64,000 nt of DNA, from contig JAJFKJ010000030.1 of NCBI GenBank assembly GCA_021773275.1, positions 143,580 through 207,579 of the forward strand, read 5' to 3'. The position numbers and the translations under genes were made by a program. A model generated the notes under the pieces. It was given only the letters and a program-made list of their open reading frames with translations, did no database searches and was not told the DNA's origin. The stretch is from Gammaproteobacteria bacterium (lineage in GTDB: Bacteria > Pseudomonadota > Gammaproteobacteria > JABCZS01). This document shows positions 1 through 64,000 of this stretch, in pieces (position 1 is the first letter of the stretch; every line of letters begins with the position of its first letter).

Positions 1-10572: not shown

Positions 10573-10953
10573 TTACGCCATTTGAGTTTCAATGATGCCA
10601 GAGGTGCGGCGTACTTGGTTTTTTTCATTTAAATAAACAAGCTTAGGCTCAAATATTTGTGCTTGCGCCTGTGCTAGCTGTGTATAGGCGCATATGATAA
10701 TGCTATCGTTAGGCGATGCTTTAAGTGCAGCAGCACCGTTCATAGAAATAATCCCGCTACCGGACTGTGCCCGAATGGCGTAGGTGACTAAGCGTTCCCC
10801 ATTGGTAATATTGTAGACATGGATTTGTTCAAATGGCAAAATGCCCGTTAGCGCTAATAATTTTTCATCAATAGCGCATGAACCGTCATAATCTGGTTCA
10901 GCATGTGTAACACGCGCTTGATGTAGTTTTGCTTTCAGCATCGTTAGTTGCAT
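10573..10953 (-). CDS. panD: Aspartate 1-decarboxylase
   Basis: 126 aa: MQLTMLKAKLHQARVTHAEPDYDGSCAIDE.. The GS cleavage site is conserved. Confidence 0.9.
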   Translation of the reverse strand: MQLTMLKAKLHQARVTHAEPDYDGSCAIDEKLLALTGILPFEQIHVYNITNGERLVTYAIRAQSGSGIISMNGAAALKASPNDSIIICAYTQLAQAQAQIFEPKLVYLNEKNQVRRTSGIIETQMA

Positions 10954-11810
10954 AATTCATCCTTCTTTTTAAAAGTGATATTATCAATCAGACGAGTATT
11001 GTCAAGCATTGCTGCTGCCAAGATGATCAACTCATTATCATTTTTCTCAGGGGTCGCCAGATCAGATTGCCTGCGAATACTAATATAATCTGATTTAAAG
11101 CCGGTGTTATCAAGTTGCTGTTTAACTTGATCTTCTAGATTAGTGTAGTCCTTGCCGCCAGCTTGCACCTGCGCACATAACCATTGTAGCTGTTGCTGCA
11201 GCAGTGCTGCTTTTTGTTTTTTCTCTGCTGAGAGGTAATTATTGCGTGAGCTCATCGCTAAGCCACTTTCTTCACGAACAGTGGGTACGCCAATGATAGC
11301 TACCGGGATGTAGAGATCATTAACCATCTGTTTAATACAAAGTAGTTGCTGATAGTCTTTTTCGCCAAAAAAAGCCAAATCTGGCTGCACGATATTGAAT
11401 AATTTGCAAACAACGGTGGTAATGCCTTGAAAAAAAACAGGTCGGGTGATGCCGCAAAGCTGTTCAGATAAGTGCGATATTTTTACCTGTGTGTGTTTTT
11501 TTACATCGTCAGGGTAAATTTCTTTGTTATCAGGCGCAAATACTACATCAGCTTGCAATTGTTGTAGTTGCCTGCAATCTTCTTCGAATGTGCGCGGGTA
11601 TGTCGCAAGATCTTCATTGGCACCAAATTGTGCAGGGTTTACAAAAATGCTAACCACGGTAATATCAGCTTGTTTTTTAGATGCCTCTACTAAACTTAAG
11701 TGGCCATCATGCAAGTTACCCATGGTAGGCACAAAACCAATGGTTTTGGCCGCTTGTTTTAAGGGTTTTAAAAAGGTTTGCAGTGATGCAATATCTTTAA
11801 TGATGCGCAT
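10944..11810 (-). CDS. panC: Pantoate--beta-alanine ligase
   Basis: 288 aa with FVPTMGNLHDGHLSLV (HxGH nucleotidyltransferase motif). Overlaps panD by 10 nt. Confidence 0.9.
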   Translation of the reverse strand: MRIIKDIASLQTFLKPLKQAAKTIGFVPTMGNLHDGHLSLVEASKKQADITVVSIFVNPAQFGANEDLATYPRTFEEDCRQLQQLQADVVFAPDNKEIYPDDVKKHTQVKISHLSEQLCGITRPVFFQGITTVVCKLFNIVQPDLAFFGEKDYQQLLCIKQMVNDLYIPVAIIGVPTVREESGLAMSSRNNYLSAEKKQKAALLQQQLQWLCAQVQAGGKDYTNLEDQVKQQLDNTGFKSDYISIRRQSDLATPEKNDNELIILAAAMLDNTRLIDNITFKKKDELCN

Positions 11811-11812
11811 AA

Positions 11813-12610
11813 TTATACAAACTCATGTTCAGCTGCCGGAAAGCTTGAGCTTTTGACTTCATCAATAAATTGTTGAATGGCGCCATTCACACCAGCGGGG
11901 TTGCCTGTTAAAAAATCTTTACTAAACTTTGGCTTTCTGCCTGGTGTAATACCTAAGGCATCATGTAATACCAGTACTTGTCCATCGGTGTCTTTGCCGG
12001 CGCCAATACCGATAACAGGTATGCGCAGTGTTTCAGAAATATCTTTGGCAAGTTGGCTAGGCACGCACTCTAACACTAATAGTTGCACGCCGGCTTCTTG
12101 TAAAGCCACAGCCTCGTCTTTCAGTAGTTGTGCTGCAGTTTGCTCGCGGCCTTGAACTTTGTAGCCACCGAGCATGTGAATAGATTGTGGTGTTAAGCCT
12201 AAGTGGCCGCACACAGGGATGCCGCGCTCGGTCAATGCTTGTACTGCAGGCGCAAGCCAGGCGCCACCTTCTAGTTTTACGATATGAGCGCCAGCAGCCA
12301 TCAGTCTTGCTGCATTGTGTAGAGCTTGTTCAGTAGTTGAATAACTCATAAATGGCAGGTCTGACATCAGCATTGAGTTCTGGTTGCCACGAGCTACTTG
12401 TTTAGTGTGGTAAACGATATCGTCGACAGTCACCGGGACAGTGCTGTCATGGCCTTGGATCACCATACCTAGGGAGTCACCGACAAAAACAATCTCAACG
12501 CCTAAGCCACTGATAATGTTAGCAAAACTTGCGTCATAAACGGTTAGGCAACAAAACTTTTCGCGTTTTTGCTTCATGTCGAATAGGTGTGGTAAGCGAA
12601 TCGTTTTCAT
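11813..12610 (-). CDS. panB: 3-methyl-2-oxobutanoate hydroxymethyltransferase
   Basis: The ORF extends to 12643, but the homologous start is MKTIRLPHLFDMKQK... (internal Met). Conserved LTVYDASFA and GHLGLTPQS motifs. Confidence 0.85.
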   Translation of the reverse strand: MKTIRLPHLFDMKQKREKFCCLTVYDASFANIISGLGVEIVFVGDSLGMVIQGHDSTVPVTVDDIVYHTKQVARGNQNSMLMSDLPFMSYSTTEQALHNAARLMAAGAHIVKLEGGAWLAPAVQALTERGIPVCGHLGLTPQSIHMLGGYKVQGREQTAAQLLKDEAVALQEAGVQLLVLECVPSQLAKDISETLRIPVIGIGAGKDTDGQVLVLHDALGITPGRKPKFSKDFLTGNPAGVNGAIQQFIDEVKSSSFPAAEHEFV

Positions 12611-12679
12611 GGTGGCAGCCTCCTGGGTTTTTGCCAGCCCCATTTTATCAAAATCTGCGATATTGCGCTATGATGGGGC

Positions 12680-12988
12680 ATGATAATAATAAATCAAATC
12701 ATCGCGCTTTTTATGCTCAATTTGTGCCTTTTGTTTGCAGGCCAGTATTATGCTGGTTTGATGCAACAGCAGCGGGAATATTACTATTTACAACTGGCGC
12801 ATTTAGGCCTTTGGCAAGGCGCAAATATCGCAGCAGATAATAAATTGCCGCTGGTGTATAATCGCTGGCAAGAACAGCTAAAAAATAAGCTACCTGAAGG
12901 CTCAGGCACAATAAATAATAAAACAATAACAATAAACTATAAGAGCAGTTTACAGGATGAAACGATCGTATTATCAGAAACCTTCTAA
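12680..12988 (+). CDS. Small hypothetical protein (102 aa), first gene of a putative minor-pilin-like cluster
   Basis: ORF with a hydrophobic N-terminus, immediately upstream of and overlapping the prepilin-motif gene. No clear motif of its own. Confidence 0.3.
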   Translation: MIIINQIIALFMLNLCLLFAGQYYAGLMQQQREYYYLQLAHLGLWQGANIAADNKLPLVYNRWQEQLKNKLPEGSGTINNKTITINYKSSLQDETIVLSETF

Positions 12989-13766
12989 ACAGGCCGGATT
13001 TTTATTAATAGAGTATTTAGTGGCGCTTGTATTGTTTACAATGGTGCTACTGTATATCGATTCAATTATTGCTTTACACATGCGTGTGCAACAAAAAATA
13101 CAAGCGCAAAATAACACCGTCACGCAGCTAAGACAAATTACTTTACAACTGCAGCCAAAGCTAGCGCAGTCAGGGTATTTGGGCTGCCAAAGTGTAAAAA
13201 ATGCAAAAGATATTATTGTGCATCAGGGTATAGAAACTCGTTTATTGCATGGCCAATCCGTATATCTTCACAAGTCAACATCAGCGGGCTGGCAACCTGC
13301 ATTGCCTAATGCCCTTAACGGCAAAGTTACAGAAAACACAGATGTTTTGGTCATTGAACAAGTAGGCGCATGGACAGTCTCTTTATTGCAAGCAATGCGT
13401 CGCGATGATGAAGCAATTATCTTGCCAAATGTTGTAACTGCGGATAACAGTTGGTTTGTCATTGATGATTGTCAAACGGTGGAAATATTCTCAGCTTTTG
13501 CATTTTATTGTGCTGGCATGACATGCTTGCAGCCGCAACAAGCATTAAGCAAAGCCTATACAGAGCATGCGATAGTCAGCCCCTGGGTAACACAAGCATA
13601 TTATCTGGCAGACGATCAGATATTGCAGGCAAAATTATTACAACCGGAGCAGGCCGCATTGAGCTTGCACGAAGGTGTAGAGCATTGGCAATTAGCATTA
13701 TGGCCTGATCTACTGCAAATAGACTTGCAAACAAAGGAGGATTTTGTATTGTGGTTCGGGTATTGA
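12957..13766 (+). CDS. Prepilin-type N-terminal cleavage/methylation domain protein (minor pilin / pseudopilin-like), 269 aa
   Basis: N-terminus ..KQAGFLLIEYLVALVLFTMVLL matches the G|F-x-L-I-E class III signal of type IV pilins and T2SS pseudopilins. Confidence 0.55.
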   Translation: MKRSYYQKPSKQAGFLLIEYLVALVLFTMVLLYIDSIIALHMRVQQKIQAQNNTVTQLRQITLQLQPKLAQSGYLGCQSVKNAKDIIVHQGIETRLLHGQSVYLHKSTSAGWQPALPNALNGKVTENTDVLVIEQVGAWTVSLLQAMRRDDEAIILPNVVTADNSWFVIDDCQTVEIFSAFAFYCAGMTCLQPQQALSKAYTEHAIVSPWVTQAYYLADDQILQAKLLQPEQAALSLHEGVEHWQLALWPDLLQIDLQTKEDFVLWFGY

Positions 13767-14227
13767 TTGTATTGTTAAGTATAAATTTAGGCGTGGTCTA
13801 TCTTGCAGCGCGCTCCTATCAGCAAAATAAACTAGCGCAAGCGTGGTCTCAGGCAGTGGCCTTGCAAGCAAGTTTACAGCGCGCGCAAACAGCCTGGTTA
13901 CAAGATCTTGATTTTTGGCTTGCGCTTCCGGTGCTAACGCCCGAGGCTTGCCACGGTGCGCCTTGCCTGCTGGAAACACAGAGTGTACAAGAATACGCGA
14001 CCCAGCCAATCAGCTTTTGGGAGCACACAATGCTTGCTATAACATTTGAGGATACTGTGTATGCACATAAAACCTATGCTATATTCGAAGTAATGCCTTG
14101 TAAAGAATCGGAAAAATTATTACGAGGCACCTTTGTTGCAGTTAATGAACAGGGTATGCAGTTGCGCTCCCAATTAGTTGCTCAACAAAATATTGGGCAG
14201 GTATCCTTGCGATACGTAATGGGGTGA
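13751..14227 (+). CDS. Small hypothetical protein (158 aa, GTG start), pilus-assembly-like
   Basis: Overlaps the preceding pilin-like gene by 16 nt. Hydrophobic N-terminus MVRVLIVLLSINLGVVYLAA. Confidence 0.35.
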   Translation: MVRVLIVLLSINLGVVYLAARSYQQNKLAQAWSQAVALQASLQRAQTAWLQDLDFWLALPVLTPEACHGAPCLLETQSVQEYATQPISFWEHTMLAITFEDTVYAHKTYAIFEVMPCKESEKLLRGTFVAVNEQGMQLRSQLVAQQNIGQVSLRYVMG

Positions 14228-14230
14228 ACA

Positions 14231-17200
14231 TTGAGTGCTAACTCATACATTTGTTTATTAAAAAATCGAGGTTTTAGTTTTTTTCTGGCTACTCAGTTTT
14301 TGGGTGCGCTGAATGATAATCTCTATCGACTGGTCGTTTCACTTATTCTCGTAGACACAACTATTCATGGTGGGTCCATTTCACTCGTTGCAATTGTATT
14401 TTTGGTACCTGGAATATTGTTTTCTGGGTATGCGGGGCATTTAGCTGATCGCTATAGTAAACGTAATGTTTTAATCATTACCAAAAGTTTTGAGATACTT
14501 TCAATGTTGTTGGCATTTATTGCCTTGGGCACAGAGTATCACTCATTGATGCTAATTGTGCTATTTACCATGGCAACGCAGTCAGCATTTTTTAGCCCCT
14601 CTAAATACGGCATCATACCTGAGATCGTTGCACGTGAAGATTTGTCACGAGCAAATGGTTTAGTAGAAATGACAACGTTTGTTGCCATTATTGTGGGTAG
14701 TGCTATTGCCGGGATACTGCTGCATTTTTATCATGCACAAATGTATGTTATTAGTAGTGTCCTTGTGGTTATTGCCATTGTGGGCGCAGCCTTCAGTTTT
14801 GGCATCACAAAAGTGAGCGCCAAAGCAAAACATAATAAAATGAGCCTGAACCCGTATTCCGAAATTTATAAAGGTGTGCAGCATTTAAGAGGGCATTTAT
14901 TCCTGACCATGGTCATCATGGGCATTTGCTTTTTCTGGATGATTGCCATTGTGTTCCAGCTGAATCTTTTGGTTTTTGCGCATAAAGAATTGGGGCTACA
15001 GTATTTTGGTGTCAGTATGTTACAGATGGTATTAGCTATTGGTATTGGCGCCGGTGCTTTGTTAGCCGGGCATTTATCATATGATCGTATCGAGTATGGC
15101 TTAATCCCTTTGGGCTTATTGGGTACAGGCGTGGGGATTACAGTCTTAGCATTAATTCCACCATCTGTTACCTGGACATACGTCTTGTTAGTGTGGGCCA
15201 GTATATTTACCGGGTTTTTTATTGTGCCCTTAAAGGCTCTGCTACAAGATTTGCCTCGTAAAACGCAAAAAGGCCGGATGATCGCTACTAACAATGTCTT
15301 TACTGATATCGCTATGTTAACAGGTGCGGGTGTTTTGTGGGCCTTGCAAGTTGTTTTAGAATTATCACCACAAACCATATTTTTATTCTGGGGTATTATT
15401 GCGTTAATTATAACTGCTGCATCTATTTATATGTTGCCAGCCTTTTTTATTCGCCTTGTGCTCTGGATGATGATGCGCACCTTTTACCGCGTGAAAGTAC
15501 ACAATGAACAAAACATGCCAAAAGAAGGCCCAGCATTACTAGTATGTAATCATGTGTCATTTTTAGATGCATTGGTATTATCAGCTGTTTTGCCACGCTT
15601 TATTCGTTACCTAATTCATAAAAAATACTATGACATTAAATCGTTAAACTGGCTGTTTCGCATGGCAAATGCGATCCCGGTAACTTCCGGTAGTGACAAG
15701 GAAAGCATTGAGGACTCATTAAAAATTGCGGCGCGAGAGCTCAAGAAAGGACATGTTGTTTGCATTTTTGCCGAAGGCAGGATTACCCGCACTGGGAACT
15801 TATTGCCGTTTAAGCGTGGTTTCGAACGTATCATGAAAGAGGTTGATGCGCCAATTATTCCTGTATACCTTGATAGATTATGGGATAGCATATTTTCTTT
15901 TTCCGGCGGCAAATTTTTCTGGAAACTACCAAGACGTATTCCGATTGAGATAGGTGTTTCATTTGGCGAACCTATGCCCGCAGATACACAAGCATGGGAT
16001 GTACGCCAAAGAGTACAAGAACTGGGCACACAGATTCAACTCTCAACACCTCACAAACATGACATTCTTCCCTATCGGTTTTTGCAAGCTACGCGTTTTC
16101 GACACGGACAATTTTGCATGGCGGACAGTGACCACAGCCGCATGAAGTACGGGCATTTTATTGCGCACACACTGTTACTTGCAAAATGTCTACGAGACAA
16201 ACATCCAGATGAAAAGTACATTGGCATATTGCTGCCGGCAAGTGTGAATGCTGCAATGATGAATGTAGCCATAGCAATAGCGGGTAAGATAGCAGTATTG
16301 TTGCCATATAATGAAACTAAAAACATCAAATCACATATCGATAAAACGAATTTAAAAACAATTTATAGTGATCACGGGTTTTTACAAGAAAGGCATATTC
16401 GTGATGATTTTGAGTGGCAAGCCATTCGCGATATAGCCTATATCAACAATGATAAAAAAGCTTACTGGTCAGCACGTGTCGCAGCTTTCTTTTTACCTAT
16501 TAAGTGGACGTTGAAACATTACGGGGATTATAATTCCGATTCACAAGCGCCAGTGGCAATACTTTGGTCGGTGCGCGACAACCATCCGCATAGGCCTGTT
16601 GTGCTTTCGCATCAAAGCATTATTGCACCAGTTAATGGGTTTTCACAGGTCTTTGGCGATACCAGTAGTCGCGATCGCGTTATGGGTGTATTGCCTTTTT
16701 TCACCAGCATGGGATTACTGGGAACTGTTTGGCTACCCTTGTTGCAAGGGATGGCGGTGGTGTACCAAAGTGACACCAACCCGGCCCCCGATGCTACGGC
16801 AAAATTAATCAAGCGCCATCGCGCGACCTTGCTCTTCGATGTGGAACAACATTATCGTGAATACCTTAAGCACATGCGTCCAGATGATTTTAGTTATATC
16901 CGCTATGCGATTGCTGGCAATGATATAGAGGATGAAGAGTTTTCACGCGCATTTCATGAACACTTTGGTATCAGTATCCAAACAGGTTATGGCTGTGCAG
17001 AAGTAGGCCCAATATCTATTAATAGTCCCGATGTGCGTTTGCCAGGCCAGCTACAAAAGGGTACAAAACCGGGCTCAGCCGGGCAACCACTACCTTATGT
17101 CTCTATTGTCATTGTAGACCCAGATACTGGTAGTGAGCAGCTGCAGGGCGAAGCTGGTGAGCTGTGGGTTAAAAGTCCGTTTCGGATGCTTGGGTACTGG

Positions 17201-17299
17201 GAAGACGAGGCAGCCACCAAGGCCGCTTTCAAGCAGGACTGGTTCAATACACAAATAATAGTTAGCGTTGATGACGAAGGTTTCCTATACTTTAATTAA
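14231..17299 (+). CDS. aas: Tri-domain fusion: lysophospholipid transporter LplT (MFS) + 2-acyl-GPE acyltransferase (PlsC-like) + acyl-ACP-synthetase-like AMP-binding domain (Aas-like), 1022 aa
   Basis: N-terminal ~400 aa are polytopic MFS. The middle has the LLVCNHVSFLDALVL acyltransferase H(X)4D motif. The C-terminus has YGCAEVGP and GELWVKSPFRMLGYW, typical of ANL adenylating enzymes, but the P-loop is replaced (AILWSVRDNHPHRPVV) and the ORF stops right after ..DDEGFLYFN, before the expected GRxKD hinge. Confidence 0.8.
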   Translation: MSANSYICLLKNRGFSFFLATQFLGALNDNLYRLVVSLILVDTTIHGGSISLVAIVFLVPGILFSGYAGHLADRYSKRNVLIITKSFEILSMLLAFIALGTEYHSLMLIVLFTMATQSAFFSPSKYGIIPEIVAREDLSRANGLVEMTTFVAIIVGSAIAGILLHFYHAQMYVISSVLVVIAIVGAAFSFGITKVSAKAKHNKMSLNPYSEIYKGVQHLRGHLFLTMVIMGICFFWMIAIVFQLNLLVFAHKELGLQYFGVSMLQMVLAIGIGAGALLAGHLSYDRIEYGLIPLGLLGTGVGITVLALIPPSVTWTYVLLVWASIFTGFFIVPLKALLQDLPRKTQKGRMIATNNVFTDIAMLTGAGVLWALQVVLELSPQTIFLFWGIIALIITAASIYMLPAFFIRLVLWMMMRTFYRVKVHNEQNMPKEGPALLVCNHVSFLDALVLSAVLPRFIRYLIHKKYYDIKSLNWLFRMANAIPVTSGSDKESIEDSLKIAARELKKGHVVCIFAEGRITRTGNLLPFKRGFERIMKEVDAPIIPVYLDRLWDSIFSFSGGKFFWKLPRRIPIEIGVSFGEPMPADTQAWDVRQRVQELGTQIQLSTPHKHDILPYRFLQATRFRHGQFCMADSDHSRMKYGHFIAHTLLLAKCLRDKHPDEKYIGILLPASVNAAMMNVAIAIAGKIAVLLPYNETKNIKSHIDKTNLKTIYSDHGFLQERHIRDDFEWQAIRDIAYINNDKKAYWSARVAAFFLPIKWTLKHYGDYNSDSQAPVAILWSVRDNHPHRPVVLSHQSIIAPVNGFSQVFGDTSSRDRVMGVLPFFTSMGLLGTVWLPLLQGMAVVYQSDTNPAPDATAKLIKRHRATLLFDVEQHYREYLKHMRPDDFSYIRYAIAGNDIEDEEFSRAFHEHFGISIQTGYGCAEVGPISINSPDVRLPGQLQKGTKPGSAGQPLPYVSIVIVDPDTGSEQLQGEAGELWVKSPFRMLGYWEDEAATKAAFKQDWFNTQIIVSVDDEGFLYFN

Positions 17300-17366
17300 A
17301 GGTAGGATTTATTTTGCCGATAATATAAATGTAAGAAAATCAATATATTAAGATGAGCGCAAAACG

Positions 17367-18512
17367 ATGCAAAACCAGAAATTACTTTTAACGGGCGGTA
17401 GAGGCCCGGCTGTATTAGAGATGGCGCGTCAGTTATCACGCCAAGGGCATACTATATTTGTGGCTGAATCCACCAAGATTCAGTATTGCCAATTTTCCAA
17501 TACAGTAAGCAAAAATTTTCTCGTGCCTGATCCGTTACTTGATGAGACGGGTTATATAAATGCGCTAACCGACCTGCTTGATAAATACAAAATAGATATG
17601 TTGATACCTGCTTACGACGAAACCTATTTTATAGCAAAGCACAAAGATAAGCTCACTGAGCATGCAACAGTATTTTGCGATAGTTTAGAAAAAATTAAGA
17701 CACTTAACAATAAGTATACATTTGCAGAGCTGGCGGAAACCTTAAACTGCTACACACCTAAAACTATATTGATGTCTAATGACAATGAGTGGCAAAAATT
17801 CCAAGAAAACCCGAGCTTCACAATGCCGTACATGGTGAAAAGTTTTTATGCATCAGGTGGTTCAGAGGTTGTTACCATCAGAGCAAAAGACGACATTAAA
17901 AAAATTAAATTTAAACCACCTTTTATAGTGCAGGAACATGTTTCAGGAAAAGCATGGAGTAGTACTGGCGTCGCGCATAACGGAGAGATGACATTAAACG
18001 TGGTTTATGAACCTTTATTTATTTACCGTGAAAATGGCCCAGCAATCTGTTTGCAAGGTGTTACCCACCCTGGGATTTTAGCTTTAATTAAGCATGTCGT
18101 TAAATCGCAAAACTACACTGGGTTAATTGGTTTTGACATAATTGAAAAAGAAGATGGTAGCTTGTATTTATTGGAGTGTAACCCGCGCGTTACTAGTGGT
18201 GTGCATTTATTTTCTGCCGAAGATAAGCTCGGTGAATGCTTCCTTAACCCAAACACTGCCTTTCATGAGGCGCAGCCTAAAAAACCAGTGCAGATTAGCG
18301 TCGCAGGTATGCTGAAAGTATTATTCTACTTGAAAAAAGGTCAGTTTAAACAATGGCTGCATTGCGTCACCCACAGCGCAGACGCTGTTTTTGACGCCAA
18401 AGACATTCGCCCAGCCTTATTTGTGCCTGTGTTGGCAGCTTTTTACTTGCATCAGTATATTAAACACTCAAAACTTCCAGATGATAATATCTTCTACCAC
18501 ATGGATTGGTAG
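17367..18512 (+). CDS. ATP-grasp fold enzyme (CPSase-L/D-Ala-D-Ala-ligase-like), 381 aa
   Basis: N-terminal pre-ATP-grasp LLLTGGRGPAVLEMARQL..IDMLIPAYDE. The central domain and ..LYLLECNPRVTSG match the ATP-grasp family pattern. Confidence 0.5.
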   Translation: MQNQKLLLTGGRGPAVLEMARQLSRQGHTIFVAESTKIQYCQFSNTVSKNFLVPDPLLDETGYINALTDLLDKYKIDMLIPAYDETYFIAKHKDKLTEHATVFCDSLEKIKTLNNKYTFAELAETLNCYTPKTILMSNDNEWQKFQENPSFTMPYMVKSFYASGGSEVVTIRAKDDIKKIKFKPPFIVQEHVSGKAWSSTGVAHNGEMTLNVVYEPLFIYRENGPAICLQGVTHPGILALIKHVVKSQNYTGLIGFDIIEKEDGSLYLLECNPRVTSGVHLFSAEDKLGECFLNPNTAFHEAQPKKPVQISVAGMLKVLFYLKKGQFKQWLHCVTHSADAVFDAKDIRPALFVPVLAAFYLHQYIKHSKLPDDNIFYHMDW

Positions 18513-18543
18513 TGGGAATGCCCTGCTGATACGGCGACTGCCC
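18512..18543. repeat. 32-bp direct repeat, copy 1 (GTGGGAATGCCCTGCTGATACGGCGACTGCCC)
   Basis: Exact 32-nt match to copy 2, located 130 nt downstream. Begins inside the stop codon of the ATP-grasp gene. Confidence 0.9.
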
Positions 18544-18641
18544 CCCATTTTTTCTCGGACTTTTTCTTTGAAAAAGTTGACCCCTCAAAAAAAGAGAGGC
18601 AATCCCCTACGCGCAGGCCATGCTTAATATAGCGAGAAAAG

Positions 18642-18673
18642 GTGGGAATGCCCTGCTGATACGGCGACTGCCC
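18642..18673. repeat. 32-bp direct repeat, copy 2
   Basis: Identical 32-mer. Ends at the stop codon of dapB on the minus strand. Confidence 0.9.
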
Positions 18674-19398
18674 TACAACAAATGTTCAAGTCCATAAACC
18701 AGCTCATGCAAGCTAGGTACTTTTTTGCATGCGAGTACGATGCCAGGCATAAATGATTTTCGGTGCAGTGAGTTATGGGAAATGGTAAGGGTTTCATCGA
18801 CGCCACCAAAAACCACATCTTGTTGCGCAACAACGCCGGGTAGGCGCACCGAGTGAATTTGAATGTCATGATGGTTGTGGCCGCGTGCGTCTAAGTCTTT
18901 GCCGACGATTTCACCGGGCGCTTGTTTGCGTGCGTTGTTGATCATTTCCGCAGTCTTTTTAGCCGTGAATGAAGGCGCATCTTTTTTTCCCGCACGATGG
19001 AACTCAATGATTTCAACATTGGGCAGGTATTGTGCAATCATTGCCGATGCTTGCATCAGCAATACGGCGCCTAACGAAAAATTAGGTGCAATTAAACCGC
19101 CACGTTTTTGTTTTTGGCTTAAGTTTTGTAATGTTTCGATTTGCAGCAGTGTCAACCCTGATGTGCCGATCACTGGGCAGGCATTATTTTCCATAATAAT
19201 TTTGGTGTTCTCGAAAACAACTTCAGGTGTGGTTAAATCTACAACAACTTGTGCTTTGGTATCACGGATGCTGTCGCCTAAGTTGTCGCCACGGGTGAGG
19301 GCGGCTGCGAGATGCAGATCGGGGTCGTTTTCAATCGCGATGACCGCTTCTTGACCCATGCGCCCACGTGCACCATTAATAATTACTGAAATTGTCAT
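18673..19398 (-). CDS. dapB: 4-hydroxy-tetrahydrodipicolinate reductase
   Basis: 241 aa: MTISVIINGARGRMGQ (NAD(P)-binding), HHDIQIHSVRLPG and EFHRAGKKDAPSGTA-like motifs. Confidence 0.9.
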   Translation of the reverse strand: MTISVIINGARGRMGQEAVIAIENDPDLHLAAALTRGDNLGDSIRDTKAQVVVDLTTPEVVFENTKIIMENNACPVIGTSGLTLLQIETLQNLSQKQKRGGLIAPNFSLGAVLLMQASAMIAQYLPNVEIIEFHRAGKKDAPSFTAKKTAEMINNARKQAPGEIVGKDLDARGHNHHDIQIHSVRLPGVVAQQDVVFGGVDETLTISHNSLHRKSFMPGIVLACKKVPSLHELVYGLEHLL

Positions 19399-19521
19399 AC
19401 CTTTCCTCCTGTTTCACCCTATAAAAACCAGTCATCAGCGAAGCGCGTAGGTAAGTTGGGATGTTTTTTGCGAGCAGTAAACGAGCCTGCGAGGTGAGCA
19501 AAAAATTCATCGCAACTTACC

Positions 19522-20265
19522 TTACAGCGAGCGTGATGCATCTGGTTTCGCGTCAATCCATTGTCCTGTTACACCCTTGCTGTCAGGCCCCATTAAATAA
19601 AGATATTCATGCATTAACTGTTCGGCCTCTACCAAGTTTTCAGAAGACTCACCTGGAAAAGCAAGGCGACGTAGCTTGGTTTTAACTGCGCCTGGGTTAA
19701 TGCAATTGACACGAATATTTGAGTTATCTTCTAGTTCATCGGCAAGTGTTTGCATCAGTGCTTGTATGCCGGCCTTGGCAACAGCATAGGCACCCCAGTA
19801 AGCACGCGCTTGCTTACCAATTTCATCGCCAGTAAATAAAACACTCGCATCGGGCGATAACTTTAATGAAGGAAGCAAGGCTTTGGTTAATAAAAATGGT
19901 GCGTTTAAGTTTATTTGTAATACGTCATACCATTGCCTTACATCGTAATTTGAAAGCGGTGTCAAAGAGCCCAGGGAAGCAGCATTGTGCAAGATGCCAT
20001 CTAAACGGCCCAAACTATGCTCGATAGTTTCATGTAGTTTTTCATACTCTTCTACATTCGCGCCTTTTAAATCCATGGGGACAATAGCAGGCGTTGGTGC
20101 TCCCATTGCTTCGATTGCATCGTACGTTTTTTCAAGATTTTGTGGTGTTCTGCCGAGCAAAATAACAGTTGCACCCTGTTGCGCAAACGTTTTAGCAGCA
20201 ACGGCGCCTATGCCATCGCCAGCACCAGTGACAAGGATAACGCGGTCTTGTAAAGAATTATTCAT
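19522..20265 (-). CDS. Short-chain dehydrogenase/reductase (YciK-like)
   Basis: VILVTGAGDGIGAVAAKTFA (TGxxxGxG), NNAAS and YxxxK (YAVAKAG) motifs. Confidence 0.85.
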   Translation of the reverse strand: MNNSLQDRVILVTGAGDGIGAVAAKTFAQQGATVILLGRTPQNLEKTYDAIEAMGAPTPAIVPMDLKGANVEEYEKLHETIEHSLGRLDGILHNAASLGSLTPLSNYDVRQWYDVLQINLNAPFLLTKALLPSLKLSPDASVLFTGDEIGKQARAYWGAYAVAKAGIQALMQTLADELEDNSNIRVNCINPGAVKTKLRRLAFPGESSENLVEAEQLMHEYLYLMGPDSKGVTGQWIDAKPDASRSL

Positions 20266-21048
20266 TTAGCACCTGAATCGGTAGTAGTAACTGTAAAATA
20301 ATTTGGCCAAAGGTGTTAAGTCGATATGCTGTTTTAACACAGCCATCGGGTCCTTCGCCAACAAGCTTAATAGTTCGGAGTATATCATAGTCATCACGCG
20401 GATAGAGCTTAGCGTTTTGGGCAGTTTATCCAAATCTACTGGCATTGCTGCTCGCGTATCAGCAATGAAACTTTGCAGACAAGCTAGCGATTCTGCTTGT
20501 GCTTGCTGCAGCTGCCATAGTTCACAACTTGTGTGAGTGCGGGTTTGTTCTGGTATGTAATGTAGAAACCGTTGGCTTTCACCAAGTTGCTGCAGTATGC
20601 GTACGCGTTCGATAAAACATGCCACTTGTTGTAGCAATTTTGTTGCAGGTTCATGGGTGTCGAGCACGCAGGCATATAGCTTTAATAGGCTGCCTAGTTT
20701 TTTTTCAGCATAACGGTTTAAATCTTGATTGTTAAAATACAAAACTCTATCGATATCCATTTCTATAGTGGTAAAGATATCTTGCCAATAAGCTTCGGGC
20801 AGCTCATAGTTCACGAATGTGTTTTGTAATGCTTTTACCGCAGGCAACTGCGGTGCGCCATGGTAGGCCGCATGGACGTCTTGTTGCCACAGTTGCAAAG
20901 TTTGCCTTGAAACCATCGCTTCATCGCTTTTGTAGGGAATGCGGGCGAGCTCATCAAAAAGCGTATAAATAACATCAAGCGCTTGAAAGCGCTTATAATT
21001 TTGTGTTCGCAAGCTGTAATATTCTATCGTTGGGCGTTGTAAATTCAT
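20266..21048 (-). CDS. Squalene/phytoene-synthase-family protein (HpnC/D-like), 260 aa
   Basis: Pattern LQLWQQDV..GAPQLPAVKAL..LPEAYWQDIFTTIEMDIDRV..YACVL resembles the conserved core of the trans-isoprenyl diphosphate synthase head-to-head family. The Asp-rich motifs look degenerate. Confidence 0.45.
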   Translation of the reverse strand: MNLQRPTIEYYSLRTQNYKRFQALDVIYTLFDELARIPYKSDEAMVSRQTLQLWQQDVHAAYHGAPQLPAVKALQNTFVNYELPEAYWQDIFTTIEMDIDRVLYFNNQDLNRYAEKKLGSLLKLYACVLDTHEPATKLLQQVACFIERVRILQQLGESQRFLHYIPEQTRTHTSCELWQLQQAQAESLACLQSFIADTRAAMPVDLDKLPKTLSSIRVMTMIYSELLSLLAKDPMAVLKQHIDLTPLAKLFYSYYYRFRC

Positions 21049-21065
21049 GATAGGATTCTATAATA

Positions 21066-21548
21066 ATGCAGACAACAAAGGAAGCGGAAATGAGTTACGT
21101 AGAAAACACCATGATGTCGGATGAAATTTTAGTCTTGCAAGGCAAGGTACATTGGATCATTTTCATGCCGACTTTGAGCTTATTTGTTATTGCTAGCGTA
21201 TTGTATTACGCATTAGATCAGTTGCTTTTGTCCTTTGTGATTACCTGCTTTGCCTTTATGGCTGCATTTCGTGCCCTTATCTATTATTTCACGACGGAAT
21301 TGGCAGTCACGGATCGTCGTGTATTGGCTAAATTCGGTTGGATCCGACGTTCCACCTATGAGCTCAATTTAGCCCGGGTAACTGGTTTAAATGTAGAGCA
21401 ATCTGTAATGGGTCGGGTCTTAAATTACGGTAATGTCGTTGTGCGTGGTATGGGTGGTGATATGACGCCGATCCCTGCTATTAACGATCCGATTGCTTTT
21501 CGACACCAAGTATTGGGTGAGGTCGAGGGGCGTGAGCGCCAAATTTAA
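21066..21548 (+). CDS. Membrane protein with bacterial PH (bPH_2/YdbS-like) domain, 160 aa
   Basis: Two TM helices followed by a ~80-aa domain whose pattern is consistent with bPH_2. Confidence 0.45.
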   Translation: MQTTKEAEMSYVENTMMSDEILVLQGKVHWIIFMPTLSLFVIASVLYYALDQLLLSFVITCFAFMAAFRALIYYFTTELAVTDRRVLAKFGWIRRSTYELNLARVTGLNVEQSVMGRVLNYGNVVVRGMGGDMTPIPAINDPIAFRHQVLGEVEGRERQI

Positions 21549-21551
21549 AGG

Positions 21552-22250
21552 TTACTTGCTGGCTGTGAGCAGATAATTTACCCAAGTTTTGCCACCCAGC
21601 GTGAATTGCTCACGTAGAGGGTTATATTGCATGCCCCGGATATCGTTGCTTTTCAGCCCATGATTTTCCAGCATGGCATCCAGTTCACTGGGCTTGATAA
21701 ATTCACGGTAGCTATGGGTCCCTTTTGGCAAGAGTTTTAACACATATTCTGCGCCTGCGATGCCCTGTATAAAAGCCATAGGGTGGCGGTTCAGGGTGGA
21801 GAATACAGCAGTGCCTCCTGGTTTTAATAGCTTGGCGCAGGCCGCGATGATGCTCTCAGGCTCAGGCACATGTTCGAGCATTTCCAGGCAGGTGAGGACA
21901 TCATACTGGGCCGGATGCTTTTTAGCATGGGCCTCAATGGTCTCACCTAGATAAGTGATTGCCAGTGATGCATCTTCGGCGTGCTGCTGTGCCACTTTAC
22001 GTACTTTATCGGCCAGTTCTAGGCCGGTCACCATGGCACCGCCTTTGCTCATCGCTTCTGCTAACAGGCCGCCACCGCAGCCGACATCCAGCACCTGCTT
22101 ATCAGTGAGTGATACCTGCTCCTGTATATACCGATAGCGCAGCGGGTTCAGCAGATGCAGAGGTTTGCAGGGGCCAGCAGGGTCCCACCAGTGCTGGGCC
22201 ATTGCATCAAATTTATCGAGTTCATGTTGCGCGACGTTATGATATTCCAT
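21552..22250 (-). CDS. ubiG: Ubiquinone biosynthesis O-methyltransferase
   Basis: SAM-binding [13 protein letters not shown]. The homologous N-terminus starts at the internal Met ([15 protein letters not shown]..), so the ORF-track start at 22322 is likely too long. Divergent from gyrA, as in E. coli. Confidence 0.85.
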
Positions 22251-22305
22251 GCCGCATTGTACCCCAAAATGTGGTAAAATATCCCTTACATATAGAGGAT
22301 TTAAC

Positions 22306-24855
22306 ATGGCCGAATTCGCCAAACAAATATACCCAGTTAATATAGAAGACGAACTAAAGCAGTCTTATCTTGATTACGCAATGAGCGTGATTATTGGCCG
22401 CGCACTGCCTGATGTACGCGATGGCCTCAAGCCGGTGCATCGACGCGTGTTGTTTGCGATGCATGAGCTCAGCAATGATTGGAATAAACCGTATAAAAAA
22501 TCTGCACGTATCGTCGGTGACGTTATTGGTAAATATCATCCGCACGGTGATACAGCCGTATACGACACGATAGTACGTATGGCACAGCCATTTTCGCTGC
22601 GTTATATGCTTGTCGATGGCCAGGGTAACTTTGGTTCAGTCGATGGCGATTCACCTGCTGCAATGCGATATACTGAAATTCGCATGAGCAAAATGGCGCA
22701 TGCTTTATTGGCCGATCTTGAAAAAGACACGGTAGAGTTTTCACTGAACTACGATGAAACTGAGAAAATACCCAATGTTTTGCCGACACGGGTTCCGAAC
22801 TTATTAATCAATGGTTCAGCAGGTATCGCTGTGGGTATGGCGACAAATATTCCGCCGCACAACCTCAATGAAGTTGTTAATGCTTGTATCGCATTGATTG
22901 CAAACCCAGCACTCAGTTTTGAAGAGCTGCTTGAGTACATACCAGGCCCTGATTTTCCGACGCACGGTATTATCAACGGTAAAGCTGGCATCATTCAAGC
23001 TTATAAAACAGGCCGTGGCCGCATTTTGATCCGTGCCCGCGCTAAAATAGAAGTTGATGAAAAAGGTAAGCAAACGATCGTCGTTCATGAATTGCCGTAT
23101 CAGGTTAATAAAGCACGGTTAATTGAAAAAATTGCCGATTTAGTGCGTGACCGTAAAGTGGAAGGCATCAGTGCGCTACGCGATGAGTCTGACAAAGATG
23201 GTATGCGTATGGTGGTTGAAGTTAAGCGCGGTGAAAATGCGGAAGTATTGCTAAACAATTTATACGCACAAACACAGCTGCAAGTTGTCTTTGGCATTAA
23301 CATGGTAGCGCTTGAGGGCGGCCAGCCAAAAATCCTTAACTTGAAATCTATTTTAGAAGCGTTTGTTCGTCATCGTCGCGAAGTTGTAACACGCCGCACA
23401 ATATTTGAATTAGCAAAAGCCAAAGAAAGGGCGCATCTTTTAGAGGGTTTGGCTGTAGCCTTAACAAACATCGACCCAGTGATTGCCTTAATTAAAGGGT
23501 CAAAAAACCCGAAAGATGCTAAACAAGCCTTGTTAGATACACAATGGTCTGCAGGCGAAGTCATGCGTTATTTAGAAAAAGCAGGTTTAGACCAAACACG
23601 CCCTGAAGGTTTACCAAAGCATTTTGGTATTCAAGGCACGAGCTATCAGTTGTCCGCCGAGCAAGCGCAAGCTATTCTTGATTTAAAATTGCACCGTTTG
23701 ACAGGTCTTGAGCAAGACAAAATCATCGAAGAGTATCATAAGCTTGTCGAAGAAATTAAAGCTCTACTGGATATTTTGCAAGACGCTGATCGTCTCTTGA
23801 CTGTTATTAAAGATGAGCTGCTCGAAATCAAAGAGCAATTCGGCGACGCGCGTCGTACAGAAATCATTTCAAGCCAACAAGATTTAGACGTTGAAGATTT
23901 AATTACCGATGAAACGGTTGTTGTCACGATGTCCGGTGAAGGTTACGTGAAATACCAAGCGCTGGATGTCTATTCTTCACAACGTCGTGGTGGTCGCGGT
24001 AAATCTGCAACCGATGTTAAAACAGAAGATATGATCGAGCATCTATGTGTTTGTAACACCCATGACACCTTGTTGTGTTTCTCAAGCTTGGGCAAGGCGT
24101 ATTGGTTGAAAACATACCAATTACCACAAGCCTCGCGTGCATCGCGTGGTAAGCCGATCGTGAATTTGCTACCGTTAGCTGCTGAAGAGCGCATTAATGC
24201 CATGTTGCCGATTCGTGAGTTCGACCAAAATCATTATATCGTGATGGCAACTTCGCAAGGTATTATCAAGAAAACTTCACTTGCTAATTTTGCACGACCA
24301 CGCTCTAGCGGTTTGATAGCCTGTGATTTGCAAACTGGTGACCAGTTGGTTTCTGTGTCAGTTACCAACGGCGAACAAGATATCATGTTATTCACTTCGC
24401 AGGGCAAGGCAATCCGTTTCAAAGAAGATGACGTGCGAGAAATGGGGCGAACAGCCCGTGGTGTGCGTGGTATTAAATTGCCTGTTGATGCGCATCTTAT
24501 TGCCATGATGGTTCCAGATGAAGGCATGGCTGTATTGATGGGTACAGAAAAAGGTTTTGGTAAACGTACACCAGCAGATGATTTCCCAGTACAAGGCCGC
24601 GGCGGCCAAGGTGTTATTGGTATTCAAACCAATGGCCGCAATGGTGAAGTTGTTGCTGTGGTGCCGGTGCATGAAAACGATGAAGCGATGCTGATCACAG
24701 ATAAAGGCACCCTGGTACGCACGCCTGTTGAAGAAATTTCGCTAATTGGTCGTAATACGCAAGGTGTGCGTTTGATTAATTTAACAAATGGTGAAAAACT
24801 AACCGCTATTCAGCGTGTACAAGAGATCAATCAAGAAATCAATGAGGAAGATTGA
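22306..24855 (+). CDS. gyrA: DNA gyrase subunit A
   Basis: [57 protein letters not shown].., a close match to the GyrA N-terminus. The upstream in-frame extension of the ORF overlaps ubiG and is not used. Confidence 0.95.
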
Positions 24856-24857
24856 AG

Positions 24858-25934
24858 ATGACGCGTCCCTATAATTTTTCAGCTGGCCCAGCAATGTTAC
24901 CTGAGGCTGTAATGCAAACTATTCAAAGTGAACTGCTAGATTGGCATAATGGCATGTCCGTTATGGAAATGAGCCATCGTAGTGATGCCTTTATTGCAAT
25001 AGCTGAAAATAGTGAAAAAACTTTGCGTGAGTTAATGGCTATTCCAGATAACTATGCTGTATTGTTCATGCAAGGTGGTGCGACGGGTCAGTTTGCAAGT
25101 GTACCAATGAATTTGTTACGTGGTAAAAATAAAGCCGACTATGTAGTGACGGGTATTTGGTCCAAAAAAGCGGCTGCTGAAGCAAAGCAATATTGCGAAG
25201 CTAAAGTGGTTGCTGACGGCAGTGAAGGTGGCTTTACGAAGATTCCAGAGTTTTCTTCCTGGAATTTAAACAACGATGCTGCTTATTTACATTATGTGCC
25301 GAATGAAACGGTTAACGGCCTGGAATTTTCTTGGACGCCAGAAGTAAATGTGCCACTGGTTGCAGACATGTCTTCATGCATATTATCGCAAGAATATGAT
25401 GTCTCTAAGTTCGGTTTGATTTATGCAGGTGCGCAGAAAAACCTTGGTCCATCAGGTCTAGCCGTAGTTATCGTGCGTAAAGATTTACTAGGTGGTGCGC
25501 TTAAAGATACACCTAGCATCTTAAACTATAAAAACTTTGCCGACAGCGGCTCAGTTTATAATACACCGCCAACTTTTTCTTGGTATGTGTGCAACTTGGT
25601 ATTTGAATGGGTCAAGGCACAAGGCGGCGTTGCCAAAGTGGCAGAAATTAACAAACAAAAATCCGAATTATTGTATAACGCTATTGACGGCTCTAATTTT
25701 TACAGTAGTCCAGTCAATAAAGCAGACCGTTCACGCATGAATATCCCCTTTTTATTGGCTGATGACAGTTTGGATAAAAAGTTTTTAGAGCAAGCTGCGC
25801 AGCGCAATTTGCAGCAGCTCGGCGGTCATCGTAGTGTTGGCGGAATGCGCGCTAGCATCTACAATGCTATGCCGTTAGAAGGTGTGCAGGCTCTGGTGAG
25901 CTTCATGCAAGATTTTGCTAAAGAAAATGGCTGA
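24858..25934 (+). CDS. serC: Phosphoserine aminotransferase
   Basis: NFSAGPAMLPEAVM, the PLP lysine region and the GGxRASIYNAMP C-terminus. Confidence 0.9.
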   Translation: MTRPYNFSAGPAMLPEAVMQTIQSELLDWHNGMSVMEMSHRSDAFIAIAENSEKTLRELMAIPDNYAVLFMQGGATGQFASVPMNLLRGKNKADYVVTGIWSKKAAAEAKQYCEAKVVADGSEGGFTKIPEFSSWNLNNDAAYLHYVPNETVNGLEFSWTPEVNVPLVADMSSCILSQEYDVSKFGLIYAGAQKNLGPSGLAVVIVRKDLLGGALKDTPSILNYKNFADSGSVYNTPPTFSWYVCNLVFEWVKAQGGVAKVAEINKQKSELLYNAIDGSNFYSSPVNKADRSRMNIPFLLADDSLDKKFLEQAAQRNLQQLGGHRSVGGMRASIYNAMPLEGVQALVSFMQDFAKENG

Positions 25935-27201
25935 CCTTAGTTTCGCTCCGCGCATGCATCTACAATGCAAAGTCGATCTTCCTGCTGATAAATCTATTTT
26001 ACATCGTGCTTTGATAATTAATGCGATGGCTGAAGGTGAGGCTGTCATCACCGCCAACAATTACGGTAATGATAATGGTTCTACGATAAGCGCACTACAG
26101 TCTTTAGGTGTACCCATTGCAATAGAAAAACACACTATTTGCATTCAAGGTGTTGGCCGGCAGGGTTTTAAGCAAGCGGAAAGCACAATTGATTGCGGTA
26201 ATTCTGGTACGACCATGCGTTTGCTAAGTGGTGTGCTTGCTGCACAAAACTTCACGAGTAAACTTATTGGTGATGCTTCATTGCAGCAGCGGCCCATGCA
26301 ACGTATTGTTACGCCATTGCAAGCCATGGGTGCCAAGATTGATACAGCAAATGGTTGCGCCCCATTAATTATCCAAGGTGCACATTTAAAGCCCTTGCAC
26401 TATGATCTACCTGTTGCCAGTGCGCAGGTGAAATCAGCTTTGCTTTTGGCTGGTTTGGCGAGTGCACAGACAGTCTCGTTAATTGAGCCGCAAGTAACGC
26501 GCGACCATACCGAACGGTTATTACAAGCAATGAAAATACCGCTGACCGTTAATCAACAGACAATAACTTTGGAACCGTATAGTGAGGCAATAAAAGCGCT
26601 GGATGTTAATGTGCCTGGAGATTTTTCAGCTGCAGCTTTTTTTATAACAGCAGCGTGCCTAGCACAGCGTGCCGATGTGAGTATACCTAAGGTGAGCATT
26701 AACCCCGCGCGAACAGGCTTGTTACGCTATTTAGTATTAATGGGTGTACCTGTAAAAATGAGTAATCAACAGTGGTATGGTCATGAACCTGTTGCAGACA
26801 TCCATATTAAAACAGTAAAACGCCTCAATGCTGTGCAAGTTCGGCCGGAGCACATACCTAGCTTAATCGATGAATTGCCGTTATTGTTTTTGTTGGCGGC
26901 AAAGGCGCAGGGTACGACGATCATACCCAATATTGGTGAGCTGCAATATAAAGAATGCGATCGTTTAAAAGCTATGATGTCTTATTTGCGAGCTATGGGT
27001 GTTGCAGTAACACTAGATGATGATAAGATTGCAATTACGGGTGTTGATGCCTTACGAGGCGGTGAATTTGATTGCTTGCAGGACCATCGCATGGCTATGA
27101 CCTTGGCTGTCGCTAGTTTTGCGACCACCGAAACTGTGCATGTGAAGCAGGGAGACTGTTATAAGGTTTCTTTCCCGAATTTTTTACAGGCGATAAGCTA
27201 A
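25927..27201 (+). CDS. aroA: 3-phosphoshikimate 1-carboxyvinyltransferase (EPSP synthase)
   Basis: LPADKSILHRALIINAMAEG and EPSPS glycine-rich loops. The start is ambiguous: 25915, 25927 or 25954. Overlaps the serC stop. Confidence 0.85.
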   Translation: MADLSFAPRMHLQCKVDLPADKSILHRALIINAMAEGEAVITANNYGNDNGSTISALQSLGVPIAIEKHTICIQGVGRQGFKQAESTIDCGNSGTTMRLLSGVLAAQNFTSKLIGDASLQQRPMQRIVTPLQAMGAKIDTANGCAPLIIQGAHLKPLHYDLPVASAQVKSALLLAGLASAQTVSLIEPQVTRDHTERLLQAMKIPLTVNQQTITLEPYSEAIKALDVNVPGDFSAAAFFITAACLAQRADVSIPKVSINPARTGLLRYLVLMGVPVKMSNQQWYGHEPVADIHIKTVKRLNAVQVRPEHIPSLIDELPLLFLLAAKAQGTTIIPNIGELQYKECDRLKAMMSYLRAMGVAVTLDDDKIAITGVDALRGGEFDCLQDHRMAMTLAVASFATTETVHVKQGDCYKVSFPNFLQAIS

Positions 27202-27211
27202 AGGAGTAGAG

Positions 27212-27898
27212 ATGTCTAGCATACCCATTATTACCATCGATGGCCCCAGCGGGGCTGGCAAGGGGACGCTTGGGCGGATGCTAGCTGAAAACCTAGGCTA
27301 CCATTTTTTAGACAGTGGCGCCCTATACCGTGTGCTTGCTTATGCTACGGAGCAGCATGCCATGAGTACCAGTCAAGTCAGTGATATTTTAGTCTTGGCT
27401 GAGCATTTGGATGTGGCATTTCAGCTCGATGATCCGATTTTCCCTGCCAAAGTACTATTTGAAGGTGAGGACATCACCAAAGAACTGCGTACTGAGCTTG
27501 TGGGCGAGATGGCATCAAAGCTCGCAGTAGTACCGGAACTTAGAGAGGCCTTGTTAGCACGCCAGCGTGCTTTTGTCCAAACACCAGGTTTGGTGGCTGA
27601 TGGCCGTGATATGGGGACGGTGGTTTTCCCGCAGGCGCCAGTTAAAATCTTTCTTACAGCAAGCGCGGAAGAACGTGCAAAAAGGCGGCAAAAACAGTTG
27701 CAGGCGGCAGGTAAGGATGTTAAGCTGTCAAGCTTGCTGGAGGATATCCAGCGTCGCGATGAGCGTGATAGTCAACGGGTGGTTTCTCCTTTAGAGGCAG
27801 CCACTGATGCAGTTATTATTGACACCACGCAATTGGACATTAGCCATACCTTGGCTAGGATTCAAAAAGAAGTCGAGGCGCGAATATTACTAGCATAA
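27212..27898 (+). CDS. cmk: Cytidylate kinase
   Basis: IITIDGPSGAGKGT P-loop and LDSGALYR. Confidence 0.9.
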   Translation: MSSIPIITIDGPSGAGKGTLGRMLAENLGYHFLDSGALYRVLAYATEQHAMSTSQVSDILVLAEHLDVAFQLDDPIFPAKVLFEGEDITKELRTELVGEMASKLAVVPELREALLARQRAFVQTPGLVADGRDMGTVVFPQAPVKIFLTASAEERAKRRQKQLQAAGKDVKLSSLLEDIQRRDERDSQRVVSPLEAATDAVIIDTTQLDISHTLARIQKEVEARILLA

Positions 27899-27978
27899 TG
27901 GAGCCATAGCTCACCTTGAGCTGCGGTAGAGATTAACTTAACCCAGTGAATTTTTCGGTTCACTATCAGGATATTTTC

Positions 27979-29676
27979 ATGTCAGAAACTTTTATAGATT
28001 TATTTGAACAGCAAATTGCTAGTATGCCCATGTTACCGGGCGAGATTGTGCAAGGCACAGTCATTAAAATTAACCACGATTTTGTAATCATCGATGCAGG
28101 CTTAAAGTCTGAAGGCGTTGTGCCTATCGAACAATTCCAAAATGAAGACGGTGTTATTGAGATTGCAGTCGGTGATACTGTTGATGTCGCCTTAGATGCC
28201 GTTGAAGATGGCTTCGGTGAGACACGCCTATCACGTGAAAAAGCAAAGCGTGCTGAAGCATGGATAGTATTAGCTAAAGCTCATGAAGGCAATGAAATTA
28301 TCATGGGTGTAATCAATGGTAAAGTCAAAGGTGGCTTCACTGTTGATGTAAATGGTATTCGTGCCTTTTTACCAGGCTCACTTGTTGATGTGCGACCTGT
28401 GCGCGATACGACCGACCTAGAAGGTAAAGAATTAGAATTTAAGGTTATCAAGCTTGACCCTAAACGTAATAATGTTGTAGTTTCACGCCGTGCGGTTGTT
28501 GAAAACGATAACACTGCTGAGCGTCAGACTTTATTGGCAAATCTAGAAGAAGGCCAAAGCATTAAAGGTGTTGTGAAAAACCTAACCGATTATGGTGCCT
28601 TCGTTGACTTAGGCGGCATCGATGGTTTGTTACACATCACAGATATGTCTTGGAAGCGCGTTAAACACCCAAGCGAAGTTGTTGCTGTTGGTGACGAAGT
28701 TGAAGTGAGAGTCCTGAAATTTGATCGTGATCGTTCACGTGTATCTTTAGGTTTGAAGCAATTAGGCGAAGATCCTTGGGAAGTTGTAGTTAAGAGCTAC
28801 CCTGAAGGTACTAAATTAGTAGGTAAAGTTACGAATATTACAGATTACGGTTGCTTTGTTGAAATTGAAAATGGTGTTGAAGGTTTAGTGCATGTTTCTG
28901 AAATGGACTGGACTAACAAGAACATTCACCCGAGCAAAGTTGTGCAATTGGAACAACAAGTGGAAGTGGTAGTTCTAGATGTTGATCAAGAACGTCGCCG
29001 CATTTCATTGGGCATTAAGCAGTGCAGCAATAACCCATGGGAAAATTTTGCATCGCAATATAGCAAAAATGAAAAGGTTAAAGGTAATATTAAATCAATT
29101 ACAGACTTCGGTATTTTTGTTGGCTTAGATGGCAACATCGATGGTCTTGTGCACTTGTCAGATATTTCTTGGCATGAAACTGGCGAAGATGCGATTCGCA
29201 ACTTCAAGAAAGGTGATGAAATTGAAGCCGTTATCCTGGGTGTTGATGCTGAGCGTGAGCGCATCTCTCTAGGTATCAAACAGCTAGACCAAGATCCTTG
29301 TGCGAACTTCATCGCTGAGAACGAAAAAGGCAGCATTGTGACAGGTAAAGTACTAAGCGTTGATGCTAAAGGTGCCATCATTGATCTAGGCAATGGCCTT
29401 GAAGGTCACCTGCGCGCTTCTGAAATATCACGTGATCGCATTGAAGATGCACGCTCGCATCTGCAAGAAGGCGAAGAAGTTGAAGCGAAGTTCATTGGTT
29501 TTGACCGCAAAAACCGAGTCATTAATTTGTCGATTAAGGCAAAAGACTCTCAAGACGAAGCTGAAGCCATGGAACAGTTGGAGCGAAATAACGCAGGAAC
29601 TGTCAGCCTAGGTTCTAAGCTTGGTGATTTGCTGAAAGAGAAAATTGGCGGCGGTAAGAAGGACGATTCTGAATAG
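27979..29676 (+). CDS. rpsA: 30S ribosomal protein S1
   Basis: Six S1 domains. Start chosen at [11 protein letters not shown], matching the E. coli S1 N-terminus (MTESFAQLFEE); the ORF track began 11 codons upstream. Confidence 0.95.
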
Positions 29677-29831
29677 TACCGCGCTCCTTGAATCGTTAGA
29701 GCCTGTGTCCATGAGATGCCTTATTTAGGCAAGGGACAGGTTCTAACAGGTTCTTTTAATTCAATATTGTGTCATTTCCAAGTTTTGGTGCTACAATTAA
29801 TTTATGTGCCAAATAACAACAGGATAGAAAG

Positions 29832-30155
29832 ATGACAAAGTCAGAGCTTATTGAGCGTATCGCTAGCAAGCAATCGCATCTACCCATGAAAGATGTTGAA
29901 TTGGCTGTAAAAGCTGTTCTAGATTATATGACTACAGCGATGGCCGAAGGCAAGCGTATCGAAATCCGTGGTTTCGGGAGCTTCTCTTTGCATTATCGTG
30001 CGGCACGTTTAGCACGTAACCCCAAAACAGGTGGTTCTGTGCGTCTATCTGACAAATATGTTCCTCATTTCAAAGCCGGCAAAGAGATGCGTGATCGCGT
30101 AAATGCCTCACGTGAGCAGGTCAACATTAAACAGACAGCATCTGAAGAAGACTAG
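29832..30155 (+). CDS. ihfB: Integration host factor subunit beta
   Basis: [11 protein letters not shown]...[21 protein letters not shown]. Confidence 0.9.
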
Positions 30156-30241
30156 AGCCCCGCTACACAGCAAATAAAGACTGCCTTAACGAAAACTGAT
30201 ACAATATTTCAGGGAATTCATATACTCTGAGGAACCGAATT

Positions 30242-30532
30242 ATGCGAATTATATCAACAACGCTACTGCTCCTAATATGCATTATTGTGGTGGTATTTGC
30301 TTTGCTCAATGCGGGGACTGTGAATGTCCATTATCTTTTTGGCGATACACGCTTACCATTGTCCCTGTTACTACTGATTGTCTTGGTAGTAGGGGCTTTT
30401 ACCGGTTGGTTGAGTGGTATGCGAATGTTGCTAGGTAACCGCATGCAGACCCATGATTTGAACAAAAAAGTTAAGACCCTGCAAAAAGAATTAGATAATT
30501 TGCGTGCTATGCCAGTGAAGGATAACCGCTAA
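30242..30532 (+). CDS. lapA: Lipopolysaccharide assembly protein A (YciS)
   Basis: 96-aa, two-TM protein with the DUF1049 pattern, directly upstream of and coupled to lapB. Confidence 0.7.
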   Translation: MRIISTTLLLLICIIVVVFALLNAGTVNVHYLFGDTRLPLSLLLLIVLVVGAFTGWLSGMRMLLGNRMQTHDLNKKVKTLQKELDNLRAMPVKDNR

Positions 30533-39954: not shown

Positions 39955-41721
39955 ATGGCTTTAGCAACAGAAACATTTGATGTTGTAGTTGTAGGTGGCG
40001 GTGGCGCGGGTATGCGTACGGCTTACGAATTAGCAAAAGATGGCCGTCAGGTTGCCGTGTTATCAAAAGTATTCCCGACCCGCTCGCATACGGTTTCAGC
40101 ACAAGGCGGCATTAATGCGGCATTGGGTAACGAACATGAAGATGACTGGCGCTGGCATACCTACGACACCGTAAAAGGTGCAGATTATATTGGCGACCAA
40201 GCAAGTATTGAATACATGTGTGAACAAGCTATGCCATCGGTTTACGAGCTTGAACACATGGGCATGCCATTTTCACGTAACGCTGATGGTCGTATTTATC
40301 AACGTCGCTTTGGTGGTCAATCACAAAATTTCGGTGGTGAGCAAGCAGCGCGCACCTGTGCCGTAGCAGATAGAACAGGGCATGCCTTGTTGCATACCTT
40401 GTACCAACAAAACTTACATGCACAAACAACTTTTTATAATGAATGGTACGCCTTGGATTTAATTAAAACCCAGGACGGCAAAGGTATTGCCGGTGTGCTT
40501 GCAATGAATATGGAGACTAGCGAGCAGTGCGTTTTCCATGCGCGTGCGGTTGTATTAGCGACCGGCGGCTCAGGGCAAATTTATGCATCTACTACAAATG
40601 CACATATTAATACGGGTGATGGCCCGGGTATGGTTCTGCGGGCTGGCTATCCAGTGCAAGACATGGAAATGTGGCAGTTCCACCCAACAGGTATAGCCGG
40701 CGCCGGCGTATTGGTGACGGAAGGTTGCCGCGGTGAAGGTGGTTATTTAATTAATAAAGACGGCGAGCGTTTCATGGAGCGCTATGCACCACACGTAAAA
40801 GATTTAGCCTCGCGTGATGTAGTCTCACGTGCTGAAGCCGTCGAGATTCGCGAAGGTCGCGGCTGTGGCCCGAATGGCGACCACGTTTTGCTAAAACTTG
40901 ACCACTTAGGCGAAGAATTAATTTCTGAGCGTTTACCAGGCATCCGCGAACTAGCAAAAACATTTGCGCATGTTGACCCGGTTGAACAACCCATACCTGT
41001 TGTGCCGACTTGCCATTATATGATGGGCGGCATACCTACCAATATACATGGTCAAGCTTTAACCGTAGACAAAAAGGGCAATGACGAAGTCATTCAGGGT
41101 TTATTTGCGGTAGGGGAGTGTGCTTGTGTTTCTGTGCATGGCGCCAACCGTTTAGGTGGTAACTCATTACTTGACTTGGTTGTATTTGGTCGTTCTGCAG
41201 GCTTGTTCTTGTCTGAGCAAATCGAAAAAGATGCTATTGATTTCCAAGATTACTCTGATGCAGAAGTAGAAAAAGCACAAGCACGTTTGAACCGCTGGAA
41301 CAGCACGCAAAGTGGCGAGCGCTATGTTGACATCAAGCACGAAATGAAAAAAGTGATGCAAGATGATTTTGGTGTGTTCCGCACGGAAGAATACATGGTC
41401 AGCGGGCTTGAAAAAATCAAAGTATTACAGGAGCGTTTAAAGAATGCTGCTTTGACAGATACCAGTGATGTGTTTAACACCGCACGTATTGAAGCACTAG
41501 AGATGGATAATCTAATGGAAGTAGCTGTTGCTACAGCAACACTGGCAGAATATCGCAAAGAGTCTCGAGGTGCACATGCACGTAGCGATTTTCCAAAGCG
41601 CGATGATAAGCATTGGATTAAACATTTACTTTATTTTGGAGATGGTACGATCAAAGATCGCGCTGTGAACACGAAGCCGAAGTTTATGGATACCATGAAA
41701 CCAATAGAACGCGTTTATTAA
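39955..41721 (+). CDS. sdhA: Succinate dehydrogenase flavoprotein subunit
   Basis: [17 protein letters not shown] fold, covalent-FAD His region ([10 protein letters not shown]) and RLGGNSLLD. Confidence 0.95.
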
Positions 41722-41730
41722 GGGGGCACG

Positions 41731-42438
41731 ATGCAGGTCAAACTATCAATTTACCGATTTGATCCAGAAAAAGATAAAAAACCTTACATGAAGGATTACA
41801 CTATTGAGCTGCCAAAAGGCGAGCACGATATCATGTTGCTTAGTGCAATATTGCTGGTGAAAGAGCAAGACCCAACCTTGTCATTGCGCCATTCTTGCCG
41901 TGAAGGCGTGTGTGGTTCAGATGCAATGAATGTAAACGGTAAAAACTTGTTAAGCTGTATTACACCAATTTCAACTTTAAAGCAGCCCATTAAAGTACGT
42001 CCGATTCCAAGTTTGCCAGTGATTCGTGATTTGATAGTCGATATGACACAGTTTTATCATCATTATGAAAAAGTAGAACCTTATTTGCAAAATGACAATC
42101 GTCCGCCTGTAAAAGAACGTTTACAGTCACCCGAAGAACGCGCGAAACTCGATGGTCTGTACGAATGTATTTTATGTGCCTGTTGCACGACAGCATGCCC
42201 ATCATTTTGGTGGAACCCAGATAAGTTTTTAGGCCCAGCGGCCTTGCTGCAGGCATACCGCTTTATTGCAGATAGCCGTGATGACGCCACTGAAAAACGC
42301 TTAGATATTTTTGAAGACGCTTATAGCTTGTATCGCTGTCGTGGAATTATGAATTGCGTAGATGTTTGCCCTAAAGGTTTGAACCCAACGCAAGCAATTG
42401 CCAAAATCCGCACAGAAATGCTGGGCGATGGTACATAA
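41731..42438 (+). CDS. sdhB: Succinate dehydrogenase iron-sulfur subunit
   Basis: CREGVCGSDAMNVNG (2Fe-2S), CILCACCTTACP and CRGIMNCVDVCPKG cysteine clusters. Confidence 0.95.
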   Translation: MQVKLSIYRFDPEKDKKPYMKDYTIELPKGEHDIMLLSAILLVKEQDPTLSLRHSCREGVCGSDAMNVNGKNLLSCITPISTLKQPIKVRPIPSLPVIRDLIVDMTQFYHHYEKVEPYLQNDNRPPVKERLQSPEERAKLDGLYECILCACCTTACPSFWWNPDKFLGPAALLQAYRFIADSRDDATEKRLDIFEDAYSLYRCRGIMNCVDVCPKGLNPTQAIAKIRTEMLGDGT

Positions 42439-42459
42439 GTAAACGAGACCGGAAGTAAT

Positions 42460-45285
42460 ATGTCAAAGCAGAATGATTACAAAACCATGCAATCTTCATC
42501 CTCACTAGGAGGGGATTCAAGCTATATTGAATATCTTTATGAATCATACCTATTAGATCCAAATAGCGTAGAGCCACATTGGCAGTCTTATTTTGAGACG
42601 CTCAAAAATGGTGAGGCGCAAACACCGCGGATTCCCGTACAGCAAAAATTCTTGCAAATGGCGAAAAACAAGCAGCATGCCGTTGCAGCACCTGTTAGCA
42701 CCGATATCGAACATGAACGTAAACAAGTTGCTGTTTTAGCACTGATTGATGCTTACCGTAGTGATGGCCATCGTCGTGCAAACCTCGACCCATTACTATT
42801 GTGCGACCGCCAAGAACAACGCGATTTAGACTTGGCTTATCATGGTTTGAATGAATCAGATTTAGACGCAACATTTGCAACGCCATTCCACAATGGGTTT
42901 AAGCAGGCAACTTTACGCGATATTTTACGGTTATTACAACATTCGTATTGCGAATCAGTCGGTTCGGAATACATGCACATCGCTGATCCGAAAGAAACTG
43001 CTTGGCTGCAAGAACGACTAGAAAGCATGGATATCACACAAAGCCTATCGCCCGAGATGCGTAAACGTGTTTATGCACAGCTGACGGCAGCAGAAGGACT
43101 AGAGCGCTACCTGCATACAAAGTTTGTTGGCCAAAAACGTTTTTCACTTGAGGGCGGCGAAAGCTTGATTCCGATGATGGATGAAATAATCATGCGCTCG
43201 GGTAGCCTGGGTGTTAAAGAGGCGGTAATTGGCATGGCACATCGTGGCCGCCTAAATGTATTAATTAATATTTTGGGTAAAAGCCCGCAGGAATTATTTA
43301 ATGAGTTCCAAGGTAAATTTGCACTTGAATTAAGCTCGGGCGACGTTAAATACCACCAAGGGTTTTCTTCAGACATAGAAACGGAAAAAGGTGTGATGCA
43401 TTTGGCTCTAGCCTTTAACCCATCACATTTAGAGATTGTTTCGCCTGTTATTGAAGGTTCGGTGCGTGCACGACAAGAACGCCGTAAAGATGAAAAACGT
43501 AACCAAGTATTACCCATTTCTATACACGGTGATGCAGCATTTGCAGGCCAAGGCGTGGTAATGGAAACCTTCAATATGTCGCAAGCGCGCGGTTTTGCGA
43601 CAGGCGGCACAGTGCATATTGTTATCAATAACCAGGTGGGCTTCACGACATCAAACCCCCTAGATGCACGCTCCACTTTATATTGTACCGATATTGCCAA
43701 AATGGTGCAGGCGCCTATCTTCCATGTGAATGCAGATGACCCAGATGCAGTATTTTTTGTGACCCAGATCGCTGTGGATTATCGCATGCAGTTTAATAAA
43801 GACGTGGTCATTGATTTAGTTTGTTATCGGCGCCACGGGCATAATGAAGCCGATGAACCATCAGCAACACAACCGATGATGTATAAAAAGGTACGCGAAC
43901 ATGCAACCACGCGCGAAATTTATGCTGATAAACTCATCAAGCTTGGCGTAATGGACCAAAAACAAACAGAGGATTTAGTAGAAACCTATCGTACGCGCCT
44001 GGACGCAGGTGACAATATCGTAACGCACTTGGTTGAAAATGCACCACAAGAATTTGCAGTGGATTGGCAGTCATACAGCCAGATCGATTGGAAAAAACCA
44101 ATAAATACAAACCTCACAGATAGTGAATTTGCGCAGTTGGGTGCGGTCGTGGCTACAGTGCCTGAAGGTTTTTCAATACAAAAGCAGGTTGGAAAAGTTT
44201 ATGAAGCGCGCAGCAAAATGGCACAGTGTGAGATTGTCATGGACTGGGGCTTTGCAGAAAACCTAGCTTATGCAGCCCTATTGAAACAAGGTTTTGATGT
44301 GCGACTTTGCGGCCAAGACTCAGGTCGAGGAACTTTCTCGCATCGTCATGCGGTGCTGCACGATCAAGAAACCGGTGCGCCATTCCAACCGTTAAAAACA
44401 ATTACTGAGGGCAACTTTAGGGTCATTGACTCTCTGTTGTCTGAAGAGGCAGTGCTTGGTTTTGAGTACGGTTATTCAACAACGGAACCAAGAACTTTAG
44501 TTATTTGGGAAGCGCAATTTGGTGATTTTGCCAATGGTGCACAAGTTGTGGTTGACCAGTTTATTAGCTCGGGTGAAACCAAATGGGGCCGCTATTGTGG
44601 TTTGGTTATGTTATTGCCACACGGTTACGAAGGCATGGGCCCGGAGCATTCATCAGCACGTCTAGAACGTTACTTGCAGCTTTGCGCTGAAAAAAATATG
44701 CAAGTATGTGTTCCAAGCACACCAGCGCAAGTGTTTCATATGTTGCGCCGGCAGATGTTACAAGCTTTCCGTAAACCGCTTATAGTCATGACGCCGAAAA
44801 GTTTATTGCGCCACAAGCTTGCTGTTTCAGATAAAACAGACTTAACGCAAGGCAAATTCCATCTTGTTATTCCAGAAATTGAAGAGCAAAACATCGCCGA
44901 TGTGAACCGGGTTGTCGTGTGCAGCGGTAAGGTATATTACGACGTGTTACAAAAGCGACGCGATTTAGACCTCAAAAATGTTGCTATTGTGCGAGTAGAA
45001 CAGCTTTACCCATTCCCAAGAAAAGATTTACGTGATTTGCTTGAAAAATACACACAAGCAAGTGATGTTATTTGGTGCCAAGAAGAGCCGAAGAACCAAG
45101 GTGCTTGGTATTGCACGCAACACCACTTGTTACGCACAATAGCACCTCATCAAACATTATCTTATGCCGGCCGTGCTGCTAGCGCATCACCAGCAGTAGG
45201 CTTACCCAATTTACATATTAAGCAGCAAGAGGCCCTTGTCAACCAGGCATTAGGCGTAACAGCTACACAAAGCGAGGAAAAATAA
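42460..45285 (+). CDS. sucA: 2-oxoglutarate dehydrogenase E1 component
   Basis: 941 aa. TPP-binding regions match the OGDH E1 pattern (e.g. GMAHRGRLNVL, GDAAFAGQGVV). Confidence 0.95.
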   Translation: MSKQNDYKTMQSSSSLGGDSSYIEYLYESYLLDPNSVEPHWQSYFETLKNGEAQTPRIPVQQKFLQMAKNKQHAVAAPVSTDIEHERKQVAVLALIDAYRSDGHRRANLDPLLLCDRQEQRDLDLAYHGLNESDLDATFATPFHNGFKQATLRDILRLLQHSYCESVGSEYMHIADPKETAWLQERLESMDITQSLSPEMRKRVYAQLTAAEGLERYLHTKFVGQKRFSLEGGESLIPMMDEIIMRSGSLGVKEAVIGMAHRGRLNVLINILGKSPQELFNEFQGKFALELSSGDVKYHQGFSSDIETEKGVMHLALAFNPSHLEIVSPVIEGSVRARQERRKDEKRNQVLPISIHGDAAFAGQGVVMETFNMSQARGFATGGTVHIVINNQVGFTTSNPLDARSTLYCTDIAKMVQAPIFHVNADDPDAVFFVTQIAVDYRMQFNKDVVIDLVCYRRHGHNEADEPSATQPMMYKKVREHATTREIYADKLIKLGVMDQKQTEDLVETYRTRLDAGDNIVTHLVENAPQEFAVDWQSYSQIDWKKPINTNLTDSEFAQLGAVVATVPEGFSIQKQVGKVYEARSKMAQCEIVMDWGFAENLAYAALLKQGFDVRLCGQDSGRGTFSHRHAVLHDQETGAPFQPLKTITEGNFRVIDSLLSEEAVLGFEYGYSTTEPRTLVIWEAQFGDFANGAQVVVDQFISSGETKWGRYCGLVMLLPHGYEGMGPEHSSARLERYLQLCAEKNMQVCVPSTPAQVFHMLRRQMLQAFRKPLIVMTPKSLLRHKLAVSDKTDLTQGKFHLVIPEIEEQNIADVNRVVVCSGKVYYDVLQKRRDLDLKNVAIVRVEQLYPFPRKDLRDLLEKYTQASDVIWCQEEPKNQGAWYCTQHHLLRTIAPHQTLSYAGRAASASPAVGLPNLHIKQQEALVNQALGVTATQSEEK

Positions 45286-46485
45286 ATGAGTATCGAGGTA
45301 AAAGTCCCTGTATTGCCCGAATCGGTTGCAGACGCGACGATCAGCACTTGGCATAAAAAACCAGGTGATTTTGTAAAACGCGATGAAAATCTCGTTGATG
45401 TCGAAACAGATAAAGTTATGCTAGAGGTGCCAGCACCAGAAGACGGTATATTAAAAGAAATTACCAAGCCTGAAGGTAGCGTTGTTGGTGGCGAAGATGT
45501 GATTGCAGTATTTGAGCCAGGTGCAGCGCCTGCAGCAGAATCGACGCCGGCAGCTGCAGAACCTACAGCAGAATCGGCACCAGCGCCTGTAGCAGCGGCA
45601 CCGTTAGCAGCAGCGGCGCCAGCAAGTGCTGATAAAGCAGGTGTTGCAGGCCCGTCGGCGCGCCGCACGGGTGCAGAGCATGGCATTGATACAGCAGCAA
45701 TGGCGGGTTCAGGCAAAGATGGCCGCGTTACAAAGTTAGATGTGTTGCAGCAAGCGGCAACAGGCACGGGTGCAGCGCCAGTGGGCCGCACAGAAGAGCG
45801 CGTACCAATGACGCGTCTACGTCAGCGTGTTGCAGAACGCCTGCTCGATGCACAGCAACAAGCCGCAATTTTAACAACTTTTAACGAAGTGAACTTGCAG
45901 CCTGTCAGTGATATTCGTAATAAATACAAAGACCAATTCCTGGAAAAACACGGTGTGAAGCTAGGCTTTATGTCATTTTTCATAAAAGCATCAGTAGAAG
46001 CATTAAAACGTTTCCCTGATGTTAATGCTAGCGTTGATGGCACAGATATTGTTTACCATAACTATTTTGATATTGGTGTTGCCGTTTCAACACCACGTGG
46101 CCTGATGGTACCCATCATTCGCGATGTTGATGCAATGAGCTTGGCAGATATTGAAAAAGCCATAATGGGCTACTCGGTGAAAGCACGTGAAAACAAGATT
46201 TCGGTTGAAGACATGACCGGTGGTACATTCACTGTATCAAACGGAGGGGTTTTTGGCTCTTTATTATCAACACCGATTCTGAATCCACCACAAAGCGCCA
46301 TTCTAGGCATGCATAAAATTGAGCAGCGGCCTGTTGTGGAGAACGGTGAGATAGTTATTCGGCCAATGATGTATTTAGCGATGTCGTATGATCACCGCAT
46401 CATTGATGGCAAAGAGTCCGTTACTTTTTTACGCACAGTTAAAGAAATATTAGAAGACCCAACATTATTACTGTTGGATTTATAG
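45286..46485 (+). CDS. sucB: Dihydrolipoyllysine-residue succinyltransferase (E2)
   Basis: N-terminal lipoyl domain ([10 protein letters not shown]), Ala/Pro-rich linker and catalytic DHRIIDG. Confidence 0.95.
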
Positions 46486-46494
46486 GAGTATTAA

Positions 46495-47664
46495 ATGAAT
46501 TTACATGAATATCAAGCAAAAGAATTATTCCGCCAGTACGGCATGCCAACATCAAAAGGGCAAATAATTAATGCGGGTGATGAAATTGCTAATGCCTTGC
46601 AATTATTAGGCGGCGAGCGCTGGGTAGCGAAAGCACAGGTGCATGCGGGTGGTCGCGGTAAAGCTGGCGGCGTAAAGCTGGTTTCAAGTAAAGCCGAAGT
46701 CGAAAATTTTGTACGTGAATTATTGCACACGCATCTGGTCACTTATCAAACCGACGAAAATGGCCAACCGGTTAATCAAATTTTAATTGAAGAGCCTTGC
46801 GATATTGATCAAGAGCTTTACCTGGGTGCCGTGCTAGATCGCAGCTTTCGCACCATGGTAATCATGGCATCGACGGAAGGTGGTGTAGAAATTGAAAAGG
46901 TCGCCGAAGAAACGCCTGATAAAATTCACAAAATTGTTGTTGATCCTGCGATTGGCGTACAGCCCTATCAGGGCCGTGAATTAGCTTTTAAGCTTGGCTT
47001 AAAAGGTGACCAGATTAAACAGTTTGTGAAACTTTACCTTGGTTTGGGTAAAATGTTTTTTGACTGTGATTTAGGTATGGTTGAGATTAACCCATTGGTT
47101 ATAACCAAAAAGGGTGATCTGTTATGCCTAGACGGAAAAATTAACGTCGATGACAACGCACTATATCGCCAACCTAAGCTCACAGAAATGCGTGATGCTA
47201 GCCAAGAAGATGATCGTGTTAACAAGGCACATGAGTGGGACCTAAACTACGTGCCACTTGATGGCAATATCGGTTGCATGGTAAACGGTGCAGGTCTTGC
47301 AATGGCAACCATGGATATTATTAAATTACACGGCGGCGACCCAGCAAACTTTTTAGACGTTGGTGGTGGTGCCACAGAAGAGCGTGTGCGCGAAGCATTT
47401 AAAATTATTTTATCTGACGAAAATGTAAAAGGTATTTTAGTGAATATCTTTGGTGGCATCGTGCGTTGCGATTTAATTGCCGAAGGTATTATTGCAGCCG
47501 TAAAAGAAGTAGGCGTTGAGGTGCCTGTAGTTGTTCGTTTAGAAGGTAATCAAGCTGAAAAGGGTGCAGAACTACTTAAAAAGAGTGGCCTGAATTTAAC
47601 GCCAGCAGGTGGTTTAACTGATGCCGCAGAGAAAATAGTAAAAGCAGTAGGAGCATTAGCATGA
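46495..47664 (+). CDS. sucC: Succinyl-CoA ligase subunit beta
   Basis: [12 protein letters not shown].., ATP-grasp and ligase-CoA motifs. Confidence 0.95.
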
Positions 47665-48551
47665 GCATTTTAGTCGATAAAAACACAAAAGTAATTTGTC
47701 AGGGGTTTACTGGTAAACAGGGCACCTTCCACTCAGAGCAAGCGATTAATTATGGAACGCAAATGGTCGGTGGTGTTACACCGGGCAAAGGCGGCCAAGA
47801 ACATTTAGGTTTGCCCGTATTTAATACGGTTCGTGAAGCAGTTGACACAACGCAAGCAGATGCATCGGTAATTTATGTGCCAGCACCTTTTTGTAAAGAC
47901 TCCATACTTGAAGCAATCGATGCAGGCATTAAATTGGTCGTTTGTATCACCGAAGGTGTGCCCATTATCGACATGATGCAAATTAAACCCTATGCGGATG
48001 CCATGGGTGTTCGTATTATCGGCCCAAATTGTCCCGGCGTAATTACACCGGATGCCTGCAAAATAGGCATCATGCCGGGCCATATTCATATGCCAGGCAA
48101 AGTTGGTATTGTTTCACGTTCAGGCACGCTTACATACGAGGCAGTCAAACAGACATCAGACATGCATTTTGGCCAAAGCACTTGTGTAGGTATTGGTGGC
48201 GACCCGATCCCTGGTTCGAACTTCATCGATATACTTGCGTTATTTGAAAAAGACCCAGCAACAGAAGCTATCGTGATGGTAGGTGAAATTGGTGGTAACG
48301 CTGAAGAAGAAGCGGCTGAATTTATTCAATCAGAAGTTAGCAAACCTGTGGTTTCTTACATTGCTGGTGTCACAGCACCTGCGGGTAAACGTATGGGCCA
48401 TGCTGGTGCCATTATTGCGGGCGGCAAAGGTACAGCAGATGAAAAGTTCAAAGCTTTAGAAAAAGCAGGCGTGCACACAGTGCGCTCACCTGCTGATATT
48501 GGTAAAGCTTTAGCAGAAGCTACGCCCCTACAAGCAATGGCAGCGGGTTAA
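47661..48551 (+). CDS. sucD: Succinyl-CoA ligase subunit alpha
   Basis: [14 protein letters not shown], active-site His region [16 protein letters not shown]. Confidence 0.95.
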
Positions 48552-49217
48552 ATGACAGCATTAGCGATACTTGCTTTATATTGCGCCTCCTTTATAGTGG
48601 GTTGGTGTTCTGGTGAAATATTGCTGAAAGCAAAGGGCGAGAGCAACACAATTTCTTATCAGGAGCGCAAGCCGCTTATCCTTTTAAATATTGTGTTGCT
48701 TATTACGATTATTGCTGCAGGTTTTTTGCTAGCTGGCAAGGCTATCTCACTTTCCACGGCTTTGCCAGCATGGATAATAATGACGCAAGCATTAATGATT
48801 TTCTTAATAGATGACACTTGGTTTTATTGGTCACACCGCCTTATGCATGTTAATAAGTATATGCTGCGCAAGTTCCATGCAGTGCATCACCGCGTACCCA
48901 AACCGCTACCCCTAGATTACTTTTATGTACATCCAGTAGATTGGTTGCTTTCAGGAGCAGGGATTCCGATAGCATTCATAGCTTCTTATCTTATATTTGG
49001 TGTCATAAGTTTTTATGCCGTGCTTATATGGGCAGTATTTAAAGCATTTCATGAGCTTGACCTTCACTCAGGTGTGCGCTCATATATTTCAAATCAGAAA
49101 TATATGAGATGGATGACCACAGCTGAATATCACGGCGCGCACCATGTCAAGTTCCACGGCAACTACGCTTCGACATTTAAATTTTGGGATAAGATCTTAA
49201 AAACAGAACTAAAATAG
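48552..49217 (+). CDS. Fatty-acid hydroxylase superfamily (sterol-desaturase-like) integral membrane protein, 221 aa
   Basis: Three His boxes (HRLMH, HAVHH, HGAHH) in TM context. ATG directly abuts the sucD stop (TAAATG). Confidence 0.7.
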   Translation: MTALAILALYCASFIVGWCSGEILLKAKGESNTISYQERKPLILLNIVLLITIIAAGFLLAGKAISLSTALPAWIIMTQALMIFLIDDTWFYWSHRLMHVNKYMLRKFHAVHHRVPKPLPLDYFYVHPVDWLLSGAGIPIAFIASYLIFGVISFYAVLIWAVFKAFHELDLHSGVRSYISNQKYMRWMTTAEYHGAHHVKFHGNYASTFKFWDKILKTELK

Positions 49218-49913
49218 AAGCTCGAACTTCCCATCAGAATATTTCAACACGGCGTATTTTTCATCCCAGGCTCCTAGTACATAGCGCCTGCCAGACTCCA
49301 TCTCGTGGTACGCAGGTCGATGCGTGTGCCCATGAATCATGGTTTTAACGCTGTGCAGTAGCATCGTTTCAGTAGCGGTGTCCTCATTGATATCCATCAT
49401 TGCGGATGTCTTTTTATTGCCCGCTGATTTTGATTGGCGCCGTAAAAGATGCGCAATTTTTTGTCTAAGCTTCAAAGGTAAGCCCAGAAATAATTTTTGT
49501 AACCATGGCAGATGCACTATGTTTCTAAATTTTTGGTATGCTTTGTCATCTGTGCACAGCATATCGCCGTGCGAGATCAATATTTTATTGCCATTTATTT
49601 CGATGACGCTTGGGTCAGGTAAAATTTTCATTTTGCACTGTTGTGCAAATGCTTTTCCCAGTAAAAAATCACGATTCCCTTGCATATAGAAGATTTTTTT
49701 ACCAGTAGCCTGGTACGCTAGCAAGCTTTTTGCAACAGTAGCCGCACAGGCAGAAATATCATCATCACCTATCCAGGCTTCAAAAAGGTCGCCTAAGATA
49801 TATAAAGTATCAGCCTGTTGTGCTTCGTTTTTTAAGAATTTTTGAAAAGCACCTAGCGTGTCAGGGCTTTGGTCGTTTAGATGTAAATCTGAAATAAAAA
49901 ATATGGTACTCAT
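49209..49913 (-). CDS. lpxH: UDP-2,3-diacylglucosamine diphosphatase
   Basis: FISDLHLN..GDLFE..GNRD..HGD..GHTH calcineurin-like metallophosphatase motifs in LpxH order. Confidence 0.85.
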   Translation of the reverse strand: MSTIFFISDLHLNDQSPDTLGAFQKFLKNEAQQADTLYILGDLFEAWIGDDDISACAATVAKSLLAYQATGKKIFYMQGNRDFLLGKAFAQQCKMKILPDPSVIEINGNKILISHGDMLCTDDKAYQKFRNIVHLPWLQKLFLGLPLKLRQKIAHLLRRQSKSAGNKKTSAMMDINEDTATETMLLHSVKTMIHGHTHRPAYHEMESGRRYVLGAWDEKYAVLKYSDGKFELLF

Positions 49914-49919
49914 TGCTTC

Positions 49920-50534
49920 CTAATTGTTACATGGTTCAATAATTAACTGGGTTTCATGGATAACGACTTGGTCGCCGCCATCCACTTGTTGGCTTGCTAT
50001 TTTGTCAATAACATCCATTCCAGAGTCTATGATAGCAAAAACTGTATAGCCGTTGGCAAATTCTAACAAGGGATTATCAGCGATGTTGATTAAGAATTCC
50101 GAGGTGGCTGAATCAGGGTGTTCATATCGGACCATGGCGACCGTACCACGACGATGTTCAATATTGCGATTTGCCTCATTGATAATGGGCGGCAAAATAG
50201 GCTCTTTGGCTGTACAGCTTAAGTCGTATAAGCCCATTTGCACTACAAAACCATCACTTATTTTGTGGACGATGGTATTTTGAAAAAAATCAGCCCCTAG
50301 GTAGCATGCAAAGTTTTCAGCTGTAATGGGTGCAGCATTGGGCAAAAGTTCTAAGCTGAAGTTGCCGAGCTTCGTACCAAAAACAGCGATAAATCGATTA
50401 TCGCGCGGGTTTTGGCAAGTGTAGTTTTCCTGCAGTTCTAACAAATATTGTTCAAAACCTGTAGTCTCTTGTTTTGCGTCGCATGCTAGCAGCAGCAGCG
50501 AGGCCAGGCAGGCTATTCGGGTTATCCGTAACAT
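49920..50534 (-). CDS. ppiA: Cyclophilin-type peptidyl-prolyl cis-trans isomerase (lipoprotein/periplasmic)
   Basis: Signal peptide ending LLLACD (lipobox-like). Cyclophilin motifs FHR-like region, VAMVR and FLINI. Confidence 0.75.
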   Translation of the reverse strand: MLRITRIACLASLLLLACDAKQETTGFEQYLLELQENYTCQNPRDNRFIAVFGTKLGNFSLELLPNAAPITAENFACYLGADFFQNTIVHKISDGFVVQMGLYDLSCTAKEPILPPIINEANRNIEHRRGTVAMVRYEHPDSATSEFLINIADNPLLEFANGYTVFAIIDSGMDVIDKIASQQVDGGDQVVIHETQLIIEPCNN

Positions 50535-50694
50535 CTTAAGTGTTAATCCATTTACTAACTAGTTAGCTTGTCTGATCAGTTTATTAAAGCAAGGATCATA
50601 CATTAATATTTGCATAAGATCTATTGGCTTGCTTGGATTTGGGCTAATACCCGAACTCTGTTAAAATAAGACCCTTACTTAAGGCTTGAGAACG

Positions 50695-52104
50695 ATGCTA
50701 AAAACACGATTTGCCCCTAGCCCCACAGGGCTCATACATATTGGAAATATGCGCACAGCGCTATTCAATGCTTTGATTGCAAAGCATGGAAAGGGCATCT
50801 TTTTGCTGCGTATCGAAGACACTGACCCAGAGCGCTCTAAAGATGAATTTATTAGCCATTTGGCTGAGGATTTGCGTTGGCTCAGTCTTGATTGGCAAGA
50901 AGGCTTGGATGTTGAAGGCGAGTACGGGCCTTATCGGCAATCACTCCGCCAAGAGGTTTACGACAAATACTATGCGCAACTGGAGCAGCAGAGCCTGGCG
51001 TATTCATGTTTTTGTACCGACGAGCAACTTAAACTTTCTCGCAAATTGCAGCGTGCCGCCGGGCAACCACCGCGTTATGATGGTCGTTGTGCGCGCTTAA
51101 GTGCAGATGAGGTTGCAAAAAAAGAAGCAGCAGGCATTGCAGCCACACTACGTTTTAAAATTCCGCCGGGGCAAGAAGTAAAATTTACCGATTTAGTGCA
51201 AGGCGAAAAAGTATTTAGAACCGATGATATTGGTGATCTGATTATTCGTCGTGCTAACGGTATGCCTGCATTTATGTTTTGTAACGCCATTGACGATGCC
51301 ATGATGCATGTCACACATGCGTTGCGAGGTGAAGACCACATCACTAACACACCACGGCAAATTTTAATTTTACAGGCCTTGGGTTTGGATACCCCGCAGT
51401 ATGGGCACTTTTCTTTGATCAGCGGTAGCGATGGTGCGCCACTTTCAAAACGTAACGGTAGCCAGAGCATCAAAGACATGCGCGATCAGGGTTATTGGCC
51501 AGAAGCTGTGCTCAACTATTTAGCACGCTTGGGGCATTATTACCCAGACAATAATTTCATGACGGCCGCTGAGTTGGGCGCAAAGTTTGAGATAGAACAG
51601 CTAGGCCGTTCGCCAGCGCGATACGATCCGGCGCAATTGAATTACTGGCAAAAAGAAACGTTCAAACATAAAACCCCCGAACAAGTTTGGCAGTGGATGG
51701 GTGAAGCCGTTCAGCAGTTAGTGCCAGCAGACAAAAAAGAAAATTTTGTAGAGCTGATCACGCCTAATATTTTATTGCCCAGCGAAGCGCACATATGGGC
51801 AGAGCGTGCGTTTGCACAAGAACTGCTTTTATCAGATGAAGCTAAGAGCGCCTTGCAAGGCGTTGATGCGCAATTTTTTAAACATGCCGTCGATGCTGTA
51901 GAAAAACATGGGCTAGACTATAAGGCTTGGGTAGATTATTTAAAGGAACATGCCGGTGTTAAAGGCAAGCAGCTATTCCAGCCTTTGCGTGTTGCGCTGA
52001 TGGGCACGATGCATGGCCCAGAGATGGATAAATGGGTAGCCTTGGTGGGGGACAAAGACAAAATCATTCGCCGTTTAGATCGACATAGCTACAGGACCGC
52101 ATAA
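50695..52104 (+). CDS. gltX: Glutamate--tRNA ligase
   Basis: [25 protein letters not shown] (HIGH-class start) and KLSKR (KMSKS-type). The ORF track started 3 codons earlier at a TTG. Confidence 0.95.
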
Positions 52105-52108
52105 ACTT

Positions 52109-53488
52109 ATGTTAAAAATCTATAACAGCCTTACACAGAAAAAAGAAACCTTTAAACCCATCAACGACAATAAAGTTAGCATGTATGTCTGTGGTATGAC
52201 AGTTTACGATTATTGCCACCTTGGCCATGCGCGTACAGTAGTCGCATTTGATATGGTCTATCGTTACTTGAAAGCCAGCAACTATGATGTTAATTATGTC
52301 CGTAATATCACCGATATTGACGACAAAATCATCAAGCGGGCAAATGAAGCCGAAAAAGAAGTGGCAGATTTAACTGAATATTTTATCAATGCGATGAATG
52401 AAGATTTTGACGCTTTGGGTGTGTTGCGTCCTAGCGCGGAGCCTCGCGCTACCCAGCATATGCAAAGCATCACGAGAATGATCGAGCAACTCGTAGACAG
52501 GGGCCATGCATACAAAGCCGACAACGATGATATATATTTTTCGGTTAAATCAATTAAAAGCTATGGCCAGCTTTCAAAGCGCAGCCTTGAAGATATGCGC
52601 GCCGGCGAGCGTGTTGAAGTAAATCCTTTCAAGCAAGACCCTATGGACTTTGTTTTGTGGAAGGCCGCAAAACCAGCTGAGCCATCATGGGATTCCCCTT
52701 GGGGCAAAGGCCGCCCGGGTTGGCATATTGAGTGCTCAGCGATGTCAACTGAATGTCTGGGCAATACATTTGATATTCATGGCGGCGGTTTTGACTTGCA
52801 GTTTCCGCATCATGAAAATGAAATTGCGCAGTCCGAGGGTGCCACCGGGGAAAAATTTGTTCATACGTGGATGCATACTGGTTTTGTAAATGTCGATGAA
52901 GAAAAAATGTCAAAATCGCTGCATAATTTTTTTACTATTCGTGAGGTTCTAGTTGATTTTGACGCAGAAGTGATTCGTCTGTTTTTGCTCGGCAGTCACT
53001 ACCGTAGCGCCTTAAATTATACGCCAGCTAATCTAGCCAAAGCACGCGCTTCATTGGAACGTTTTTACACAGCTCTGCGCGGGCGTAAGCTTGATGGTTT
53101 AACGCCTGAGCAAGATGATTTTGACAAGCGTTTTAAACAAGCCATGGACGATGATTTTAATACACCTGAAGCATTGGCTGTGCTGTTTGATTTGTCACGT
53201 GAAATTAATAAACAAGGAAATCCTGAACGTGCTGATGAGTTGGCCGTAAAATTAGTGAATCTTGGCAATGTATTAGGTATTTTACAACGCGACCCAGAAG
53301 TGTTTTTGCAAGGCTCGCATGACGATGAAGACTTCGAAGCAGAAGAAATTCATCAGCTGATTATCGAACGCAACCGCGCCCGTATGGCCAGTGACTTTGC
53401 GCGCAGCGATGAAATTCGTGATGAACTTGCAGCCCGCGGCATTATCTTAGAAGACGGCCCAGAAGGCACCACCTGGAAACGCGGTTAA
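52109..53488 (+). CDS. cysS: Cysteine--tRNA ligase
   Basis: [32 protein letters not shown] (HIGH), Zn-binding cysteines and KMSKS. Confidence 0.95.
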
Positions 53489-53495
53489 ATTGATT

Positions 53496-53552
53496 TGCCC
53501 CCTTTTGTAAAGGGGGCAGCTTGAGCAAAGCTCAAGCGGGGGTTTTTGCAGT
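53496..53552. repeat. REP-like double-hairpin element, copy B (between convergent cysS and brnQ)
   Basis: TGCCCCCTTTTGTAAAGGGGGCA (10-bp stem), then GCTTGAGCAAAGCTCAAGC hairpin, then GGGGGTTTTT. Confidence 0.6.
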
Positions 53553-54656
53553 CTTGTTACATGCATACCTTCTATAAACCCAGCCAGCCGCATTATAAAT
53601 ACTCAAAGCAATAACGATGGGGTAACAAATTTTAATAATCGGTGCGAACCAAGCAATCAAACCCGAAAAACCTAAAGCACTCATTATCCAGGCCACGCTT
53701 AAGGTAATCACCAAACCCCATGCATAAGAAATCTTTTGCCGAGATATATCTTGCAAGAACTCCGCAAATAATTTAGTCAATGCCAGCGCTGTTGTAAAGC
53801 AGGCCAGCATTACAATCACACTCGCAAAAATACCTAGCTTACCGGGGAGCAAATAATAGGCGAGCGCAGTTAAGATCTGCTCAGGGGGAATATTTGCTTG
53901 CGCTAATATATAGCCATGTCTTGCACTAACAGCAGCCAAGCCAAGGTAAATCAGTCCAAGCATGCCACCACCGATTAAGCTTGCTGAAAAGGCAAGGCGA
54001 AGTGTGCCGTACTCATGTATTTTATCTTTTGCAAAGCTGCGTAGGCTGGTTAACAATAAACCGGCAAAGAACAGGGCTGCAATGGCATCGAAGGTAAAGT
54101 AGCCTTCAACTAGGCCGTACACAAAAAAGTTTTGGGGAGCATCTTGTATATGCGGCATTTCTGGAGGGAGAAACAAACCCGCTGATATCATTAATAAACA
54201 AAAGATCACCAGTAATGGCGTTAAAATATACCCCAAAATATAGGTAAAAACGCTTTCACGAATGGTGCCTAAAAAGACCAACACACAAAACAGGCCTGAG
54301 AATAGCATGAGTGGTAGGTTCAACAGATCGAACCCCAGGGCAGCATGGGCGACTGTCACGGTACGTGGAATAACCATCAGAGGGCCTAATAGGCTAATAC
54401 CGAGTAGCAACAGAATCCAGCCTGGCCAACGGCCAATGCGGGTAAAAAAGATCTTGTAGTCGCCCTGGAACAGCAAGATGCTGAGCAGGCAGAGAATCGG
54501 AGTAGCCACGGCGGTTAACAACAAGCCACCCATCGCCCAGGCGTAATGCTGCGCCGCGTACTGGCCAACCAGCAGCGGAAAGGTCACATTACCTGCACCA
54601 AAGAACATGGCGAATAGGGTAAAGCCAGTGAGCCATAATGAGTGCTGTTTCCACAT
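53532..54656 (-). CDS. brnQ: Branched-chain amino acid transport system II carrier (LIVCS)
   Basis: FGAGNVTFP signature near the N-terminus. 374 aa with ~12 TM helices. Confidence 0.8.
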   Translation of the reverse strand: MWKQHSLWLTGFTLFAMFFGAGNVTFPLLVGQYAAQHYAWAMGGLLLTAVATPILCLLSILLFQGDYKIFFTRIGRWPGWILLLLGISLLGPLMVIPRTVTVAHAALGFDLLNLPLMLFSGLFCVLVFLGTIRESVFTYILGYILTPLLVIFCLLMISAGLFLPPEMPHIQDAPQNFFVYGLVEGYFTFDAIAALFFAGLLLTSLRSFAKDKIHEYGTLRLAFSASLIGGGMLGLIYLGLAAVSARHGYILAQANIPPEQILTALAYYLLPGKLGIFASVIVMLACFTTALALTKLFAEFLQDISRQKISYAWGLVITLSVAWIMSALGFSGLIAWFAPIIKICYPIVIALSIYNAAGWVYRRYACNKTAKTPA

Positions 54657-54835
54657 GAAGCGGTTTCCTGAGTATCTCTAGAGGAAACTACCATCGTAAC
54701 ATGGTGGGGCCTATTTGGCCAGAAATAGTTAATAGGTTAACTTTTTAATGGCTTGTGTCAAAGGTTTGTCTTAACGTAGGGGTCGAATCCTGTTCGACCC
54801 GGCATTGCGTAGCAATGCTTATAATGGTGTGTTCT

Positions 54836-55675
54836 CTATTGCTGTGCAGCCAACCAAGTATTGTGCATCAGCACAGCAACGGTCATCGGGCCAACACCAC
54901 CAGGGACGGGGGTGATAAAGCCAGCGCGTTTAGCAGCTTCTGCAAATTCAACATCGCCTTTAATGTCGCCATTATCGGTGCGATTAATACCTACATCGAT
55001 GACGACGCTACCGGGCTTGATCCATTCGCCTTTAATCAGGCCTACTTTGCCAGTAGCAGCGATTAGAATATCAGCTTGTTTTACATACTCAGGTAAATCT
55101 TGAGTGAAACGATGGCAATCGGTGACGGTAGCGCCTTGCAATAAAAGCTCTAAAATCATCGGCCGGCCAACAATATTTGATGCGCCCACCACCACAACGT
55201 GCTTACCCGTGACCTCAACACCAATTGACTCAAGCATCAACATAATGCCGTAAGGGGTGCAAGGGCGCAGAGCAGGGCGGCGCTGGGTCAAACGGCCGAG
55301 ATTATACGGGTGAAAACCATCAACATCTTTTTTCGGGTTGATGCGCTCGACGATATTATCTTGGTTGATATGCCGCGGTAGTGGCAGCTGCACCAAAATG
55401 CCATCGACTTCGTTGTTATTATTGAGTTCATCGATCAGGCTGGTGAGCTCTTCTTCGGTGGTGTTCTCAGGGAGTGTTTGCACATGGGAGTCAATGCCAA
55501 TTTTTTTCGCAGCTGTAGCTTTGCGTTTGACATACAAACCAGATGCAGGATTATCGCCGACTAATACGACGACTAAACTGGGCGCGCGTTTATTTGTTTG
55601 CTGTTTGATTTTATCAGCAATCCCACTTAATAATTTGTCGGCGATGGCCTTGCCATCAATTACTTGTGCACTCAT
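54836..55675 (-). CDS. folD: Bifunctional methylenetetrahydrofolate dehydrogenase/cyclohydrolase
   Basis: [17 protein letters not shown], GxGxxVG (GASNIVGRP) and [14 protein letters not shown]. Confidence 0.95.
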
Positions 55676-55717
55676 GCGGGGTATTATACCGGAAATTTAC
55701 TGTAATAGAGCAGGGGA

Positions 55718-55782
55718 TCGCCCCCTTTTGTAAAGGGGCCAGCTGCAGTTTGCTGCGGCGAGGGTTTTACTGCCACTGCTTA
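55718..55782. repeat. REP-like double-hairpin element, copy C
   Basis: CGCCCCCTTTTGTAAAGGGGCC hairpin + CAGCTGCAG..CTGCGGCG + AGGGTTTTA. Degenerate relative to copies A and B. Confidence 0.5.
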
Positions 55783-56327
55783 ACTGCGTTTTCAGCAATT
55801 TCATTCACCGGCCGTGCGATAAGTCCGCTTTGCGATAGCGTGATTTCATACGCGGCGCCATCAAGCATCGGCGCGTAAACAGCGCTGCCATACATGGCAT
55901 CTAGCCCAGGCACCCAACGTTGATAGCGTTTTAAGGCTTGCCATAGATCAAGGCCGGGTGATTGCGAGAGCGCATGGACAGTGCGTGGTTGAGCCAGCTC
56001 GTAGGCAATGTCATGGTAACGCCCAGCGACACGATCTAGTCGATACATGGCATCAAAACCTAACAAATTACTGCTGGCCTTCCATTTAATCACGCGGGCA
56101 TCAAGTTGCCATTCATCGCCGTGTAATACATACATTTGATTATCGCGGTTTTCGCATTGCAGTGCTGCTTCAAACGTTTCATTATGTAAGTTTTTAAAAA
56201 CGAGCAAACACACGGGTTGCTCAAACGTTAAACGCGAGTAAATTAAAAAATTGCTGAATACTAAAAATGCACCGGCTGCAATGAGTAGCAAAAAGCCCCA
56301 GCGAAAAATTTTAATGTTACGTTTCAT
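55767..56327 (-). CDS. Hypothetical membrane-anchored protein, 186 aa
   Basis: N-terminal TM (FRWGFLLLIAAGAFLVF). No recognised motif. Confidence 0.4.
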   Translation of the reverse strand: MKRNIKIFRWGFLLLIAAGAFLVFSNFLIYSRLTFEQPVCLLVFKNLHNETFEAALQCENRDNQMYVLHGDEWQLDARVIKWKASSNLLGFDAMYRLDRVAGRYHDIAYELAQPRTVHALSQSPGLDLWQALKRYQRWVPGLDAMYGSAVYAPMLDGAAYEITLSQSGLIARPVNEIAENAVKQWQ

Positions 56328-56692
56328 TGTTCTGCACTTAAAGTTTTAGAAAAATAGGGGCCAATTTCATTAATTTCTAACGATAGCTGCAACTGCAAGA
56401 CTTCGAGTGAATTTGCAAAGTAAGCAGTAAGCGATTCCATCAAAGCTGCGCAAGTTTCTTGTAAGACTTGCGGTGTTCTTCCTGACAGCACCCTAATCGA
56501 AACAAACACAAAAGCGTTTTTGTCATCACCGTTACCGACAACAAAAACAGGGCGTGAAACCGCGCGGCTTTGACAAGACTCCAGTTGAGTGGGGAGTTTT
56601 TTTTCTAATATGAGGTGCAATTGTGCCAGCAAGTCACGCAGGTCTTCCTTTTCAAGAATGTTATCACTGTATTCTAACGTTAAAAGTGGCAT
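56324..56692 (-). CDS. 5-carboxymethyl-2-hydroxymuconate isomerase-like (tautomerase superfamily) protein
   Basis: MPLLTLEYSDNI.. N-terminus (catalytic Pro1 context). Length ~122 aa and overall pattern match CHMI/HpaF-family proteins. Confidence 0.55.
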   Translation of the reverse strand: MPLLTLEYSDNILEKEDLRDLLAQLHLILEKKLPTQLESCQSRAVSRPVFVVGNGDDKNAFVFVSIRVLSGRTPQVLQETCAALMESLTAYFANSLEVLQLQLSLEINEIGPYFSKTLSAEQ

Positions 56693-56832
56693 GGCAGCTC
56701 CTTGGTTGGGGTGTATGACCGTATTATCGCATTCATATCAATAATGTACAAATTCCCCCCATTTGAGGGGGTTACAGGGCAGGTTGTTTAACTTATCATA
56801 AGTGCCAGTTATGCAGAAGCAGGAGTAATACA

Positions 56833-57549
56833 ATGGGCAAACAAGAACTGACATACACACAGGCGCGCAAAATTTATATTCAAAGGCTACCGAATGACCA
56901 TGGTGATGGTACGGCAATTGCCAATCTGACAAGAAATTATATTGGTTTTGCAGAAGCTAATGCGGCGGTCTCTAGGATTAATGCTAAGCAACGCTTGGCA
57001 CTTAGGGGTCTGTTTATTAAATTTGCAAGCCTGCTTGAGCATGCTCCAGAAATTACCACACAACAGATTAATGGTTTTGTGGAGAATCTTTATCAACAGG
57101 CTTTAGTCTATGAAAGACAAATCAAAGACTTGCCTGAAGCATCTGATGCTGAAACGCTTAATACAACAAGACGCGAGCTTGCGGCTATTGTTGCGCCTTT
57201 TTGTGATGGTAAAAATACTGAGCAAACAAGCATAGCAAATGACTTGTTAACAAAAATTGGGGCACCAACATTGGTCAGTTTCAAGCGAGAAGACAGTGGT
57301 AAATCTTATGGTCTTATCGGTATGGCTATTTTTATCACGATTGCCGGAGGAGTGCTTTTAGGCTTGTCTCTAGGAACGGATATTATTCCAGACATACAGT
57401 CACTTTGGGAAGATGGTTCATCGCCTTGTCCTGACTCAGCTGCAACCGCTGCACCTACAGGCTCAATGTTGATCGATGAGCTCTACGGAAGCAAGGCCCT
57501 TGAGCAGATAACAGCCGCGATTAGTGCGACCCCTGTGCTAGGCGTTTGA
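56833..57549 (+). CDS. Hypothetical protein with C-proximal TM segment, 238 aa
   Basis: ORF with one hydrophobic stretch (LIGMAIFITIAGGVLLGLSL). Sits directly upstream of tRNA-Pro. No motif. Confidence 0.4.
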   Translation: MGKQELTYTQARKIYIQRLPNDHGDGTAIANLTRNYIGFAEANAAVSRINAKQRLALRGLFIKFASLLEHAPEITTQQINGFVENLYQQALVYERQIKDLPEASDAETLNTTRRELAAIVAPFCDGKNTEQTSIANDLLTKIGAPTLVSFKREDSGKSYGLIGMAIFITIAGGVLLGLSLGTDIIPDIQSLWEDGSSPCPDSAATAAPTGSMLIDELYGSKALEQITAAISATPVLGV

Positions 57550-57573
57550 CCCCATTGCGCAATCAGGTATAAT
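57546..57573 (+). promoter_or_regulatory. Candidate tRNA-Pro promoter (TTGACC-16-TATAAT)
   Basis: Consensus -35 and -10 hexamers with 16-nt spacing, ending ~10 nt before the mature tRNA 5' end. Confidence 0.55.
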
Positions 57574-57583
57574 GACGCAGATT

Positions 57584-57660
57584 CGGGGCATAGCGCAGTT
57601 TGGTAGCGCACCTGGTTTGGGACCAGGGGGTCGGGGGTTCGAATCCCTCTGCCCCGACCA
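57584..57660 (+). tRNA. tRNA-Pro (anticodon UGG)
   Basis: 77-nt cloverleaf folded by hand: acceptor CGGGGCA/TGCCCCG; D arm GCGC-AGTTTGGTA-GCGC; anticodon arm CCTGG-TTTGGGA-CCAGG (anticodon TGG); T arm GGGGG-TTCGAAT-CCCTC; discriminator A; encoded CCA. Close to E. coli tRNA-Pro(UGG). Confidence 0.9.
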
Positions 57661-57811
57661 TTTCAAAGAAGTATCACAACGTCCAAAGACATCCCTAAAG
57701 TAAAAAACTCCTCTCTTTACGAGCAGCACTCTCAACTCAAAATTAGAGGGTATACAGCAGAAATATAGTTTTTTATTTGTAATTTTTAGCTTTATATAAT
57801 AAAATTATAGA

Positions 57812-58615
57812 ATGAAAAACGAAAAAGATAAATTGCTGTTATACATAGAGCGTTTGCAGTCTCAAGGGCAGCTTAGCTTTTTGCGAAGCAGAGCGATGAA
57901 AGAGCTAGACATGGCCTATATGTCTTTCCACCAGGCCGCCAATAGGCTTATTAAAAAGGGCAAACTACAACGTCTACGGGGCGAGTTTTATGTAGTGGTT
58001 CCACCCGAGTACGCTGTTCAGGGCGCACCACCCACAGAATGGTTTATTGGCTCATTAATGGATTACCTTGAGCAAGACTATTATGTTGCTTTGCTATCTG
58101 CGGCGGGCCTGCAAGGTGCCACCCACCAGCTATCCACAGCATTTCAGATTGTAACTAATAAGGTGACTCCAGCTATTCAGGCTGGCAGAGTGCAAATTAA
58201 TTTTTTCTATAAAAAGAAAATAAATCCTGCGTATTATCAAAAAACAAAAACTAGTGGTAAGATGGTTAATGTTAGTATTCCTGAAATAACAGTGTGTGAT
58301 TTATTGCGCTATAAAAATGTAGGAAGTATAAATTTTGTTGCTACTATTTTGTGTGAAATGGGTGAAACATTAGACCCAAATACATTAATTAAACTTCTTG
58401 AAAATGATGACGTGCAAACAGCAACAGTGCAAAGACTAGGGTATTTGCTGGAGTTATTAGAAATACCTATGGATTTAACTGATCTTCACAATGCACTGTG
58501 CAGCAAAGCGCCGCAATATCACGCATTGGTGCCCGGGAGCGGAGCCGCCATTATCGAAAAAAATAAACGTTGGCATATTTTAGTCAACGAAAATGTGGAG
58601 CCAGACGAACTATGA
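57812..58615 (+). CDS. abiEi: AbiEi-family antitoxin/transcriptional regulator (type IV TA), 267 aa
   Basis: Size and position immediately upstream of, and overlapping (ATGA), a DUF1814 nucleotidyltransferase gene. N-terminal wHTH-like region, consistent with the AbiEi_4 family. Confidence 0.6.
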   Translation: MKNEKDKLLLYIERLQSQGQLSFLRSRAMKELDMAYMSFHQAANRLIKKGKLQRLRGEFYVVVPPEYAVQGAPPTEWFIGSLMDYLEQDYYVALLSAAGLQGATHQLSTAFQIVTNKVTPAIQAGRVQINFFYKKKINPAYYQKTKTSGKMVNVSIPEITVCDLLRYKNVGSINFVATILCEMGETLDPNTLIKLLENDDVQTATVQRLGYLLELLEIPMDLTDLHNALCSKAPQYHALVPGSGAAIIEKNKRWHILVNENVEPDEL

Positions 58616-59433
58616 TACCAAGACTAGATATTACAGCATGGGGTAATGTTGCCTCTTGGGTGATGCGAGATCAAATTGAGCATGACCTGGTATTGTCGCG
58701 CGCACTTTGCGAGCTGTATCAAAACCAAACCATTAAAAAGAATCTTGTATTTAGAGGTGGCACAGCACTGCATAAACTGTTTTTTGAAAAGGCAGGGCGA
58801 TTTTCAGAAGATCTAGATTTTGTGCAAGCATCACCGCAACCGATCGGGGAAACGGCAGAAGCGATTCGGGCAAGCCTAGATCACTGGTTGGGCGATCCAA
58901 AATATAAACAGAACAAAGGTAGATTTACACTCTACTATAAATTTCCTATTGAAGATTCTTCGGCTTTCAGGAAACTAAAGATCGAAATCAATACGCGTGA
59001 GCATTACCACGTTAAGCCTTATGCCAATGTCCCATTTACAGTTAAAAGCGACTGGTATAGCGGAGATTGTGAAGTGCTGACCCATCCCATCGAGGAAATT
59101 ATGGCAACCAAGCTTCGTGCACTTTATCAACGTAGCAAAGGACGAGATTTGTACGATTTTTGGTATGTGAACCAAGAAATTGGAACACTGGATATTCCGC
59201 AAACAATTGATATATTCCAACACTATATGGAAAAAGGCAACACGCCAGTCAGCAGGGCACAGTTTGAAAAAAACCTGATTGAAAAGCAGAACCACAAAGG
59301 GTTTAATGACGACATAACACCTTTATTAGCCTTACCTCAAAACCAAGCCTATGAGCCGAAAGCTGCATATGAGGTTTTGTTTGAACAATATATTCCATGT
59401 TTAAAAGGGGAGTCATGGAAGGGTGTTGGCTAG
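58612..59433 (+). CDS. abiEii: AbiEii/AbiGii-family nucleotidyltransferase toxin (DUF1814), ~273 aa
   Basis: LVFRGGTALHKLFFEKAGRFSEDLDFV, the hallmark NTase motif (GG[TS]AL...RFSEDLDF) of the AbiEii family. Start taken at MIPRLD.. overlapping the abiEi stop. Confidence 0.75.
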   Translation: MIPRLDITAWGNVASWVMRDQIEHDLVLSRALCELYQNQTIKKNLVFRGGTALHKLFFEKAGRFSEDLDFVQASPQPIGETAEAIRASLDHWLGDPKYKQNKGRFTLYYKFPIEDSSAFRKLKIEINTREHYHVKPYANVPFTVKSDWYSGDCEVLTHPIEEIMATKLRALYQRSKGRDLYDFWYVNQEIGTLDIPQTIDIFQHYMEKGNTPVSRAQFEKNLIEKQNHKGFNDDITPLLALPQNQAYEPKAAYEVLFEQYIPCLKGESWKGVG

Positions 59434-59548
59434 CTGTAACCTAAAAGGGTGGAATGGTGGTCAGCTTGTTTGTGTAATCCACAAAAAACATCAATTGGTA
59501 TATAACAAGCTTGAGGCTATTTGGGATAAAAGATAAAACCCAGAGGAG

Positions 59549-60265
59549 TTATAGGATTGAACAGCCAATTGACGTTTTATGAGAACTTATATACTCTTGA
59601 AGTTGGTGATGCCCATACTCAAAGAACATCCCACCGGAATAATCTCCAGTAAGAACTAACTTTGTTTCGTTTGTAGCAATTTTTTCAAATTCCCTGAGCA
59701 TGGCTATATGTGAACTCCCCATATAAACTTTCCACCAGACATTGCTGATATCAATCACACTGATTTTGTAATTTTTTGGGTGCATTAGAGATACGAGCTG
59801 ACGGATAGATGAAGTATTTGTTAGTTTTGCACAAACAGATTCAATATTGTCACTTTTTGCCAAATTAGAAAGGTGGTTAAAAAAATCATCATGGCGTAAA
59901 TAACTAGTCATACCAAAGCCGAATTTTCCCTCATGGAAATCTTTAAATTCATCATTCTGCCTTACACGCTTCTTCCACCACAAAAAGTCTTCGTCAATAC
60001 TGGGATAATCCTCATCTGGCTTCTTCCATTCATCAATGGTCAATTCTAGCCTTAAGCGAAGGTAATGAGTTCTATCATCAGCAATTTTGAGTAAATAAAT
60101 ATTGATTTTATTAAACCGCCGAACTTCGGGGTCGTGGTCCACCAAAAGAAGCGACGATGCTTTGGCTATGGCAGCTCCAATAAATCCCCTTTCTGTTCCC
60201 ACGGCAACATACAAACCTGTATCGACCTTCTCAAAAATCTCAAGGAGTGGACAGGGGTTCTGCAT
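59549..60265 (-). CDS. Hypothetical protein, 238 aa, inside the tRNA-Pro islet
   Basis: Uninterrupted ORF convergent with abiEii. No recognisable motif. Confidence 0.45.
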   Translation of the reverse strand: MQNPCPLLEIFEKVDTGLYVAVGTERGFIGAAIAKASSLLLVDHDPEVRRFNKINIYLLKIADDRTHYLRLRLELTIDEWKKPDEDYPSIDEDFLWWKKRVRQNDEFKDFHEGKFGFGMTSYLRHDDFFNHLSNLAKSDNIESVCAKLTNTSSIRQLVSLMHPKNYKISVIDISNVWWKVYMGSSHIAMLREFEKIATNETKLVLTGDYSGGMFFEYGHHQLQEYISSHKTSIGCSIL

Positions 60266-60801
60266 TGGGTGCCAAAAAGTGATAGTTTAAATCAACGTCT
60301 GCTTGTTTGAACTGCTCAAGCGTGGCCTTTAATGACTGACATTGGGGCATAGTGTAAGCATGTAATAAGGGTTTCATTAGATGTGTGCCTGCTTTTTAAG
60401 GCAAAGTGAGCATGATAACATAATCTGTAGGTAAAGGCAATAATTCGGTGTTCAGTGGGCATAGGTAAGCTCCTGCGAGTGGTAATGATCAGAAGAAAAA
60501 CAATAGCATGTGGGCTGCTGGGTACTGTTGATAGAGGAGTAAGTCGGCCAATAATGCTGCCCCAGTGCTGCCCCAGGAAGTTTTGATGCATTTTTTGACC
60601 GCAAGAGAGCTAGCAAATATGAAAAATGATTTTGATCTTGGGAAAGCAAGGCGTATTAACAACCATGCCCTGTATTCAAAACTATAGGGATTACACAGCA
60701 AATATTGACCAATTTTTCAATAAAAGCGATAATGAGTCTTACTGAATCGAGAGCGATAGAGCTTTATGGTTCGGGCTAAAAATGCGACCGTGACTCCATT
60801 C

Positions 60802-60843
60802 TTTGGGACCAGGGGGTCGGGGGTTCGAATCCCTCTGCCCCGA
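60802..60843 (+). repeat. 42-bp direct repeat of the tRNA-Pro 3' end (putative attR-like junction)
   Basis: TTTGGGACCAGGGGGTCGGGGGTTCGAATCCCTCTGCCCCGA is identical to 57616..57657 (anticodon loop to acceptor stem), followed by gCA instead of CCA. The 5' half of the tRNA is absent, so this is not a gene. Confidence 0.85.
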
Positions 60844-61017
60844 GCAATCACTGCAGTGCGTAGCGGTTCACTTAAGCACAAAAATCAAAAGCAATCATGA
60901 CCTTATCTCAGAGAGACAAGAGATAGGTGCAGTTGCCGTCGTTGTCGATGCAAAAAATCAAGATGCAGTACTTAACTGAGTAAATAGTGTCAAAAAACAA
61001 CCTGATCCATTTTTGTT

Positions 61018-64000: not shown

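Follow-up and report, generated by a model that had tools for sequence, protein, structure and literature searches.

A short form of the fused LplT–Aas protein, whose acyl-ACP synthetase half is degenerate yet conserved, is encoded by a single open reading frame (ORF) in the 64-kb stretch of DNA analysed here (the window). The LplT–Aas fusion as such is widespread and already known; the new element is this variant, which constitutes a conserved, monophyletic subfamily in uncultured Legionellales-like gammaproteobacteria. In the explanation that we favour and hold to be reasonably probable, loss of the C-terminal lid from the ANL module of this clade, at the A8 hinge, was followed by decay of the ATP-binding motifs, leaving what would be a flippase–reacylase that works on a preformed acyl donor and retains the ANL remnant as a scaffold. 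The relevant features, with nucleotide positions in the window, are the following.

12680..14227, + strand: three overlapping small ORFs directly upstream of the fusion ORF, the middle one with a prepilin-type motif, KQAGFLLIE
14231..17299, + strand: whole fusion ORF, 1022 aa (LplT-like MFS, PlsC-type acyltransferase and truncated ANL domain)
14258..15430, + strand: LplT-like MFS transporter domain, aa ~10–400 (Pfam MFS_1, 3.8e-35; NF008397 LplT, 3.3e-44)
15488..15871, + strand: PlsC-type acyltransferase domain, aa 420–547 (Pfam PF01553, 4.7e-30)
15548–15568, + strand: HX4D motif NHVSFLD, aa 440–446 (H441, D446; H441 corresponds to H36 of E. coli Aas by alignment)
16058..17296, + strand: ANL-superfamily N-terminal subdomain only, aa ~610–1022, with degenerate catalytic motifs (Foldseek, pLDDT, pN/pS)
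16565..16597, + strand: degenerate A3 P-loop, WSVRDNHPHRP against FSSGSTGxPKG (BLASTP to E. coli Aas, 100-sequence alignment)
17240..17299, + strand: degenerate A7 (WFNTQI against WYxTGD) and the ORF end, ...DDEGFLYFN followed by the stop, just before the A8 hinge (alignment)
17367..18512, + strand: ATP-grasp protein, 381 aa, related to PRK06849 (profile matches), 67 bp downstream of the fusion ORF

The fusion ORF starts with TTG, 4 nt past the upstream stop, and ends with TAA at 17297–17299; its product is identical to P0001 of a public protein collection. Pfam places MFS_1 at aa 20–365, Acyltransferase at 420–547 and AMP-binding (PF00501) at 790–990, the last of these being a partial match (4.8e-38) that covers profile positions 180–384 only. 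The NCBIfam model of fused acyl-[ACP]--phospholipid O-acyltransferases, NF006386, gives 902.7 against a cut-off of 1221, and thus falls below it; the match spans model positions 6–1036 only, of 1147, leaving the window protein ~110 aa short of the model. These domain matches agree with an initial annotation of the sequence, which had described three modules in one 1022-aa ORF and had correctly given lplT and aas as separate, adjacent genes in E. coli. Its view of the fusion as unusual does not hold, because there are more than 2500 homologs and two NCBIfam models, and because fused LplT–Aas ORFs have already been noted in the literature (PMC11416262), where such proteins – long forms included – are called uncharacterised. 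As for taxonomic markers, GyrA is 68–69% identical to that of Legionella spp., and no rRNA was found within the 64 kb.

Both the transporter and the acyltransferase parts look intact, and lysophospholipid flipping and re-acylation are the activities predicted from their sequences. BLASTP aligns the transporter with E. coli LplT at 27% identity (3e-24), and its 12 predicted helices are seen in the AF2 model. In the NDN motif, D29 aligns with D30 of E. coli LplT; the preceding N28 is invariant (100/100 aligned proteins), and D29 and N30 do not vary among the 26 short forms and are at least 90% conserved overall in the 100-sequence alignment. The acyltransferase domain combines its HX4D motif with a block of the FxEGxR..G type, FAEGRITRTG, at aa 513–522, and HX4D and FAEGxxTRTG are kept in all the short and long forms aligned.

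The ANL part has fared otherwise. The P-loop of E. coli Aas, FTSGSEGHPKG, aligns with LWSVRDNHPHRP (aa 778–789, nt about 16562–16597), a replacement already pointed out in the initial annotation, together with the caveat that the loop might merely have been mis-aligned. Both the 100-sequence alignment and the pairwise BLASTP to E. coli Aas dispose of that caveat: SSGSTGxPKG occupies this very column in 73/73 long forms. All of these 73 also keep the hinge, the C-terminal subdomain and the key residues of A4 (His), A5 (Thr) and A7 (Asp), with the consensus FFHSFG, YGCTE and TGD, respectively. In the window protein, the A4 His is substituted and A7 reads NTQI (Asp to Ile); as for the motifs thought to be retained, the GEL region and the A5 Glu are indeed kept, but the A5 Thr has become Ala (YGCAE). 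The ORF ends opposite Aas ...DEQGFVQIQ, directly ahead of GRAKRFAKIAGE, so the stop does fall, as had been proposed, at the hinge that precedes the Lys-bearing C-terminal subdomain: the window protein lacks any equivalent of ~112 aa of E. coli Aas, among them the A10 Lys (LGSGKPD), and fused homologs of ~1133 aa are likewise ~112 aa longer. With the P-loop and three further motif residues (A4 His, A5 Thr, A7 Asp) substituted and both A8 and A10 missing, a normal adenylating role as an acyl-ACP synthetase – already doubted in the initial annotation – is ruled out. The label 'acyl-ACP synthetase/long-chain-fatty-acid--ACP ligase' given by annotation pipelines is probably wrong for the whole short-form clade.

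What the protein does have is the fold of the ANL N-terminal subdomain, to which the partial PF00501 match, Foldseek (E 1e-20) and the AF2 model (pLDDT 88.3 and pTM 0.77 for the whole protein, pLDDT ~90 for the remnant) all point. Foldseek matches the remnant to ANL enzymes, as complete N-domains, over ~425–445 columns, with TM-scores of up to 0.83 when normalised to N-domain-only chains. A sequence search of the PDB detected no Aas or LplT structure.

Do the ORFs of relatives stop at the same point? They do in 25–26 protein clusters, all belonging to one clade, 1013–1068 aa long, 42–78% identical and drawn from independent assemblies (NCBI, JGI, ENA, Logan). All of them stop at the A8 hinge, no more than a few residues from DEEGFLFF; past this point, the ~1133-aa homologs run on with TDRLSRFSKIGGE...GSGK. 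In a neighbour-joining tree, the short forms make up one clade with no long forms inside, and an end-point shared, along with a degenerate P-loop, by 26 diverged clusters is far beyond chance. A scan of genome contigs found at least two short-form loci among the 80 loci listed, the rest being long-form. Two short proteins call for caution: P0032, encoded on a 3.2-kb contig, is possibly cut by the contig end and was therefore not relied upon as the basal short form, and P0045, which has an intact P-loop and lies outside the clade in the neighbour-joining tree, looks like an independent, recent truncation unrelated to it.

Could the window ORF, too, be a normal full-length fused Aas that was cut off, either by a frameshift arising in sequencing or assembly or by a recent nonsense mutation? 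In favour are the example of P0045 and the window ORF's own match, which is under the NCBIfam cut-off and lacks ~110 aa of the model. A frameshift had indeed been named at the outset as the finding that could overturn the truncation. However, the end-point is common to 26 clusters from independent assemblies, down to 42% identity; only 67 bp lie between the stop and the next gene; and the whole ORF is under strong purifying selection. When six long-form C-termini were compared by tblastn with the window and all short-form loci, no C-terminal subdomain was found in any frame: the matches were confined to the residues just ahead of the stop, apart from a weak spurious one inside FolD in the window. 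Given a conserved end-point throughout a monophyletic clade, the absence of a downstream remnant and purifying selection, we reject a frameshift or pseudogene as extremely improbable. The same tblastn search led to the rejection of a lid encoded by a separate gene in the window or in the short-form loci.

Within the clade, residues invariant in long forms have been lost stepwise, with FSRGxxTSxQG in one subclade and WSxxxxxxKPV in that of the window. The latter has the most decayed ANL motifs among the short forms, and the window protein has lost all four (the P-loop and the His, Thr and Asp of A4, A5 and A7). The remnant is nonetheless under purifying selection as strong as that on the transporter: measured against L001, pN is 0.13 for the remnant and 0.12 for the MFS domain, at a saturated pS of 0.7–0.9, and within-clade identity is equal for the second half of the ANL part and the MFS domain. 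The A5 Glu is kept in all 24 short forms tabulated; Lys or Arg is often kept at the column of the PKG Lys, which is basic in 13/17 members of the window's subclade; and the A6 GEL-type region and the loop NxPxVRxPGxLQxGxKxGSxGQPLP are conserved.

Judging from the residues that persist (GEL/A6, the A5 Glu, Lys/Arg at PKG), this conservation could mean that the domain still binds a ligand or has some catalytic function and is more than a scaffold. The remnant might bind a fatty acid, acyl-AMP, a nucleotide or a lysolipid and gate LplT or the acyltransferase, or it might catalyse a different reaction – a proposal with which the retained loop, the basic PKG-Lys column and a second half as conserved as the transporter are all consistent. 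Yet the residues that contact ATP or AMP (the Gly, Ser and Thr of the P-loop, the A5 Thr and the A7 Asp) vary freely inside the clade, which disfavours nucleotide binding, and no new invariant polar cluster was identified; we consider such a role unlikely.

In the favoured explanation, a flippase–reacylase with a non-adenylating ANL scaffold, the LplT-like domain would act as a lysophospholipid flippase, as suggested by its homology and conserved Asp, and the PlsC-type domain, with its intact HX4D and FxEGxR..G blocks, would re-acylate the lysophospholipids. Rather than converting free fatty acid and ATP into an acyl donor itself, the enzyme would take up a preformed donor, which could be linked to ACP, CoA or phosphate. 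Acyl-ACP from type II fatty-acid synthesis appears most likely, because E. coli Aas – which has a high-affinity ACP site – is able to use de novo acyl-ACP in vitro (PMC13170283) and because the corresponding chlamydial enzymes are separate; against it counts that preformed acyl-ACP is a poorer substrate for E. coli Aas than the acyl-ACP that it makes itself (PMC13170283). The ANL N-subdomain, for its part, may dock ACP or the acyl chain, support oligomerisation or stabilise the acyltransferase. Of the two domains of Aas, LplT binds the acyltransferase and not the synthetase (PMC11416262).

The gene that follows on the same strand, after the 67-bp gap, encodes an ATP-grasp protein, as the initial annotation had noted, and no terminator-like site was found between it and the fusion ORF. 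It matches NF005315/PRK06849 over nearly the full length (261.9 bits, E 9e-78; below the cut-off of 406) and Pfam ATP-grasp_3 above its threshold. Within the window's subclade, such a gene lies downstream in 5/5 informative loci (the window, L001, L003, L083 and L084); it is also carried on the contigs of the short forms P0006 and P0007 (two pairs) and occurs in none of the ~78 long-form loci among the matches listed. The expectation that it might always be adjacent was not borne out, as other short-form subclades carry different genes: its slot holds a ~1300-aa protein in L085, L086 and L087 and an enoyl-CoA hydratase in L088; the short forms of all four loci are truncated alike and have degenerate P-loops. 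A universal ATP-grasp partner is rejected on these grounds. The 1283-aa neighbour in the second subclade had no Pfam or NCBIfam matches.

In L003, L083 and L084, an SDR gene stands between the fusion gene and the ATP-grasp gene, and the short-form clade shares synteny over a whole block (pilin-like trio, aas, X, dapB, SDR). The trio, syntenic with the short-form genes in relatives, was counted as context. Because the whole block is syntenic, the ATP-grasp adjacency amounts to one evolutionary event rather than a repeated association, and may be inherited gene order. A word-based search with the ATP-grasp protein returned 12 relatives; two distant homologs are encoded in unrelated clusters, one beside a FabH-like KAS III and a reductase, the other among carotenoid genes.

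Could activation be split between the two proteins, as the initial annotation had speculated, the ATP-grasp enzyme making acyl-phosphate from fatty acid and ATP and passing this on to the ANL remnant or to the acyltransferase? The gene's position and its distribution fit such a scheme, as do the lipid-type clusters of its distant relatives and the fact that the subclade bearing it has the most decayed ANL motifs. However, L085–L088 have the truncation and a degenerate P-loop without it, the SDR gene interrupts the pair in three loci, clade-wide synteny lets the adjacency count only once and the PRK06849 family has no assigned function. We also know of no ATP-grasp enzyme that charges ACP or feeds PlsC-type acyltransferases, and we judge split activation very unlikely. 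A long shot likewise is the evolutionary version, in which, in the window's subclade, the ATP-grasp protein (with the SDR in some relatives) would have replaced the dead ANL module, providing acyl-phosphate or another activated acyl group for lysophospholipid re-acylation; if true, this would be an undescribed, ATP-grasp-dependent entry of fatty acids into membrane lipids.

In the bacterial cycle of lysophospholipid repair, Aas is the textbook bifunctional enzyme, whose synthetase half is believed to provide the acyl-ACP used by Aas. The lineage described here has kept the N-terminal fold of the synthetase under selection and dropped the lid and the ATP-binding motifs, which implies both a second, adenylation-independent role for this fold (e.g. 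in ACP docking, assembly or stability) and the possibility of re-acylation on preformed acyl donors. The short-form clade is a natural separation-of-function variant for dissecting Aas, and its remnant is a clear example of a pseudoenzyme domain within a membrane-lipid enzyme.

With E. coli LplT and Aas, to which it is 26–27% identical, the window protein has in common an MFS transporter with the Asp, a PlsC-type acyltransferase with the catalytic His and an ANL-fold module. The E. coli proteins, however, are encoded by two genes in the order aas–lplT, whereas the window has one chain in the order LplT–acyltransferase–ANL, and its ANL part lacks the P-loop and everything from GRAKRFAKIAGE on. 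Closer relatives are the full-length fused LplT–Aas proteins of ~1133 aa (NF006386/PRK08633 and NF005291/PRK06814), which are widespread across Acidobacteriota, Nitrospirota, Deltaproteobacteria, Dongia and further taxa. These have the same domain order and the same transporter and acyltransferase motifs, at ~41% identity across all 1022 residues, but keep the P-loop, TGD, hinge and C-terminal subdomain (73/73), unlike the window protein and its clade.

Chlamydia trachomatis reportedly has a separate lysophospholipid acyltransferase, LpaT, and acyl-ACP synthetase, AasC (PMC6167442), and thereby resembles the short form in that the acyltransferase works apart from the synthetase, with acyl-ACP supplied in trans. 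There, however, an active synthetase exists elsewhere, whereas none was seen in the window, where the dead module is still covalently attached. In structural terms, the remnant superposes on the N-domain of Mycobacterium tuberculosis FadD13/FACL13 (3t5c) and on 3ivr with target-normalised TM-scores of 0.82–0.83. Those structures come from active enzymes whose P-loops are intact, and are either laboratory truncations or partial models, whereas the truncation described here is natural, ancient and accompanied by the loss of motifs.

The fusion protein is encoded by a single open reading frame, with all three Pfam modules in one chain, and is followed at a short distance by the ATP-grasp gene, no terminator-like site having been found between the two.

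Features of the fusion gene, its product and the adjoining gene
14231..17299, + strand: fusion ORF, 1022 aa; TTG start 4 nt past the stop of the upstream ORF, TAA stop
aa 20–365 of the fusion protein: MFS_1 (Pfam)
aa 420–547 of the fusion protein: Acyltransferase, PlsC-type (Pfam)
aa 790–990 of the fusion protein: AMP-binding (Pfam), profile positions 180–384 only, that is, the second half
17367..18512: ATP-grasp ORF, 67 bp after the fusion ORF

Fused LplT–Aas ORFs are known, albeit uncharacterised (PMC11416262). The fusion as such is thus not new, and NCBIfam models for it exist; the top one here is NF006386/PRK08633, a fused 'acyl-[ACP]--phospholipid O-acyltransferase' of 1147 positions. The window protein scores 902.7 bits against this model, below the 1221 cut-off, and covers only model positions 6–1036. 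Tests for the LplT and PlsC modules include it, while those for the NF006386 equivalog and for active ANL enzymes exclude it.

A search of a collection of 5.8 billion proteins returned more than 2500 homologs. Among the best 120 of these, most are approximately 1133 aa long (long forms), and 27 clusters, 42–78% identical to the window protein, reach only 1013–1068 aa (short forms). All 27 short clusters, recovered from independent assemblies (NCBI, JGI, ENA and Logan), stop no more than a few residues away from the DEEGFLFF motif, one subgroup terminating with the hinge 'GR' itself, and a neighbour-joining tree built on 100 sequences groups 26 short forms in one clade that includes no long form. 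One cluster, P0032, is possibly cut at a contig end and was not relied on. When six long-form C-terminal subdomains were used as tblastn queries, no remnant of this subdomain was found downstream of any short-form gene or elsewhere in the window, the only window match being a weak one inside FolD. The end-point shared across independent assemblies, the single clade and the lack of a downstream remnant lead us to reject an artefactual truncation of the window ORF. The literature searched contained no description of a conserved clade whose synthetase module is truncated and lacks the P-loop.

A separate truncation at the same hinge occurs in the homolog P0045 (locus L089, 2213–5697), which is otherwise long-form-like and has an intact P-loop (FTSGNTGMPKG). 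Its gene is followed by about 400 bp of non-coding DNA with no detectable remnant of the C-terminal subdomain, and the truncation may reflect either a recent loss or a fault of assembly.

The A3 loop (SSGSTGxPKG), A4 His (FFHSFG), A5 Thr (YGCTE) and A7 Asp (TGD) are invariant in 73 long forms and are lost stepwise in the short clade. One subclade has FSRGxxTSxQG at the P-loop position and retains the A7 Asp; the window's subclade has WSxxxxxxKPV there, with A5 Thr and A7 Asp variable. In the window protein itself all four motifs are gone (WSVRDNHPHRP, FFTSMG, YGCAE and NTQI), together with A8 and A10. Every short form keeps the NDN motif of LplT and, in the acyltransferase, HX4D and FAEGxxTRTG. 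In the window protein every adenylation-specific motif is thus lost and the lid is absent, with the transporter and acyltransferase intact.

The ANL remnant is nonetheless not drifting but under purifying selection. Compared with a 78%-identical homolog (locus L001), the window protein shows a pN of 0.13 at aa 796–1020 and 0.12 in the MFS domain, synonymous sites being saturated (pS 0.7–0.9), and within-clade identity of the aa 796–1020 region equals that of the transporter. AlphaFold2 modelled the whole protein confidently, with a pLDDT of 88.3 (around 90 in the remnant) and a pTM of 0.77, and Foldseek superposed aa ~600–1022 on complete ANL N-terminal subdomains, with TM-scores of up to 0.83 against N-domain-only chains.

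The initial annotation had read the ANL module as probably non-catalytic, with the ATP-grasp neighbour as a possible substitute. The loss of adenylation motifs and lid bears out the former, whereas the surrogate is unproven and not general. A syntenic block is common to short-form loci, running from a pilin-like trio through the aas-like gene and a variable slot to dapB(−), SDR(−) and SQS_PSY(−). In the window's subclade, the slot holds the ATP-grasp gene (the window and L001), preceded at L003, L083 and L084 by an SDR gene; the short forms P0006 and P0007 have ATP-grasp homologs on the same contigs. In a second subclade, it is occupied by a 1280–1314-aa protein (L085 10068–13919, L086 10074–13916, L087 5324–9268), whose gene begins 2–5 nt past the aas-like stop and which carries a signal sequence at its N-terminus as well as several transmembrane stretches and matches no Pfam or NCBIfam family; at L088 the slot contains an enoyl-CoA hydratase. 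The ATP-grasp gene is therefore not always adjacent: given these subclade-specific slot genes in a syntenic block, its adjacency is real, limited to one subclade and inseparable from inherited gene order. It is absent from all ~78 long-form loci, which belong to unrelated phyla, and truncation and P-loop decay also occur in short forms without it.

The neighbour gene is related to the uncharacterised ATP-grasp family NF005315/PRK06849, distant members of which lie in lipid-type clusters (L090 2018–7304 and L091 406–10230). One, above the family cut-off, is flanked by a FabH-like KAS III on one side and by an NAD-dependent reductase plus an MBL-fold protein on the other, with an MMPL transporter nearby; a second is within a carotenoid cluster, adjoining P450 and CrtC. 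Such surroundings hint at lipid-like carboxylates as substrates of the family. The 3′ end of the ATP-grasp gene overlaps that of convergent dapB at L083 and L084.

The fusion gene is directly preceded, at a distance of 4 nt, by three overlapping small ORFs (12680–14227, +); the middle one has a prepilin-type motif (KQAGFLLIE), and relatives match PF07963 N_methyl. This minor-pilin-like trio, also present at L001, L002, L003, L083, L084, L086 and L087 and syntenic in both short-form subclades, is a more constant neighbour of the aas-like gene than the ATP-grasp gene is. Downstream, 18673–22322 encodes dapB(−), SDR(−), a 260-aa SQS_PSY-family protein(−), a bPH_2 membrane protein(+) and a UbiG-like methyltransferase(−), a conserved block syntenic in relatives. 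At L088 (1788–9686), the short form P0018 follows directly on an mlaFEDCB phospholipid-transport operon and precedes the enoyl-CoA hydratase, a context that fits a role in membrane-lipid homeostasis.

As for the host, the window's GyrA (22249–24855) is 68–69% identical to that of Legionella spp., and also of Thiohalobacter and Thioalkalivibrio, reaching 85–87% only with metagenomic proteins; this places the origin of the window in an uncultured gammaproteobacterium that is Legionellales-like and deep-branching. Cultured Legionella are absent among the named proteins in the best 120 of more than 2500 fusion-protein homologs, most matches being nameless.

We propose that the window protein would still flip and re-acylate lysophospholipids, taking its acyl donors preformed – most plausibly as acyl-ACP from fatty-acid synthesis – and that the ANL N-terminal subdomain would be kept on in a non-catalytic scaffolding role, such as docking ACP or acyl groups or supporting assembly. 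Such a working agrees with the literature: Aas of E. coli binds ACP at a high-affinity site and is able in vitro to draw, with lower efficiency, on acyl-ACP made de novo (PMC13170283), and the part of Aas that LplT contacts is the acyltransferase and not the synthetase domain (PMC11416262).

Residue mapping onto the E. coli proteins confirms the initial description of a fusion with a replaced P-loop that ends before the hinge and C-terminal subdomain. By BLASTP, aa 10–400 align with LplT (27% identity, E 3e-24) and aa 414–1019 with residues ~9–607 of the 719 of Aas (26%, E 7e-48); D29 is the counterpart of LplT D30, and H441 (NHVSFLD) that of Aas H36. Where Aas has the P-loop FTSGSEGHPKG, the window protein has LWSVRDNHPHRP; its end faces ...DEQGFVQIQ of Aas, exactly before GRAKRFAKIAGE, so that ~112 Aas residues, the A10 lysine of LGSGKPD among them, are without counterpart. 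Finally, whereas aas and lplT of E. coli MG1655 are separate genes, adjacent and overlapping, the window carries them as one fused ORF.
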